From a virus: a stretch of 64,000 nucleotides of DNA. The stretch covers positions 37,597 through 101,596 of the IMG/VR virus record IMGVR_UViG_3300042868_010125. One strand, written 5' to 3'. This document shows positions 1 through 64,000 of this stretch, piece after piece. Under the pieces are notes generated by a model. It saw only the letters and a list, made by a program, of their open reading frames with translations, was not told where the DNA came from and did no database searches. A program made the position numbers and the translations under genes. The first letter of the stretch is position 1; the number at the start of each line of letters is the position of its first letter.

Positions 1-175
1 GGACCTGCCCCATCTTCATACAGCCTATCTTTTTTGCCCATGCAGGTAGGGTACAAACACGAATAGCCTTTGTCAAACGCTTAAAAAGTCAGGAAGATAG
101 CTCAGTTTGCACTTTTTGTAAAGCCCCTGATACCCTTTGCCTCTAATAACAAAAGAGAGAGAAAAGGTAGTACAT

Positions 176-760
176 ATGAAGACGCCCCAAGGATATACAA
201 AGACGAATGCAAAATTGCCTGAAGAGGTATATGAAAATTTTAAAAAGATTGCATCTGACTTAGAACTTCGTAATGCTTACATTAAAGAGTTAAGAGCAGC
301 GTCTTGGAGTCTTCAAAGTATTGCAGATGCAGCAGGCATCTCTAGTAGAGAACGAGTTCGTCAAATTATTGAAGGACGCTATAAACATTTAAGTTCTTCT
401 AAAGTATCTACTGACTTCTCTGTTCCTGCACTGCCTTTAAAAGAGGTTAAGCAACCAAGAGTTATTACCGAGCCTTCAGAACAAACTCTCTCTAAGTTAT
501 TAGAACTCAAGCCTAGTGCTCAAAAGGTACGCTCACACTCTCCTAATTTTAGAAAAGAAGCAGAGCAGTACACCGAGTTAATTAACCATGCCATTACCGT
601 TGAAGGAGTAAGTGTCCGACACTTAGGTAAGCGCTTAGGTGTCTCTCCAAGTGCTCTTCGTTTTCGTATGGCTAGATATGGTTACATTACTAGTCATGAT
701 GGAAAGAGTATTTGCTACAAACCAATCTTAGATAAAAACAGATACGTCTTGCAGTCTTGA
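176..760 (+). CDS. Two-HTH DNA-binding protein
   Basis: Two HTH-like segments, WSLQSIADAAGISSRERVRQII and VSVRHLGKRLGVSPSALRFRM. ATG176 follows AAAGG and is preferred to TTG137. Confidence 0.6.
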   Translation: MKTPQGYTKTNAKLPEEVYENFKKIASDLELRNAYIKELRAASWSLQSIADAAGISSRERVRQIIEGRYKHLSSSKVSTDFSVPALPLKEVKQPRVITEPSEQTLSKLLELKPSAQKVRSHSPNFRKEAEQYTELINHAITVEGVSVRHLGKRLGVSPSALRFRMARYGYITSHDGKSICYKPILDKNRYVLQS

Positions 761-1038
761 TACAAGAAGATGTAATTGTTTTTCATCCTCATCGCTCAGA
801 CGGGTTTAGGATTCAAGGGCAAACAATAAATACGCTGACCAGTTTTATGGGAACAGGTGGGCTCAACATGTCCATGGTTGCCACAGAAAATATTCGAAGA
901 ATCACCCCTGAAGAGTGCGAAACTCTGCAGGGGTTTCCTTTAGGATGGACTAGTACCCAAGCAGATACGCACAGGTACAAACAACTAGGTAATGCTGTAA
1001 CTGTCAATGTTGCAACATGGTTAGGTAATCGAATATGA
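757..1038 (+). CDS. C5-cytosine DNA methyltransferase C-terminal module (one TRD-like unit plus motifs IX/X)
   Basis: RRITPEECETLQGFP..WT...RYKQLGNAVTVNV matches C5-MTase motifs IX/X. TL-type TRD unit INTLTSFMGTGG. Coupled to both neighbours by TTGA/ATGA overlaps. Confidence 0.8.
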   Translation: MIQEDVIVFHPHRSDGFRIQGQTINTLTSFMGTGGLNMSMVATENIRRITPEECETLQGFPLGWTSTQADTHRYKQLGNAVTVNVATWLGNRI

Positions 1039-1763
1039 GCACATTCGTTTCTTTATTCGCTGGCGTTGGTGGTTTCGATCTTGGCTTTGAAAAAGCAGGG
1101 CACACTTGTGTTGGTCAAGTAGAGATAGATAAAAATGCTCAGAAGATATTAAAAAAACATTGGCCTGACATTCCATTACATGATGATGTTAAGACAGCAA
1201 TAGAGTGGGCAAAGGAGAGTGATTTAATTGGAAAAGTTGACATCGTCTGCGGAGGATTCCCTTGCCAAGACGTCAGCGTCGCTGGAAAGCGTGCTGGTAT
1301 CGCTGGGGCAAGAAGTGGACTCTTCTGGGACGCAATACGATTTGCGCAGGAAGTCAAAGCACACACTATCGTCTTGGAAAATGTGCCAGGACTTTTATCA
1401 AGCAACGAAGGACGCGATTTTGGAGTCGTCATCTCTGAAATGGCCAACGCAGGGTATAGCCACATCGAATGGCGAGTTTTGGATTCGCAATTCTTCGGAG
1501 TCCCCCAACGTCGTCGTCGAGTCTTCATTGTTGGAAGTGTTGGAGACAGAAGTAAATCCCCGATACTTATTGAGTCCGAAAGCCTGCGAGGGGATAATGC
1601 GCCGAGCAACTCGTCGCGGAAAAACTCTTCCACCAGCGCTGGAAAAAGCACTGTTGCAAGGATGCGAGGGTTCGGAGACTACGAAGTAGATACTGTTGCA
1701 TCCACTTTGAAGGCGAGGGACTATAAAGATGTCACAGACATCGTGGTTCGTCAAAGTAATTAG
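1035..1763 (+). CDS. C5-cytosine DNA methyltransferase catalytic subunit (motifs I-VIII plus one TRD-like unit, no IX/X)
   Basis: SLFAGVGG (I), GGFPCQDVS (IV), LENVPG (VI), PQRRRRVF (VIII). Ends ASTLKARDYKD without motifs IX/X. Confidence 0.92.
   Translation: MSTFVSLFAGVGGFDLGFEKAGHTCVGQVEIDKNAQKILKKHWPDIPLHDDVKTAIEWAKESDLIGKVDIVCGGFPCQDVSVAGKRAGIAGARSGLFWDAIRFAQEVKAHTIVLENVPGLLSSNEGRDFGVVISEMANAGYSHIEWRVLDSQFFGVPQRRRRVFIVGSVGDRSKSPILIESESLRGDNAPSNSSRKNSSTSAGKSTVARMRGFGDYEVDTVASTLKARDYKDVTDIVVRQSN
1228..1689 (+). CDS. Nested alternative-frame polypeptide resembling the M.EcoHK31I beta subunit
   Basis: +1 frame inside the MTase gene. SD AAAGGAG at 1211-1217 precedes TTG1228. C-terminus SSLLEVLE..VNPRYLLSPKACEGIMRRATRRGKTLPPALEKAL resembles, from memory, overlapping beta polypeptides of split C5 MTases. 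Confidence 0.7.
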   Translation: MEKLTSSAEDSLAKTSASLESVLVSLGQEVDSSGTQYDLRRKSKHTLSSWKMCQDFYQATKDAILESSSLKWPTQGIATSNGEFWIRNSSESPNVVVESSLLEVLETEVNPRYLLSPKACEGIMRRATRRGKTLPPALEKALLQGCEGSETTK

Positions 1764-2277
1764 AAGTGGTGCAAGATATGAAGATGGAACACTTCCGCCA
1801 GAAGTATGGCGCGAGAGAGTTATTTGTCCTACTTTGAATGCTTTTGATAATAGTGGAGACTCCAGAGCAGTAGTAACAATTGTTCACTCTATTCAAAATA
1901 CTGTAATTGGTAGAGCAGATACCGCTGGTCCTCAAGGGAAAGGGTATGGAGAAGTGACTGACCCAATGTTTACTGTAGACACATCTTCTCCTCACGCTGT
2001 ATCAGTTACACCTATTCAAGATGCAAGAGAAATTGATAAAAAACAAAATGGATTAGGAATAGCAGAGGCTGGCGCTCCTGCATATACCGTTGACACAATC
2101 TCACATCAGGCAGTTAATTTTTCAACAATAGTAAGAAGACTCACTCCTAGAGAGTGCGAGAGACTACAAGGTTTTCCAGATGACTGGACTGGCGATCAAT
2201 CAGACTCTGCTAGATATAAACAAATGGGAAATGCAGTTACAGCAAATGTCGTTGAGTGGATAGGGAGAAGATTATGA
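1729..2277 (+). CDS. Second C5-MTase C-terminal module (three TRD-like units plus motifs IX/X)
   Basis: CPTLNAFD, PMFTVDTSSPHAV and PAYTVDTISHQAV units, then RRLTPRECERLQGFPDDWT..RYKQMGNAVTANV. Own SD-like GAGGGA at 1715-1720. Confidence 0.85.
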   Translation: MSQTSWFVKVIRSGARYEDGTLPPEVWRERVICPTLNAFDNSGDSRAVVTIVHSIQNTVIGRADTAGPQGKGYGEVTDPMFTVDTSSPHAVSVTPIQDAREIDKKQNGLGIAEAGAPAYTVDTISHQAVNFSTIVRRLTPRECERLQGFPDDWTGDQSDSARYKQMGNAVTANVVEWIGRRL

Positions 2278-2429
2278 ATAAATTAGAGCCTAAATACGGC
2301 TGGGGATGCAAAGATAATCACGTAGACAAACAAGCGTTGGCTACTCAGATAGAGCAATTAGAAATTGATATCTCTTTGAGCCCTACTGAAGTCCTTGCTT
2401 ATGTTGCCAAACTTGTAAAAAGACTATAG
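2274..2429 (+). CDS. Small hypothetical protein, 51 aa (not in ORF track)
   Basis: ATGA overlap with the previous stop; MNKLEPKYGWGCKDNH...LAYVAKLVKRL. Confidence 0.55.
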   Translation: MNKLEPKYGWGCKDNHVDKQALATQIEQLEIDISLSPTEVLAYVAKLVKRL

Positions 2430-2443
2430 TATTCTTTTTACCG

Positions 2444-2606
2444 ATAGGGGTTGCGATGAGCCCCGTACTTTAGCAAAAGACTAAAGACGCTGGAAACCTA
2501 TAACAATGGGCAAGGATATACGTGGGATGCGAGCTATAGCCCATGATTGGACAAGAGGGGAGCCTAACTTACGGTTAGGCTATAAGAAACCCACCTGCGT
2601 ATATCC
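2444..2606 (+). ncRNA. Candidate structured non-coding RNA of unknown class (strand inferred)
   Basis: Lies between convergent genes and carries several helices: 2514-2522/2598-2606, 2561-2568/2574-2581, 2468-2473/2481-2486, 2447-2452/2459-2464, and crossing 2506-2511/2539-2544. TATAGT at 2425-2430 upstream. Confidence 0.5.
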
Positions 2607-2615
2607 GAATTACTT

Positions 2616-2930
2616 TTATTCATATCCTTGGTTTTTAAAAAATATCAATCCTTCTTCAGTAGCAGAGAACACTGCTTTAAGATCTTCGTTATATTCAATT
2701 TTGATAAGACCCATTTCATACAAATCAATTAAATTATCGTTTATTCCATTCATAATTTCATCGTACATTTCAGGAAGTAGAATTTTCATTAACTCAAAGT
2801 TATATGTGTAAGTGAGTTCCCCATCTTCATCAAAACCATCTTCTATTAAAATTCCAGCCTCAATCATGCGTTCTACAAAATCATCCGCCTCGTCATCCGA
2901 GAGATACTCGAAGTCTTCCATGTCATCCAT
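2616..2930 (-). CDS. Acidic hypothetical protein, possibly winged-helix-like
   Basis: Clean 104-aa ORF with internal repeat MIEAGILI / LYEMGLIKI. Confidence 0.6.
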   Translation of the reverse strand: MDDMEDFEYLSDDEADDFVERMIEAGILIEDGFDEDGELTYTYNFELMKILLPEMYDEIMNGINDNLIDLYEMGLIKIEYNEDLKAVFSATEEGLIFFKNQGYE

Positions 2931-2960
2931 ACTAGAAATCTTAACTGATATACTGGATAT

Positions 2961-3200
2961 ATGATTTATTCTAAGTTTGGCGAGTCGGATGTTTATGTTT
3001 ACTCCATCGCTGGTCGCGGCCTTGTATGCGCAATGTGTTACTTTGGTGACGAGTTAGAAGTTTCCTTTAATGCAGAGTCAACGCAAGAAATGATTGACCA
3101 CCTTAACGCCCACCAAAAAATTGGTCACTCCCTCCCTCCCAATCTCCTTAACCTCCTCCTTCTCGATAACCTAGTTAATTATCCCGATTCTCTTTCTTAG
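2961..3200 (+). CDS. Small Cys/His hypothetical protein
   Basis: SDVYVY..LVCAMC...MIDHLNAHQKIGH pattern, possible metal site. Confidence 0.6.
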   Translation: MIYSKFGESDVYVYSIAGRGLVCAMCYFGDELEVSFNAESTQEMIDHLNAHQKIGHSLPPNLLNLLLLDNLVNYPDSLS

Positions 3201-3201
3201 T

Positions 3202-3247
3202 ACGGAACGAGAGCGCGAAAAAACAGATTTTCAAAGCAAGGTATAAT
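3202..3247 (+). promoter_or_regulatory. Repeated upstream element, copy 1, with -10 box
   Basis: ACGGAACGAGAGCGCGAAAAAAC at 3202, TATAAT at 3242, SD AAGGAG at 3258. Confidence 0.7.
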
Positions 3248-3267
3248 TAACTTCTTTAAGGAGTTTC

Positions 3268-4167
3268 ATGCCAATCCTAGGAACATCTGCGTCGGGATAC
3301 GTTGATCCTTCGTACACACTTTATCAAACATTTAATGCATCTGGAACATTCACTATGCCTAATACTGCAACGCAGGTGGCAATTTTTATTATTAGTGGCG
3401 GAGGTGGCGGAGGTGCTGGCGGAAACGTTGGAAACTTAAATACTAAATTCCAAACTTATAACACTGGTGCATCGGGAGGTGGTGGCGGTGCGTCTGGAAT
3501 TGTTGCCGCTGCCCAAGATGTGACATTAACTCCTGGAGCAACTTATCCTATAGTCGTTGGTGCAGGTGGCACTGGCGGTACTAAAGGTTTTGTACCATAT
3601 AACGGTGGTACAGGTGGACAAAGTTCATTTTCTAATAACAGCAGCAGCCTGATAACAGTTAACGGTGGTGGAGGAGGTACTAGTAACTATGCAACTAGAA
3701 CAGGTGGTCCTTCTGCCGGAGGAACTGTCGGTAGTATCAGCGCAAACGTAGTGTATAACTCCGCTTCACCGCAGGCAGGTGGAGATAGCGCAACAGCACA
3801 AGGGAGCGCGGCCATATCAAACAACACCGCAATTAACCTAAGCATGACACTTCCAGGAGCAGGAACAGTCAATAAACAGATAGGCTCCGGCGGAGCGGGT
3901 GGAGGGTCAGGTGCTTCTGGTCGTAACGGAGCAGGACTAAATAACGGTGGGTCATCAAGCAACGGTGGCGGAAGCGGAGGTAACGGCGGTAACGCTACTA
4001 CTAACGCCGGATCGACCGGTAACATCGGAAACGGTGCTAATATTATTGGTGGTGGAGGAGGCGGTGGTGGCGGTGCAGGAACTCCTTCCACTGACGCTGG
4101 AAACGTAGGAGACGGAACAAACGCCGGGGCAGGACAAGCTGGACAGGTAATCATCTACGTTAAGTAA
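3268..4167 (+). CDS. Glycine-rich domain protein, putative virion fibre/decoration paralog 1
   Basis: MPILGTSASG N-terminus, TFNASGTFTMP, GGGGG runs, GQVIIY C-terminus. Confidence 0.7.
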   Translation: MPILGTSASGYVDPSYTLYQTFNASGTFTMPNTATQVAIFIISGGGGGGAGGNVGNLNTKFQTYNTGASGGGGGASGIVAAAQDVTLTPGATYPIVVGAGGTGGTKGFVPYNGGTGGQSSFSNNSSSLITVNGGGGGTSNYATRTGGPSAGGTVGSISANVVYNSASPQAGGDSATAQGSAAISNNTAINLSMTLPGAGTVNKQIGSGGAGGGSGASGRNGAGLNNGGSSSNGGGSGGNGGNATTNAGSTGNIGNGANIIGGGGGGGGGAGTPSTDAGNVGDGTNAGAGQAGQVIIYVK

Positions 4168-4241
4168 TAACATAAATCTTTCACCGCAGGTCAGACAAAT
4201 TCAAATAAAATATTTAAGAACCTGCTACTAAATAAGTAATT

Positions 4242-4709
4242 TTACTTGTTGTGTTCCTTTGCCATCTCTGCAAGAAAATCAGGGGTGCCTATCCAGTTTT
4301 TAGCGCCGTCAACAGCCCACATAAGATTTAACTGCTTACGCAACGCGTACATAAGTATCCACGTCAATGTTCTTGAGTCAAGAGTATTGCCTGCCTCAAC
4401 GAGAGATAGAAACTCGATATCCGTATCAGGAAGCTTCTTTCGCATAACTATCGCATTAACCTGGTTAGGTTTTAACCACTCGGGAAACTCAGAGTTATCC
4501 AGCCACTCGCACTTAAACGAGACGCACGGTTCCTTTGGCCGCTGTGAGTAAATAGTGCATCCTGTTCCAATAGCAATAAAGTGACATGGACGACCTGGAT
4601 AGAACTCGTGCCCGTGTGCACTTCCTGTCAGATAACCTTCGCAGCACTTCGTGCAATCACCACAACTACGTTGCACTGGTTTTAACTCTAACTTTACTTT
4701 ATTGCTCAT
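4242..4709 (-). CDS. CxxCxxCC cysteine-cluster (YkgJ-like) protein
   Basis: RSCGDCTKCC...CHF..GCTIYSQRP..C..FKCEW. Start moved to ATG4709 because the longer extension reads through the regulatory tract. Confidence 0.75.
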   Translation of the reverse strand: MSNKVKLELKPVQRSCGDCTKCCEGYLTGSAHGHEFYPGRPCHFIAIGTGCTIYSQRPKEPCVSFKCEWLDNSEFPEWLKPNQVNAIVMRKKLPDTDIEFLSLVEAGNTLDSRTLTWILMYALRKQLNLMWAVDGAKNWIGTPDFLAEMAKEHNK

Positions 4710-4769
4710 TATGAAATCATACCACCTTCCCCCTCCTTTTTTCATCCTCTTCTTCTTTTTCTTCTCCTT

Positions 4770-4815
4770 ACGGAAAGGGAGCGCGGAAAAACGCATTTTT
4801 AATCTAAGGTATAAT
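4770..4815 (+). promoter_or_regulatory. Repeated upstream element, copy 2, with -10 box
   Basis: ACGGAAAGGGAGCGCGGAAAAAC at 4770, TATAAT at 4810. Confidence 0.7.
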
Positions 4816-4836
4816 TAAGCATCTTTAAGGAGTAAC

Positions 4837-5661
4837 ATGCCAATTTTAGGAACAGTAAGTTCTGGATATGTGCAACCAGTGTACTCACTTGCGCTAACTG
4901 CTAACAACACCCAAAACTGGACCGTACCTGCGGGAGTGAGTAGCATAGTTGTAGTTACAATTGGTGGAGGAGGATCAGGAAGCTCTATAAGTAATAATGG
5001 AAGTCTATCTGGTGGTGGAGGCGGAGGTGCAGGTGGAGCAGCAGCAGCAATCATCCCTGTAACAGCAGGACAGACATACTCTGTTACTGTAGCAGGTGCG
5101 TCTGGGACATCAAAGATTACATCACCTAACTCTGTTGATTTGGTAACTGCAAACGGAGGAAGTAACGTTGCCACTGTTACGCAGAACGGTGGAAGTGGTG
5201 GCAATGGAAGCTCTAATATTGAAAAATCATTTACAGCATCTGGTGGAAGTGGTGGTAACGGTGGTAACTACTCAACCTCAAGTGCGTTAGGAAATAACGG
5301 TGATAATGGAGGAGCAAATTCCACTGGAAACTTTGCTATTGACGTAGCAGGACTACCTAACTACGCTGTTTCCTTATATGGTGGAGGCGGTGGCGGAGGC
5401 GGAGCTTTTGCCTCTGGAAGCAGACTTGTCTCAGCTAAAAGAAACGGTGGAACTGGCGGAGGAAACGCGGGAAATGGAGGAAGTGGCTTTTACCAAAATA
5501 GCACTAACTCACCTGTAAGTGCTAATGCTGGTAACGCAGGAACTGTAGGCGGTGGCGGAGGTGGAGGCGGCGGTGGTTACTTTTTTATTAGCGTAGAACA
5601 AGGTAGAGGTGGCGATGGTGGAGCTGGATCAAACGGACAGGTAGTAATATATTCTGCCTAA
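4837..5661 (+). CDS. Glycine-rich domain protein, paralog 2
   Basis: MPILGTVSSG, NWTVPAGV, GGGG runs, GQVVIY; SD AAGGAG. Confidence 0.7.
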   Translation: MPILGTVSSGYVQPVYSLALTANNTQNWTVPAGVSSIVVVTIGGGGSGSSISNNGSLSGGGGGGAGGAAAAIIPVTAGQTYSVTVAGASGTSKITSPNSVDLVTANGGSNVATVTQNGGSGGNGSSNIEKSFTASGGSGGNGGNYSTSSALGNNGDNGGANSTGNFAIDVAGLPNYAVSLYGGGGGGGGAFASGSRLVSAKRNGGTGGGNAGNGGSGFYQNSTNSPVSANAGNAGTVGGGGGGGGGGYFFISVEQGRGGDGGAGSNGQVVIYSA

Positions 5662-5743
5662 CTAGCATATCATTTATTTTTAGGATATGTAAAGTAAGAT
5701 TATAATTTTAGCGATAAAATTAACAAGTACGAAAGGAAAAGAT

Positions 5744-6043
5744 ATGGGTACATACGCGGTTATTGAGAACACAAAGGTAACAAACGTTATCGTAGCGGAG
5801 TCTAGGGATATCGCCGAGGACGTGACAGGACATACGTGCGTCGAGTACACCGAGTCAGATCCTGCAGGAATCGGCTGGGACTATGACGGAGAGATGTTTA
5901 TCTCACCTCGTCCCTTTGCATCATGGACCTTTGATAGAGCTACAAAGACATGGAACGCTCCAGTTCCTATGCCTAAAGATGGGCTTTATACTTGGAACGA
6001 AACAACTGGCTCTTGGGATGTTGTAGCACCAACTGAAGAATAA
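5744..6043 (+). CDS. Small Trp/Pro-rich partner of glycine-rich genes, tail-fibre-assembly-like
   Basis: YAVIE..VTNVIVA...AGIGWDYDG..F..PRPFASW..WNAPVPMP..Y.WNE..SW; SD GAAAGGA. Confidence 0.55.
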   Translation: MGTYAVIENTKVTNVIVAESRDIAEDVTGHTCVEYTESDPAGIGWDYDGEMFISPRPFASWTFDRATKTWNAPVPMPKDGLYTWNETTGSWDVVAPTEE

Positions 6044-6098
6044 ATGTAATAGTATAGTTTTCTTGCGTAGACTTAGCTCACAATAGAAAAGACGTACT

Positions 6099-6827
6099 AT
6101 GACAAACATTGTTTTTACCGATACTTTCGGTGTACCTGAAGAATATATACCTAAGCCTGCAACATCTTTTGTACCTGACTGGTATAAAAATATGGAGTCA
6201 TATATTACAGGTGAAAAAACTCCTGACGGAAATGGAATGACAACTGGTACGTTAAAACGTTGTATGCCAGTCTTCGACTCTATTACTGCAGGCTATATTT
6301 TGACTACGTACGTTGATGTTTATGTATCACAAAAAGATGGAACGTCGATAAGTAAAAGTACAGGTAGAAAGAAAAAGATAAAGGTACCTTGGTACGAGTG
6401 GCCATCATATGGGCCAATACAATTTCACCCAGTTGAGCAAGCCCCAGAACACCCTCTTGCAAATGGTTTTTCATACCCTAAATGGATTAATCCATGGAGC
6501 ATAACTACACCTCCTGGATACTCAGTTATGTTTACAGCGCCAGTTCATCGCAAATCAGTCTTTACAATACTAGATGGGGTAGTAGATACCGACACTTACA
6601 CCGCCCCTGTTAACTTCCCTTTTGTGCTTAAAGACCACACATACGAAGGGCTAATCCCTGCAGGCACTCCTATGGCACAGGTAATTCCATTTAAACGCGA
6701 GTCCTGGGAAATGACAATAGGAAATAACGAAGAGTTACTACAGCAAAACAAAGTAACAACTCTCTTACGCACAAAGTTTTTTGACTCATACAAATCTCAA
6801 TTTAGAACTGTCAAAGAGTACAAATAA
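6099..6827 (+). CDS. Hypothetical protein with possible dUTPase-like beta fold
   Basis: PKPA..PDWYK, TLKRCMPVFD..TAGY, KWINPWSITTPPGYS, GVVDTD, GTPMAQVIPFKR. Confidence 0.55.
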   Translation: MTNIVFTDTFGVPEEYIPKPATSFVPDWYKNMESYITGEKTPDGNGMTTGTLKRCMPVFDSITAGYILTTYVDVYVSQKDGTSISKSTGRKKKIKVPWYEWPSYGPIQFHPVEQAPEHPLANGFSYPKWINPWSITTPPGYSVMFTAPVHRKSVFTILDGVVDTDTYTAPVNFPFVLKDHTYEGLIPAGTPMAQVIPFKRESWEMTIGNNEELLQQNKVTTLLRTKFFDSYKSQFRTVKEYK

Positions 6828-6865
6828 CCCCCTCCCCCCTTTTTTACTCTCTGCTGCCTCCTCTA

Positions 6866-6911
6866 ACGGAACGAGAGCGCGAAAAAACGCATTTTTAAAC
6901 TGCGCTATAAT
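6866..6911 (+). promoter_or_regulatory. Repeated upstream element, copy 3, with -10 box
   Basis: ACGGAACGAGAGCGCGAAAAAAC at 6866, TATAAT at 6906. Confidence 0.7.
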
Positions 6912-6935
6912 TAGCTATCTAAACAAAGGATTCCC

Positions 6936-7778
6936 GTGCCACTTTTAGGAACTTCTGCTTCTCAGAATAGCAAATCTTTCTTAAATACCCCTGTCGAGTT
7001 ACTTGTAGTTGGTGGTGGTGGTTCAGGTGGTGTTTATTGGGCTGGTGGTGGTGGAGCTGGTGGATACAGAACTTTTTCAAATTTAAGTGGAGTAAAGGGA
7101 ACTACTTACACAATTGTTGTAGGCGGCGGTGCAGCAGCTAGAACAACAGGTCAACAAGGTGGACGTTCAGGCAGCGCTAGTTCTGCATTTACATATAGTT
7201 CTGCTGGTGGTGGTGGTGGCGGTGGAGATAACGGCGGCGAAAGAATTGGTCTTGCTGGTGGTTCTGGCGGAGGTGGTGCTGGCAATGTAACTTCCGCTGG
7301 TGGTGCTGGTAATACTCCTTCAACTTCTCCTTCACAAGGAAACAATGGTGGTAGCGGTGACGGTAACGCTGGTGGCGGAGGTGGTGGAGCTGGAGCCGTT
7401 GGCGCAAGCGGCTCAGGAAACGCAGGTAACGGTGGCAATGGAGCAACTTGGTCAATAAATGGAATAACTTATGCAGGCGGAGGCGGTGGAGCTGCAACCA
7501 GTGGTAACCGTGGATTAGGTGGAACAGGTGGTGGTGGAAATGCTGACCCAGCTGCGTTTTCTAATGCAAGTCCAGGAGCTGCAAATACTGGTGGTGGAGG
7601 CGGTGCGCAAAGACAAAATGGAATGGGTGACTCAGGAGCAGGTGGCTCTGGTGTTGTCATAGTTGCATTTCTTTCTTCTTACCCTACTGCCGCATCTACA
7701 ACAGGCTCACCGACAGTTACAACAAGCGGAAGTTATCGTCTATACACTTTTACAGCTAACGGAAGCATCACGTTCTAA
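6936..7778 (+). CDS. Glycine-rich domain protein, paralog 3
   Basis: MPLLGTSAS, VELLVVGGGG, GNTPSTSPSQGN, TTGSPTVTTSG.YR.YTFTANGSITF. Confidence 0.7.
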   Translation: MPLLGTSASQNSKSFLNTPVELLVVGGGGSGGVYWAGGGGAGGYRTFSNLSGVKGTTYTIVVGGGAAARTTGQQGGRSGSASSAFTYSSAGGGGGGGDNGGERIGLAGGSGGGGAGNVTSAGGAGNTPSTSPSQGNNGGSGDGNAGGGGGGAGAVGASGSGNAGNGGNGATWSINGITYAGGGGGAATSGNRGLGGTGGGGNADPAAFSNASPGAANTGGGGGAQRQNGMGDSGAGGSGVVIVAFLSSYPTAASTTGSPTVTTSGSYRLYTFTANGSITF

Positions 7779-7824
7779 AAACAGTATAAAATAGGACTAG
7801 CAATCGTTTCAATAAGGAGACAAA

Positions 7825-8157
7825 ATGGCACATTGGGCAGAAATAGACGAGGACGGAATCGTTCTTCGTGTAACCGTCGGATCTAACAATGACGCCGACG
7901 AAGGCTATCAGTGGCTCATCGACAACCTAGGTGGAACCTGGGTTAAGACAAGTTACAACACACAAGGCGGAGTTCACACAAACGGTGGAACACCTTTAAG
8001 AAAAAACTACGCGGGTATCGGGTATTCATATGACTCCGAGCGCGATGCGTTTATCCCGCCTAAAGCTAGCTGTCATGACGAGGAAACACTAAACGAGGAC
8101 ACATGTCTTTGGGAGTGCGGTAACGAAGAGCACACCGCGCCTCCACAAATAAGTTAG
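7825..8157 (+). CDS. Small partner of glycine-rich genes, tail-fibre-assembly-like
   Basis: MAHWAEID..VLRV.V...WVKTSYN...RKNYAGIGYSYD..RDAFIPPK; SD AAGGAG. Confidence 0.6.
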   Translation: MAHWAEIDEDGIVLRVTVGSNNDADEGYQWLIDNLGGTWVKTSYNTQGGVHTNGGTPLRKNYAGIGYSYDSERDAFIPPKASCHDEETLNEDTCLWECGNEEHTAPPQIS

Positions 8158-8171
8158 GATAAAATAAGCCT

Positions 8172-9038
8172 ATGCCAATCCTAGGAAACACATCATCTCA
8201 CGGTAAAGGCTCACGTATGGTTACGCCCAACGTTGAGTATCTTGTAGTCGGAGGTGGTGCAAGTGGCGGCTCTGGAGGTCGCGCTGGTGGAGGTGGCGCA
8301 GGTGGTTTTAGAACTGCAACAGGTCTTGCAGTAACTGCTGGAACACCTTTAACTGTAACTGTTGGTGCTGGCGGTGCTGGTTCTACTGGTAACGGAAACA
8401 ATGGAAATGCATCAGTATTTGGATCTATTTCTTCCGCTGGCGGTGGCCGCGGTGGCGCAGGCATTAATGGACAAGTGGGAGTTGCAGGTGCGGCTGGCGG
8501 TTCAGGCGGCGGCGGTGGTTGGACTAACGGCGGTGGTTCTCCTGTTGGAGGTGCTGGTAATACTCCTTCTGTTTCTCCTTCACAGGGGAACAGTGGTGGT
8601 AACGGCGCTAATGACAGAGGTGCTGGTGGCGGGGGCGCTGGTGGCTCTGGTGACAGTGGCAATGGAGGTACCGGTGGCACTGGTGGTGCTGGAACTTCAT
8701 CATCTATAACAGGAAGTTCTGTTGGATACGCAGGCGGTGGTGGTGGTTCAGGTGGCGGAGGTGGCGGAAGCGGTGGTGGAAGCGGAGGCGGTAACGGCGG
8801 TAATGCTTTTGGAGGCCTAGGTACTGCTGGCGGAGTAAACACTGGTGGTGGCGGCGGTGGTGGCGGTGCAGAAGGCGGCACTACTTATGCAAGCAGAGCA
8901 GGCGGTTCAGGATTTGTAGCAATTAGATATGCAGACAGTTTCCCTCTAGCAACCGCAACAACTGGTTCACCAACTGTTACAACATCAGGCGGATATAGAA
9001 TTTACCAGTTTACAGCGAACGGGAGTATAACCTTCTAA
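8172..9038 (+). CDS. Glycine-rich domain protein, paralog 4
   Basis: MPILGNTSS, VEYLVVGGG; C-terminus nearly the same as paralog 3. Confidence 0.7.
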   Translation: MPILGNTSSHGKGSRMVTPNVEYLVVGGGASGGSGGRAGGGGAGGFRTATGLAVTAGTPLTVTVGAGGAGSTGNGNNGNASVFGSISSAGGGRGGAGINGQVGVAGAAGGSGGGGGWTNGGGSPVGGAGNTPSVSPSQGNSGGNGANDRGAGGGGAGGSGDSGNGGTGGTGGAGTSSSITGSSVGYAGGGGGSGGGGGGSGGGSGGGNGGNAFGGLGTAGGVNTGGGGGGGGAEGGTTYASRAGGSGFVAIRYADSFPLATATTGSPTVTTSGGYRIYQFTANGSITF

Positions 9039-9170
9039 TTGTCAATAGACAGTTTTACCCTCAGATTGAGCGTGTAAAGGTAAGAAATCGTCCAATGTGA
9101 CACTTAAGAAATCTCCCTAGGGGAGGCTATTAAATGTACAGTTTTAAGTCTAAGTCTGTATGATACAGTC

Positions 9171-9917
9171 ATGAATATGCTCAATAAAATCCATAATGAA
9201 GACTGTTTAGCAACAATGGCTCGTATGCCTGATGGTTTTATTGACCTAACAGTCACATCTCCTCCTTATGACAATTTACGCAAGTACAACGGTTACTCTT
9301 TTGATTTCGAGACCATAGCCAAAGAACTATATAGAGTTACAGCAGATAACGGAATGCTTGTGTGGGTTGTTGGTGATGCAGTCATCGCTGGCTCCGAAAC
9401 TGGGACAAGTTTCCGACAAGCACTCTTTTTCAAGGACATTGGTTTCAAACTCCACGACACAATGATTTACGAAAAGAACAGCCCTGCCTACCCAGCAAGT
9501 TCAATAAGTAACCGTTATACGCAAATCTTTGAGTATATGTTTGTCTTTGCCAAAGGTCAGGTTCCTAAACACCTTATCTGCGATAAACCAAATAAGTGGG
9601 CTGGCTTTAAGGATTTCTCTGGAAAACTTAAAAACCCAGTTCCAGATTTTTCACCTAGAAACAATATCTGGAAGTACACAACATCTTTTAACGGAGTGAA
9701 GCACCCTGCCCCATTCCCTGAATCTTTAGCGCAAGACCACATCCTTAGTTGGAGTGACGAGGGAGCCACTGTCTATGACCCATTTATGGGAAGCGGAACG
9801 ACAGCAAAAATGGCTGCTTTATTCAATAGAAATTTCGTTGGTAGCGAAGTAAGCAGTGAATACTGCGAACTAGCCAATGAAAGACTAAACAAAACACATG
9901 ACGAGAGAAGGAAATAA
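9171..9917 (+). CDS. Beta-class amino DNA methyltransferase, probably N4-cytosine
   Basis: TSPPY catalytic motif precedes HPAPFP and DPFMGSGTT (SAM binding). Confidence 0.9.
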   Translation: MNMLNKIHNEDCLATMARMPDGFIDLTVTSPPYDNLRKYNGYSFDFETIAKELYRVTADNGMLVWVVGDAVIAGSETGTSFRQALFFKDIGFKLHDTMIYEKNSPAYPASSISNRYTQIFEYMFVFAKGQVPKHLICDKPNKWAGFKDFSGKLKNPVPDFSPRNNIWKYTTSFNGVKHPAPFPESLAQDHILSWSDEGATVYDPFMGSGTTAKMAALFNRNFVGSEVSSEYCELANERLNKTHDERRK

Positions 9918-10168
9918 TGAATCTAGATAACTGGACACAACCTTTCGAGATTGCCTTTAAGTTGGCTATGTTCTCTTTAGGTTGGCTACTTGTATTGCTA
10001 ATTGGGTTTTTTGTACTTGCACTTTCAGTTGCACTTCTAAAATCTGTCCCTGCATTATTTAAGGGCAAAAAGAAATTAAAAAAGGCTACCTTAGAAGACA
10101 CCTATAACGATGCTATGAATCGATTTGCTAAGGCAAAGAACTTCAAGGTTGTAAAAGACGAAGAATAG
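9917..10168 (+). CDS. Small membrane protein
   Basis: Long hydrophobic stretch followed by a basic tail. Confidence 0.65.
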   Translation: MNLDNWTQPFEIAFKLAMFSLGWLLVLLIGFFVLALSVALLKSVPALFKGKKKLKKATLEDTYNDAMNRFAKAKNFKVVKDEE

Positions 10169-10231
10169 TCTTGTATACCGATTCTATATTAATAGCATAT
10201 AAAGCATATCTAGAGAAGGGTTGTTTTTTCT

Positions 10232-10888
10232 ATGACAGAAAATAAAAAGATAGCTTATTGCTATGCAAGAGTATCTACTCAAATGCAGGTTGACGACGGG
10301 GTCAGTCTAGATGCTCAGGAAAAACAACTTAAGTATGCAGCAGAGTCTCAGGGGTATGAGGTAGAGATGCTTCGTGAAGAAGGTCGTTCAGGAAAAAATA
10401 TCACTGGGCGACCTGTATTAACTGCTGCATTAGAGAGTCTTGATAAAGGTGAAGCAGAGGCTTTGTTTGTTACACGTCTCGACAGACTTGCTCGTTCTAC
10501 TAGAGACTTTCTTAGCATTGTCGATCGTTCACATAAGTACGGCTGGCGTCTAGCACTTCTTGATCTTGGTTTAGATACTGCTACGTACCAAGGTCGTTTT
10601 GTTGTAACCATTATGTCTGCAATGGCAGAGATGGAACGTGGAATGATTTCACTTCGGCAAAAAGATGTTCATCAAGATAGACGTGATAATAAAAAAGTAT
10701 GGGGTGTTGATTTAGGACCACTACCTTTAGTAGATAAATCAATTTCAGATAGAATATCTTCTGATAGAGATTTAGGTCTTTCTTATAAATCAATTGCAGA
10801 AAAACTTAATAGCGATGGGGTAAAGACAGTTTTAGGTGGAGTTAAGTGGTATGCATCAACTGTACGACATATTTATTTAAGGAAATAA
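10232..10888 (+). CDS. Serine recombinase (resolvase domain plus short C-terminal DNA-binding region)
   Basis: YARVST (catalytic Ser), GRSG..RP, RLDRLARS, AMAEMER, SYKSIAEKLN..W..STVRHI. Confidence 0.9.
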   Translation: MTENKKIAYCYARVSTQMQVDDGVSLDAQEKQLKYAAESQGYEVEMLREEGRSGKNITGRPVLTAALESLDKGEAEALFVTRLDRLARSTRDFLSIVDRSHKYGWRLALLDLGLDTATYQGRFVVTIMSAMAEMERGMISLRQKDVHQDRRDNKKVWGVDLGPLPLVDKSISDRISSDRDLGLSYKSIAEKLNSDGVKTVLGGVKWYASTVRHIYLRK

Positions 10889-10970
10889 ATAACGTAAAGT
10901 ATAATTAGGGAGTAATTTAGTAAAAAACTAAATTAATAAGACATAAAACCCTACCCCTGGGGGACTCTGA

Positions 10971-13610
10971 TTGACTAACTTTAAACGCAAAGTTTTCTTG
11001 TTTATTGGTATAAGTCTATGTATTACAGTTTTTTCAATAATGTCGCCAGATAATGCCAAGGCTACAGATAACCAAGAGCAAGTTATTGTAAGCCCTGCTC
11101 AACAAGCAGTTAACTCTGCCCTTTCAACTGCCACTATAGAGGTTCAGCAGGCTATCACAGCCACAGATAGCGCGGCAGTAGAAGTGGCACAAGCACAAAC
11201 AGAATACTCTCAAGCACAATCTATCACCTCAGAATTAGCATCAAAAATATCTTTGGCTAATGCAGAAATAAATAATGTTCAAACTGCAATTAATACTATT
11301 AATAATGTTGACTTATCTGTTACTCCGATAAATCAAAGTTCTCAAGTAGTTCAAGATGCAAAGGCTACAATAACTGTTGCAACTACAGCTATAAGTAATG
11401 TAACAACACAAATAACAGAGGCTCAGACAGCAATATCTGAAGCTGTTGCAGCAAAAACAGAAGCGTCTACAGCTCAAGCAACTGCTCAAACCGAATTAAC
11501 TCAGGCAAACCTTGCTATTGATGCTGCTCAAACAGCAGTCAATAATTTACAAGCCACTATTGGAACTAGCACAAATGTTTTGGCTGGAGTAGATGATGCT
11601 GGTGTTCAAATGAATCTTCCGTTCGGAATGCAAATGGGTGGAACTGTTTACAACAATGTATTCGTTGGATCAAATGCAACAATAACATTTGGAACAAATG
11701 AAGGATGGGTTTACCATACAACTCCAGGCGCACCGTCAGTATCTATTGCTGGATGGGACTGGACTACTTGGAGCACAGGAACTGGAATTACTTATGCAAC
11801 AACTGGTACAAGTTTAGATATTGCCTGGGACCTTAGACCTTTTCCTCAACAAGATGCTTCTACGCAGATGGTTCAAATAAGATTTAATGCTGATGTGAAT
11901 CCAAATGATGGTGCATGGATAGCAAATGTAACTGCTAATGGACCAATACCAAATCAAGCGAGATTTAATGTTAGAGAAACAACCAACGGTGCACTCATTC
12001 CAATTACAGATACTAATGCTGGAGCAGGCTTTGCTGGACAAATAAGTCAAGGTGCAGCATTTACTCCGTATGTGGATCCAAACACAGAAACAGTTCAGGC
12101 AGCGGTTGACGCAGCAAATGTAACGATTGCACAATTAAACTCAAGCCTTACCCCAGTCGTTGCCCAGAACACTACAAACACGTCAGCAATAAATGCTATT
12201 AACACAACATCTTTAACTAATACCGTAAACTCAGCGGTATCAACAAAGACATCTCTTGAGTCATCATTAAACACTAAATCAAGTCAATTAGTTACTGCAA
12301 TTAATAACAACATTCCAACCCCTGCCCCAATAATTTTAACTCCAATTGTTGCAGGAACTACTGCAACTATTACACCGTCTTTACCTGAAGGATACACAGC
12401 AAACACTTGGTTTTATCAAGTAGTAACAGATGATCCAGATGCAGAAAATCCATACGAAGGTGGAACATATAATACAGATGGTGCACCAGCATCTATTCAA
12501 TTAACTGGTTTGACAGAAGGCGCTACCTATACAGTTAGAGTTGCTAATTGGTCTGGACCTGTAAGTCAATATACTGAGACTGTTATTTCTGTACCCGCAC
12601 CACAAGGCTCCAATTTAACTACTGGTGGAAATAGTTCCCCAATAGATACAACTCCAATAGATACAACTCCTGTTGACACAACCCCTGTAGATACAGAACC
12701 AGTAGACACAGAACCAGTAGACACAGAACCAGTTGATACAGAACCAGTAGACACAGAACCAGTAGACACAGAACCAGTTGATACAGAACCAGTAGACACA
12801 GAACCAGTAGACACAGAACCAGTAGACACAGAACCAGTAGATACTCCTGCAGAAGAAGTAGAGGCTGTATTTGAAGAAAGCGAAGTATCTATTGAAGAAA
12901 TATCAGAAAGTAATGCAAACCTTTCTGTAGAAGATGTTCAAGAAATTATTACTGATTTAATTAGTGATAGTGGTTTAGACGCGTCTGAAGTTTCTGCAGT
13001 ACTAGAAGCAATTGCTGAAGGTGGAGAAGTGTCTGCAGAGATTGCCGCTGAGGTCTCATCTACATTATCAGAGGGCGGAATAACAGAAGCGGAAGCAGAA
13101 TTTATTACAGAAATGCTTTCTGCAGATGGAGAAATAACAACTTCTGAAGTTGTTAATCTATCAGAAGCATTAAACGAAGACGGTAAATTTACTTTAGTAG
13201 AAAAAGATTTAGTTGCAGATGTATTAATCTCATCAGCAGAGGGGGAACCAGTAACTGCTGCCAACATAGAAGCAGCAGGGCTTGAGTATCGCGACCTTCC
13301 TCCAACAATTCCAGTAGAGGTAAGAGAAGATGCAAATGGTAATCCAGTAGTTATTCAAGCAGAGGTGGCATCTGCACTGCTTGTATTAGAAAGTCCAGCA
13401 GCACTAGCAGGTGCAATTGCTGCTTGTTTTAATCCAGATGAAGCAATTGAAGGATTAACAGAAGAAGAAAAATGTGAATTAGGCAAGGCACTACTTAACA
13501 TGGGTGCTGACATGTCTATACCAGAACGTGAAAAAGCAGAAGACATCGTAGTTGTAACCGTAATTGCTGGCCAGATAATTCTTGGTACAGCATATAGAAG
13601 AAAGGTATAA
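10971..13610 (+). CDS. Large secreted/membrane-anchored surface protein
   Basis: Signal-peptide-like N-terminus, Ala/Thr/Gln heptad region, NIDO-like DDAG..LPF...VFVGSNATITFG, FN3-like LTGLTEGATYTVRV, PVDTE stalk, acidic domain, C-terminal hydrophobic segment plus RRKV. Confidence 0.7.
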   Translation: MTNFKRKVFLFIGISLCITVFSIMSPDNAKATDNQEQVIVSPAQQAVNSALSTATIEVQQAITATDSAAVEVAQAQTEYSQAQSITSELASKISLANAEINNVQTAINTINNVDLSVTPINQSSQVVQDAKATITVATTAISNVTTQITEAQTAISEAVAAKTEASTAQATAQTELTQANLAIDAAQTAVNNLQATIGTSTNVLAGVDDAGVQMNLPFGMQMGGTVYNNVFVGSNATITFGTNEGWVYHTTPGAPSVSIAGWDWTTWSTGTGITYATTGTSLDIAWDLRPFPQQDASTQMVQIRFNADVNPNDGAWIANVTANGPIPNQARFNVRETTNGALIPITDTNAGAGFAGQISQGAAFTPYVDPNTETVQAAVDAANVTIAQLNSSLTPVVAQNTTNTSAINAINTTSLTNTVNSAVSTKTSLESSLNTKSSQLVTAINNNIPTPAPIILTPIVAGTTATITPSLPEGYTANTWFYQVVTDDPDAENPYEGGTYNTDGAPASIQLTGLTEGATYTVRVANWSGPVSQYTETVISVPAPQGSNLTTGGNSSPIDTTPIDTTPVDTTPVDTEPVDTEPVDTEPVDTEPVDTEPVDTEPVDTEPVDTEPVDTEPVDTEPVDTPAEEVEAVFEESEVSIEEISESNANLSVEDVQEIITDLISDSGLDASEVSAVLEAIAEGGEVSAEIAAEVSSTLSEGGITEAEAEFITEMLSADGEITTSEVVNLSEALNEDGKFTLVEKDLVADVLISSAEGEPVTAANIEAAGLEYRDLPPTIPVEVREDANGNPVVIQAEVASALLVLESPAALAGAIAACFNPDEAIEGLTEEEKCELGKALLNMGADMSIPEREKAEDIVVVTVIAGQIILGTAYRRKV
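12639..12845 (+). repeat. In-frame 15-bp tandem repeat, about 14 units (PIDTT/PVDTT/PVDTE)
   Basis: CCAGTAGACACAGAA units; the GTTGAT variant recurs at 12729 and 12774. Confidence 0.95.
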
Positions 13611-13617
13611 TAGGAAT

Positions 13618-13803
13618 ATGAAATCGCTAAAGAAATGGGGCTTTGCAGCTCTAAATGAAAACTTTACATTTCTTGGTTTTTTTGTCGCCTGGGTTGTACT
13701 AGAGGGCAGTGCAAAAACAGTTGTAGGGTATGTAACAATAGCCTCAGTCGCCCTGTGGTTTGCCACTATAGGAATTAGAGAAAAAGCTGAAAAAGAAGAA
13801 TAA
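13618..13803 (+). CDS. Small two-TM membrane protein
   Basis: FTFLGFFVAWVVL and VVGYVTIASVALWF hydrophobic segments; ATG13618 directly follows the surface protein gene. Confidence 0.65.
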   Translation: MKSLKKWGFAALNENFTFLGFFVAWVVLEGSAKTVVGYVTIASVALWFATIGIREKAEKEE

Positions 13804-13900
13804 TAGCTTTTATACTAAAAATATATTGCCTAGCGAGTCGTAAAACCCGTAGCCTAAAATCTCTAGTATGCTATAGATACAATAAGCATAATGGAGAATA

Positions 13901-14368
13901 ATGAGTTCAGAGCTAGTAGCCGAATATAAGGTTAAAATTGAAGCACTTTTTCCACTGGCAAAAAAGGCTTACGGCTCAAGAAAACAAGACACTCCTGCTC
14001 ATAGAGCAAGTAGAGAGTACACAAGACTTTTAGTTGAGTTTTCTTCTTTAGACGGGAATCTTCCTGAACTAGCAAAAGCACTCAAAGTTGCATACCCTGG
14101 AATTAGACGAAGAATTATCATGGAAAAAGTCTCTATCTCAAGCATTAAACAAGAGAGAAAAGCAGATATATCAGAATTGCCTAATGCAATAGAGAGAATA
14201 AAAAAAGCAAAAGAAGATGGTGGATCTGTTTTTTATCATAATCAACTTACAAAAGAATATATAAATGGATTTTCTTTACAAGATTTAGCAAAGGGATTAG
14301 GGCTCAATTCCGCGGCTCCTTTATATTATGGAGTACAAAGAAGTCTTAGTAGAGCGAGTAGAGTTTAA
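13901..14368 (+). CDS. Two-HTH protein, positional candidate for terminase small subunit
   Basis: NLPELAKALKVAYPGIRRRI and FSLQDLAKGLGLNS HTH-like segments; ends 2 nt before TerL. Confidence 0.5.
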   Translation: MSSELVAEYKVKIEALFPLAKKAYGSRKQDTPAHRASREYTRLLVEFSSLDGNLPELAKALKVAYPGIRRRIIMEKVSISSIKQERKADISELPNAIERIKKAKEDGGSVFYHNQLTKEYINGFSLQDLAKGLGLNSAAPLYYGVQRSLSRASRV

Positions 14369-14370
14369 GT

Positions 14371-15789
14371 ATGGGACAAAGTTTTATGGAGAAGATATCT
14401 CTTCTTTCTCCAGAAGAAAAAGCTGCAATACTTGCTGACTTAGACCCAGAAGTTCTTCTCTGGGATTGGCACTCTTGGGCACGTCCAGAACAACAATCCC
14501 CTGAAGGTGATTGGAATATTTGGATTTATCTTGCTGGTCGTGGTGCTGGAAAAACAAGAGCAGCAGCTGAGTGGGTAAGAGAGACAGCAAAGTACACAAA
14601 CACTGGTCAAAGACGTTTTGCACTTGTTGCTCGTACTGCAGCAGATGTGCGTGACGTTCTTGTTGAAGGTGAATCAGGAATTATGAATGTGACTCCACCA
14701 AGTGAGCGTCCATTGTATGAACCATCTAAACGTCGATTGACTTGGCCTAACGGAAATACTGCAACCTGTTTTACTGCTGATGAACCAGACTCACTTCGTG
14801 GACCCCAATTTACACATGCTTGGGGGGACGAAGTAGCCGCATGGAGACAGACTCCAGATGCTGCTGGTATGACTGCTTTTGATAACTTACGTGTGGGAAC
14901 TCGTTTAGGTGCTAACCCACAAATTATGATTACAACAACTCCTAAGCGTGTACCGCTTCTTTACTCTTTGTTAGAAGAAGAAAAGAAAGGTAAGAAAGTT
15001 GTTGTTACTAGAGGCTCTACTATGGATAACTCTGGAAACTTGAGCTCTGCATATCTAGACACAATTATGGGAGTTTACGAAGGCACACGGCTAGCAAAGC
15101 AGGAACTCTATGGAGAAATGCTTGACTCCATTGAAGGTGCATTGTGGACAATAGAGATGATAAGTAAGGCTAGACAAAATGTTTTACCACCTCACACTCC
15201 TTTAAGAGTTATTGGCGTTGACCCCTCCGTTGCAGAAAATCCTCGGGACTCCTGTGGAATTGTTGTAGTTGCATCTACTGCTGATAGAGATTTATATAAA
15301 CGTCACGCTTGGGTTTTAGAGGATGCAACCATCCACGGTTCCCCAGAAGTGTGGGCAAATAAAGTTGTAGAGATGGCTAGACGCTGGGGGGCACCAGTTG
15401 TAGCAGAAGTAAATCAAGGTGGAGCACTAGTTACTAATGCTATTAATGCTATTGACCCCAACGTAAAAGTATTTGAAGTTCACTCTAAGCATGGAAAACA
15501 ACTTAGAGCAGAGCCAGTAGTTCTTGCATATGAACAAGAAAGAGTTCATCATATTGGATACATTGCAGAGTTAGAAGACCAAATGACTGCATGGATTCCT
15601 GGTGAAGGAAAGTCTCCAGATAGAGTAGACGCTTTAGTCCATGCTTTAACGGCTTTACTTATTAAACCACCTAAAGGATTTATTGGTGGAAAGTTAACCG
15701 CAAAATCTCCAGCCGCCAGAAGACTCCCAAGTTTTAGAGGCGGTTCAGGTGGAAGAAGTGGTGGGTCTAGGGTTTTTAAGGCTAATTAA
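14371..15789 (+). CDS. terL: Terminase large subunit
   Basis: Walker A GRGAGKT, LRGPQF..WGDE Walker B, ITTTP coupling motif, nuclease IGVDPS...PDRVDA. Confidence 0.93.
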   Translation: MGQSFMEKISLLSPEEKAAILADLDPEVLLWDWHSWARPEQQSPEGDWNIWIYLAGRGAGKTRAAAEWVRETAKYTNTGQRRFALVARTAADVRDVLVEGESGIMNVTPPSERPLYEPSKRRLTWPNGNTATCFTADEPDSLRGPQFTHAWGDEVAAWRQTPDAAGMTAFDNLRVGTRLGANPQIMITTTPKRVPLLYSLLEEEKKGKKVVVTRGSTMDNSGNLSSAYLDTIMGVYEGTRLAKQELYGEMLDSIEGALWTIEMISKARQNVLPPHTPLRVIGVDPSVAENPRDSCGIVVVASTADRDLYKRHAWVLEDATIHGSPEVWANKVVEMARRWGAPVVAEVNQGGALVTNAINAIDPNVKVFEVHSKHGKQLRAEPVVLAYEQERVHHIGYIAELEDQMTAWIPGEGKSPDRVDALVHALTALLIKPPKGFIGGKLTAKSPAARRLPSFRGGSGGRSGGSRVFKAN

Positions 15790-15809
15790 AATTTATTTAG
15801 CATTAAAAG

Positions 15810-18428
15810 TTATCTAGCAAATCTAGATGCAACAGACCAATCTACTTCTCCAGAAGGAACTGCTCTCGGAATGAGAGAACGTCCACCAACTGTTGCTTGA
15901 GAACCAGAACCAACAATAGTTAAGTTTCTATCCATAAGTTTTCTGTGGAATGCAATCTGAGTAAGTGGCTTTTCTCCACGTTCTTCACTCCATGCTCTGT
16001 AAACAGTGTAAAGCGTTTTTACAGATAAAGTAGAGCCCGCATTTTCATTAGTCTCTTCATTTAAGAACAAACCAATTCTGTCTTCATTCTTTCTATATAT
16101 CTCGGCCGCTTCGCTAACAACTCGACACCAACCAAGACCATCTTTAGAGCCAGAGCCTAAAACTTTAATTGCTCCTTCTACTGCCCAAGCAAGAACAGCA
16201 CTGAGTGCACCATCTGGGTCAAATATGTATTCTTTTAACTCTGGGTCAGGACTTTCTGGCACATGCAAAAATGGAACTGGTCTAATACGTCTCCACATAG
16301 CATCATCAGTAATTACTGGTCTGTGATTAGTACTTACCCATAGTTTTGCACGAGAACTAAAAGTAAAAGGTTTTTCACCAGGAGAACGAGCAGAGATTTC
16401 AGAAGAACCAGTTAATTTCTTAACTGAGTTTTCTTTTAGTCTTTCAGACTCAGGTAACTCATCTACCCACACCATTCGACGTCCACGCAACTCAGCCCAG
16501 TGGTAAAGGTCTTGGCTATTTGCTCTACCATCATTTTGCGCAAGAATACTTGAGTCCAAAGGCCAAGCATATTGCTGGGTACCTAAACACTTAACTAGTG
16601 CTTCAACAAAAGTATTCTTACCAGAACCAGCAGGACCGTAAACTAGAAACATAACATCATATTTTCTAGAACCAGTGAGAGAGTAACCAGCAGCACGTTG
16701 TAACCACTCTTGGAACTCTTTATCTCCATTAGTAGCAAAGTCTAAGAATTGTTCCCAACGGACATTTCTTTGACCAACAATGTATCCAACTGGTGCTCTT
16801 CTAGTTATAAATAGGTCAGGACGATTCTTTAACAACTCTCCTGTTTTAAGGTCAATAACACCATTCATTACACCTAATAAATTTTCATCCTTGTCCCACT
16901 CTTCTACATATCTATTAATTCTAGGGTCAGAGTTTCCTGCTTCAATTGCAGAGCGAAGACGACCAATTGATTTTGTTTGCTGAGCCCACTTAATAACTTC
17001 GCCTTGTTTATCTGGGTCATCATATTTAACAATCTCGCTGGCAATAAGAGTAGGAATCATTTTTGATAACTCTTTAACTTCTAAGCCTTCGGCATCTGGT
17101 TTCCAGTAACCATTATTCCAATGAAACCAGCCTAAACCAGGTGTATACCTAACTACATCTCTAAAAGTATCTACTAATCTACGACCATTTCCAATATCTG
17201 TAAGACTTCGCTTACCTTCTTCTCCACCATCTTCAACAGATATCGCATCCGTATCTTGAGGGATGTCTAAATTCTTAGCAGATAAAACTTGGTCGTTTGT
17301 GTAGCCACTTTCAATAGAACTAGTTATTGCACTATTTCTAGTGCTAGGAGTAGGAGGATGAACAACTCCCAAAACTGGTGTTATTTTTTCTACAGATGTT
17401 CCCTTTGAAGACGCTCTAGATTCTTCTTGAGAACGTACAGACCATTCTTGAAGCCCAGGCCATACTCTATTTGATTTAGGATTTTTTATAACAAAATCAA
17501 TTGCACGTCGAGTGTGCATCATTACGCTGTTAGTTCCCTCAAGTGGCATAGGAGGCTTAACTTTTTCAGCATTGAATCGAATCATCAAAGACTCAACAGC
17601 AAGACGACCTGCTTCAGTATTTACAGGAAACTTATTTGCAAGTGCACAAGCAAGTTCATAAAGACCGACTGCACGGTTACCTTCTTCAATACCTTCTTCA
17701 AGAACTTTATCAATATCAACTTTTTTACCTGAGTACTCTAAATCTTCAAATATTGAAGACCAATCTCCAGTACCAACATCAGTACCGCTAGACCTCTTTG
17801 TTCTTTTTCTTAAAACACTTAGTAGCTCTTCTGGCGCTTGAGCCATTTCCATTTCATGAGGGCCCTTGCCCTTTACCCACTCATAACAGTGACCTGAAAA
17901 GTGTCTAGAAGGTGCAATAAGAACATAACCATTGTGCTTAATATCAACGCCTTTTAAGCCTTGTTTATTTAAGTTTCCAACTAAATCTTCTGACTCACTG
18001 CACTTGTAAAATAAGTGACGACCACGCATGGCTTTTCCGCCACCAATTGTGTATTCACCAGTTATCGCTTCTACAGTTGGTGGAAGTGCTCCTTCAATCA
18101 GCTCTTCAAACTTTTCAAATGATTCTGGGCCACCAGCACGTGGGTCAATATCAATTACTAAAAATCCACTAGGACGACAGAAAACACCAATGTTGTAATC
18201 AGGTTGAGACGCCCACCATTCAGAAACTTTATTTACATCAGATGTAGCAGATGTGTTCCATTGATTTATTGCTGGGTGTTTACCAGTATCTTTTGGTTCT
18301 GCGTGTGAAGAGTTACAACTACATCTTCCATTTGCTATTCCATAACATGGAAGAATTTTCCAACCTTGTTCTGCATACCATTGCGCCCCTGGTGCAAGTC
18401 TGTTATTTGCGTACTCCCATGTACTCAT
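15810..18428 (-). CDS. Primase-polymerase fused to P4/D5-type SF3 helicase
   Basis: Prim-Pol motifs NIGV, VIDID, GRHLFY, GYVLIAPS; PriCT-like EGNR; TDIGNGRRL; Walker A GPAGSGKNT. Confidence 0.92.
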   Translation of the reverse strand: MSTWEYANNRLAPGAQWYAEQGWKILPCYGIANGRCSCNSSHAEPKDTGKHPAINQWNTSATSDVNKVSEWWASQPDYNIGVFCRPSGFLVIDIDPRAGGPESFEKFEELIEGALPPTVEAITGEYTIGGGKAMRGRHLFYKCSESEDLVGNLNKQGLKGVDIKHNGYVLIAPSRHFSGHCYEWVKGKGPHEMEMAQAPEELLSVLRKRTKRSSGTDVGTGDWSSIFEDLEYSGKKVDIDKVLEEGIEEGNRAVGLYELACALANKFPVNTEAGRLAVESLMIRFNAEKVKPPMPLEGTNSVMMHTRRAIDFVIKNPKSNRVWPGLQEWSVRSQEESRASSKGTSVEKITPVLGVVHPPTPSTRNSAITSSIESGYTNDQVLSAKNLDIPQDTDAISVEDGGEEGKRSLTDIGNGRRLVDTFRDVVRYTPGLGWFHWNNGYWKPDAEGLEVKELSKMIPTLIASEIVKYDDPDKQGEVIKWAQQTKSIGRLRSAIEAGNSDPRINRYVEEWDKDENLLGVMNGVIDLKTGELLKNRPDLFITRRAPVGYIVGQRNVRWEQFLDFATNGDKEFQEWLQRAAGYSLTGSRKYDVMFLVYGPAGSGKNTFVEALVKCLGTQQYAWPLDSSILAQNDGRANSQDLYHWAELRGRRMVWVDELPESERLKENSVKKLTGSSEISARSPGEKPFTFSSRAKLWVSTNHRPVITDDAMWRRIRPVPFLHVPESPDPELKEYIFDPDGALSAVLAWAVEGAIKVLGSGSKDGLGWCRVVSEAAEIYRKNEDRIGLFLNEETNENAGSTLSVKTLYTVYRAWSEERGEKPLTQIAFHRKLMDRNLTIVGSGSQATVGGRSLIPRAVPSGEVDWSVASRFAR

Positions 18429-18673
18429 TTTGACCCACTTACATAAGCAGTTTCTAGAGTAATTGGTAGTGAAGAAAACCAGTTATCCGCATCTTGAATA
18501 AGAATATAAACTCTTTCTCTTCCAGTTTCAGTAGTTGTTTTAATTGCACTTAATTCTCCGAGCCATACCGCTCTGGCAACAACTCTAGATGGTATTCCGT
18601 ATCTTAGAGCAGTGGCTCTTATGCTTAGTCTTTTTTGTCCTTGTATCAAAGCCACGGCCCCTTCCTTACACAA
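18425..18673 (-). CDS. Excisionase-like HTH protein
   Basis: LSIRATALRYGIPSRVV..AV..GEL.A...RVYI...DADNW; ATGA overlap with primase. Start uncertain. Confidence 0.6.
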   Translation of the reverse strand: MCKEGAVALIQGQKRLSIRATALRYGIPSRVVARAVWLGELSAIKTTTETGRERVYILIQDADNWFSSLPITLETAYVSGSK

Positions 18674-18863
18674 ATCGTTGACGAACTATAGACCAGGTTT
18701 TGATAAATTTGAACCATTTACGCAATATTAAAACTATAGAGCTTTTAAAACAAAAAGGGAAGAGACTCGCCAATATAAAAAAATAAGATACCCAAATATA
18801 TGTCAAAATTAGACCATTAGTCAAAAGTCACTATAACAATAGTCAGATAGGTGCTCCCACTTC

Positions 18864-19202
18864 ATGTTCAATGGTACTCAAGTTTGGTATGAAATAGTAG
18901 GTATAACAGGAGCAATCTCAGCCCTTTGTATTTTTATGTATTCAGTTTACAAAATAGCAAAAAGGATAGATGGCTCCATTGGGGTAGATGGAGAAGGTAG
19001 AACTCTATCAGAGAGAATGGATAAAGTCGAATACCAACTTTGGCCTAATGGCGGTCAGTCTATGGCTGACAGGGTTAACTCCATAGACAAAACCAATAAT
19101 CAAATGATGACAGAAGTTAAGATTATCAAAGAACTTGTCCTCGGGATGATAGATACAAATCATCAAGCATCTGTAGAGGCAAAAAAGAACAACTTAGCAT
19201 AA
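18864..19202 (+). CDS. Membrane protein with N-terminal TM and coiled-coil tail
   Basis: One TM helix, then RMDKVEYQLWPNGGQSMADRVN. Confidence 0.6.
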   Translation: MFNGTQVWYEIVGITGAISALCIFMYSVYKIAKRIDGSIGVDGEGRTLSERMDKVEYQLWPNGGQSMADRVNSIDKTNNQMMTEVKIIKELVLGMIDTNHQASVEAKKNNLA

Positions 19203-19329
19203 AAAGGACACGCCGAAAAAAAGTTTGCTTAGGTGCTATGAAAAAGTAGCACTTACCGTTAAAGTACCCGTATGAAAACAGTGTTTACTTACACGAACAC
19301 TTACTTACATATGAAAGGGGTACTTTAAA

Positions 19330-19635
19330 ATGAGCCTATCGGAGAAGCTAAAAACAGCAACTAGGTCTGAACCAGGCCTTCCTTGTGGGGTATCTAGATT
19401 ATTACTTACAGTAAGTGATGAAGATCGTGAGGCTTTAGAAGCAATCTTTTCTACTAAAGCTGGTAACGGGTCTGTATCCAATTTAAAGATTCATGAGATT
19501 ATATCTAGTGAAGGCCATAACATTGCATTTGCTTCAGTAAGACTTCACAGAGCAAGAGCCTGTAGATGTTTTATAGGGAAAACTAATCAATTAAAAAAAC
19601 ATTTAAACGATAAGTTAGAAAAAAATAATGACTGA
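19330..19635 (+). CDS. Hypothetical Cys/His protein, possibly Zn-binding, coupled to the phosphoesterase
   Basis: CGV...VRLHRARACRC; SD GAAAGGGG; overlaps the next gene. Confidence 0.65.
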   Translation: MSLSEKLKTATRSEPGLPCGVSRLLLTVSDEDREALEAIFSTKAGNGSVSNLKIHEIISSEGHNIAFASVRLHRARACRCFIGKTNQLKKHLNDKLEKNND

Positions 19636-20830
19636 GTCTATGGCTGAAAGGTTAGCCGCACTTATATCTCCTGGAGAGTCGGGCTCGGATATAAGAAAAA
19701 ATAATACTCCAGAAGCGTGGCGTCCCCGCATGGAGATAGATGAGGCTGGCGGATACCTAGTATCTATTCCTAGATCAGAAGGAAACTTGCCAGATGCAAT
19801 AGAAATTTTAAAAGAATTTAATTTAGACCCAAAGGACTGGATTGTTCGCTCGGTTCGTAGATCTAGATGGCAAAGATATGACGGTGAGTGGTTAGAGTCG
19901 GCAAGAATAAATGTAGTTGCAGCCGAGATGATAAGAAAAGAAAATGATTTAGATTTAGAAAAACTTATAGAGGACATAAAAAAATGGAGACCTGCCGCTA
20001 GAGAAACAAAAGTAGCGGGAGAGTTTGCTTTTGTCTTTGCTCCCAGTGACCAACAAATTGGTAAAAAAGGTAGCGGCGGGGGGACTTTAGAATCAGTAGC
20101 AAGAATTCATCAAACTACTGAGGGTGGAGTCCATAGATTAAAAGAGTTACGCAAGATAGGTAGAAGCCTAGGAACAACTGTGATTGCATTATTAGGAGAC
20201 CATGTAGAAGGAAATGTTTCTCAGCATGGAAAACTACAAGGTCAGGCTTCATCAGATTTAGGGCTCACAGAGCAAACAAGAGTTGCCCGTAGACTATTAA
20301 TGTCTCAGATAAAAGCATTTGCTGAGATATCAGACAGAGTAGTTGTCCCAGTAGTTAACGGAAACCATGACGAGGTAACTAGGCAAGTAGTGGCTAATCC
20401 AGCAGATGGTTGGAACACAGAAATTGCTAGCGCTGTGCAAGATGCTTGCGCAGAGAATCCAAATTTAGCCCACGTTGAGTTTAGATATCCAGAAAGTGAC
20501 CATCAAACTTTAGCAATAAATATAAATGGAACTATGCTCGGCTTATTCCATGGTCATCAATCTAGAGACCCAATTAAATATCTTTCAGGTCAAGCGGCGG
20601 GACAAACAGCGCTAGGCAACTGCGATGTTTGGTTATCTGGCCACTACCACCACTTTAAAAGTATGGACATTGGTCCTCGCTTCTGGGCGCAGTGCCCGAC
20701 TCTAGATCCTGGCTCTGCTTGGTTTAGAGATAGAACAGGGCTCGAATCTCCTGCTGGAGTTTTAACAATGGTTATCGGTGAAGGGTATGACCCTCGCAGA
20801 GATATAAGCATTATCCCAGCTAGCAGGTAG
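19628..20830 (+). CDS. Calcineurin-like metallophosphoesterase
   Basis: SDQQIG, LGDHVEG, GNHD, FHGH and GHYHH motifs. Confidence 0.85.
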   Translation: MTESMAERLAALISPGESGSDIRKNNTPEAWRPRMEIDEAGGYLVSIPRSEGNLPDAIEILKEFNLDPKDWIVRSVRRSRWQRYDGEWLESARINVVAAEMIRKENDLDLEKLIEDIKKWRPAARETKVAGEFAFVFAPSDQQIGKKGSGGGTLESVARIHQTTEGGVHRLKELRKIGRSLGTTVIALLGDHVEGNVSQHGKLQGQASSDLGLTEQTRVARRLLMSQIKAFAEISDRVVVPVVNGNHDEVTRQVVANPADGWNTEIASAVQDACAENPNLAHVEFRYPESDHQTLAININGTMLGLFHGHQSRDPIKYLSGQAAGQTALGNCDVWLSGHYHHFKSMDIGPRFWAQCPTLDPGSAWFRDRTGLESPAGVLTMVIGEGYDPRRDISIIPASR

Positions 20831-20976
20831 AAAAGTGCTCTATAATAAAGGTAGATTTATAAACACTTTTTTATAAAATAAAAAGTAAGAGTACTAAAAA
20901 TCTTGTAGAATAGGCAAAGACCTGCTTAGTTTTATCTCGTTCAGACGTGTTCGAGTGAGAGTATTTTGGAGATTTA

Positions 20977-23277
<2,301 letters not shown>

Positions 23278-23293
23278 AAGGAGCTGTTAAAAA

Positions 23294-25483
<2,190 letters not shown>

Positions 25484-25576
25484 TTTAATAAGAATTTAGA
25501 GTTTAATTTTATTTTAATCACCTTTTTTATTTAGGGTAAAATTGGCTTTGGGAATCATCCCACTCGAGTGAAATGA

Positions 25577-27724
<2,148 letters not shown>

Positions 27725-27740
27725 CCTAAATATTAGGTAG

Positions 27741-27778
27741 AAACTGCCCATCTTTTCACGAAGGTGGGCAGTTTTTTT
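27741..27778 (+). terminator. Intrinsic terminator
   Basis: AAACTGCCCATCTT-loop-AAGGTGGGCAGTTT hairpin followed by a T run. Confidence 0.85.
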
Positions 27779-27840
27779 ATATAGAAAGTTCAAATTTGTA
27801 GTATAGTAGTGCCATCCTTTTGCTGAAGTAAGAGAGTAAT

Positions 27841-29133
<1,293 letters not shown>

Positions 29134-29158
29134 ACTAACAGAAAAGGAAAAATAAAAA

Positions 29159-29539
29159 ATGGCAGCAGCACCAAATTTTGCCGCGACTGTTCGCGTCTCG
29201 GCAGCTAATATTGCAACAGCCGACACTTCGCGTACCTCACCTACCAACGTAGGTACCGTGTTCACCGCAGGAGCAAGCGGCTCACGCATCGACGAGATCA
29301 ACATCGTCTCGACGGGAACTACAACCGCGGGAGTAGTACGTCTATGGGTATACACTGGTTCAACATACTATTTACTTCAAGAAGTTATGGTGACTGCTGT
29401 TACTCCATCTACTACTCAAGCTGTGTTTTCATCCACATCTACCTATAATAATTTTATGTTACCTTCTGGGCATTCACTTAGAGCAACAACTAATAATTCA
29501 GAATCTTTTAACGTTATAGCTTTTGGTGGAGACTTTTAA
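29159..29539 (+). CDS. Small beta-rich putative virion protein
   Basis: VFTAGASGSRIDEI..VRLW..LPSGHSLRA..FNVIAFGGDF; SD AAAGGA. Confidence 0.6.
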   Translation: MAAAPNFAATVRVSAANIATADTSRTSPTNVGTVFTAGASGSRIDEINIVSTGTTTAGVVRLWVYTGSTYYLLQEVMVTAVTPSTTQAVFSSTSTYNNFMLPSGHSLRATTNNSESFNVIAFGGDF

Positions 29540-29558
29540 TCTATAAAGGAGTCTTTTA

Positions 29559-32500
29559 ATGAATTATGGTAGGGAAGATGGATTTAATAATAACACCGAA
29601 ATAGTTAACGGTGAGTATAACCCTACAACTTTACAGAATGAAAGACAAGGTTATTTACGCTTTTTTCTTAAAGGATTTGAACCCGAGGATTTTTCATTGT
29701 CTTCTGTTGATGAGTCATATACTTTTAGTAAAAGATCAAGTAAGTCTTCTGTAGCAACAGGCCAGCTTTGGGCTAGAGAAACAATAAGTAAGACTCAAGT
29801 ACTATCTTCTGTTACATATGGAAACGGAGTGTGGGTAGCTGGTGGGGGACAAGGAAGTTTATTCATATCAACTAACGGTGGGACAGTATGGAATGTTCCA
29901 TCATCTTATACTTCTACCGCTAATAACATTAATACACTTTCATATGGAAATGGCGTTTTTGTAGCGGCAGGTGCTTCTGGATTCTTTAGAGTATCAACTG
30001 TAGAGACTACATGGAGTGCAATTGGAACTAATACTTCTTCAGGTATTCATGCAGTCGCGTATGGAAATGGTGTGTGGGTAGCGACAGGTGTACTTGGAAT
30101 ACTGTTACGCTCAGATAATTTATACACATGGAGTCAACCAACTACTTCAAATACAAGTACTTTAAACTCTATTTTTTACGGTAATGGTATCTGGGTTGCA
30201 GGAGGTAATAGTGGAGCAGTAAGAACATCTACTGATAGTGGTGTGACGTGGAGAGGATACGGATCTAACTTTGGCACAACTGCCATAACTTCAATTGCAT
30301 ACGGAAACGGCACGTGGGTCGCGGTGGGTGCAAGTGGAACGTTAAGAACGTCTACTGATGCACTAACATGGAACACGCAAACTTCACAGTTTGGTTCAAC
30401 TACTATTTTCTCGGTTGCATATGGAAATGGAATTTTTGCTGCGGTAGGAAGCGCAGGAACGTTAAGAACGTCTACTGATGCAATAAACTGGAACACGCAA
30501 ACGTCACAGTTTGGTTCAACTTTAATTCAATCCATTGCATATGGAAATGGAATTTTTGCTGCGGTAGGAAGCGCAGGAACGTTAAGAACGTCTACTGATG
30601 CACTAACATGGAACACGCAAACTTCACAGTTTGGTGCAACTGCTATTGCAGCCGTTGCGTACGGCAACGGTGTCTGGGTTGCAGGAGGAAGCGCAGGAAC
30701 GTTAAGAACGTCTACTGATGCAATAAACTGGAACACGCAAACGTCACAGTTTGGTTCAAGCGGTATCATTTCAATTGCGTATGGTAATGGAATTTTTGTT
30801 GCGGCGGGAGACGGAGGTACAATTTCATCATCAACTAACCCAGGCGTAGTGTGGGTTTCATCTAACTCTTTTTCTACAACTACTTTTACATCTATTACGT
30901 ATGGAAATGGAACTTTTGCTGTGCTAGGAGGCTCCGCTCCATCTATGCGCACATCTACAAACGCTGTTACCTGGGTTTCAACGATGCCTCCGATAAAACT
31001 TTCAGGTTCAAGTGGTTTACAATCAATTGCATATGGAAATGGACTGTGGGTTGTAGGTGGAACTTCAGGTGTTATGGCTATATCAACTGGAAATCTTGTA
31101 AAATGGAAAGAACTTGGTTCTGGCTCATCTACTATTCATTCAGTTGCGTATGGAAATGGCGTGTGGATAGCAGGGTACAGTGCCGGAGCTCTGCGGACCT
31201 CAACAGATAGTGCACAAAACTGGAATTTAGTTGGAGTAGATAGAACAGGTATATGTAGTATTGCATATGGAAATGGAGTTTGGCTAGTTTCACATGCAGG
31301 CACAGGTGATAGACAATACGTTATATCAACAGACAACGGTGCTACTTGGACTGATACGCAAAGTGCTGGATTAAATGGGCAGCAAGCTATTCAATTAAGT
31401 TTTGGTAATGGAACTTTTGTTGCTGCAATTACGGGTGGAGTGATACAAGCGTCAACTGATGATGGTACTACTTGGAGAAATAACGGAACCATAGACTTAG
31501 GCTCGTCTGCAGCTTTATCCGCTGTTGCATACGGTAGCGGCACGTGGGTAGCTGGAACTTCAAGTGCCTTAATATCGTCAAGTGATTCAATTTACTGGCA
31601 AAGAAGACATAATCCAAGTGGAGTAACATATTCTGCCTTTGGAAACAGCGTCTGGGTGGCAACTTCAGGAACTTCAATAAGAACCTCTGTTGATGGAATT
31701 TCATGGACACTGCAGACCTCTAACTTTGGTTCAAGTACTATATGTGCGGTTGCGTATGGGAATGGCACGTGGACAGCGGTAGGCGCAGGTGGAACACTGC
31801 GGACCTCAACGGATAACGGTGTGATCTGGAATACACAAACTTCACAGTTTGGAACAACTGGAATCAACGCTATTGCATATGGAAACGGCACTTGGGTAGC
31901 TGGAGGACAAGCAGGAACGTTAAGAACTTCAACAAACGGCGGTGTGACCTGGAACACGCAGACGTCAACGTTTGGAACCAGTGCGATTAGCTCGGTTGCA
32001 TATGGAAATGGTGTCTTTATAGCAGGAGGAGCAGGAGGAGCGATAAGAACTTCACCTGATGGTGTTACGTGGACCACGCGTACTTCTAATACTACAACTG
32101 CAATCCAGTCAGTCGCGTACGGCAACGGCACGTGGGCAGCTGGAGGAAATGGAGGAATGATAAGAACATCAACGGATAACGGTGTGACGTGGACAACACA
32201 GACTGGTTTTGGTACAAGTGTGATTAGCTCTATCGGATATGGTAACGGTTTATTCGTAGCTGCTGGACCTAGTGGTATGATGAGAACGTCAACGGATAAC
32301 GGTGTGACGTGGTATCAATATGGACCTAACTTTGGCACATCAGCTGTCCAGTCAGTCGCGTACGGCAACGGTGTCTGGGTAGCTGGAGGTGCGAGTGGAA
32401 CGTTAAGAACTTCAACTGACGCGCTTAACTGGAATACGCAAACGTCACAATTTGGTTCAAGTGGGATTAGCTCGGTTGCATATGGAAATGGAATTTTTGT

Positions 32501-34067
32501 TGCGGTGGGTATAGGTGGAGCGATAAGAACTTCACCTGATGGTGTTACGTGGACCACGCGTACTTCTAATACTACAAGTAGTTTGGATAAAGTTGCCTAT
32601 GGTAATAACACATGGGTAGCAGGAGGATTTACCAGTGGTGGAACTAACAGCATAAGAACATCAACGGATAACGGTGTTACGTGGACTACGCAGGCATCTA
32701 ACTACGGTGCTAACAATATTAACTCTTTACTTTATGGTAATGGAATATTTTTTCTTGCTGCGTCTAGTGGAAATTATAGAACTTCTACTGATGGACTAAC
32801 ATGGGTTACCAGAACATCTCCATTAGGTAGTAGCACCATAACAGCATCTGCTTATGGAAATGGTATATTTATAATTTCTGCTAACTTTGCAACGCGAATT
32901 TCAAGTAACGCTATAGACTGGTACACTCATGGTTCAAATTTTTCTTCTTCTCCTAGTACATGCGTTGTATCTTATGGTAATGGAATATTTTTAGCTGGTA
33001 ACAGCTCTGGTCAACTTTTTTCTTCTACTGACTCAATTTTTTGGACCACACGAACTTCTAACTTTGGATCAAGTGGAATTAGTGCTGTTGCGTATGCAAA
33101 CGGAACGTGGGTCTTGGGAGGCGCGGGGGGAACGCTGCGGACCTCAACTGATAATGCGATAACATGGAATACGCAAACTTCACAGTTTGGTGGAGCTGTA
33201 ATCCAGTCAATTACTTATAGTAATGGAATTTGGGTTGCTGGAGGTGCGAGTGGAACGTTAAGAACTTCAACTGACGCGCTTAACTGGAATACGCAAACTT
33301 CACAGTTTGGAACCAGTGCGATTAGCTCGGTTGCATATGGAAATGGAATTTTTGCTGCAGCAGGTGCGGGTGGAGCGTTAAGAACATCTACTGATGCACT
33401 CAATTGGTATGCTTATGGAATTCAATTTGGATCTTCTACTATTCAGTCTTCTGCCTACGGCAATGGAGTGTACGTAGCAGCTGGTGATGGTGGAACTTTA
33501 AAAACTTCAACTGATCTAATAGTCTGGACGCAACAAACATCACAGTTTGGATCTAGTATAATTCGCTCTGTTGCATATGGTAACGGCACGTGGACAGCGG
33601 TAGGCGCAGGTGGAACACTGCGGACCTCAACGAATAACGGTGTGACGTGGAATACGCAGACGTCAACGTTTGGAACCAGTGATATTCGCTCTATTGCATA
33701 TGGAAATGGCGTGTGGATAGCAGGAGGAGATACATTTGGTACAATTAGTATTTCAAGTGATGCAGTTAATTGGACAACTAGAGAATCAGGATTTAAAAAT
33801 GGTAAAGTTCAATCAGTTGCCTATGGAGATGGCTTATGGACAATTGTAAGTAGTGCTGAGCCTGTCAATAAGATAAGAACATCAACGGATAACGGTGTGA
33901 CATGGAATACACAACATTATACTGGCTCAAGCAGCTTTAACGCAGTTGCCTATGGAAATAATACATGGGTAGCACTTACTCAAGGGCACTTGTACAGATC
34001 TGACTTATTAGTGGGCTATAATCAACCTATAGACCCAAATCTATCTATTGTTGGATGGACACAATGA
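29559..34067 (+). CDS. YGNG/Asp-box repeat beta-propeller protein, 35 blades (putative adhesin)
   Basis: About 39-40 aa repeat I.SVAYGNG.WVA.G..GTLRTSTD...WNTQTSQFG, counted by hand 35 times. Confidence 0.85.
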   Translation: MNYGREDGFNNNTEIVNGEYNPTTLQNERQGYLRFFLKGFEPEDFSLSSVDESYTFSKRSSKSSVATGQLWARETISKTQVLSSVTYGNGVWVAGGGQGSLFISTNGGTVWNVPSSYTSTANNINTLSYGNGVFVAAGASGFFRVSTVETTWSAIGTNTSSGIHAVAYGNGVWVATGVLGILLRSDNLYTWSQPTTSNTSTLNSIFYGNGIWVAGGNSGAVRTSTDSGVTWRGYGSNFGTTAITSIAYGNGTWVAVGASGTLRTSTDALTWNTQTSQFGSTTIFSVAYGNGIFAAVGSAGTLRTSTDAINWNTQTSQFGSTLIQSIAYGNGIFAAVGSAGTLRTSTDALTWNTQTSQFGATAIAAVAYGNGVWVAGGSAGTLRTSTDAINWNTQTSQFGSSGIISIAYGNGIFVAAGDGGTISSSTNPGVVWVSSNSFSTTTFTSITYGNGTFAVLGGSAPSMRTSTNAVTWVSTMPPIKLSGSSGLQSIAYGNGLWVVGGTSGVMAISTGNLVKWKELGSGSSTIHSVAYGNGVWIAGYSAGALRTSTDSAQNWNLVGVDRTGICSIAYGNGVWLVSHAGTGDRQYVISTDNGATWTDTQSAGLNGQQAIQLSFGNGTFVAAITGGVIQASTDDGTTWRNNGTIDLGSSAALSAVAYGSGTWVAGTSSALISSSDSIYWQRRHNPSGVTYSAFGNSVWVATSGTSIRTSVDGISWTLQTSNFGSSTICAVAYGNGTWTAVGAGGTLRTSTDNGVIWNTQTSQFGTTGINAIAYGNGTWVAGGQAGTLRTSTNGGVTWNTQTSTFGTSAISSVAYGNGVFIAGGAGGAIRTSPDGVTWTTRTSNTTTAIQSVAYGNGTWAAGGNGGMIRTSTDNGVTWTTQTGFGTSVISSIGYGNGLFVAAGPSGMMRTSTDNGVTWYQYGPNFGTSAVQSVAYGNGVWVAGGASGTLRTSTDALNWNTQTSQFGSSGISSVAYGNGIFVAVGIGGAIRTSPDGVTWTTRTSNTTSSLDKVAYGNNTWVAGGFTSGGTNSIRTSTDNGVTWTTQASNYGANNINSLLYGNGIFFLAASSGNYRTSTDGLTWVTRTSPLGSSTITASAYGNGIFIISANFATRISSNAIDWYTHGSNFSSSPSTCVVSYGNGIFLAGNSSGQLFSSTDSIFWTTRTSNFGSSGISAVAYANGTWVLGGAGGTLRTSTDNAITWNTQTSQFGGAVIQSITYSNGIWVAGGASGTLRTSTDALNWNTQTSQFGTSAISSVAYGNGIFAAAGAGGALRTSTDALNWYAYGIQFGSSTIQSSAYGNGVYVAAGDGGTLKTSTDLIVWTQQTSQFGSSIIRSVAYGNGTWTAVGAGGTLRTSTNNGVTWNTQTSTFGTSDIRSIAYGNGVWIAGGDTFGTISISSDAVNWTTRESGFKNGKVQSVAYGDGLWTIVSSAEPVNKIRTSTDNGVTWNTQHYTGSSSFNAVAYGNNTWVALTQGHLYRSDLLVGYNQPIDPNLSIVGWTQ

Positions 34068-35128
34068 ATAAAAATATAAGAAAAAACTACTATGATACAG
34101 GTGAAATAGTATTTGGTATTGACTCACCAGGAAGTTCATGGGTAAAACTTGATGGAAGCGTAGTTAAAGTTGATAGTAATTTTTCTAATAAACTTTCTAA
34201 TTCTTCTTTAGCAAATTTAAAATTTTTAAATGATGGAAGTGGACTAAATATATGTGCGGTTGCGTACGGCAACGGTGTCTGGGTAGCTGGAGGTGCATCA
34301 GGAGTACTGCGTACGTCAACAGATGAACTTAACTGGAATACGCAAACTTCACAGTTTGGTTCAAGTACTATTTTTTCAATTGCTTATGGAAATGGAACTT
34401 TCGTTGCTGTAGGCGCGGGTACAGCTTTAAGAACATCAGAAAATGGTATTACATGGACTACGCGAACTTCTACATTTTTTACAGCCATATGTGCTGTTGC
34501 GTATGGTAATGGCGCGTGGATTGCTGTCGGTAGTTCAGCAAGTGTAAGAACATCAACGGATAACGGTGTGACGTGGACAACACAGACATCTAATTACAGC
34601 GCAACTATATGCTCTGTTGCCTACGGAAACGGCACGTGGGTTTTTGGAGGTGTAGGTGGAGGATTACGTACCTCAACTGATAACGGTGTGACGTGGAACA
34701 CGCAAACAACTTTAAACTATTTAGTAACAGGAATTTCTAAAATAGCGTATGGAAATGGAATTTGGGCAGTAGCTTCAATTAACGCAGATGATACTATACA
34801 AACTTCTACTAACCTTATAAACTGGTCTATCCCAAAAACGTATACATCAGGACAAATAGCCAGTTATGCTTTAACATACGCAGATAATAAGTGGTTATTA
34901 GGAGGAATAAACAGTCAAGGAATTATGATTTCTACGGATGCACTTAACTGGAATACGCAGATATCATTAAATAATATAAATTCGATAGTTTACGATGCAG
35001 CTTATGGTAATAATGCATGGGTTGTAGTTGGACTGGGCGTAATTGCAACAACAAAAATATTAACTACTTTTAAAACACCTAATACATATCTCGGTAATGG
35101 TGTATATGGATGGATGAAAATAAAATGA
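34064..35128 (+). CDS. YGNG-repeat beta-propeller protein, 7 blades, inside a tail-collar-like frame
   Basis: 7 repeats; N-terminal TGEIVF..PGSSWVKLDGS, C-terminal FKTP..GWMKIK; ATGA overlap start. Confidence 0.8.
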   Translation: MNKNIRKNYYDTGEIVFGIDSPGSSWVKLDGSVVKVDSNFSNKLSNSSLANLKFLNDGSGLNICAVAYGNGVWVAGGASGVLRTSTDELNWNTQTSQFGSSTIFSIAYGNGTFVAVGAGTALRTSENGITWTTRTSTFFTAICAVAYGNGAWIAVGSSASVRTSTDNGVTWTTQTSNYSATICSVAYGNGTWVFGGVGGGLRTSTDNGVTWNTQTTLNYLVTGISKIAYGNGIWAVASINADDTIQTSTNLINWSIPKTYTSGQIASYALTYADNKWLLGGINSQGIMISTDALNWNTQISLNNINSIVYDAAYGNNAWVVVGLGVIATTKILTTFKTPNTYLGNGVYGWMKIK

Positions 35129-37926
35129 ATAATCAAGATTCTAAAAAAGAAGTAGTGTACAAGACTGGTAGTGTTATATATAGAAAAAGTTCATTAGGTT
35201 CACCAGGACCAGGCTGGTTAAATTTAAGTACTACTCAAACTATTAACTCAAATTCTAGACTTGGTAAAATAATTCCTTATTACTCTACTTGGTCTTCAGT
35301 TAATCATACTATTGGCTTAAGTATTATTAATTCTGTTGCTTATGGTAATGGGACATATATAGCAGCAGGTGCAGGAGGAGCGCTAAGGACCTCAACGGAT
35401 AACGGTGTGACGTGGAATACGCAAACTTCACAGTTCGGTGCAAATGGAATTTGTTCTGCTGCATATGGTAATGGAGCTTGGCTTTTGGTGGGAGACGGAG
35501 GAAATGCAAAAACATCACTAGATAATGCGGTAAACTGGATTAATTACGGAGTTAATTTTGGTTCAAGTACTATTTTTTCAACTGCCTATGGTAATGGAAT
35601 TTATGTTGCGGTAGGCGCAGGAGGAGCGCTAAGGACCTCAACGGATAACGGTGTGACGTGGAATACGCAAACTTCACAGTTCGGTGGAACTTCAATTTCT
35701 TCAGTTGCCTATGGTAATGGAGTTTTTGTAGTGGGAGGAGACTCGGCGGTATTAAGAACGTCTACTGATGCAATAAACTGGAACACGCAAACGTCACAGT
35801 TTGGAACAACTGGAATTCGTGCTATCACGTATGGAAACGGCACGTGGGTAGCTGGAGGACAAGCAGGAACGTTAAGAACTTCAACAAACATAACTGTTTG
35901 GAACGCTCATGGAAATCAGTTTGGTGCAACTGCCATATCTGCGGTTGCGTACGGCAACGGTGTCTGGGTAGCTGGAGGTGCGAGTGGAACGTTAAGAACT
36001 TCAACTGACGCGCTTAACTGGAATACGCAGACGTCACAATTTGGTTCAAGTATTATTTATGCAGTCGCGTATGGAAATGGAGTATGGGTTGTAGGAGGCG
36101 CAGGGGGAACGCTGCGGACCTCAACTGACACGCTTAACTGGAATACGCAAACTTCACAGTTTGGAACTAGTATAATTAGTGCAATTGCGTATGGCAACGG
36201 CACGTGGGTAGCGGTGGGTGCGGGTGGAGCGTTAAGAAATTCAACGAATAACGGTGTGACGTGGAATACGCAGACGTCAACGTTTGGAACCAGTGATATT
36301 CGCTCTGTTGCATATGGTAATGGTGTCTTTGTAGTGGGAGGAGCAGGAGGAGCGATAAGAACTTCAACGAATAACGGTGTTACGTGGACCACGCGTACTT
36401 CTAATACTACAAGTAGTTTAAACGCCGTTTCTTATGGTAATGGTGTCTTTATAGCGACAGGAGCAGGAGGAGCGATAAGAACTTCACCTGATGGTGTTAC
36501 GTGGACCACGCGTACTTCTAATACTACAAGTAGTTTAAACGCCGTTTCTTATGGTAATGGTGTGTGGACTGCAGCGTCTTTTTCTGGAGGACTACGGACC
36601 TCAACTGATAACGGTGTAACATGGAATACTCAGACTCCTAACTTTGGTACAAGTGATATTCTTGGTGTTGCGTACGGAAATGGAACTTGGTTACTTGGAG
36701 GAAGTGGTGGAACTACAAGAACATCAACTAACAATGCTATAACTTGGATAGGATACGGTACTAATTTTGGAAGTACTCTTACTATCGATGCAGTTGGGTA
36801 TGGAGGTGGTGTGTGGGTAGCGACAGGATTTGCAGGAACACTGCGGACCTCAACTGACACGCTTAACTGGAATACGCAAACTTCAGAGTTTGGCGGTTCA
36901 AGTGGAATTAGTGCTGTTGCGTATGGTAACGGCACGTGGGTTGCGGGAGGAAGCGCAGGAACGTTAAGAACTTCAACAAACGGCGGTGTGACCTGGAACA
37001 CGCAAACGTCACAGTTTGGAACAAGTTCGATCGTAGCCGTTGCGTATGCAAACGGAACGTGGGTCTTGGGAGGCGCGGGGGGAACGCTGCGGACCTCAAC
37101 TGACACTATAAACTGGAATACACAAACTTCAGAGTTTGGAACAAGTGGGATTAACTCGGTTGCATATGGAAATGGAATTTTTGTTGCGGCAGGTGCGAGT
37201 GGAAAACTGCGCTCCTCAACTGACACTATAAACTGGAGATCTTATGGACCTAACTTTGGCACATCAGCTGTCCAGTCAGTCGCGTATGGAAATGGAGTAT
37301 GGGTTGCTGTAGGAATACAAGGTATGCTGCACTCCTCGACTGACGCGCTTAACTGGAATACGCAGACGTCACAATTTGGTTCAAGTACTATATGTGCAGT
37401 TGCTTATGGAAATGGAACTTTCATTGCGGTGGGTGCTAGTGGAACGTTAAGAACTTCAACTGACGCGCTTAACTGGAATACGCAAACTTCACAGTTTGGA
37501 ACCAGTGCGATTAGCTCGGTTGCATATGGAAATGGTGTGTGGGCCGCAGGAGGTGCAGGAGGAGCGCTAAGGACCTCAACGGATAACGGTGTGACGTGGA
37601 ACACGCAAAACTCTAACATTCCTATAACGTTAGGTATTTCTTCAATAGCCTACGGAGATGGAATATTTATTTTGGTAAGCTTAAATGGAGGAGTAAGAAC
37701 GTCTTTAGATGGAATAAACTGGACAACACAGGTATACTCGTACGCAGGCGCGGACACACTTGAGCCTGTTTCTAGGGTAGCGTATGGGAATAACTCTTGG
37801 ATTATCGCAGGAGGATCAAACCAGTCACTTTACATGGCTAAAAACAGCAAATCTATCCCTAAAACTTACCATGTACTTACTCCTATAGAGGCTCCAGTAG
37901 GATACACTCCTTGGATTAAAACCTAA
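35125..37926 (+). CDS. YGNG-repeat beta-propeller protein, 21 blades, inside a tail-collar-like frame
   Basis: 21 repeats; N-terminal TGSVIY..PGPGWL, C-terminal GYTPWIKT; ATGA overlap start. Confidence 0.85.
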   Translation: MNNQDSKKEVVYKTGSVIYRKSSLGSPGPGWLNLSTTQTINSNSRLGKIIPYYSTWSSVNHTIGLSIINSVAYGNGTYIAAGAGGALRTSTDNGVTWNTQTSQFGANGICSAAYGNGAWLLVGDGGNAKTSLDNAVNWINYGVNFGSSTIFSTAYGNGIYVAVGAGGALRTSTDNGVTWNTQTSQFGGTSISSVAYGNGVFVVGGDSAVLRTSTDAINWNTQTSQFGTTGIRAITYGNGTWVAGGQAGTLRTSTNITVWNAHGNQFGATAISAVAYGNGVWVAGGASGTLRTSTDALNWNTQTSQFGSSIIYAVAYGNGVWVVGGAGGTLRTSTDTLNWNTQTSQFGTSIISAIAYGNGTWVAVGAGGALRNSTNNGVTWNTQTSTFGTSDIRSVAYGNGVFVVGGAGGAIRTSTNNGVTWTTRTSNTTSSLNAVSYGNGVFIATGAGGAIRTSPDGVTWTTRTSNTTSSLNAVSYGNGVWTAASFSGGLRTSTDNGVTWNTQTPNFGTSDILGVAYGNGTWLLGGSGGTTRTSTNNAITWIGYGTNFGSTLTIDAVGYGGGVWVATGFAGTLRTSTDTLNWNTQTSEFGGSSGISAVAYGNGTWVAGGSAGTLRTSTNGGVTWNTQTSQFGTSSIVAVAYANGTWVLGGAGGTLRTSTDTINWNTQTSEFGTSGINSVAYGNGIFVAAGASGKLRSSTDTINWRSYGPNFGTSAVQSVAYGNGVWVAVGIQGMLHSSTDALNWNTQTSQFGSSTICAVAYGNGTFIAVGASGTLRTSTDALNWNTQTSQFGTSAISSVAYGNGVWAAGGAGGALRTSTDNGVTWNTQNSNIPITLGISSIAYGDGIFILVSLNGGVRTSLDGINWTTQVYSYAGADTLEPVSRVAYGNNSWIIAGGSNQSLYMAKNSKSIPKTYHVLTPIEAPVGYTPWIKT

Positions 37927-37965
37927 TATTATGATATTTAGCATAGTTTATGATACTATATCTAC

Positions 37966-38721
37966 ATGCTAAAATTGGACACTATACGTAGTACAACTTT
38001 GTTTGTCGCGACACCGTGCTACGGTGGACTAGTAAATGAAAAATACGTACAGTCCTTACTTCAACTAGTTTCTAAGTCAGCACAGTATGGAATGAAGTTA
38101 GGATACTTTACACGCTCTAATGAAAGTTTAATCACAAGAGCAAGAAATGATCTTGTTTTTACTTTTCTACAAACTCCAGCAACCCACCTAATGTTTATTG
38201 ATGCTGATATAAACTTTAATCCAGACGATGTATTTAAGATGATTAGCATGAATAAAGACGTTATTACTGGAGCGTATCCTACAAAAATGATAGATTGGCA
38301 AAAAATGGCTAGCTCTGCGTCAAATGATGTTAAAACGCTACAGTCTAATGCAATTCGCTATTCTTCAGGTGTAAATAAGTTAACTAGTACTTCTAGCACA
38401 ACTGAAAATGGATTATTAGAAATATATGATGGTGCTACTGGTTTTATGCTTATTAAAAGACCAGTTATAGAAAAACTTATAAAAAGTTATCCTGAAACAC
38501 GCTATATTCCAGAGGTTTATGATGAAGAGTCTCAGAAAGGAATGTCAAAATACGCTATTTTTGATACCATGATTGATAATGGAAGGTATCTCAGCGAGGA
38601 CTACACGTTTTGTCGTCGTTGGCAAAATATTGGTGGAAAAGTATACGTTGACCCAACAATAGTCTTAGACCATGTAGGAACTTACACTTTTAAAGGTGGA
38701 AATATATCGGAGGATAACTAA
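37966..38721 (+). CDS. GT-A fold glycosyltransferase
   Basis: ATPCYGG, ESLITRARN, FIDAD (DxD), TGFMLI, LSEDY.FC..W, LDHVG. Confidence 0.8.
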   Translation: MLKLDTIRSTTLFVATPCYGGLVNEKYVQSLLQLVSKSAQYGMKLGYFTRSNESLITRARNDLVFTFLQTPATHLMFIDADINFNPDDVFKMISMNKDVITGAYPTKMIDWQKMASSASNDVKTLQSNAIRYSSGVNKLTSTSSTTENGLLEIYDGATGFMLIKRPVIEKLIKSYPETRYIPEVYDEESQKGMSKYAIFDTMIDNGRYLSEDYTFCRRWQNIGGKVYVDPTIVLDHVGTYTFKGGNISEDN

Positions 38722-38725
38722 ATTT

Positions 38726-39403
38726 ATGGACACACAAATACCTCATTTTAATGTACTTATAGCCACACCTGGGCACTCAATGCAACAAGCTTATGTGCGT
38801 AGTCTTGCAAAAACTATTTACTTTTTTGATCAAAACCAAATTACTTGGAATTTTTTAACTGAGTACTCATCTTTAGTTGCTGACGCAAGAGAGAAAACTA
38901 TCGGAGGACTAGGGTATCAAGATCCTAATGACTCTCGTCCAGGCCATGGATTATATAGTTACGATCGAATACTTTGGATCGACTCCGACATCGAGTGGGA
39001 ACCAGAGGACGTACATAAGTTACTTAGTAATGACGTTGAAGTTGTTTCTGGCTGTTACATGCTTGCAAATGAAGAAGTGACAGTGTACCCAAAGGTTTTA
39101 CGTGGAGGGATGACAAAAGAAGAAATAATGTCAAGAAAAAAACCTTTTGCTGTAAGAGGAGTTGGTTTTGGATTTTTAGCTGTAAAACAAGGTATATTTG
39201 AAAAAATAAAGCGTCCTTGGTTTTCACAAACGGAAGTAGAAGTAATAAATGAAGAAACTGGTGCTGTAGAGTATAAATTTCCTTTAATGGGAGAAGATCT
39301 TTCCTGGTGTGAAAAAGTTCACAGGATGGGAGTTACTATATGGGTAGATCCACTTGTTAGAGTAAATCATCACAAGCAAGTTAAAATTGAGTGGCCAAAG
39401 TAG
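38726..39403 (+). CDS. GT-A fold glycosyltransferase
   Basis: IATPG, WIDSD, GFGF..VK.G.FE..RPWF, GEDLSWC, VNHHK; start at ATG38726. Confidence 0.8.
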   Translation: MDTQIPHFNVLIATPGHSMQQAYVRSLAKTIYFFDQNQITWNFLTEYSSLVADAREKTIGGLGYQDPNDSRPGHGLYSYDRILWIDSDIEWEPEDVHKLLSNDVEVVSGCYMLANEEVTVYPKVLRGGMTKEEIMSRKKPFAVRGVGFGFLAVKQGIFEKIKRPWFSQTEVEVINEETGAVEYKFPLMGEDLSWCEKVHRMGVTIWVDPLVRVNHHKQVKIEWPK

Positions 39404-39457
39404 CACTAAAGTTATTTTAAGTAAATAATAAATACTAAAGTTTAGAGAGGAAACTAG

Positions 39458-40378
39458 ATGATTGACCCTAAAGGTGGAGAAGATATTATGCTAGAAAACC
39501 TAGCAAAATATGTTGATCTTGATAAGTATAATGTAAACATCATTAATTCTAAGTGTTATAGAGATTTAGTTGATATGGATAAGCGCAATATCTTATGGCA
39601 GCATATCCCCGCGAATCAAAGTGTTGTTCAAGGAATTAAAGATAAATATTTTAATAGATTAATAGATGCATATGTGTATGTCTCACACTGGCAGCATGAA
39701 AAATTTCGTTATATTCATCAAATTCATCTAGAAAATGCGTATGTAGTTAGAAATGCAATAGAATCAATTAGTTATGTAGAAAAGCCAAAAGAAAAAATAA
39801 AACTTATATATACTTCTATGCCATATCGTGGTTTAGATGTTTTACTTGACTCTTTTGAGCTTTTAAACAGAGATGATATAGAATTAGATATTTATTCTTC
39901 TACTCAGATATATGGCCAAGAATATGTAGAGTATGAAGGTAATAAATATGAGCAACTTTTTGATCGCGCTCGCAGTATGAAAAATGTTAACTATATCGGA
40001 TATGCTCCACATAAAGATGTTATCTTAGCTCTTCAAAAAGCTCATATCTTTGCTTATCCTTGTATTTTTGAAGAGACAGCCTGTCTTTCCATGATAGAAG
40101 CAGGCGCAGCTGGATGTAACTTAGTTACAACAAACATTGGAGGATTACCAGAAACAGGTTCTATATATGCAAAGCTAGTTCCAATTCAAGCAGATGCCAA
40201 AATTCTTATTGCAAATTACGCCAAGGCACTAGAAGAGACTATAAATAATTATTGGTCACTTGAAAATCAAGAATTTATTAAAGAGCAATCTGATTTTTTT
40301 AATAAACACTATAGCTGGGAAACTAGAAAATATGAGTGGATTAAGATATTAGAATCTCTTCCAGATCAGGTTAAATAA
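39458..40378 (+). CDS. GT-B (GT4-like) glycosyltransferase
   Basis: YTSMPYRGL, AYPCIFEETACLSMIEA..AG (EX7E), GGLPET. Confidence 0.85.
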   Translation: MIDPKGGEDIMLENLAKYVDLDKYNVNIINSKCYRDLVDMDKRNILWQHIPANQSVVQGIKDKYFNRLIDAYVYVSHWQHEKFRYIHQIHLENAYVVRNAIESISYVEKPKEKIKLIYTSMPYRGLDVLLDSFELLNRDDIELDIYSSTQIYGQEYVEYEGNKYEQLFDRARSMKNVNYIGYAPHKDVILALQKAHIFAYPCIFEETACLSMIEAGAAGCNLVTTNIGGLPETGSIYAKLVPIQADAKILIANYAKALEETINNYWSLENQEFIKEQSDFFNKHYSWETRKYEWIKILESLPDQVK

Positions 40379-40896
40379 TGCCTTCTTCACACCCAGAAAA
40401 TAAAAGTTGGCTGCTTAAGAAAATTAAGCAGATTAAACCTAAAAATATTTTAGACGTTGGTGCTGGAGAAGGAACTTATGGAGAATTTATAAAATCATTT
40501 ATAAATTCTAACATTGTTATTGATGCAATAGAAGTTTGGCAACCATATATAGATCATTTTAATTTAAAATCAATATATGATAATGTTTATCAAAAAGACG
40601 TAAGAGTATACGATAATTTTGATTATGATATAGTAATTTTTGGTGATGTTTTAGAGCACATGTCAGCAAATGATGCTATTCAACTTTGGAATAGATGTTC
40701 TAAACAAGCAAAGTACGCGATAATATCTATACCTATAACTCATATGCCACAAGGGGCTTTCAATAATAATCCATATGAGATTCATGTGGAAGAAGACTGG
40801 AACTCTGAGCTAGTCTTAGAAAAGTTTCATAGTATTATTGACTATAAACTTTTTCAATTTACAGGAGCATTTATCGCAAAGTTTACTGGTAATTAG
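40378..40896 (+). CDS. Class I SAM-dependent methyltransferase
   Basis: ILDVGAGEG, GDVLEHM. Confidence 0.85.
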   Translation: MPSSHPENKSWLLKKIKQIKPKNILDVGAGEGTYGEFIKSFINSNIVIDAIEVWQPYIDHFNLKSIYDNVYQKDVRVYDNFDYDIVIFGDVLEHMSANDAIQLWNRCSKQAKYAIISIPITHMPQGAFNNNPYEIHVEEDWNSELVLEKFHSIIDYKLFQFTGAFIAKFTGN

Positions 40897-40931
40897 TTCT
40901 ATGTTATTAACTAATAGTTTAGGTAAAATAC

Positions 40932-41615
40932 ATGAAAAAACACATTAATGTTCTTATTGCAACTCCAGGAAGATCAATGGAGGCAGAGTATGTAAAAAGT
41001 TTAATTTCAACAATAACTTATCTTAAAGACGTTGGAATTAGCTATTTATTTTTAAATGAGTACTCTTCTGCTGTAAGTACTGCTAGAGAAGCTACAGCAA
41101 TGGGTTCTAAATTTTTAGACGCATTTAATCAATCTCCAGTTAGAGGAGAAGTTACATATGATAAATTCTTTTGGATAGATTCTGATATATCTTGGACTAT
41201 AGCTGATTTTATGAATATGTATAGTTCAGATAAAGATATAGTTTCAGGAATATATATAGATCAATTTGGTACTCCTATGTTTGCAATAGACACTCCTGCA
41301 GGACAAGAAATTTCTGCTTATAAAATTATTACAGAACAAGAATATCGTGAGATATCATCTGCTGGATTTGGGTTTATTTGTGTAAAACAAGGTGTTTTTG
41401 AAAATATAAAAAGACCTTGGTTTGAGACTCATTTTTCAAAAATACATGGTAGTAACGGAGAAGAGTTTTTAGTCCCACTTGCTGAAGATTTTTCTTGGTG
41501 CAGAAAGGCTCAAGAAGCTGGATATAAAATATTTTTAGATCCTAGAGTTCAAGTTGCTCATCATAAGAAAGTAATGATATTCCCAAAAGATCTTATACGC
41601 AATCCAGAATTATAG
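40932..41615 (+). CDS. GT-A fold glycosyltransferase, paralog of 38726
   Basis: NVLIATPG, EYSS, WIDSD, GFGF.CVKQGVFE.IKRPWF, AEDFSWC. Confidence 0.8.
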   Translation: MKKHINVLIATPGRSMEAEYVKSLISTITYLKDVGISYLFLNEYSSAVSTAREATAMGSKFLDAFNQSPVRGEVTYDKFFWIDSDISWTIADFMNMYSSDKDIVSGIYIDQFGTPMFAIDTPAGQEISAYKIITEQEYREISSAGFGFICVKQGVFENIKRPWFETHFSKIHGSNGEEFLVPLAEDFSWCRKAQEAGYKIFLDPRVQVAHHKKVMIFPKDLIRNPEL

Positions 41616-41648
41616 ACATTTATAAATTTATCATGATAAATTAGGCTT

Positions 41649-42689
41649 ATGATTAAAGTTGCCGCATACGCTATTGCCCTGAACGAGGAGAAGCACGCTC
41701 AGCGTTGGGCAGACACCACTAAAGATGCAGACTTTAGATTAGTCTGTGACACAGGCTCTACAGATAAAACAGTAGAGATATTAAGAAGCAATGGGATTAT
41801 TGTCTATGAAATAAGTGTAAAGCCTTGGAGATTTGATGTTGCAAGAAATACTGCTCAGAGTTTATTACCAGCAGATATAGATGTGTGTCTAAGTTTAGAT
41901 TTAGATGAAACAGTAGATAAAGACTTTTTTAAAAAAGTAAAAGAGCACTGGGCGCCAGGGGCTAACAAAGGTTGGTGTGATTTTGACACTGGTCATACTT
42001 GGCTAGGTGCTCGCTTGCACGCTAGAGATGGTGTGTATTGGAAATATCCTATTCATGAAGTATTTGTTCCTTCCCTTGATACACCTTTGATGAGTTGCAC
42101 TATTCCTACCAAGATGTACCACAAACCAGATAATACAAAATCTCGCGGGCAATATATGACAATGTTAATTGCTGCAAGTAAAGAGTTTGGTGAAGACCAT
42201 CGAATTTGGGTATATCTGTGTCGTGAATATTACTATTACAAGATGTGGGATTTAGTAATTAGTAGCGCTCAAAAAGTTAGTGATTTTAGTAAAGACTGGT
42301 TCGTGGAACGTGCAGCAGTATGTAGATTTGCATCTGAAGCATGCAGAAATTTAGGAAGACTTGAAGAAGCACACACGTGGGCAGATAAAGCAATTTCTAT
42401 CGACCCATGCGGTGAGGCGTATTATGAAAAAGTACGTTGCTACTATGAACAAAGTGATTGGGGTGGGGTGTGGGAAACTTGCAAACTAGTTGCTACATGC
42501 CAACCAACTAATCACTACCTATCATCTGAAGCTCTATGGAATTGGATGCTAGATGATATGAGAGCGCTATCTGCTCATTACCTAGGTGATAAAGCAAAGG
42601 CAGTAGAGTATGGAGAAAAAGCACTTATAGGAAATCCAACGGATGCCAGATTAATAAATAATATGGTTTTTTATAAGCAAGGTATCTAA
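41649..42689 (+). CDS. GT2 glycosyltransferase with C-terminal TPR-like repeats
   Basis: AIALNEE, DTGSTD, WRFDVARN, SLDLDE, PIHE; helical TPR-like C-terminus. Confidence 0.85.
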   Translation: MIKVAAYAIALNEEKHAQRWADTTKDADFRLVCDTGSTDKTVEILRSNGIIVYEISVKPWRFDVARNTAQSLLPADIDVCLSLDLDETVDKDFFKKVKEHWAPGANKGWCDFDTGHTWLGARLHARDGVYWKYPIHEVFVPSLDTPLMSCTIPTKMYHKPDNTKSRGQYMTMLIAASKEFGEDHRIWVYLCREYYYYKMWDLVISSAQKVSDFSKDWFVERAAVCRFASEACRNLGRLEEAHTWADKAISIDPCGEAYYEKVRCYYEQSDWGGVWETCKLVATCQPTNHYLSSEALWNWMLDDMRALSAHYLGDKAKAVEYGEKALIGNPTDARLINNMVFYKQGI

Positions 42690-43555
42690 TGACTCAGCCA
42701 AATGTATTTTTAGCCCTTCTTGTAAAACAAAAAGAAGCCGTTCTTCCATTATTTCTAGAAAGTCTCAACAACTGGGACTACCCTAAAGAAAACATATTTA
42801 TCTACATCAGAACTAATAACAACACAGATAACACAAAAGGGCTTTTAGAAGAGTGGATAGAAGAGTACGGTGATAAATATAAAGGGCTAATCTACAACAG
42901 CGAAGATGTTCCACAAAAAGTAGAGCAGTACGATGTTCATTTCTGGAATGGTGAAAGGTTTAGAGTCTTAGGAAAAATTCGTCAAGAGAGTATGAACCAA
43001 GCCTTACTCACAGATTGTGAATACTACTTTGTAGTAGATATAGATAACTTTTTGTTCCCAGAAACACTCAAAGAATTAGTCAAACTAGACCTACCTATAG
43101 TTGCCCCATTTTTAAGATACGCGGTTGCTTTCGGTGAAAATGCTGATACTCCTGTAGAGGCTGCTAAGCGAGAAGGTCACATGAGTATGTATTACTCAAA
43201 CTATCATGACAAGGTAGATGACTTTGGTTCAATTATTGCAGAAGATGTTTACTACAAAATTTTAAATCAAGAGGTAAAAGGACTAATTGAGTGCATGTGC
43301 GTTCACTGCACCTACCTAATTAAAAGAGAGCATCTCTCTGAACTTACTTACCTAGAGGAGTCAGACCGCTGGGAGTACATGGTTTTTTCTAACTCTGCCA
43401 GAGACAAAGGGATACCTCAGTACATAGACAATAGAACTATATATGGCGTACTCACATTAAGTGAAAATCTTGGGGCCTCTAGATGGTGGTTTAACTATCT
43501 AAAAGATGAAAAAAATAGAACAGAAAAATATAAATCTATTATTAATTTTAGTTAA
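42689..43555 (+). CDS. GT-A glycosyltransferase resembling COLGALT/PLOD-type GT domains
   Basis: PNVFLALL..DYPKE..IRTNNNTDNT..EW, YYFVVDIDNFL..PETL..PIVAPFL, YSNY, VHCTYLI. Confidence 0.7.
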   Translation: MTQPNVFLALLVKQKEAVLPLFLESLNNWDYPKENIFIYIRTNNNTDNTKGLLEEWIEEYGDKYKGLIYNSEDVPQKVEQYDVHFWNGERFRVLGKIRQESMNQALLTDCEYYFVVDIDNFLFPETLKELVKLDLPIVAPFLRYAVAFGENADTPVEAAKREGHMSMYYSNYHDKVDDFGSIIAEDVYYKILNQEVKGLIECMCVHCTYLIKREHLSELTYLEESDRWEYMVFSNSARDKGIPQYIDNRTIYGVLTLSENLGASRWWFNYLKDEKNRTEKYKSIINFS

Positions 43556-44126
43556 GAGTTACAGTACGTTTTGGTTTCCAACCAACCCTTTCAAACTCTA
43601 AAAGAGTAGTTACATCTAAATTAAATGGGCTCAGCGACAAATCTAGGCATCTATAGTCACCATTATTAATATCTCTATTAACTAAATCTGCCGAGGCAAA
43701 ATCATTAGTTACTAAAGAAAATTTTGAAGACTTAATAATTTTTACAAGTATGTCAATCACATCTTTATTACATAAATGCTGCAGAACATCTTTGCATATT
43801 ATTAAATCTACTTTTGGTATTTCATAAGTAGTTATGTCATGACTAATAAACTCTACGTTAGAAGCAGAGTAAGAATTATTGTTAGACTCTATGACAGACT
43901 CTACAACATCTACACCTAGGTATGAAACAGATGATAAATCAAGAAACTTAGAGAACTGCCAGTCCCCACATCCAAGGTCAAGCACAGTTTTTATTTCAGG
44001 TTTATTAATATATTTTTGTAAAACATCTACATACTCTTTTACATTTTCTATCTTAGAGCCAGCTCCAGAGCCCCCATGCCAGAGGTCTTCTTTGTAAATT
44101 TTAGAAAATACCTCTTTGTTATTCAT
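43548..44126 (-). CDS. Class I SAM-dependent methyltransferase
   Basis: FSKIY..W..GSGAGS, VLDLGCGD, CKDVLQHL; start at ATG44126. Confidence 0.85.
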   Translation of the reverse strand: MNNKEVFSKIYKEDLWHGGSGAGSKIENVKEYVDVLQKYINKPEIKTVLDLGCGDWQFSKFLDLSSVSYLGVDVVESVIESNNNSYSASNVEFISHDITTYEIPKVDLIICKDVLQHLCNKDVIDILVKIIKSSKFSLVTNDFASADLVNRDINNGDYRCLDLSLSPFNLDVTTLLEFERVGWKPKRTVTLN

Positions 44127-44127
44127 T

Positions 44128-45132
44128 TTACATAAGCCTATCTGTCCATGTTTTCGGGGTTTTGTCGGTAACAAACTCTAGAGGCAGGTGATAATTAAAC
44201 TCCCTAGCGCCTTTAGACTTAATCCAATTTACTAATTCTACTAACCCAGAGTCTAACGAAGTAGTAGTTTTGTAATTTAAAAGCTCTCTTGCAAGATTGG
44301 CTGAACAATTAGCGTGAAAGACTTCTTGAGGCCTTCCTGGCATATAAATTGACTCTAACTTAAAATCAAGAATTATTGATAGTTTATAGGCCAACTCATT
44401 TATAGTAATAAACTCTTCATCTGGACCTATATTAATAGTTCTCCCATGAGCAACATCGGTCTCACATGCAATCATTAGAGGGTCAATGACATCTTGCATA
44501 AATGAAAAGCATCTTTTTTGCTCGCCATTTCCATAGATAATAGGTTGCTTGCCTTGAAGCATTCTATTTATCATAATCGAGGCTACGTTTCTGTAAGGGT
44601 CATCAAATTTTTGCCTAGGGCCAATAATGTTGTGTGGAACCAGTATTACGTAATTAAGCCCGTGAGTATCTGCAATATTTTTTATCATAAGTTCAGCCGC
44701 ATATTTTGCAATCCCATACGGATCCTGAGGCTTAGGAGTCATTGACTCAACGAATGGAACTACATCTTGAGTCCCATATCTTGCCATAGAAGATAGGTGA
44801 ACAATTTTTTTAACATTTGCCTTTACACAAGCACTCATTATGTTTGTAGTTATCTGCATAGTGTTTCTGACAACTAGAGAGGGGGAAAATACGGAAAGTC
44901 CTTCATAGGCAGTACACGCACTGTGCACTACCAAATCTACATCTTTAAAAAGTGGCTGAATCAGTTCTAAATTATCTAAATCTAAATTATTAAAGTCAAC
45001 ACCTGATGGAACGTTTTCTTTATAGCCACCTAATAAATTATCTATTCCTACAACCTCGTAGCCTTTAGCAAGAAAAGAATCTGCTAAGTGACTTCCCATA
45101 AATCCTGCTACACCAGTTATTAGAACCTTCAT
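44128..45132 (-). CDS. NAD-dependent nucleotide-sugar epimerase/dehydratase
   Basis: ITGVAGFMGS, SSMARYG, YGIAK (YxxxK), IYGNGEQKRCF. Confidence 0.9.
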   Translation of the reverse strand: MKVLITGVAGFMGSHLADSFLAKGYEVVGIDNLLGGYKENVPSGVDFNNLDLDNLELIQPLFKDVDLVVHSACTAYEGLSVFSPSLVVRNTMQITTNIMSACVKANVKKIVHLSSMARYGTQDVVPFVESMTPKPQDPYGIAKYAAELMIKNIADTHGLNYVILVPHNIIGPRQKFDDPYRNVASIMINRMLQGKQPIIYGNGEQKRCFSFMQDVIDPLMIACETDVAHGRTINIGPDEEFITINELAYKLSIILDFKLESIYMPGRPQEVFHANCSANLARELLNYKTTTSLDSGLVELVNWIKSKGAREFNYHLPLEFVTDKTPKTWTDRLM

Positions 45133-45809
45133 TTATTAATCGCCTCTTTTAATTTTGTAATATCACTTTGAAAATTTGTCATTTTATATCTAGCCAAAGC
45201 GTTTCTATCTCGCTCATACATCCAAGGAGAGTTTATTGCATCATATAAATCATCAACAGGTGCTTTACGAACAGCGTAGTGGTGATGCTCTAAAATAACT
45301 TCAGGGCAATACCTTAATGTTCCCATAAAATCACCTAATAGTTTCCAAAAATTATCTATATATAAGTGTAGTAACTCGGGAGGGGCTAAATATCCAAGAG
45401 TTTTTACAATATTTGAATCAAAACAAGTTCCATTGCTAGGCAAACGAGCACTCTGAGCCAAATCATCTGGGTACGAAATACCCATAGGCACATCTTTTAT
45501 TGCATTAATAAGGTTTTCATCCCACTTAGGTGTCATCACAGTTGTGTCATCGGCTGCCCAGAGAATGTAGTCATAATCATTCATATATTTATTTGCCATA
45601 CGATTTAGTTTTTCGTTTACACCTAATTGCTCTGGTTTAGGTCCTATCTCGTACTGAACACCACTCATTCTTGGGTATAAAGCATGATCGTCTTCATCTA
45701 AACAAGCAATTATGTCCGAGACCGTTGAGTGCTGTCTTAAAGACTCCACTGCTCTAACAAACCTTTTAGGGCGAGTTCTAGATGGAACTAGTATCACCGA
45801 GCGAGTCAT
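45129..45809 (-). CDS. GT2-like glycosyltransferase
   Basis: ILVPSRTRP, LDEDD, AADD..T..WD, HLYIDN.W, LEHHH. Confidence 0.75.
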   Translation of the reverse strand: MTRSVILVPSRTRPKRFVRAVESLRQHSTVSDIIACLDEDDHALYPRMSGVQYEIGPKPEQLGVNEKLNRMANKYMNDYDYILWAADDTTVMTPKWDENLINAIKDVPMGISYPDDLAQSARLPSNGTCFDSNIVKTLGYLAPPELLHLYIDNFWKLLGDFMGTLRYCPEVILEHHHYAVRKAPVDDLYDAINSPWMYERDRNALARYKMTNFQSDITKLKEAINK

Positions 45810-45833
45810 GTATAAATTTTAACACGGAATACA

Positions 45834-45867
45834 TAAAAATAGGGACTACTCTCTATAAGTAGTCCCT
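45834..45867 (-). terminator. Intrinsic terminator for 45882-47024
   Basis: Perfect 10-bp stem AGGGACTACT/AGTAGTCCCT, followed by ATTTTT on the minus strand. Confidence 0.75.
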
Positions 45868-45881
45868 ATCTTTAGAGTAAA

Positions 45882-47024
45882 TTACTTAGATATGCCCTCA
45901 CCCTTAATGACTGTTTCTTGTCCTGTAGCAAGATCACGGACTACAAGCGAAACGGTGTAATCACGACCTTCTCCAAGAGATCCAACATTTAGAGTCTGAG
46001 CAGAGCCATCTGTTCCAATTGCAGTAGTTGAGCCAGATTTATTATCACGAACAATAAGAGTTGCCCAAGATTTACTTGCATCAAAGTTTGGAACTGCAGG
46101 CATTGCAATAGCCACAGATAAAGCACCTGAAGAATCTACAACTCGAGAAGAGATAGATGGAGCAGTAATGGTTGCTCTATCTGTGGTGTCACTTCTGGCT
46201 GGAGTTGGTGCTGGAGCAGTTGAAGCAACAGTTGCAACTACAGGGTTTGATATTACAGTTTCAGTATTTGTCAAAGTATCTCGGATTACAGTTTTTACTG
46301 TGACATTTTGGTCTTGAGGCAGGTCATTAATAGTTACGGTGTTTTGCCCCTGCATTAGACCAACAGAGGTAGTTGAGCGACCATCTGTAACTGTGTAAAC
46401 AGAAACAACTGATGTAGATGGCAAGTCTTGGATACCAGCAACATCAACAGTCATTGAGACCGAGTTGTCCGCATTAAGTACCTGAGTTGTAACTACAGGT
46501 GAGTTTGCTTGCGCTACAGCAGGACCAGTTGGCTCCGTAGGCAGTGTTACAGGAGATAGTTGGGTAATTCCATATGTAGGGGTAACCTTTACATCAGGTG
46601 CAACATAAACAGAAACAATCGACCCCTGAGTAATTGGCTTAAGTCTGGTCACACCATTTGAATCAACATACTTAACGCCAGCACTAGCAGGAAGTTTTAC
46701 AATAATTCCGTATGAGTCGATAACTCTATTTGGTGAGTAGCCATCCCATGTCACAATGCGGTCAACAACGCCATCGACAATAACTGCATACTTTGCCTTA
46801 GGAGTTGGACCATCTGTAAGACCAGACATCTGCGGTGTTGATGTGATTGCATCTAAAGTAATTGCAAAGTAACCATCTGCTCTTGTCTGAAGCAAATCTT
46901 CTGAGTTCATTCGAGATACTGTGCTTTGCGCATCTGTATCTGCTACCCAGCCAGCAAATGCTGGACTACCAATAAGTGTTAGCGCTACCGCTAAACCTAA
47001 TATACGTACTTTATTCTTTAACAC
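45882..47024 (-). CDS. Secreted protein with two FN3-like C-terminal repeats
   Basis: Signal peptide ending AFA; repeats TVTINDL..VTV..VIRD..T..ETVI and TLNVGSL..YTV..VVRD..T..ETVI. Confidence 0.7.
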   Translation of the reverse strand: MLKNKVRILGLAVALTLIGSPAFAGWVADTDAQSTVSRMNSEDLLQTRADGYFAITLDAITSTPQMSGLTDGPTPKAKYAVIVDGVVDRIVTWDGYSPNRVIDSYGIIVKLPASAGVKYVDSNGVTRLKPITQGSIVSVYVAPDVKVTPTYGITQLSPVTLPTEPTGPAVAQANSPVVTTQVLNADNSVSMTVDVAGIQDLPSTSVVSVYTVTDGRSTTSVGLMQGQNTVTINDLPQDQNVTVKTVIRDTLTNTETVISNPVVATVASTAPAPTPARSDTTDRATITAPSISSRVVDSSGALSVAIAMPAVPNFDASKSWATLIVRDNKSGSTTAIGTDGSAQTLNVGSLGEGRDYTVSLVVRDLATGQETVIKGEGISK

Positions 47025-47092
47025 ACTATCTCCTAGTCATTTTGTCTCTTGAGAGGCAATACTAGTAGGTGTGTCAAAAAATAGCAAGTGGG

Positions 47093-47617
47093 CTATGAAA
47101 CTGCTTTTTTACGCTTGTTTTTCTTCTTTAGTTTCTCTTTTTTCTTCTCTAATTTGGCTGCTTTATCGATTTTTTCAGCCTTGTACGCCTCTACCGCGTT
47201 GGCGCTAGTTCTACTTCTCCAAGCAAAGCCACACTCGGTACAGGTAACAATTTTTGCTGTAGTCCATCTTCCAGTTGTTGATAGTTTTTCTACAGATGTT
47301 TCTAGTTTGCTAGGTCTTGCAGTACAAAATGGACAATTAGGGTATCTACGACGTCGAGTCTCTTCCCCAAGATATGAGACGGAAAGAGTTCTGCGAATTT
47401 CAATTTCATCTTTGCCTCCCCATATTCCCCAGATTTGTCTGTGTTCTAAAGCCCACTGTAAACAATCTTTTCTTACAGGACAAGAAAAACATAAATTTTT
47501 AGCGTCATATTTTTCAGAGAAATCTTTAGAGAAGAACCAATCTAAATATTTTTTATTGGCTGGTTTAGCGCATAAAGACTCGCTTTGCCATTTAAGGCTT
47601 TCTGCTGGTTTCCACAT
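47093..47617 (-). CDS. whiB: WhiB-family regulator with C-terminal Zn ribbon and basic tail
   Basis: C..(AKNL)CFSCPVRKDC..WGIWGG..R, then CPFC...CTEC. Confidence 0.88.
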   Translation of the reverse strand: MWKPAESLKWQSESLCAKPANKKYLDWFFSKDFSEKYDAKNLCFSCPVRKDCLQWALEHRQIWGIWGGKDEIEIRRTLSVSYLGEETRRRRYPNCPFCTARPSKLETSVEKLSTTGRWTTAKIVTCTECGFAWRSRTSANAVEAYKAEKIDKAAKLEKKKEKLKKKNKRKKAVS

Positions 47618-47672
47618 ATACTCTATTTTAAACTAAAGTACTATAAATCTACTGACTAAAACACTATATTTA

Positions 47673-48011
47673 CTATATTTCTATCCAAGTAGTTAATTCA
47701 ATATTTTCGACTATATCACCATACTCAGTCTCAGAATTTTCGTCGCAGACAACGTACTCAAACTCTTCCTCTAGAATGCCACACCAGCCCCTAGTAATTT
47801 GACAATTTTCAATTAACTTAAAACTATCTCCTAAAGAATCAGCAACTCCATCTCTTTGAATAGCAGATGCTAGTGCTCTAGAAACAAGATCGTTATCCAT
47901 ATCTACGTGATCTAGTGTGTAGTAAACGGTGGCTTCTGAGTTTTTTTTATCATAGCCAGAACCATTCCACTCACACCAAAGCTCTTCCCCAGGTCTTGTG
48001 TCTTTTTTCAT
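47673..48011 (-). CDS. Acidic hypothetical protein
   Basis: Clean ORF in the minus-strand gene run. Confidence 0.65.
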   Translation of the reverse strand: MKKDTRPGEELWCEWNGSGYDKKNSEATVYYTLDHVDMDNDLVSRALASAIQRDGVADSLGDSFKLIENCQITRGWCGILEEEFEYVVCDENSETEYGDIVENIELTTWIEI

Positions 48012-48026
48012 TAGTTTTTCTAGGCT

Positions 48027-48320
48027 CTATTCCTCTTCTGTAGAGTAGAAATTAAACTCAAAGTCTTTGGAAAACTCATCGTTAGTAAAATACACCTCTT
48101 CTTGCTTTTTTAACTCGTATATCCCAGCGATAGTTACCGACCCACACATACAGCAGACATCTACAGAGCCAGTGTTTATTATCTCTGGGATATCTACACC
48201 AACAAGTTTTACAAGGATGTTGCCATCCTCATTCACACTCTGAGGCTCCCATTTGGAGTGCTCTTCCATCCAGCACAGTTCGCAAAGAGCCATAGGGCTA
48301 AGCATTGAACCGTCTTCCAT
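48027..48320 (-). CDS. Hypothetical protein with two Cys pairs (possible Zn finger)
   Basis: CELCW and CCMCG; start at ATG48320 after GAGAGG. Confidence 0.65.
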   Translation of the reverse strand: MEDGSMLSPMALCELCWMEEHSKWEPQSVNEDGNILVKLVGVDIPEIINTGSVDVCCMCGSVTIAGIYELKKQEEVYFTNDEFSKDFEFNFYSTEEE

Positions 48321-48381
48321 ATATAGCCTCTCTCTAGGCATATCTAGTAGGACAATTCTAGTTGTATTTCCCATTCTAGAT

Positions 48382-48654
48382 TTATTTTAAATCTATATTT
48401 ACAGAAATTTTTTGATGCTTCCTTATATTAGTTCTGTCCTTGGGGCTTAGCCCTCCCCAAAAACCAAATAATTCATTTTTAATGGCCCAGTCAGCGCACT
48501 CGGCTTTATGAGTACATCTTTTACATATGGAGTTTGCCATAACATATGTACTCATTGAGTCCACTTTCTTTTCATCTTTATCTTCAGTGTAAAATATCTC
48601 TACACCCACTTCTGCGCATAACGGTTCTTCAAATTCCCATGGTCCACGAGACAC
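48382..48654 (-). CDS. whiB: WhiB-family transcriptional regulator
   Basis: PLCAEV...ICKRCTHKAEC..WA...FGFWGGLSPKDR; SD AAGGAG. Confidence 0.9.
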   Translation of the reverse strand: MSRGPWEFEEPLCAEVGVEIFYTEDKDEKKVDSMSTYVMANSICKRCTHKAECADWAIKNELFGFWGGLSPKDRTNIRKHQKISVNIDLK

Positions 48655-48700
48655 TTGGCTCTCCTTTTAAAGTTTGGTTATATGGTTATTAACTTACTAA

Positions 48701-49030
48701 CTAATTTTTCTTGCTCTCCAAACTTCCTACTTCATAACCACATGCAGCATAACCAGCAATATCAACCCAAGTGTCAGGTTGGAATCCAGACTTAGAAGCG
48801 TACCTAGCCACTTTAAGCCCAACCATCATCATTGCAACATCTTCATTGGTAATATTAATACCTAGAGTTACAGACCAAATTTTTGCTGTTCGTTCAAAAT
48901 TATCTTCAGGGTCTCCGTACTGTTTGTTTCTTTCCCCCGAAATAATTCTGGCAGCCTCTCGCAACGCTTCAACACGTAAGGTAGTAGTTTCACTAGTTGT
49001 CGTTGTTTCTTCTTCATTACCTGATGTCAT
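48701..49030 (-). CDS. DUF6378-like protein
   Basis: EAARIISGER.KQYG.P.DNF..TA..WS..DVAMMM..LKVAR..DTWVDIAGYAA. Confidence 0.8.
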   Translation of the reverse strand: MTSGNEEETTTTSETTTLRVEALREAARIISGERNKQYGDPEDNFERTAKIWSVTLGINITNEDVAMMMVGLKVARYASKSGFQPDTWVDIAGYAACGYEVGSLESKKN

Positions 49031-49235
49031 CTTTTATCCTCGCTATAACTAGAGCATTGTATTTTTTGGGAAGATTTTTATCAGCGGTGCTTTCAACACT
49101 TACTTCATAATTAACGTATTTTAGTGGGTCATCAGAGTTTATTGCAAGGTAAGAAGATATCTCTTCTTTAATGTTGTCAATAATTTCTTGGTGGTTATCC
49201 CCAGGTACGCAAAACTTATATGTAACTGTTTTCAA
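49017..49235 (-). CDS. Small hypothetical protein
   Basis: Fills the operon gap and overlaps the next gene. Confidence 0.55.
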   Translation of the reverse strand: MKTVTYKFCVPGDNHQEIIDNIKEEISSYLAINSDDPLKYVNYEVSVESTADKNLPKKYNALVIARIKDDIR

Positions 49236-49236
49236 G

Positions 49237-49668
49237 TTACAAGCGCTTTTCTAATTGTTCTGCTCTCAAATGGACTCCGTCTAGAAGAGGAGTTTTATTG
49301 TCATCACTTTTAACAATAATATCTCCATAGCGAATGCCTACAACGCGACCTCTTCTTCCATTAAAGTCTTTACCGCTCTTATTATCAAAAGCATCAAACT
49401 TTATTCGAACGTAATCTGCCAAGACAATTGAGCCAGGAGTTACTTGAACCCAAGTTTCGCCCTTTTCTTCTTTTACAAGAGCGTGACCTAATGACAACTT
49501 AGCAAAGATAGCAATAATATCTTTAGAGTAGTCAACTTTTTCTTCTTTATTTTTTTCTTTTACATCTTCCCATGACTTGAGAAGAGTTAAAACAGAGTCA
49601 CCAACAATTCTTCTGGTCTTATTTTTTGTCAGTTGCTCTTTCACCCAAGCGATATCTACATCAGCCAT
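49237..49668 (-). CDS. Hypothetical protein with C-terminal SH3/KOW-like segment
   Basis: DYVRI...NGRRGRVVGIRYGDIIV; SD AAAGGA. Confidence 0.65.
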   Translation of the reverse strand: MADVDIAWVKEQLTKNKTRRIVGDSVLTLLKSWEDVKEKNKEEKVDYSKDIIAIFAKLSLGHALVKEEKGETWVQVTPGSIVLADYVRIKFDAFDNKSGKDFNGRRGRVVGIRYGDIIVKSDDNKTPLLDGVHLRAEQLEKRL

Positions 49669-49698
49669 TTTTTGTTCCTTTCTTAGTTAGTTTGTTTA

Positions 49699-50709
49699 TT
49701 ACTTTTGTAACAGTATGTTTCCGATATTCTCTTTTACACTCTCCCACGAGGGTATATTTTGAATATAAGACTCTTTTTGCTTTTTAGATAGTTCAACTCT
49801 TTCTATAGGGCTCATCTCCTCTATAGAGTTTGGAAGCATCGACCACTCTGGACCCATACTTGTGGTCAGTCTCCAGTCGGTAATTGCTGGTACCCCAACA
49901 TATAGTGCCTGAGACAGAGTGGGGAACCACCAAGGGTTTCCAGACTTATAGACTGAAACTAGTGCACCCATAGAGTTAGTTAATCTAGTGAGTATGTCTT
50001 TATTGCCTTCCCACTTAGTCGCTCTGTAGTTGACCTGAGGATTAGACAGGGATACAGACACTTTACGATACCAATCAGTCTTAGGGTTATCGATACACCA
50101 ATAATTTCCATCGGCATAGTTTTGAATCGGGTTATTAATTTCTAAAAGAGCGGCGTCTGGGGACACTAAAAATAATTTTGTTCTATCTACATTAGGTATG
50201 TATTTAGTAACTACTTCTTCTTTCGACCAAGGATATGATGGAATAATTGTTTTAGGCCAAGCATTTCCATAAAGTTTCTTAGCGCCCTCTATAACATTTT
50301 CATAGTTTTTAGGCTCCTGAGCCAACTTATACTCTCGCTTTTTAGAGTAAAAACTTCCAAAGAAGGATTCAGGTTTTCTGTATATATCTCCTAAACTAAA
50401 GTAAAGTTTGTGGGGGTCAATGGTGTCCATAAATAGGGATAGAGTCCCTAAATCACTAGCGTGATTAATTACAGACAGCGCCCCGTATGCCCTATGAGAT
50501 GCAATACCTGTTGGTTTAGAGATACCTACCAAGACAGAATCATATTGAGATAAATAATCTTTACTCATAGTTACTGAAGGATCTTCCCAAGTAACATCAA
50601 AACCTAATTCAGTTAAAGCAATATTAATAATTCCAGCAAATGAAGGATTCTTTTCGTTTGTATTTTTGGACGCGTGGGAAGCAGTGCATCCTGTAATTAA
50701 TACCTTCAT
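49699..50709 (-). CDS. Putative GT-B-like transferase in the replication block
   Basis: MKVLITG Rossmann-like start, ALTELGFDVTW, YDSVLVG, G.PWW..SQAL..GVP..TDW. Confidence 0.45.
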   Translation of the reverse strand: MKVLITGCTASHASKNTNEKNPSFAGIINIALTELGFDVTWEDPSVTMSKDYLSQYDSVLVGISKPTGIASHRAYGALSVINHASDLGTLSLFMDTIDPHKLYFSLGDIYRKPESFFGSFYSKKREYKLAQEPKNYENVIEGAKKLYGNAWPKTIIPSYPWSKEEVVTKYIPNVDRTKLFLVSPDAALLEINNPIQNYADGNYWCIDNPKTDWYRKVSVSLSNPQVNYRATKWEGNKDILTRLTNSMGALVSVYKSGNPWWFPTLSQALYVGVPAITDWRLTTSMGPEWSMLPNSIEEMSPIERVELSKKQKESYIQNIPSWESVKENIGNILLQK

Positions 50710-50734
50710 AGAAACCTCTTATATCTAAGATGAT

Positions 50735-50781
50735 TACTAGATGTTGTTGTTAATTCCCCTGAACAACAACAACACCTAGTA
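50735..50781 (-). other. Long intergenic hairpin downstream of the SSB gene (terminator or processing site)
   Basis: Minus strand TACTAGGTGTTGTTGTT...AACAACAACATCTAGTA, 17-bp stem with one G-U pair. Confidence 0.6.
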
Positions 50782-50796
50782 AACTCTATCTTTTAT

Positions 50797-51309
50797 TTAG
50801 AACGGGGCAGCAGGAGCGGCAGCAGGTGCTGGCGCTGGAGCAGGTGCTGGTGCAGGTGCTGGTGCTGCTGCAGTTGTAGGTGCTGCAGAAGTTTGTGCGG
50901 CGATTGGGTAGTAGTTCTTGATTTCATTCTTCTTAGAACCATTCCAAGTACGTGTGCCAACCTGAGCACGGAAACGCTTACCATTAATTATTTGCTCGAT
51001 TTGAGCATTGGTTGGCGCTGGTTGCTGTAGGAAGTAATCACGAGGAACACCAAGAGCATGCATCTTTTTGAAAAAGATACCAAGAGCAGCAGGGCTATCT
51101 GGAGAAACAACTAAGTTGTCCCAGACAAGACGCTTGTTATGAGCGCCACCCTCAACCTGCGCTTTTACAGAGAACATTGTTTTGCCACTCTGTGTCATTT
51201 TGTGTGTAGCTTCTACAACTACAACATCATAATCGCCATCTGGAAGCGGATCATAGTTTCCTGATTCGCCTGCTTCTTTGATGAGGTCACCCCAGTTTAG
51301 AGTACTCAT
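50797..51309 (-). CDS. DUF669-like single-stranded DNA-binding protein
   Basis: YDPLPDGDYDV..GK.M..VEGG..R.VWDNL..NEIKNY; Ala/Pro tail ending PF. Confidence 0.8.
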   Translation of the reverse strand: MSTLNWGDLIKEAGESGNYDPLPDGDYDVVVVEATHKMTQSGKTMFSVKAQVEGGAHNKRLVWDNLVVSPDSPAALGIFFKKMHALGVPRDYFLQQPAPTNAQIEQIINGKRFRAQVGTRTWNGSKKNEIKNYYPIAAQTSAAPTTAAAPAPAPAPAPAPAPAAAPAAPF

Positions 51310-51312
51310 TTG

Positions 51313-52092
51313 TTATACCTCTTTCTTTTCTTTAGTGGTTTTTTCTTGAGCAGTTTGCTTAACTCCAAAAATAGTATTAAGCATTACTTCGATTGATAAC
51401 TTATCTTGTTCGACTATAGAACCTAGGCGACCTTGTACTCGCTCGCCAGCCTCATAATCATTTGTTCTTTCCACATACATACGCCTTACTTTGTAGGGAG
51501 GCTGCAGCGGATCTGGGTTTGCCATTTGCTCCACTGTCAACGCACCAAGAATGTCGTAAAAATATGGTGCTTGAATTGCTAGTTGACCTTGTAGATATGG
51601 ACGGTGTCTTCCATCCTGACTTGTTCTTGACATAGCAGTTAGTACAACTGCTTCAAGAGGATTTGTAGCATGCATAGTTAAATCGCGAAGGTCACGAAGA
51701 AGACCGCCCATGTGACGAAGTAGTTCTCCCCATTGCTGCATCTTCATTTGTTCTGTGCCAGCGATACTATCCATACACTTCACTTGTAGTTCAGAGATTG
51801 AATCGATAATCAAACTCTTAAAGTGGTGCTTTCCAAGTTGTAACCACTGATACACCTTAATAACAGTGTCATAGTCACGAACAGTAACTACAACAGTGTC
51901 CCAAGTTCCATCAGCAATTGGTGGTTCCTCGCGAAGAGGATCCCAATACTTAACAACGATAGGTAGGAATCGGTGCCCACCCTCGACGTCAAGCATGAGT
52001 CGTGGGTATGGAGCAGTTACAGCAAAAGTAGATTTACCTACCTTGCTTTCTCCGTACACCATAACCGTAAGAGAGCGTTGAATCTCACTCAT
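51313..52092 (-). CDS. AAA (Sak4-like) ATPase/recombinase
   Basis: YGESKVGKST, DVEGG, IIDSISE; lies between exonuclease and SSB. Confidence 0.85.
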   Translation of the reverse strand: MSEIQRSLTVMVYGESKVGKSTFAVTAPYPRLMLDVEGGHRFLPIVVKYWDPLREEPPIADGTWDTVVVTVRDYDTVIKVYQWLQLGKHHFKSLIIDSISELQVKCMDSIAGTEQMKMQQWGELLRHMGGLLRDLRDLTMHATNPLEAVVLTAMSRTSQDGRHRPYLQGQLAIQAPYFYDILGALTVEQMANPDPLQPPYKVRRMYVERTNDYEAGERVQGRLGSIVEQDKLSIEVMLNTIFGVKQTAQEKTTKEKKEV

Positions 52093-52095
52093 ACG

Positions 52096-53022
52096 TCACT
52101 CGCCTCCTTTTTTCTCTGTTTCATAGTATGCATAAGGATTAGTCTCCTCATACATTTCACTAAGTGCTTGTTCAGCGGCGCTTCCGTCGTCAAACATTGG
52201 GCAGATAGTAAAAAATTGGCATTTCCATTTGCAGTCACGACTTGCTTTTGGATAAGCATTAAATGCGTGGCTTTCACCAGAATCTAAAGCATGTCTTACT
52301 CTCATCAAGTCTGTGATTGTTCCGTGAATTCTATTCCAGAAAGAACGCATAGTAAAGATGTTATGACGAATTTCTATTTGGTCGTAGAAAGGAGGTTTAG
52401 CGGCCGCAGTTCTGCGAACTTTTTTAAGAAGAGTAAATATTCCGCCTTCACTTCTTTCCGATTCATCTCTTTTTGTAGACTCTAAAAGCATGTATGTCAT
52501 AACCTGTTCATTCATATGAGCCATATTTGCAAACTCAGATAAAGAACCTCCTACAGTTTTAAAGTCTCTAAACATTCTTACGCCATCGCCTTTACGACGA
52601 ACACGCATATCAAGTTTTCCTTGAAGTTCTACTTCACCATTAAACAAGGGTGCAATAATTGTTTCTTCGGTAGATATCATCTCTAACTCGGCGTCAATAC
52701 CGTTTTCTTCTACCCATTGCTCGTACCCCTCAAGCATAATGCGACCTAACTCACCTTCTGTTTCAAGGTTAGATACATCTCTAAAATCTTGGAGTAAAAG
52801 TTGTTTGTCTTGTTCAATTAATTCTGCGTGTGCAGTAAGCAAAGGAACGCCTTGCGTATAGTGAGCATCTAAAGCGGCGTGAATTCTACTTCCCATAGCC
52901 AATGGACCAGTCATGTCTTGGTGTTTAGGTTTTAATCCACGGTAATAAGTTAGCCACCATCTACGGCGACAATCTTTAAATGTCTGTATTTCTGAGTTAG
53001 ATAATCTAACAACTCCACTCAT
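52096..53022 (-). CDS. PD-(D/E)XK Cas4-like exonuclease
   Basis: S.SEI..FKDCRRRW, GKLD, DFKT, Q...Y, C.W.C.F..IC. Confidence 0.85.
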   Translation of the reverse strand: MSGVVRLSNSEIQTFKDCRRRWWLTYYRGLKPKHQDMTGPLAMGSRIHAALDAHYTQGVPLLTAHAELIEQDKQLLLQDFRDVSNLETEGELGRIMLEGYEQWVEENGIDAELEMISTEETIIAPLFNGEVELQGKLDMRVRRKGDGVRMFRDFKTVGGSLSEFANMAHMNEQVMTYMLLESTKRDESERSEGGIFTLLKKVRRTAAAKPPFYDQIEIRHNIFTMRSFWNRIHGTITDLMRVRHALDSGESHAFNAYPKASRDCKWKCQFFTICPMFDDGSAAEQALSEMYEETNPYAYYETEKKGGE

Positions 53023-54818
53023 AGGTTTCCTGTCTTATCATCTTGTAGTAGTTTGAGAAGCTGGTCTTTATCTTTAACAATTTGTTCAAAGTTATCGGCT
53101 TTAGTTTCTAAAACTTGAATAACTCTTTCTTCTATAGTTCCCTCTGTAACATAGTCGGTAATTACTATAGAGTCGTGTATTTCGCTTCCGATTCTATGTA
53201 CGCGGTCTAGAACCTGCTTGTAATCAACTAAAGACCAAGGTCTTTGAAGCATTATCAAGCGACGAGCAGCAGTGAGTGTAATTCCAACTCCTCCCGCTTG
53301 GGCTGTAAAGAGAATCCATTTTATTGCTCCAGATTGGAAATCGTCAATAGCCTTCTGACGCTCATCTTCATCTTGGTCGCCTGTGATTAGACCGTGAGCA
53401 ATTTTTTTCTTTGTCAACTCTGCGCTGAGAAGATTAATAAGTTGTTTAGAGACAGCGCTTACTGCTACAGAGTCATCCCCAAAGTCCCCGTTGCCAATGT
53501 CATCCATCAGAGCATCAATTTTGCAAGAAGGAGAGTCTAATACTGCTTTAGGCTCACCAGTCTCTTCATTGACAACAATAGTTGCGTAAGAACTAGCAAA
53601 CTGAAGAAGTCGTATCGTCTGAGTCAGAACGCTAGGTGCTGCAAGGGTGTCCCCAGATTCGAGTTCAGATATCATCAAATCTCTCATCTGTTCGTAAGCC
53701 TTTTTCTGCTTAGTAGACATCTCTACATCTCTACGCTCTTTTAGAACTGGAGGCAGGTTAGGTAGTACAACTTTTTTAAGCATGCGTCTCATGTAAGGGT
53801 TTACGCTGCTGTAAAACTCCTCTTGCATCTGAGGTTTGACCCCTAGAACCATCATTCCACCAAAAGCGTTAAGCATCACATCAACCATTCGGTCAATCCA
53901 CTTTGTTTTGCTAGGCCAATCTTTTGGGGAAATCCAGTGAAGTATTGACCAAAGGTCTACAACATTGTTAGCAATAGGTGTTCCAGTTAGTGCAAAGCGA
54001 ATCTCAGCGGTACCAGAGGCAGACCAGAGAGCACGGGATTGTTTTGATTTAGGATCTTTACTTCTGTGAATCTCATCTGCAATCACTGCTTTAAATTTAA
54101 AATTGTTTAGTTCTCTTAAGTGGACTTCGCAACGGTTCTCGCTAATCTTTTCATCTTGACCTCCGCAAGCCTTGCACCTTGTTAAAGAGATAGAGCCGTA
54201 AGGAGAGAGTCTTGAGTGAGAGCGTAAGGACTCCCAGTTAATAATAAATACTTGCGCTGGTTGGTCAAATTGTTTTTTGCGTTGAAGAGCAGAGCCTTTA
54301 ATAACCTGCGTACTTACATCTGGCCACCATGTAACAAACTCTCTTGCCCAGTTATTTTTTAAAGTATTAGGGCAGACAATTAAAATAGGGAAAACATCTT
54401 CTCCTCTATCGTGTAACTCTTTTAAGGCTCTAATTGCCTGAGCAGTCTTACCTAAGCCAGGCTCGTCGGCTAGAAGAGCTCTTTTGGCAGTTGCTAGGAA
54501 GGCAACCCCTGCTCTTTGATGAGGAAATAGGACTTCATCGCCTTCGTAGGTCTCTAACTCTCTTAAATTATTGGCTGGGGTGATTCTTGTTGCTAATTGA
54601 TTGGCTGCCCAAGCGCCTAAAGTAGGCTTTATCTCTAAATCATTGCGGAATGTTGAGCGTAAGGCTAGACAGGTTGTCCAACTTAGGGGAACCCTCCAAA
54701 CCTGCTCAGAAGCGCTCCAGGAGGCTCCTGGGAGGCTTTTACAGAGTTCTTTATAGCGCCAATCAGCACTTATAAGGATATGCTCCCCTTGAGCATCTAT
54801 ATCTACAGATACTGCCAC
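53019..54818 (-). CDS. SNF2-family helicase
   Basis: LADEPGLGKT, DEIH, LTGTP, GGVGITL, Q..DRVHRIG. Confidence 0.92.
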   Translation of the reverse strand: MAVSVDIDAQGEHILISADWRYKELCKSLPGASWSASEQVWRVPLSWTTCLALRSTFRNDLEIKPTLGAWAANQLATRITPANNLRELETYEGDEVLFPHQRAGVAFLATAKRALLADEPGLGKTAQAIRALKELHDRGEDVFPILIVCPNTLKNNWAREFVTWWPDVSTQVIKGSALQRKKQFDQPAQVFIINWESLRSHSRLSPYGSISLTRCKACGGQDEKISENRCEVHLRELNNFKFKAVIADEIHRSKDPKSKQSRALWSASGTAEIRFALTGTPIANNVVDLWSILHWISPKDWPSKTKWIDRMVDVMLNAFGGMMVLGVKPQMQEEFYSSVNPYMRRMLKKVVLPNLPPVLKERRDVEMSTKQKKAYEQMRDLMISELESGDTLAAPSVLTQTIRLLQFASSYATIVVNEETGEPKAVLDSPSCKIDALMDDIGNGDFGDDSVAVSAVSKQLINLLSAELTKKKIAHGLITGDQDEDERQKAIDDFQSGAIKWILFTAQAGGVGITLTAARRLIMLQRPWSLVDYKQVLDRVHRIGSEIHDSIVITDYVTEGTIEERVIQVLETKADNFEQIVKDKDQLLKLLQDDKTGNL

Positions 54819-54879
54819 CCTGACTCCTTACCTATATATGGACTGAAATATTTTTTAGTTTATTTTTTTCTGTCCATAT

Positions 54880-55359
54880 CTATTTTAGCAGAACTACTGG
54901 CTTCCAACCGCTTTTAACCAACTTTAAAAGGGCGTGTCGTATGGCATCGTTTGCATGCCCTTCCCCGCCTTTATGCCACGTACCCAACTTTTTTAAAGCC
55001 TCGTTAGGGAACATAGTCTTAGCATCAACAGGAGATTGAAAAACGATTTTTTCAGGGTCATATTCCTTCACTCGACACATATGCTTTAGAACCCCTATCT
55101 GCTCAAGGCTAAATGGTGCCTGTGAATTTCTCACCGTCTGAGCAGTAATAACAAATCGCTCACAAACCACCAAAACATTATCGTAGGACTGAGTGGAAGA
55201 AGAAGCAATAGACATAGCCGTGTCCATCCAAGAAGCAAATGTCTCTGGGTCAACCTCTGCTGACATTTTAACTACTGGAGTCTCTTCTGGCACACCAGAC
55301 CACTCAACTAAACACACCCCTGTTGCTTTACCAGGGTCTACAGACACTATGTACTTCAT
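54880..55359 (-). CDS. RuvC-like Holliday junction resolvase
   Basis: SVDPGKATG, VCERF, HANDA. Confidence 0.75.
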   Translation of the reverse strand: MKYIVSVDPGKATGVCLVEWSGVPEETPVVKMSAEVDPETFASWMDTAMSIASSSTQSYDNVLVVCERFVITAQTVRNSQAPFSLEQIGVLKHMCRVKEYDPEKIVFQSPVDAKTMFPNEALKKLGTWHKGGEGHANDAIRHALLKLVKSGWKPVVLLK

Positions 55360-57180
55360 TTAATACTTCTCTCCCCAGTTTTCAAGTGGACCATCTATTC
55401 CAGCAGTTAGTGGAACATCCCAGCCTTCAGTAGTTGTCATACATTCTTGAACTATTTTCTTAAACTCTTCTGCTTGCTCTCTTGGTGCCTGTAAAACAAT
55501 TTCATCGTGAACAGGGACAATAAGATATTCGGTCAAATCTGCTTGGTCAAGTTTTATTAGATTACTTTTAAATATTTCAGCAGCTCCGCCTTGAATTAAG
55601 TAGTTAATCAGCGTGTAAACACGTCCTTCGTCGCAAGGAATCTTACGACCAGTCCAAGTGTAAATGTAACCTTGACCTTCATCCCTCTCCCTACGAACAC
55701 CAAGATTTTCAATATCTTTTTGAAACTTAATCATTCCTGGGTAACGCTTATCAAAAGCATCCGACACAGATTTCATCTGAGACTCTAGAACTCCAGCAGT
55801 AATTGCTTGTTTAGCAACTCCAGCACCATAGAGACGACCATAAACCATTCCCTTAATCAAAGTACGTCTTTTATCTGAACGAGTCATATCTGGTTCTTGA
55901 TACACCTCTCGACCAATTTCAGTAAAGGGGTCTGAGCCAGTTGCGTCAGCGCGATTAAAAAGATTAATTAAATTAGGATCTTTAGATAAAGATGCAAACA
56001 TACGGAACTCAACTTGGTCTAAGTCGGAGGTAATAATTACGTGGTCTTTGTCTTTAGGTATAAAAGCTCTACGAACAGTGTCATCTCCCTTTGGAAGGGT
56101 TTGTAGCGCTGGGTCAGTAATAGACATACGAGAAGTACGAGCACCTAGTGTTTTTACGGAAGGGTGAACAATTCCGTCAATTGACTTGTTTAAAAAGTTT
56201 AGGAAGTAGGTATTTGCCAGTTTATCTGCTTTACGTTGTTTTAAAATTGTCTCGGCAAGATTTTTAACCTCATCATTGCCTTGGATAGTCAGCAGGTGAA
56301 GTTGGTCTTTACTTGCAGATTTTTGACCAGAAGGGGTAGTTTCAGTTATCTCTGCACCAAGTTTTTCAAATAATCTCACTAGTTGAATATTGCTGGTGAT
56401 ACTAGTTCCAGCATAGGTTTTTTCAGCCCACTCTTTTACAGACTCGGTGTAATTAATAAGTTCTTCATACTTACGTTTCGAGTACTCTAAATCAACTCTT
56501 GCACCATTTATCTCCATACGAGTAACTATTTTTCTAGCAGCCATCTCGATTTCATAGGCTTTGTGGTAAGGCTTGTTAGGACCGCATTTTTCGTAAAACT
56601 TTTCCCATAAACGCATCGTTAAAATAGTATCGAGTGCGCCATAAGACCAATAAGGTTCAAAGTTTGTCGGGACAGTCCCCCATGTCCATCCATTTTTTGA
56701 TAAATCAATATCTAACTTATCTTGAAGGTGCGCAGCATGACCATCTACAAGTCTTGCTGATAAAGGTTTTAGTCCACCAGGACCTAGTGGGTCGATAAGG
56801 TGAGCCATAATCATTGTGTCATGTGCACGATGCCAAGGTATTTCCCAATTAGATTTAACTGCAAACCATCTTGCTTCAAATGCAATATTGTGACAAACAA
56901 TAGGTCCATCAAATTTACTCATTGCTTCATAAAAAACACCAGACCACTCTGCCCAAGGGATAGCCCAGCCATGCATACCGTCACCAACTTGAACTAAACG
57001 AATATCTCCATGCCAAGGAGATAGAGCATGGTCTCTAGGAGAACCTAGTTTTTCTCCAGTTTCGATATCTACAGCGATTGCATCGTGAGGACGTCGTTGC
57101 CCCAGCCAAGAGATAAATTCATTTGCTTTTTCTACAGAGTCAACAAGGCTTACTTGAATTCCATCTAGTCCGTTTGTCAT
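55360..57180 (-). CDS. polA: Family A DNA polymerase (3'-5' exonuclease plus polymerase, no 5'-3' exonuclease)
   Basis: DIET, HNIAFE, YGALD exonuclease motifs; SDLDQVEFR (A), RTLIKGMVYGRLYG (B), VHDEI (C). Confidence 0.95.
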   Translation of the reverse strand: MTNGLDGIQVSLVDSVEKANEFISWLGQRRPHDAIAVDIETGEKLGSPRDHALSPWHGDIRLVQVGDGMHGWAIPWAEWSGVFYEAMSKFDGPIVCHNIAFEARWFAVKSNWEIPWHRAHDTMIMAHLIDPLGPGGLKPLSARLVDGHAAHLQDKLDIDLSKNGWTWGTVPTNFEPYWSYGALDTILTMRLWEKFYEKCGPNKPYHKAYEIEMAARKIVTRMEINGARVDLEYSKRKYEELINYTESVKEWAEKTYAGTSITSNIQLVRLFEKLGAEITETTPSGQKSASKDQLHLLTIQGNDEVKNLAETILKQRKADKLANTYFLNFLNKSIDGIVHPSVKTLGARTSRMSITDPALQTLPKGDDTVRRAFIPKDKDHVIITSDLDQVEFRMFASLSKDPNLINLFNRADATGSDPFTEIGREVYQEPDMTRSDKRRTLIKGMVYGRLYGAGVAKQAITAGVLESQMKSVSDAFDKRYPGMIKFQKDIENLGVRRERDEGQGYIYTWTGRKIPCDEGRVYTLINYLIQGGAAEIFKSNLIKLDQADLTEYLIVPVHDEIVLQAPREQAEEFKKIVQECMTTTEGWDVPLTAGIDGPLENWGEKY

Positions 57181-57217
57181 TTATCCTTCTGTCGTTTTGT
57201 TCTAGTTTAGTTCTTTT

Positions 57218-57688
57218 TTAAGGAATTGTCTCTATCCTATAGATAGTATCTATATTTTCATCATTCTTGGCAGCAACCTCTAAAAGTTCTCTAGCAACGT
57301 AGGTAAGGTATCTTGCCCCACTTTCGTTATATTTGTAAAGTGCATCTAGTACAGGCTGAGGATTATCGCTCACCTGAGCCCAGTAGCGATATCTTTCTGG
57401 GAAAACAATAGGCAATGACCTATTAGGGTAGCACTCTTCACAAGGAATAGCGTCTTTTTCAAGTTTGTCAGTAAACTCGTCGATTAGGTTATATCTCTCT
57501 ACTTTTTCACAGGTTGCTCCGTGATAAATTAAAGATACCCCGATGCGAGAAAGCACGTAAGAACCATTTTCAGTTTTATAAAGAGCAAACTCAATCCAGC
57601 GCACAGAGCCTTTACGCCAAGAAGAAGATTTACTCAATAGTTTCCCGTTAAACTGTAGGGTTCTAGAACTATCTTTTACTTCAAACAT
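57218..57688 (-). CDS. Hypothetical protein with His/Cys cluster
   Basis: RWIEFALYKT..G.YV..YH...C...PCEEC. Confidence 0.65.
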   Translation of the reverse strand: MFEVKDSSRTLQFNGKLLSKSSSWRKGSVRWIEFALYKTENGSYVLSRIGVSLIYHGATCEKVERYNLIDEFTDKLEKDAIPCEECYPNRSLPIVFPERYRYWAQVSDNPQPVLDALYKYNESGARYLTYVARELLEVAAKNDENIDTIYRIETIP

Positions 57689-57693
57689 AATCT

Positions 57694-57852
57694 CTACTTA
57701 TCTTGATCTTCAACAATTTTTGTTACATCCATTAATTGGGTTAGATCGGCACGAAGAGAGGCTATCTGACCTTCATAATTTGCAGTAATTTCGCCAATAC
57801 GTTGCTGTAGAGCAATAATCATTAGTTCGTTTTTTGTCTTTGGTGTCTCCAT
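57694..57852 (-). CDS. Small coiled-coil protein, 52 aa (not in ORF track)
   Basis: METPKTKNELMIIALQQRIGEITANYEGQIASLRADLTQL...; fills the operon gap. Confidence 0.65.
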   Translation of the reverse strand: METPKTKNELMIIALQQRIGEITANYEGQIASLRADLTQLMDVTKIVEDQDK

Positions 57853-57861
57853 AGGTTTATA

Positions 57862-58086
57862 TTACTCTACATTTACAGCATCGTACTGAGCCTGAAGTGC
57901 GGCGATTTGTGCTTCGGCTGTGTCGATCATCTTGTTTGATGAAGCAATAATACTTGCCTCTGGAGCGTCAGTCGCGTTTTGCTCAATGATGTTGAGTTCG
58001 GCGCTGTACTTGTTAATTTTTACACCGCGTATGCGAGAGGCAATGAGGTTTAGCTTCTCTTCCTTTGTGATATCTGTACTTGACAT
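57862..58086 (-). CDS. Small helical protein
   Basis: EEKLNLIASRI; SD AAAGGA; similar to 58136-58339. Confidence 0.65.
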   Translation of the reverse strand: MSSTDITKEEKLNLIASRIRGVKINKYSAELNIIEQNATDAPEASIIASSNKMIDTAEAQIAALQAQYDAVNVE

Positions 58087-58135
58087 TATTTTTCCTTTTC
58101 TTTTATCTTTTTATTCTTGGTTTTCCAAGAAATCT

Positions 58136-58339
58136 TTATTCAATATTTAATTGTACTTTAACATTATTTAAAGCTCTTAAAATATTTTCTATATTGTTAA
58201 TTGCAGATACCAAAACTTCCTCATCTCCAGGCTGAAGAAGGTGAAGTTCTTCATTTAATATTCTATTATGCTCTTCTAGGTTAATATTATGAAGGTCTAT
58301 TCTAGAGTTAAGTATTAGCATTTTATCGTTTATGTCCAT
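58136..58339 (-). CDS. Small helical protein
   Basis: NDKMLILNSRI; start at ATG58339, just after the previous stop. Confidence 0.6.
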   Translation of the reverse strand: MDINDKMLILNSRIDLHNINLEEHNRILNEELHLLQPGDEEVLVSAINNIENILRALNNVKVQLNIE

Positions 58340-58340
58340 A

Positions 58341-60347
58341 TTAAACCCATACTGAAAAGTCACTTCTATAAGTTGTTCCGTCTGTTCCAACAACAACAGC
58401 TCTATATCTTAGGTATCTAGGATTGGTATTAAATGTAACTGGCTCAGTTGCGCTAGCTATGTTACCAGGGCTACTATAGTCACCAGATAAGGTACTAACT
58501 CTGTTATCAAATGAAGAATTTCCAACAACTAAGCCTCCACCAGTTCTTCTCGGTCTTGTTCCCGATGTAATAAGTCCAGCCGGGTTACTTCCTTGACCAG
58601 TGGCTGTGTTTGCTGTAGAGTACTGCCACTCCCAAGTAATATTTGAGGCAGTGTAATCTCCAGATGTTGGAAGCTGATTGTTCCAACCCCATCTTAATCT
58701 AGAAGATGAATTTAATCTGTTAAATGCTGGAGCTGTCATTGTTCCCCAGACGACAGGGTTAAGTGGTGCCGCAGTGGTAGCGATAGAACTTGAAAACGCA
58801 GTCGTAAATTCCTGCACATCAGAACTTGTTGACGAAACCTTAACCTTTGCATAGTACGTCGTACTTGCAGCTCCTCCAGTCCAAACATAAGACCAGTCAC
58901 CAGTGGTAAGAGCGGGAGTTGGTAGACCAGTACTTATAGTAGAGATTAAAGTTTGAGAAGAGTTGTATATGTAGATTTCGCTTATTACTACATAGCGTGC
59001 TCCTGATGTAACGGGTCCAGCAGTGCCCGAGATAGTAAAACCTGTTGAAGTAGCTGTTCCAACTGATATGGAGGTAGTAGGAACTATGTATGCCCTACTA
59101 GAAACAACGCCGTATGCTATAGCACTATCCCCTGTCTGACTTGCTCCGTCATATCCAGTTACTTTAGCTCTAAAATAGTAGGATGGAGCTGTAGCATCAC
59201 TAAGCGTAATTGTGTACTGTTTGCTTGCGTTTGCAGTATATGCTGGACTATCTGTAGGCACTGCTGGATTGGATGAGTAAAGAATTTCATATTTATACGA
59301 ACTTGCCCCTGTCCAAGTTCCTTCAGAGACCGTAATAACTGAACCACTGCTAAAATTATTAGTGTCTGTTGATAAAGTTGGTACCACTGTGTTTACTGGA
59401 CCTGCTGTAGTAGTAAATGTAACACTTCCGTAGTTTGTTCCAGTAAAGTAGTAGTTGTTTGCTCTAACTAAAACCGTATATGAAGTACTTGCTGTAAGCC
59501 CGGTAAGATTTACCGACGTGTTTGTTGACGTCGATGTCCAACTTCCTCCGCCATTTAAAGAGTAATCATAACTTTGAATGTCTGACATGCCTTTACTTTC
59601 TCTAAGTGGGGCTGTCCAAGATATAGTGGCAGAGGTTTTTCTAACGTTAGACTCCGTTACTGAAGTTGGCGCCTGTGAAGATGAACCTTGATTTGCAACT
59701 ATGGTGAAATACCCATCATCATTTGACCCAGAGGTTACAGAGGACGAAGCAAGCCATACAGGGTGTGTTGAAGAGCCAAACTCTGTAAATGAAGTGGCAA
59801 AGGCTGAAGTTGTTCCGAAGTAAACTCTGTACTCTCCTCCTACGGTTCTACCAGAAGTAATGGCACTATAACCTGTGCGTGACCCATCAACGTAGTACGC
59901 AGTGTTGGAATAAGTGGATGTAGGGAATGCAACAAGTTTAATAAGTGCGTAGTCCTGACCGTTAGTAAAGTGCACCTCATACTCTATTTCAAAATTAGTT
60001 CCACCAAATCTTTTTCCACGCCAAAAAATATAAAATTTAGAACTGTCTGCGGCCCAACGTACCGAGCTCATTTCGAGGTCTGCTGGAAGTATGCCTAACA
60101 CTCTATCGACGGTACTGGATATGTTTATAGCAGACTGTCCTCCGTCAAAAGAAATGTAGCCGTTTGTTCCGATGTGCACTGTGTTTCCGAAAGAAAAAGT
60201 ATAAGTACGTGAAGTTGAAAAAAATTGGCGCCAAGTCCCAGATACGTTTATCCATCCTTGCGAAACGCTTCTCCAAGTAGATGAAACTTTTATCCAGATC
60301 TGAGACGCGGACCTCCAGGTAGAACTTGTTTTTATATATGCAGGCAT
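58341..60347 (-). CDS. Tail-associated protein with FN3/Ig-like domains
   Basis: Triple W-R N-terminal repeat; FN3 ATISWTAP..YDYS..LTGLTASTSYTVLVRA; further Ig-like domains. Confidence 0.75.
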   Translation of the reverse strand: MPAYIKTSSTWRSASQIWIKVSSTWRSVSQGWINVSGTWRQFFSTSRTYTFSFGNTVHIGTNGYISFDGGQSAINISSTVDRVLGILPADLEMSSVRWAADSSKFYIFWRGKRFGGTNFEIEYEVHFTNGQDYALIKLVAFPTSTYSNTAYYVDGSRTGYSAITSGRTVGGEYRVYFGTTSAFATSFTEFGSSTHPVWLASSSVTSGSNDDGYFTIVANQGSSSQAPTSVTESNVRKTSATISWTAPLRESKGMSDIQSYDYSLNGGGSWTSTSTNTSVNLTGLTASTSYTVLVRANNYYFTGTNYGSVTFTTTAGPVNTVVPTLSTDTNNFSSGSVITVSEGTWTGASSYKYEILYSSNPAVPTDSPAYTANASKQYTITLSDATAPSYYFRAKVTGYDGASQTGDSAIAYGVVSSRAYIVPTTSISVGTATSTGFTISGTAGPVTSGARYVVISEIYIYNSSQTLISTISTGLPTPALTTGDWSYVWTGGAASTTYYAKVKVSSTSSDVQEFTTAFSSSIATTAAPLNPVVWGTMTAPAFNRLNSSSRLRWGWNNQLPTSGDYTASNITWEWQYSTANTATGQGSNPAGLITSGTRPRRTGGGLVVGNSSFDNRVSTLSGDYSSPGNIASATEPVTFNTNPRYLRYRAVVVGTDGTTYRSDFSVWV

Positions 60348-60351
60348 GGGA

Positions 60352-61587
60352 TTATGTGTACACCACTACTATATCTCCGTCAGATCCACCTGAAGGAGTT
60401 CCTGCAGTTGCAGTTGGGTATATATTTCTAAGACCTGCTGTTCCGTATGAAGCAGACGATGAGGCAGATGGCATCTTAATTGTATAAAGAGAATGCACTT
60501 CAGAAGCTTGAAGCTCGATTCGCACTCCTGCGTTAATAAACAAATATCCATCGCCTGACTGGCCATCGGCGTTAATTACTGTTGCAGTGCCTCCACCGAA
60601 CTGATAAATCTCAAAATATGGGGAGGCTGTTGGACCCCAAGTTAGGCTAGGGCTGTTGTATAGCAAGGTATTTGTAAGTGTAAACTGACCGCCTGCACTT
60701 CCAGCAGCAAGTTGAATAGTAGAGCCTGAAATTGTTCCGCCACTAATAAAGTTTCCACTTATAGTCCCTGATGTTATCTGTGATGCAACAATATCTCCTG
60801 TATAAATTGTTCCTGCTCTAAGTGTTCCAGCCTGTAAAACACTTACATCAAGACTATTTGCTGCAATACGTGCGGCATTAAGAGTGCCAACCGAAATTGT
60901 TCCAGCATCAATGCTAGATATTGCTTGATAACCAAGACCGTACTGAACCCAAGCACTTCCTGACCACCTAGAGATACGATCTCCGTTTGCAGTATCAAAC
61001 CACAAATCACCTGTTGCAAATGTCCCCGTTGGGGTTGAATTTTGACGATATACCTTATTTTTTCCATCTGCCGTGGTTTGTGCAGCGCTTGCAGCGGCGG
61101 CGGCGGCAGCAATTGCTGTATCCTGAATATTTACCCAAGCAGTGCCATTCCATACATAAAGTTTGTTTCCATCATCTGTGTCATACCAGATATCGTTTAT
61201 CTTTAAAGAACCAGAAGAAGGTGCAGTTGTTTGCGAGTAGATGGTGTTTTTTCCATCTGCTGTTGCCCGAGCAGTGGCATCTGTTATCTCTACATAATCT
61301 CCCTCTTCTTCACTATACAGTTGACCTCCGCCTGTATCAGGGTCTACAACTAATAATCCGTCTTTTGGATTATCAATTACATCTGCAGGATTTTCTGTAG
61401 TTATTACAGTAGTACCAAAATCAACTTCATCTGCGGTAATACTACTAGGGGCTATAGCAGCAGCATTAATAACTCTTTTTTGCAGTTTTGTTCTAATAGG
61501 CTTGCGTTCTAAGTACTTAAGTCTACGTCTAACATCAGAGATACTATTACCTAAATTTTTATTACTGTTTCTTCTTCTACTTGTCAT
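60352..61587 (-). CDS. Minor tail/fibre protein
   Basis: Two ADGKN..Y.Q...P...D.W.DT..G....W.G.AW repeats, I.A..I..GT repeats, PSGGSDGDI C-terminus. Confidence 0.75.
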   Translation of the reverse strand: MTSRRRNSNKNLGNSISDVRRRLKYLERKPIRTKLQKRVINAAAIAPSSITADEVDFGTTVITTENPADVIDNPKDGLLVVDPDTGGGQLYSEEEGDYVEITDATARATADGKNTIYSQTTAPSSGSLKINDIWYDTDDGNKLYVWNGTAWVNIQDTAIAAAAAAASAAQTTADGKNKVYRQNSTPTGTFATGDLWFDTANGDRISRWSGSAWVQYGLGYQAISSIDAGTISVGTLNAARIAANSLDVSVLQAGTLRAGTIYTGDIVASQITSGTISGNFISGGTISGSTIQLAAGSAGGQFTLTNTLLYNSPSLTWGPTASPYFEIYQFGGGTATVINADGQSGDGYLFINAGVRIELQASEVHSLYTIKMPSASSSASYGTAGLRNIYPTATAGTPSGGSDGDIVVVYT

Positions 61588-64000
61588 TTTTTCTGTCCTC
61601 CTTCCATTCGTCTATAAGTTCTAATGTTACTGTCTCTGGAAATGCTGGTGTCTCTGGGACGCTGACGCTGTAACTAATAATTTTTCTAACAATAACATCG
61701 CCTCTAGGCTCTAAATCATTTGCTAAACGCATTCTAACAAACTCGTCATCAATTATTATTGAACACCAGTCTCCTGGCAGATAACTTCCAACTACAGGAT
61801 CTATAGAACCATTTACAGAAATAGTAAAGATAGCCTCTGGCGGTCTAGATTCCCCAAGAAAGTCCTGAGCATATGAATACAAAGCTTCTTTACCAGCAGC
61901 AACAGTATTGACATCATTTTTTTCTTCTATTTGGTCTAAAATAGGCCACCCTTGTTTTAGCAAGGATGTATCAGTAGCTGCTGCATATGGTTGACTTGCT
62001 GTTCCATCTAAACTATCTGCATTTCCTCCTACCCACATGCGGGTAGCGGAGTTTTCTGCATTTTCATTTAAAGTAAATTCAAATACATTACCTGGATACT
62101 CAAAAACGTTTTGGTCAGCACCGAGAGCACTTAGCGGTAGAACTATGCCAATATATCCTTCGCAAGCGGTGGAAGGTACATTATTATTGTATGAATAGAA
62201 AGTAAAAGTAGTAGTTGTGGGCACACTGACCACTACAACAGTCCCATCGAAAGATAGTCCTACATCCGTAAGAACTACTTCATCCCCGACAGATAGATTA
62301 TGGATAGTCTCTGTAGTTACTGTAGCAATATTAGATGTTAATTGTTTATTAGTTACTGCTATTTTTTCTGGAGGAGTCTTAAAGGGAACAAAAGCAAAAC
62401 TTCTTGTAAATTGATTATTCTGAAAATCACAATCTATTCTGTACTCGAAACCATCTAATTCTTTAGCAAAATCTTCTAAGATTTCTCCAAACATTCTTAA
62501 GTCAGACCCTCTAAAAACACTTTGAGTAGAGCCTAAATACTTACCACTCAAGTCCGCTGTAGAAGTAATAGCAATATCAGAGTTTGAGGAGTATGACCCG
62601 TAGGTTCCAGCAACTGCTCTTGCTCCCCAAGAAACAGTTCCACCGTATACTGCTGAAGTCGCATAATTTAAAACGGAATATTTATTATATCTAAGTGTTC
62701 GTGTATCTGGAACTACTGTAACTATGCTTACTCCATCATAATCAGACCCAACATTTTCAACAACAATGCTTTTTCCAGCAGTTAAATTGTGAACAGAACT
62801 AGTAGTTAATGTCACTGTTTTGTAAGAAGCCTCCCCTACTACCACCGCGGTGATTGCTGTGTCAGGGTTGTCTACTGGATAACTAAAAGAAGAGTTAGTT
62901 GGAACATCAACTACTATATGAGTACCGTTTAGCACTGCTTGAACTGTAAAAGTAACTGATTCAGATGAGATTGCTGCCAAAGTAGGTTTGTTTAGAGTCA
63001 CTGTTGTGCCAACTACTTTTTGAACAATAGTATTTGCACTTAACTTTCCAGTAATCGAGACCAACATGCCTGGGCTTATGTTCGAGGCATCTGTAACTGT
63101 CATACTTGTAGAGCCTGAAGAAGCAGTGGCAGTTTTGTTATAAGAAACTATATTATCTAACTTAGAAACGCTTACATAATCTCCTACTGCAAGCCCATGC
63201 TCAGTAGAAGTTGTTAATGTAGCAATATTGTCTGTAACTTGTTTGTTAGAGATAGATAAAGTAATAGTAGATATTGTTTTGGAAGTAACATCATAGGACG
63301 TATAGGGTGTTACAGCAGCAGAAGATATATTTCCAGCGCCTGTAACAACAAAACTAAAGCTAGTAGTAGTTGGAATAGCAGTTATTGTCCTAAATCCATC
63401 TAAAACACCGTCAACTGCAACTATTTCTACTAGTTGACCTTCAATTAAATCGTGAACTTCAGACGTAGTTAATGTAGCAGTGTCAGAAACGCACACTTTA
63501 TTAGTTACTGTGTACTCTAAATCTGTTGCAGGGGTTACCTCGTCGTTGATAAACTCATTTGCACTAAAATCATCATTTAACCATCCTAAAATATCTCTAG
63601 CAACATCGTAAGAGTCAACTACAGAACGAGCCTGACCTATGTCTGACCTACTAAGAGATAAAGTAGCACTACTTGCAAATGAAAAACTTGCCAAAGATGG
63701 AACTGCAGTGATGGTATGAACACCGTTTAATGCAGAATTTAGTGCGTAAACTTCTACAGTGTCTCCCACTGCAAATTCATGGGCTGTATTTGTATAAATT
63801 GTTGCAGTTCCAGCCGATGCTTCATACTCGGTGCAGTAATAAGGCTCGCTGCCATAATAAAGAGTTTGCCACACTGCTCTGTGGTACAAATAACTTATAA
63901 ACTCAGCGCCATCTACAGTTAAAGTTTTATTTTGAGGAGAATAACTTCTACTCCATATAATCCCACCCCAGACGCAAACACCATTTCTAAGAATGTATAT
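61577..64000 (-). CDS. Minor tail (baseplate hub-like) protein with several inserted beta-barrel units; 5' end lies beyond the window
   Basis: Frame is open to 64000 (IYILRNGVCVWGGIIWSRSY...). At least five T...H.L..GD.V.....G...V..VP...F repeats; GWPILD; GSYLPGDWC. Confidence 0.8.
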   Translation of the reverse strand: MYILRNGVCVWGGIIWSRSYSPQNKTLTVDGAEFISYLYHRAVWQTLYYGSEPYYCTEYEASAGTATIYTNTAHEFAVGDTVEVYALNSALNGVHTITAVPSLASFSFASSATLSLSRSDIGQARSVVDSYDVARDILGWLNDDFSANEFINDEVTPATDLEYTVTNKVCVSDTATLTTSEVHDLIEGQLVEIVAVDGVLDGFRTITAIPTTTSFSFVVTGAGNISSAAVTPYTSYDVTSKTISTITLSISNKQVTDNIATLTTSTEHGLAVGDYVSVSKLDNIVSYNKTATASSGSTSMTVTDASNISPGMLVSITGKLSANTIVQKVVGTTVTLNKPTLAAISSESVTFTVQAVLNGTHIVVDVPTNSSFSYPVDNPDTAITAVVVGEASYKTVTLTTSSVHNLTAGKSIVVENVGSDYDGVSIVTVVPDTRTLRYNKYSVLNYATSAVYGGTVSWGARAVAGTYGSYSSNSDIAITSTADLSGKYLGSTQSVFRGSDLRMFGEILEDFAKELDGFEYRIDCDFQNNQFTRSFAFVPFKTPPEKIAVTNKQLTSNIATVTTETIHNLSVGDEVVLTDVGLSFDGTVVVVSVPTTTTFTFYSYNNNVPSTACEGYIGIVLPLSALGADQNVFEYPGNVFEFTLNENAENSATRMWVGGNADSLDGTASQPYAAATDTSLLKQGWPILDQIEEKNDVNTVAAGKEALYSYAQDFLGESRPPEAIFTISVNGSIDPVVGSYLPGDWCSIIIDDEFVRMRLANDLEPRGDVIVRKIISYSVSVPETPAFPETVTLELIDEWKEDRKNDK

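What the first reader, a model, noticed from the sequence alone, without database searches (positions are those of the whole stretch)
757..2277. Four-piece C5 methyltransferase with two alternative specificity/closing subunits
Seen: motifs I-VIII are in 1035-1763, while motifs IX/X occur twice, in separate ORFs upstream (757-1038) and downstream (1729-2277). These carry different TRD-like units (1 and 3; a fifth unit ends the catalytic ORF). Both have plausible starts (TTGA coupling; SD GAGGGA). Established: split C5 MTases exist (M.AquI) and Bacillus phage multispecific MTases carry tandem TRDs. Inference: one catalytic subunit could pair with either C-terminal subunit, giving a combinatorial multispecific anti-restriction methylase.
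Basis: partly seen in the sequence, partly recalled or inferred. Interest (0 to 1): 0.75.

Follow-up and report, generated by a model that had tools for sequence, protein, structure and literature searches.

The report
Four-gene split phage cytosine methyltransferase
This phage encodes its DNA cytosine-5 methyltransferase as four separate genes, all kept by selection: a catalytic piece, a hidden gene nested one base out of frame inside it, and two different pieces that could each complete it, so one catalytic core may mark two sets of DNA sites, although no assembly or activity has been shown.

Summary
ORF 1035-1763 carries C5-methyltransferase motifs I-VIII. ORFs 757-1038 and 1729-2277 each carry motifs IX and X behind different TL-type recognition units.

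The split is not a sequencing error. In 33 of 58 related loci the catalytic and closing parts are separate ORFs, and the frame relation differs between lineages. The closing ORF has a conserved start.

The upstream ORF began as a 5'-truncated closing gene but is under purifying selection (pN/pS 0.10-0.17).

A fourth piece exists. ORF 1228-1689, nested in the +1 frame, carries the segment that normally follows motif VIII. Selection switches to that frame there across the whole family, including phage P1 Dmt. This layout is known from M.EcoHK31I.

Three other phage contigs carry one catalytic gene followed by three or four tandem closing genes. So "one core, several closing subunits" recurs.

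That either closing subunit pairs with the core, and that the two give different specificities, remains inference.

I rate it a new variant of known kinds (M.AquI split, M.EcoHK31I nested gene, multispecific phage methylases). Earlier notes of this scan report the same layout on other genomes.

The parts
137..760 (+). Upstream helix-turn-helix ORF (207 aa). It is context only. Its stop overlaps the start of the next ORF.
   Evidence: Weak HTH Pfam hits and PHROG HTH / transcriptional repressor hits at E 1e-5. Conserved next to the methyltransferase genes in L007, L008 and L040, with pN/pS 0.15-0.23.
757..1038 (+). gamma-prime: short closing subunit (93 aa). It has one TL-type unit, motif IX (from 895) and motif X (from 976).
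   Evidence: PF00145 positions 269-322, E 6e-13. pN/pS is 0.10-0.17 against three relatives, and both halves are selected. It is 70% identical to the C-terminal 92 aa of the L019 closing subunit but lacks that subunit's first ~39 aa.
1035..1763 (+). alpha: catalytic subunit (242 aa). It holds motif I (1056), IV (1251), VI (1377) and VIII (1506), then a stretch without selection on its own frame, then one TL-type unit.
   Evidence: PF00145 positions 2-169, E 2e-55. pN/pS 0.05. Related catalytic ORFs were found in 55 viral loci.
1212..1217 (+). AAGGAG, a Shine-Dalgarno-like site 10 nt before TTG 1228 of the nested ORF.
   Evidence: Read from the sequence. The same AGGAG-TAA-TTG arrangement is conserved in L007, L010, L018 and L019. 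Other clades have their own SD plus GTG or ATG at the same place.
1228..1689 (+). beta: nested ORF in the +1 frame of alpha (153 aa).
   Evidence: The +1 frame has no stop from -270 to +165 nt around motif VIII in 28 of 29 diverse family members, where synonymous shuffles expect 1-5 stops. Gene callers called it as a gene in 71 metagenome protein clusters. It matches phrog_16143 at E 3e-7.
1525..1653 (+). Dual-coded stretch where selection acts on the +1 frame. It is the structured C-terminal module of beta, the segment that follows motif VIII in ordinary C5 methyltransferases.
   Evidence: In 19 independent pairs, the share of differing codons that change the residue at +60..+150 nt is 0.72-0.94 in frame 0 and 0.30-0.49 in frame +1. 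AlphaFold pLDDT is 73-91 for beta residues 101-148 and below 50 for residues 1-52. The segment lies in frame after motif VIII in P0001.
1715..1720 (+). GAGGGA, a Shine-Dalgarno-like site 8 nt before ATG 1729.
   Evidence: Read from the sequence.
1729..2277 (+). gamma: long closing subunit (182 aa). It has a conserved N-terminal module, three TL-type units, motif IX (from 2134) and motif X (from 2215). It overlaps alpha by 35 nt in the +1 frame.
   Evidence: PF00145 positions 254-321, E 5e-15. pN/pS 0.11 against L007. The start of the closing ORF is conserved across split relatives.
2256..2429 (+). Small downstream ORF (57 aa) of unknown function. It overlaps the end of gamma by 22 nt. Context only.
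   Evidence: Conserved in L007 and L008 at 74-84% aa identity, pN/pS 0.29.

Best explanation
The region encodes one C5 DNA methyltransferase built from separately translated chains in a single, translationally coupled operon.

The chains:
- Alpha (1035-1763) supplies the AdoMet-binding and catalytic motifs I-VIII and one recognition-type unit.
- Beta (1228-1689), translated from its own start in the +1 frame inside alpha, supplies the short helical segment that normally follows motif VIII. Alpha reads that DNA only as an unstructured linker.
- Gamma (1729-2277) supplies further recognition units and motifs IX and X, which close the fold. This is the M.AquI type of split.
- Gamma-prime (757-1038) is a second, shorter closing chain with a different recognition unit. 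It descends from the 3' part of another closing gene and has been kept by selection. It most likely competes with gamma for the same alpha/beta core, giving a second enzyme form with another target set.

Shown here: the ORFs, their motifs, selection on all four, and the recurrence of each design element in relatives.

Inferred: assembly, alternative pairing, different specificities, and a role in protecting phage DNA from host restriction.
For: - Motif content of the ORFs.
- The split is conserved in 33 of 58 related loci, with three different frame relations and a conserved closing-ORF start. Fused forms also exist.
- Purifying selection: alpha 0.05, gamma 0.11, gamma-prime 0.10-0.17 (P 2e-6 to 2e-10), covering gamma-prime's recognition unit upstream of its first in-frame ATG.
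- Beta: selection switches frame. The +1 frame is kept open. Each clade has its own conserved SD and start. Its C-terminal module is confidently folded. In the nearest fused relative, the frame-0 reading of the same DNA is predicted disordered, pLDDT below 50 at residues 197-232. The segment is homologous to an in-frame post-VIII stretch of a PF00145 protein and to dcm profile positions 190-302.
- Precedents: M.EcoHK31I needs a beta chain encoded in another frame inside the alpha gene (PMC2836561). M.AquI is split within the variable region (PMC3404938).
- Gamma-prime's unit followed by IX-X occurs in cis directly after an alpha-tail-type unit in the fused L104 and L106. So alpha plus gamma-prime reproduces a natural single-chain layout.
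- L187, L188 and L120 carry one catalytic gene plus a nested gene, followed by 3-4 tandem closing genes.
Against: - No experiment or complex model shows that any of these chains bind each other.
- Gamma-prime lacks the N-terminal module that begins nearly every separate closing chain.
- Gamma-prime sits upstream of alpha only in this small clade: WIN, L007, L008 and L040, out of about 80 loci holding similar sequence. Its position is therefore a recent accident of recombination.
- Selection shows that it is used, not what for.
- Beta here lacks motif IX, unlike M.EcoHK31I beta.
- The N-terminal ~95 residues of beta show no selection of their own.
- The TL units have not been shown to act as independent target-recognising domains.
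- The virus record is 76% complete, so another partner gene cannot be excluded.
Confidence: 0.55

Rival explanations
1. Gamma-prime is a translated leftover of an upstream methyltransferase cassette and does not form an active enzyme with alpha. It would be kept for another role, for example as a competitor that tunes or delays methylation, or as a partner of a host or other phage catalytic chain.
For: It is a 5'-truncated closing gene lacking the module that begins other separate closing chains. The upstream position is confined to four close relatives. It is translationally coupled to an HTH regulator gene.
Against: Motifs IX and X and the recognition unit are all intact and all under purifying selection. 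The same unit plus IX-X completes single-chain relatives without the missing module. No other catalytic ORF was found in the record.
Confidence: 0.25
2. The pieces are artefacts. On this reading 1035-2277 is really one gene broken by a sequencing indel near 1729-1763, and 757-1038 is an unexpressed remnant.
For: Single-chain relatives exist (L022, L039, L104, L106 and all P1- and DMCA-like members). Raw reads could not be examined.
Against: The same split is present in L007 at 95% identity, and in 33 of 58 loci down to ~50% identity. The frame relation is +1, +2 or same-frame-with-stop, and the closing ORF has a conserved start beside the catalytic stop. ORF 757-1038 has pN/pS 0.10-0.17.
Confidence: 0.03
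3. Alpha and gamma are joined by programmed +1 ribosomal frameshifting in the 35-nt overlap, and beta's segment is likewise reached by frameshifting from alpha rather than by its own initiation. The product would be one or two long chains.
For: Gamma and beta both lie in the +1 frame of alpha. A run of five C precedes motif VIII. Database proteins P0062, P0029 and P0069 join an alpha N-terminus to a beta C-terminus.
Against: - Relatives place gamma in +2, or in frame behind a stop, which a +1 shift cannot bridge.
- Gamma has its own SD and ATG.
- The +1 frame is kept open for ~280 nt upstream of motif VIII, and each clade keeps an SD plus start codon right after the bounding stop. That fits initiation rather than a shift site.
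- No slippery site is conserved.
- In M.EcoHK31I, removing beta's start codons abolished activity (PMC2836561).
Confidence: 0.05

Closest known systems
M.AquI (Agmenellum quadruplicatum; two-chain C5 methyltransferase; Karreman and de Waard 1990, as described in PMC3404938 and PMC5944983)
   Same: [quoted passage not shown] The smaller chain has the rest of the variable region and motifs IX-X. The two are encoded by adjacent genes. This is the alpha/gamma relation here.
   Different: Here there are two different closing chains, one on each side of the catalytic gene, plus a nested third chain. The setting is a phage gene set with no restriction enzyme evident nearby.
M.EcoHK31I (E. coli HK31; alpha/beta C5 methyltransferase; Lee, Kam and Shaw 1995, as described in PMC2836561)
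   Same: A second chain is encoded entirely in another reading frame inside the catalytic gene, with its own start. Bacterial loci L064-L066 show the full layout: the nested chain carries motif IX, and the main frame carries I-VIII, the TRD and X.
   Different: In the window the nested chain stops before motif IX and carries only the post-VIII segment. Motifs IX and X are both on separate downstream and upstream chains. I could not compare directly with the M.EcoHK31I sequence, because no copy was available to the tools.
Multispecific C5 methyltransferases of temperate Bacillus phages (SPR, phi3T, rho11s; Trautner group).
   Same: Phage enzymes with several TL-containing recognition modules between motifs VIII and IX. 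The modules are gained, lost and reordered between relatives.
   Different: In those enzymes all TRDs sit in one polypeptide. Here the modules are spread over alpha, gamma and gamma-prime, and each closing chain brings its own motifs IX-X. That each unit confers a specificity is untested.
Circularly permuted C5 methyltransferases of type H (M.BssHII, M.Alw26I, M2.Eco31I, M.Esp3I, M2.BsaI; PMC5944983)
   Same: The gene order gamma-prime then alpha puts motifs IX-X ahead of I-VIII, with the break between motif VIII and the recognition region.
   Different: Those enzymes are single polypeptides. Here a stop codon overlapping the next start (ATGA) separates two ORFs.
Phage P1 Dmt and other single-chain members of the same family (L001-L003, L062, L063)
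   Same: Same catalytic family. The same conserved +1 ORF overlaps motifs IV-VIII and the following ~55 codons.
   Different: The main frame continues through the recognition region and motifs IX-X without a split. There is only one closing part.

Membership tests
C5 DNA methyltransferase (Pfam PF00145) | Motifs I, IV (PCQ), VI (ENV), VIII, IX and X are all present | tested here: met
   All are present, but spread over separate ORFs: I-VIII in 1035-1763, and IX/X in both 757-1038 and 1729-2277.
C5 DNA methyltransferase (Pfam PF00145) | Overall fold of the assembled enzyme | tested here: inconclusive
   Only the nearest single-chain relative, L022, could be modelled. Foldseek's top match was M.HhaI (E 3e-17, TM 0.58/0.67). 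The window's chains could not be modelled as a complex.
M.AquI-type two-chain C5 methyltransferase | [quoted passage not shown] | tested here: met
   ORF 1035-1763 ends with one TL-type unit after motif VIII.
M.AquI-type two-chain C5 methyltransferase | The small chain has the distal variable region and motifs IX-X, and is encoded by the adjacent gene | tested here: met
   ORF 1729-2277. The split is conserved in relatives.
M.AquI-type two-chain C5 methyltransferase | Both chains are required, and together sufficient, for activity | not testable with these tools
   This needs co-expression and a methylation assay.
M.EcoHK31I-type nested alpha/beta methyltransferase | The beta chain is encoded in another reading frame inside the alpha gene and is translated from its own start | tested here: met
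   ORF 1228-1689 in the +1 frame, with SD and TTG. The frame is kept open and is under selection across the family. Translation itself was not observed.
M.EcoHK31I-type nested alpha/beta methyltransferase | The beta chain carries motif IX | tested here: not met
   The window's nested ORF ends at 1689, before any motif IX. The feature is met in the bacterial loci L064-L066.
M.EcoHK31I-type nested alpha/beta methyltransferase | The alpha chain carries motifs I-VIII, the TRD and motif X | tested here: not met
   The alpha chain here stops at 1763 without motif X. Motif X lies on the two closing chains.
Multispecific phage C5 methyltransferases (Bacillus phage type) | Several TRDs in tandem within one polypeptide between motifs VIII and IX | tested here: not met
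   TL-type units are present in tandem in gamma, but the set is divided among three chains.
Multispecific phage C5 methyltransferases (Bacillus phage type) | Each TRD confers an independent target specificity | not testable with these tools
   This needs methylome mapping of module deletions.
Circularly permuted C5 methyltransferase (type H) | Motifs IX-X precede I-VIII in one polypeptide | tested here: not met
   The stop TGA at 1036-1038 overlaps ATG 1035. The two ORFs lie in different frames, and the same holds in L007, L008 and L040.

The most novel reading that the evidence does not exclude
Phages build combinatorial cytosine methyltransferases by subunit swapping. One catalytic core (alpha plus the nested beta) is completed in trans by any of several closing chains, each bringing its own recognition modules and motifs IX-X. 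There are two such chains here and up to four in L187. A single small operon would then yield several enzymes with different target sets, and new specificities could be acquired by adding or exchanging one short gene.
Probability: 0.4. Interest if true: 0.8.

Novelty: new variant of a known kind. Interest (0 to 1): 0.62.

Why it matters
Only two natural multi-chain C5 methyltransferases are cited as exceptions in the papers read here: M.AquI and M.EcoHK31I (PMC3404938).

This locus combines both designs and adds a second, different closing chain. Related phages carry three or four. If the chains really swap, three things follow:
- It would be a new route to multispecific DNA methylation and to escape from restriction.
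- It would be a natural example of fragment complementation of the kind engineers have built for targeted methylation.
- It would be a reason to re-annotate thousands of phage methyltransferase genes that are now recorded as single ORFs while hiding a selected +1 gene.

It also cautions against treating split methyltransferase ORFs in metagenomic phages as pseudogenes.

Tried and rejected
- Double programmed frameshift. I first read the +1 conservation after motif VIII as a +1 shift followed by a -1 return. I rejected this because no slippery site is conserved, the +1 frame is open ~280 nt upstream, and each clade has an SD and start there.
- RNA or DNA-level constraint on the stretch conserved at nucleotide level with P1 and Pm86. 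Rejected because the substitutions show codon periodicity in the +1 frame.
- Sequence searches of the nested ORF. Against PDB chains, as a single sequence and as a profile, I found nothing meaningful. Pfam and NCBIfam gave no hit.
- Fold search with the nested-ORF model gave only generic helical matches, Z 4.0 or lower.
- The promoter and terminator scan of 1-3300 was not above shuffled expectation.
- A search for further methyltransferase pieces in the phage's own record found none.
The DNA behind P0001, P0062, P0029 and P0069 could therefore not be read.
- The original M.EcoHK31I paper (PMC306636) is not held. What I say of that enzyme comes from PMC2836561 and PMC3404938.
- pN/pS for the tandem closing genes of L120 against L187 is near saturation (pS 0.7-0.9). 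One pair was first computed in the wrong frame. I cite only gamma1 (0.16) and gamma4 (0.37), as rough values.
Full report
WHAT IS THERE

The window is the right-hand 64 kb of a 101.6-kb tailed-phage record, estimated 76% complete. It carries terminase, primase, DNA polymerase, helicase and tail-fibre genes.

At its left end five + strand ORFs follow one another with overlapping stops and starts:
- An HTH protein (137-760).
- A 93-aa ORF (757-1038; its TTG lies inside TTGA).
- A 242-aa ORF (1035-1763; its ATG lies inside ATGA).
- A 182-aa ORF (1729-2277; GAGGGA 8 nt upstream, 35-nt overlap).
- A 57-aa ORF (2256-2429).

Pfam PF00145 matches:
- The 242-aa ORF matches profile positions 2-169 (motifs I-VIII, E 2e-55).
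- The 93-aa ORF matches positions 269-322 (E 6e-13).
- The 182-aa ORF matches positions 254-321 (E 5e-15).

These are the only such matches in the record. I call the pieces gamma-prime (757-1038), alpha (1035-1763) and gamma (1729-2277).

IS THE SPLIT REAL?

A scan of viral contigs with alpha gave 55 related loci. L007 (95% identical, on a 133-kb contig), L008 and L040 share the order HTH, gamma-prime, alpha, gamma.

Of 58 loci in which both motif VIII and motif X could be placed, 33 have the catalytic and closing parts in separate ORFs and 25 have them fused.

Among the split loci, the closing ORF lies in one of three relations to the catalytic ORF, depending on lineage:
- The +1 frame.
- The +2 frame.
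- The same frame, behind a stop.

It nearly always begins at the same conserved N-terminal module, beside or overlapping the catalytic stop. A sequencing indel or a +1 frameshift fusion cannot explain that pattern.

Gamma has pN/pS 0.11 and alpha 0.05 against L007.

THE UPSTREAM CLOSING ORF

Origin:
- Gamma-prime is 70% identical to the last 92 residues of the closing subunit of L019 and 67% identical to that of L110.
- It lacks their first ~39 residues, the module that begins other separate closing chains.
- A closing ORF directly upstream of the catalytic ORF occurs only in the window, L007/L109, L008 and L040/L108, out of about 80 loci holding gamma-prime-like sequence.
- Its motif IX-X part is only ~62% identical to that of gamma.

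By origin, then, it is the 3' part of another closing gene, left or placed upstream by recombination. It is not a recent copy of gamma.

It is nevertheless not decaying:
- pN/pS is 0.10-0.17 at pS 0.30-0.41 against three relatives (P 2e-6 to 2e-10).
- Both the recognition unit, which lies upstream of the first in-frame ATG, and the IX-X half are selected.
- The TTGA junction is conserved in all four genomes.

Its unit followed by IX-X occurs in cis directly after an alpha-tail-type unit in the single-chain relative L104. A similar minimal layout occurs in L106. So alpha plus gamma-prime would rebuild an architecture that exists in nature as one chain.

THE FOURTH PIECE

Right after motif VIII, the +1 frame of every family member I looked at reads the segment that normally follows motif VIII in C5 methyltransferases. 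The main frame reads a poorly conserved stretch there. Members examined include phage P1 Dmt, Pasteurella phage Pm86, Caulobacter phage DMCA and Vibrio phages.

Evidence that the +1 frame is coding:
- Substitution pattern, 19 independent pairs. Upstream of motif VIII, the share of differing codons that change the residue is 0.2-0.7 in frame 0 and ~0.87 in frame +1. At +60 to +150 nt it is 0.72-0.94 in frame 0 and 0.30-0.49 in frame +1.
- Open frame. The +1 frame has no stop from -270 to +165 nt in 28 of 29 diverse members. The +2 frame has 1-6 stops over -270 to 0, and synonymous shuffles expect 1-5 in the +1 frame.
- Start signals. Each clade keeps an SD-like site and a start codon just after the bounding stop. 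In the window these are AAGGAG 1212-1217, TAA, then TTG 1228.
- Gene callers have called this ORF in 71 metagenome clusters, and a PHROG holds it.
- Homology. A profile of it matches, at 98.9% probability, an in-frame stretch just after motif VIII of a PF00145 protein. A longer version (P0068) aligns to dcm profile positions 190-302.
- Structure. AlphaFold gives a confident three-helix module for residues 101-148 and disorder for residues 1-52. In the nearest single-chain relative, the frame-0 reading of the same DNA is disordered (residues 197-232, pLDDT below 50). The catalytic and IX-X parts of that model are confident and match M.HhaI.

A note from earlier in this scan pointed me to M.EcoHK31I. 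I checked this in PMC2836561. Its beta chain is encoded entirely in another frame of the alpha gene and carries motif IX, and removing its start codons abolishes activity. PMC2836561 and PMC3404938 both state that the enzyme consists of these two chains and needs them to associate.

Three bacterial loci (L064-L066) show exactly that layout. In the window the nested chain stops before motif IX. It is therefore a shortened relative of that design, not a member in the strict sense.

DO SEVERAL CLOSING CHAINS PER CORE OCCUR ELSEWHERE?

Yes. L187, L188 and L120 are an unrelated phage lineage. Each carries one catalytic ORF with its nested +1 ORF, followed by three or four tandem ORFs. Each of those has its own recognition-type units and motifs IX-X. 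In L187 they are 347, 114, 143 and 135 aa.

Rough pN/pS for two of them is 0.16 and 0.37, at near-saturated pS. Earlier notes of this scan report similar sets on other genomes. I treat those notes as leads only.

HOW IT MOST LIKELY WORKS

- Alpha and beta form the catalytic core.
- Gamma or gamma-prime closes it by supplying motifs IX and X and the remaining recognition modules.
- A catalytic domain has one place for motif X, so the two closing chains should compete rather than bind together.
- They carry different module types, each of which recurs in different combinations in other phages. Different target sets are therefore plausible.

None of this has been tested. Assembly, activity, specificity and an anti-restriction role are all inference.

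RIVALS

- A translated leftover with another role (0.25).
- Frameshift fusion (0.05).
- Sequencing artefact (0.03).

COMPARISON AND NOVELTY

Each element has a published precedent: M.AquI, M.EcoHK31I, permuted gene order, and multispecific phage enzymes.

I did not find the following combination in the papers the searches returned, and I do not know of one:
- A nested chain without motif IX.
- Two different closing chains flanking one catalytic gene.
- Recurrence of multi-closer arrays in other phages.

I rate it a new variant of known kinds. It is of solid interest to restriction-modification specialists and for phage annotation, but unproven in function.

Noticed in passing
L187:159-3493, L188:2827-5829, L120:1-2087: A separate phage lineage with one catalytic ORF (292 aa) and its nested +1 ORF (188 aa), followed by 3-4 tandem ORFs. 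Each of those carries its own TL-type units and motifs IX-X. Between the catalytic ORF and the first closing ORF of L187, a further frame encodes TL units without IX-X.
   Followed up: partly
L064:2799-3740, L065:2748-3653, L066: Bacterial MAG loci (Thiothrix, Hyphomonadaceae, a deltaproteobacterium). The main frame carries motifs I-VIII, one recognition unit and motif X. It reads the motif IX DNA out of frame. The +1 ORF runs from near motif IV through the post-VIII segment to motif IX and then stops. This is the M.EcoHK31I layout.
   Followed up: partly
L001:884-3925 (phage P1 isolate, dmt): This Dmt is 1014 aa. It appears to hold an intein-like insertion inside motif IV: Cys at the start, His-Asn then Cys at the end. 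It also keeps the conserved +1 ORF after motif VIII.
   Followed up: no
P0062, P0029, P0069 (metagenome proteins): These proteins join an alpha N-terminus to the beta C-terminus, with the switch at different places. One switch lies at the run of five C just before motif VIII. They may be sequencing errors or natural frameshift variants. Their DNA could not be fetched.
   Followed up: no
P0001 residues 144-272: The profile of the nested ORF aligns to the in-frame post-VIII region of P0001 over 120 columns. That includes the part which, in the nested genes, overlaps motifs VI-VIII of the main frame. I cannot explain how the same DNA could be ancestral in both frames. A fused form born from a duplicated, frame-shifted copy is one possibility.
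   Followed up: no
L008:1857-2834: This close relative (94% in the catalytic part) has lost the last unit of alpha and the middle units of gamma through deletions. It keeps gamma-prime, the nested ORF and the split. Recognition modules therefore turn over quickly.
   Followed up: partly
window 3268-4167 and 4837-5661: Two glycine-rich ORFs (299 and 274 aa) with similar N-termini and long Gly/Ser/Asn/Ala tracts, just downstream of the methyltransferase operon. Their function is unknown.
   Followed up: no
window 2616-2930 (- strand): A very acidic 104-aa ORF convergent with the methyltransferase operon. A GC-rich hairpin lies between them at about 2444-2463.
   Followed up: no

Follow-up and report, generated by a model that had tools for sequence, protein, structure and literature searches.

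The photosystem II assembly factor Ycf48 of cyanobacteria and plastids and the HCF136-like propellers (PDB 2xbg, 5ojp) consist of a single seven-bladed ring of Asp-box blades. The triple WD40-like proteins DDB1, CPSF160 and SF3B3 hold three seven-bladed rings per chain in a defined mutual arrangement, mostly sequential; their superfamily is unrelated to the Asp-box arrays, and we know of no marker linker in these proteins. In known Asp-box propellers a 1+3 Velcro closes the ring, and the last blade has no Asp-box (PMC2716378). An uninterrupted Asp-box run with more than one seven-bladed ring occurs in the GH74 xyloglucanases and OXG-RCBH ('type 3'; Quistgaard & Thirup 2009, PMC2716378), where two successive rings have their own 1+3 Velcro each and the Asp-box is missing from blade 7 of each ring. 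In the Vibrio cholerae sialidase ('type 2'; PMC2716378) the Asp-box ring is formed by discontinuous sequence, with one whole lectin domain between blades. Arrays of up to 47 near-identical blades were described by Pereira & Lupas 2022 (PMC9218822), who found their ring partition unreadable from sequence and AlphaFold models of them poor.

The window analysed here, a stretch of 64,000 nucleotides in full, contains three adjacent genes for Asp-box proteins, probably part of the fibre module in an uncultured lake phage that is related to Actinomycetia phage DSL-LC01:

29559 to 34067, + strand: gene for a 1502-aa protein, an N-terminal region of about 80 aa followed by 35 Asp-box blades (ORF, motif, HMM)
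34055 to 35128, + strand: gene for a 357-aa protein of 7 Asp-box blades (ORF, motif)
35110 to 37926, + strand: gene for a 938-aa protein, an N-terminal region of about 73 aa followed by 21 Asp-box blades (ORF, motif, HMM)

The true start of the 357-aa gene is likely the ATG at 34064, which overlaps the upstream stop; its orthologues begin with MNKN. Blades were counted with a motif anchor, [YF][GAS][NSDG][GNS]x[WFY], and with a separate blade HMM. Both gave 35, 7 and 21 blades, numbers that rest on one short-read metagenome assembly and reproduce the multiples of 7 counted by hand in a first-pass annotation of this DNA. Blade spacing is 36-45 aa (about 40 aa per blade). The three proteins carry, between strands 3 and 4, the repeated S-x-D-x-G-x-T-W hairpin that marks the Asp-box (BNR) beta-propeller superfamily; in the form S-x-[DN]-x(2-5)-W it was found in 32 of 35, 6 of 7 and 20 of 21 blades of the 1502-, 357- and 938-aa proteins, respectively. 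Pfam DUF6242 matched the 1502-aa protein with 57 bits and the 938-aa protein with 42.8 bits (cut-off 29). A match to Pfam BNR (25.4 bits) fell below the cut-off of 27; the orthologue P0124 passes both BNR and BNR_2. PF25852 is listed for many homologues of the arrays. A family alignment built on the 938-aa protein matched Ycf48 structures with E 2.6e-7 to 5.6e-7, which makes Ycf48/HCF136-like propellers the closest solved relatives by profile, with a single ring as predicted for the 357-aa protein. Unlike Ycf48, the phage proteins belong to a fibre module and have near-identical blades, and the name Ycf48 in the public annotation of phage relatives is annotation carry-over.

Four collagen-like fibre genes, which have PHROG tail-fibre matches, stand immediately upstream of the three genes, in a syntenic order shared with related phages. 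For the propeller proteins themselves the only match is phrog_8700 (function unknown). They are probably glycan-binding virion appendages; the label 'adhesin' of the first-pass annotation has gene neighbourhood as its sole basis. The propeller genes also adjoin a glycosylation island. At least 11 runs from lake water contained the same sequence, each with half or more of the words sampled.

Across the three proteins, a glycine at W+4 of the Asp-box tryptophan was found in 12 of 61 blades and nowhere else. These outer-strand variants are:

30012 to 30026, + strand: WSAIG, after blade 2 of the 35-blade protein
30249 to 30263, + strand: WRGYG, after blade 4 of the 35-blade protein
31104 to 31118, + strand: WKELG, after blade 11 of the 35-blade protein
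31221 to 31235, + strand: WNLVG, after blade 12 of the 35-blade protein
31473 to 31487, + strand: WRNNG, after blade 14 of the 35-blade protein
32310 to 32324, + strand: WYQYG, after blade 21 of the 35-blade protein
32919 to 32933, + strand: WYTHG, after blade 26 of the 35-blade protein
33405 to 33419, + strand: WYAYG, after blade 30 of the 35-blade protein
35536 to 35550, + strand: WINYG, after blade 2 of the 21-blade protein
35899 to 35913, + strand: WNAHG, after blade 5 of the 21-blade protein
36745 to 36759, + strand: WIGYG, after blade 12 of the 21-blade protein
37234 to 37248, + strand: WRSYG, after blade 16 of the 21-blade protein

All twelve coordinates match exactly those recorded before, with no extra marks, and the 7-blade protein has none, as had been said. 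At the marks the linkers have their normal length, with the downstream N-F-G retained. A strand swap, in which the marked strand would pair with the third strand of a partner blade, was rejected, since the marked blades keep intact Asp-box motifs.

The marks divide the 21-blade protein into segments of 2, 3, 7, 4 and 5 blades and the 35-blade protein into segments of 2, 2, 7, 1, 2, 7, 5, 4 and 5. Among ring sizes from 3 to 11, size 7 alone gives a valid parse into nested rings in both proteins. The proposed parse into nested sevens, with 2(n-1) marks for n putative rings, holds in these three proteins. Such a parse is, by reasoning, mathematically the same as a non-crossing pairing of marks at equal phase. 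The first-pass annotation had called for a comparison of mark positions with chance. Given the number of marks, a valid parse is expected by chance in 51/4845 = 0.0105 of cases for 21 blades and in 5481/18,156,204 = 3.0e-4 for 35 blades; the joint chance is 3.2e-6 conditional on the mark counts and 1.1e-7 unconditional, on two proteins of one phage and with a criterion chosen after looking at the data. These values support the conclusion that the marks are placed non-randomly and spell out a pairing, at equal phase modulo 7, in which no two pairs cross. The arrays of Pereira & Lupas (PMC9218822) have no reported internal punctuation, whereas those of the phage have a discrete linker class and a unique parse.

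The pattern is real. The reading of it that we prefer, with a probability of roughly 0.4, is that propeller rings are nested in the 21- and 35-blade proteins. In this reading the Asp-box (BNR / Ycf48-like) arrays of the 35-, 7- and 21-blade proteins would fold as five, one and three seven-bladed rings. In the large proteins the first two and last five blades would close one ring through an N-terminal Velcro strand, and further complete rings would be inserted between blades, giving the trees A(B(C)) for 21 blades and A(B(C, D(E))) for 35 blades, the latter with a depth of 4 and one ring with two children. For the 938-aa protein the predicted rings are {1,2,17-21}, {3-5,13-16} and {6-12}. At an insertion the chain would exit from the outer strand of one ring, enter the inner strand of the facing blade in the next ring and return likewise; the outer strands at the 2(n-1) crossings would carry W-x-x-[Y/H/x]-G in place of W-N-T-Q-T, the glycine letting the chain turn outward, not inward, over a linker of unchanged length. 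Geometric reasoning suggests how this may be possible: in side-by-side rings with parallel axes, blade a would face child blade 1 and child blade 7 would face blade a+1, so that a rim-to-centre linker of normal length would suffice. With two covalent tethers wherever two rings join, the array would be stiff, flat and multivalent. We tentatively view one polypeptide as a branched tree of seven-bladed propellers that may have grown by recursive insertion, with a one-residue glycine switch choosing between a blade's own ring and the neighbour. The principle is that of the V. cholerae sialidase (PMC2716378); the insert there is one lectin domain, whereas the proposed phage inserts are propellers of the same kind, recursive and branched. 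In the literature searched, nothing relevant on nested, inserted or discontinuous propellers was found. An observation against nesting is that the two child rings on ring B of the 35-blade protein, 51° apart, would crowd each other.

The termini of the two large proteins bear on how the rings close:

29769 to 29783, + strand: WARET, element resembling strand 4 that immediately precedes blade 1 in the 35-blade protein, putative Velcro strand for blade 35
33939 to 34064, + strand: blade 35, the only blade of the 35-blade protein without the Asp-box tryptophan hairpin
35290 to 35304, + strand: WSSVN, element resembling strand 4 ahead of blade 1 in the 21-blade protein, putative Velcro strand for blade 21
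37771 to 37923, + strand: blade 21 and C-terminal tail (ending GYTPWIKT), the only Asp-box-less blade of the 21-blade protein

In each protein the Asp-box tryptophan is absent from the last blade only, and in the two large ones 32-34 of 35 and 20 of 21 blades keep the hairpin. W61 of the 938-aa protein, within the WSSVN element, is invariant in the alignment with orthologues, its GYTPWIKT tail is conserved in them, and a canonical WNTQTS stands before blade 1 in the 7-blade proteins that related phages encode as orthologues of the two downstream genes. The one terminal blade that lacks the Asp-box, together with an N-terminal W-strand, suggests that each large protein has one Velcro, the N-terminal strand joined to the last blade, so that first and last blades would share a ring. 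One Asp-box-less closing blade per ring, as in GH74, was not found, there being one such blade per protein for a proposed three and five rings; also unlike GH74, the phage proteins show no glycosidase sign. The orthologues of the 938-aa protein have the same N-terminal 70 aa and C-terminal W-I-K-T tail, yet only 7 blades, which suggests that the extra 14 blades lie inside the ancestral ring. An attempt to locate the insertion point by blade-by-blade orthology to these proteins failed because the blades are homogenised within each protein.

An alternative that we consider unlikely, though it explains much of the pattern, is that the rings are formed by consecutive blades and that the marked outer (fourth) strands make contact, across a local two-fold axis, with the equivalent blade of a neighbouring ring, the glycine permitting close approach and the aromatic residue packing in the interface. 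For n rings joined as a tree there are n-1 contacts and hence 2(n-1) marks, and contact through the same blade index gives equal phase modulo 7; count and pairing are thus reproduced exactly and are as expected as under nesting. The normal linker length and the retained N-F-G fit contact points too, consecutive rings are the only documented arrangement for continuous Asp-box arrays (GH74 'type 3', PMC2716378), and W-x-x-[YLH]-G strands turn up sporadically in distant homologues, in P0139 as two strands separated by 14 blades. However, in a simulated contact model with consecutive rings, a random contact tree gave the non-crossing pattern with frequencies of 0.50 x 0.061, or about 3% for both proteins together. 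The non-crossing property is the only one that favours nesting over contact points, about 33-fold under this simple model. Rings of blades 1-7, 8-14 and so on would also part the N-terminal W-strand from the strand-less last blade and still need an unmarked crossing, and ring 2 of the 35-blade protein would require three partners, on blades 4, 5 and 7.

Structure predictions did not decide between nested and consecutive rings. From an alignment of 40 rows, AlphaFold2 modelled the full-length 938-aa protein with pLDDT 79 and pTM 0.48; blades 3-9 were the sole readable ring (model range about 151-422, pLDDT above 90), and blade 2 and the N-terminal strand were disordered. This ring superposes on seven-bladed WD40 proteins (VIA: Z 32, rmsd 2.3 Å, 272 aligned) and is alignment-driven: alignment depth is 36-38 rows on blades 3-8 and 5.6 on blade 2, and the ring mirrors this unevenness, which makes it weak evidence. 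As a topology test it was rejected, since MAFFT had stacked the 7- and 14-blade homologues at just this place. For blades 13-26 of the 1502-aa protein (family-only alignment, pLDDT 73.5), blades 17-26 formed a loose, low-confidence 10-blade-like ring in the model, similar to the designs Cake9/Cake10 (Z 18, rmsd 5.4 Å). The ring of blades 6-12 that the first-pass annotation expected in the 938-aa protein did not appear in its model. Alignment artefacts or low confidence account for both results, which neither confirm nor refute nesting; AlphaFold models of long repetitive arrays are unreliable (PMC9218822).

Blade totals in the clade are 7, 7, 7, 21, 28, 35 and 42, with 21, 35, 28 and 42 blades in the multi-ring members. 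The rule predicted for homologues, blades in multiples of 7 and 2(n-1) marks, was kept by the 28- and 42-blade relatives in its first half only: the former has no W-x-x-x-G mark and the latter two, after blades 3 and 11. No valid nested parse was found among 168 homologous arrays, of which 119 have no mark at all. The rule is thus private to this phage. Searching for exact matches to the back-translated W-x-x-Y-G-x-N-F-G-x7-A-Y-G-N-G revealed four matches in the window and none elsewhere in IMG/VR or the JGI metagenome contigs, and a protein search seeded with one marked linker revealed no relative carrying the mark. The earlier proposal of trees of propellers is supported in part, by the non-random, non-crossing marks, the single putative Velcro and the 7-blade orthologues, but draws no support from the structure models or from a rule shared by homologues.

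The lack of the rule in homologues would agree with a further explanation, in which the marks are topologically meaningless and block duplication or gene conversion in arrays of 7n blades left the parse as a by-product or post-hoc coincidence, with rings that may be consecutive. The blades evolve in concert within proteins and are mosaics with 60-84% DNA identity, including one 71-nt perfect duplicate, and the marked linkers at 32310 and 37234 share an identical tract of 44 nt; in the 28-blade orthologue the sequence repeats with a period of 9 blades, unrelated to 7. Copying in 7-blade units would, however, make paired marks alike, yet the two marks of a pair are not mutual nearest relatives, a result that speaks against plain copying. 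A history that leaves exactly two marks in each phase class, uncrossed in both proteins, would need several ad hoc losses, and the chance is 1e-7 to 3e-6. We regard this explanation as improbable.

Very improbable is that the rings are not all seven-bladed (9- or 10-bladed, or open solenoid-like stacks) or that the blade numbers are assembly artefacts: the 10-blade-like model near Cake9/Cake10, known ten-bladed Asp-box propellers (sortilin; PMC2716378), the weakness of AlphaFold on such arrays, short or long irregular blades every 9 in the 28-blade orthologue, a 4-blade orthologue on a short contig and Logan contigs from four independent lake-water runs, none of which spans the repeats, speak for it, but the clade totals, a sharp peak at 14 blades (49 of the 168 arrays), the parse by ring size 7 alone and one well-formed modelled ring of seven blades stand against it, as do blades divergent enough in DNA to be assembled; those contigs reproduce the unique pieces of the sequence with zero differences.

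The partition of near-identical blade runs into rings is an open practical problem, and a 47-blade array defeated modelling (Pereira & Lupas, PMC9218822); the discrete linker class divides 21 and 35 blades in a unique and testable way. If nesting is true, these proteins would be the first propeller-in-propeller tree and would show an amplifying repeat growing inside a Velcro-closed ring, with new domains added without breaking the old one. They would also offer a natural, sequence-readable grammar for rigid two-dimensional propeller arrays and, for protein designers, the rule that a double tether per junction gives stiff planar arrays. If instead the marks are contact points, they would reveal ring-ring interfaces from sequence alone. 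For the biology of the phage, the three genes point to very large, multivalent, putative Asp-box appendages beside collagen-like fibres in an abundant lake phage.

Translation of the three propeller genes gives products of 1502, 357 and 938 aa, all built from a ~40-aa unit (x-x-V-A-Y-G-N-G-x-W-V-A-x-G-x-x-G-x-L-R-T-S-T-D-x-x-x-W-N-T-Q-T-S-x-F-G-x-x-x-I). The genes lie on a common strand downstream of primase and exonuclease genes, in the following neighbourhood:

20977-29133: four collagen-repeat genes with PHROG tail-fibre matches, upstream of the propeller genes
29159-29539: ORF of 126 aa that separates the 35-blade gene from the last collagen-like gene; no match in Pfam or PHROG
29559-34067, + strand: 1502-aa protein, 35 blades
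34055-35128, + strand: 357-aa protein, 7 blades
35110-37926, + strand: 938-aa protein, 21 blades
37966-43555: run of glycosyl- and methyltransferase genes directly downstream, with weak to clear Pfam matches (Anp1-like, GT2, GT1, class I methyltransferase)

The S-T-D-x-x-x-W segment of the unit is an Asp-box, which forms the strand 3/strand 4 hairpin of a blade (PMC2716378), and W-N-T-Q-T is therefore the outer strand. The 35, 7 and 21 blades counted in the first-pass annotation were confirmed twice, with a motif anchor and with an HMM trained on the blades. At the fourth position after the Asp-box tryptophan (W+4), 36 blades have T, 12 have G and 13 have another residue; the 12 W-x-x-x-G coordinates previously picked out match all 12 glycines exactly. 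These marks divide the 35-blade protein into segments of 2, 2, 7, 1, 2, 7, 5, 4 and 5 blades and the 21-blade protein into 2, 3, 7, 4 and 5.

From these segments it had been proposed that seven-bladed rings are inserted within one another. A parser of this grammar, in which seven blades make a ring and each child ring has one mark before it and one after it, found the partition valid in both large proteins, and at ring size 7 only (sizes 3 to 11 tried). Exact counting gave 51 valid parses among the 4845 ways of placing four marks and 5481 among the 18,156,204 ways of placing eight, a joint chance of 3.2e-6, or 1.1e-7 with the mark number also free. Equivalently, the marks pair at equal phase modulo 7 without crossing: (2,16) and (5,12) in the 21-blade protein, and (2,30), (4,11), (12,26) and (14,21) in the 35-blade protein. 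The mark pattern is real and not due to chance, subject to a post-hoc criterion and to two proteins of one phage. We give a nested topology of the rings a probability of about 0.4.

The outermost level of this topology can be compared with known propellers. An n-bladed ring with n Asp-boxes has never been found, and in the GH74 tandem blade 7 of each ring lacks the Asp-box (PMC2716378). In contrast, the tryptophan hairpin is absent solely from the very last blade of each phage protein, which argues for a single Velcro per protein instead of three or five. All three proteins have a W-strand ahead of blade 1, and the first and last blades should therefore be neighbours within one ring; in the 7-blade orthologues of related phages this strand is a canonical W-N-T-Q-T-S-x-F-G with a linker of normal length behind it. 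The N-terminal 70 residues and C-terminal ...W-I-K-T of the 938-aa protein recur in its orthologues, which have 7 blades at three loci and 4 on one short contig; judged from these sequences, the 14 extra blades of the 938-aa protein lie inside a former single ring. The clade's multi-ring members have 21, 35, 28 and 42 blades. The Velcro, W-strand, orthologue and blade-number points fit the outermost level of the proposed tree, and are difficult to square with consecutive rings (1-7, 8-14 and 15-21) unless there is an unmarked N-terminal crossing. The 4-blade orthologue (L002:375-1106, IMGVR_UViG_3300032241_001110), whose two ends match those of the 21-blade protein, may form a propeller by oligomerization, or may reflect collapse of the repeat on a short contig.

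The marks may instead be contact points, a reading that we consider rather unlikely, in which rings of consecutive blades meet about a local two-fold axis and equivalent blades touch by their outer strands. With n rings joined as a tree, n-1 contacts would modify 2(n-1) outer strands, in pairs at equal phase, so that mark count and phase do not discriminate between contacts and nesting; only non-crossing does. In simulations of random contact trees with random blade indices, 50% of three-ring and 6.1% of five-ring trees parsed as nested, ~3% jointly; under this simple contact model, non-crossing favours nesting ~33-fold.

Copying among blades could also have scattered marks devoid of structural meaning, a reading that we hold to be improbable. 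The blades are mosaics with 60-84% DNA identity to each other. In the 21-blade gene, a perfect 71-nt duplicate (36376-36446 and 36493-36563) links blades 9 and 10, and an identical 44-nt tract (32319-32362 and 37243-37286) is common to the marked linkers of blade 21 in the 35-blade gene (32310) and blade 16 in the 21-blade gene (37234), both signs of ongoing gene conversion among blades. However, parse partners are not mutual closest relatives, and copying of 7-blade blocks would need several losses to leave exactly two marks per phase class.

Searches at E<=1e-10 revealed more than 2600 relatives, the best 36-45% identical. Among 168 contiguous homologous arrays of at least 10 blades, lengths peak at 14 blades (49 arrays), which supports seven-bladed rings; that not all rings are seven-bladed, or that the assembly is in error, is the least probable reading. 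The suggestion that homologues in general follow the mark rule did not hold. The W+4 glycine is absent from 119 of the 168 arrays and none has a valid nested parse; the 28-blade syntenic orthologue of the 35-blade gene (L001:5800-9519, IMGVR_UViG_3300032236_001270) contains no W-x-x-x-G, and in the 42-blade orthologue (P0124) blades 3 and 11 alone are followed by a mark. Scans of IMG/VR and JGI metagenome contigs for the exact marked-linker motif gave no occurrence beyond the four in the window. At best, the rule would apply to this phage alone, or its relatives may rely on different linkers or a different topology. The 28-blade orthologue displays short Asp-box-less blades at 1, 10 and 19 and long linkers after 9 and 18, a 9-blade sequence period within a 4x7 total. 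A distant homologue (P0139, 2476 aa, JGI metagenome) has sporadic W-Y-T-Y-G, W-Y-S-L-G, W-K-Q-H-G and W-L-R-Y-G outer strands, two variant strands being spaced exactly 14 regular blades; the variant strand may mark ring junctions more broadly, at lower density.

The structure prediction proposed as a check, AlphaFold modelling of the 938-aa protein from a 40-row alignment (pLDDT 79, pTM 0.48), gave one seven-blade ring, of blades 3-9, neither 6-12 nor 1-7. VIA-align matched 7-bladed WD40 proteins to residues ~100/151-422 (Z 32, rmsd 2.3 Å, ~272 aligned). The ring tracks alignment depth (36-38 rows at blades 3-8, 9-12 at blades 11-13 and 5.6 at the disordered blade 2) and is not an independent test, because it sits where MAFFT stacked 7- and 14-blade homologues. 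Blades 13-26 of the 1502-aa protein (segments of 2, 7 and 5) were predicted from a family-only alignment, with marks kept off the fragment ends (pLDDT 73.5). Blades 17-26 formed a single loose ring best matching 9-/10-bladed designs (Z 18, rmsd 5.4 Å), in agreement with the published failure of AlphaFold to resolve long arrays of near-identical blades (PMC9218822). We regard both models as uninformative, not as refuting nesting.

The window is a portion of a 101.6-kb phage record in IMG/VR. The large terminase of this phage shares 76% identity with its counterpart in Actinomycetia phage DSL-LC01, a genome assembled from a lake metagenome; at least half of the stretch's sampled words are present in each of at least 11 lake-water runs. 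The propeller genes overlap at 34055-34067 (ATGA-type provided that the start of the middle gene is at 34064, where orthologues have theirs) and by 19 nt at 35110-35128, and the two 7-blade genes of L001 overlap comparably, by 16 nt, which suggests translational coupling. At their N-termini (34055-34250; 35110-35290), the 7- and 21-blade proteins share G-x-[IV]-[IV]-[FY]-x(5-8)-S-P-G-x-G-W-[LIV]-x-L, which resembles the tail-collar core motif of phages; the adjoining collagen gene (27841-29133) has a PHROG tail-collar match at its N-terminus. In DSL-LC01 (OQ999401.1; L016:8479-9351) a single 290-aa propeller gene follows collagen-like genes and bears the annotation 'photosynthesis system II assembly factor'; its place in a fibre module points to a role in structure or adhesion and to a name taken over from Ycf48. 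The downstream transferases could glycosylate the Ser/Thr-rich fibre and propeller proteins.

For nested rings, a possible geometry has two rings side by side, axes parallel and same face up, with parent blade a opposite child blade 1 and child blade 7 opposite parent blade a+1. From rim to centre, the chain would have about as far to go into the neighbour as into its own ring, so that a normal 8-residue linker would be enough for the crossing if the chain turns outward after the outer strand. The W+4 glycine is a plausible switch for this turn, and an aromatic W+3 residue a plausible junction contact. Two tethers per junction would produce a stiff planar array of Asp-box rings, putatively well adapted for binding host-surface glycans multivalently.
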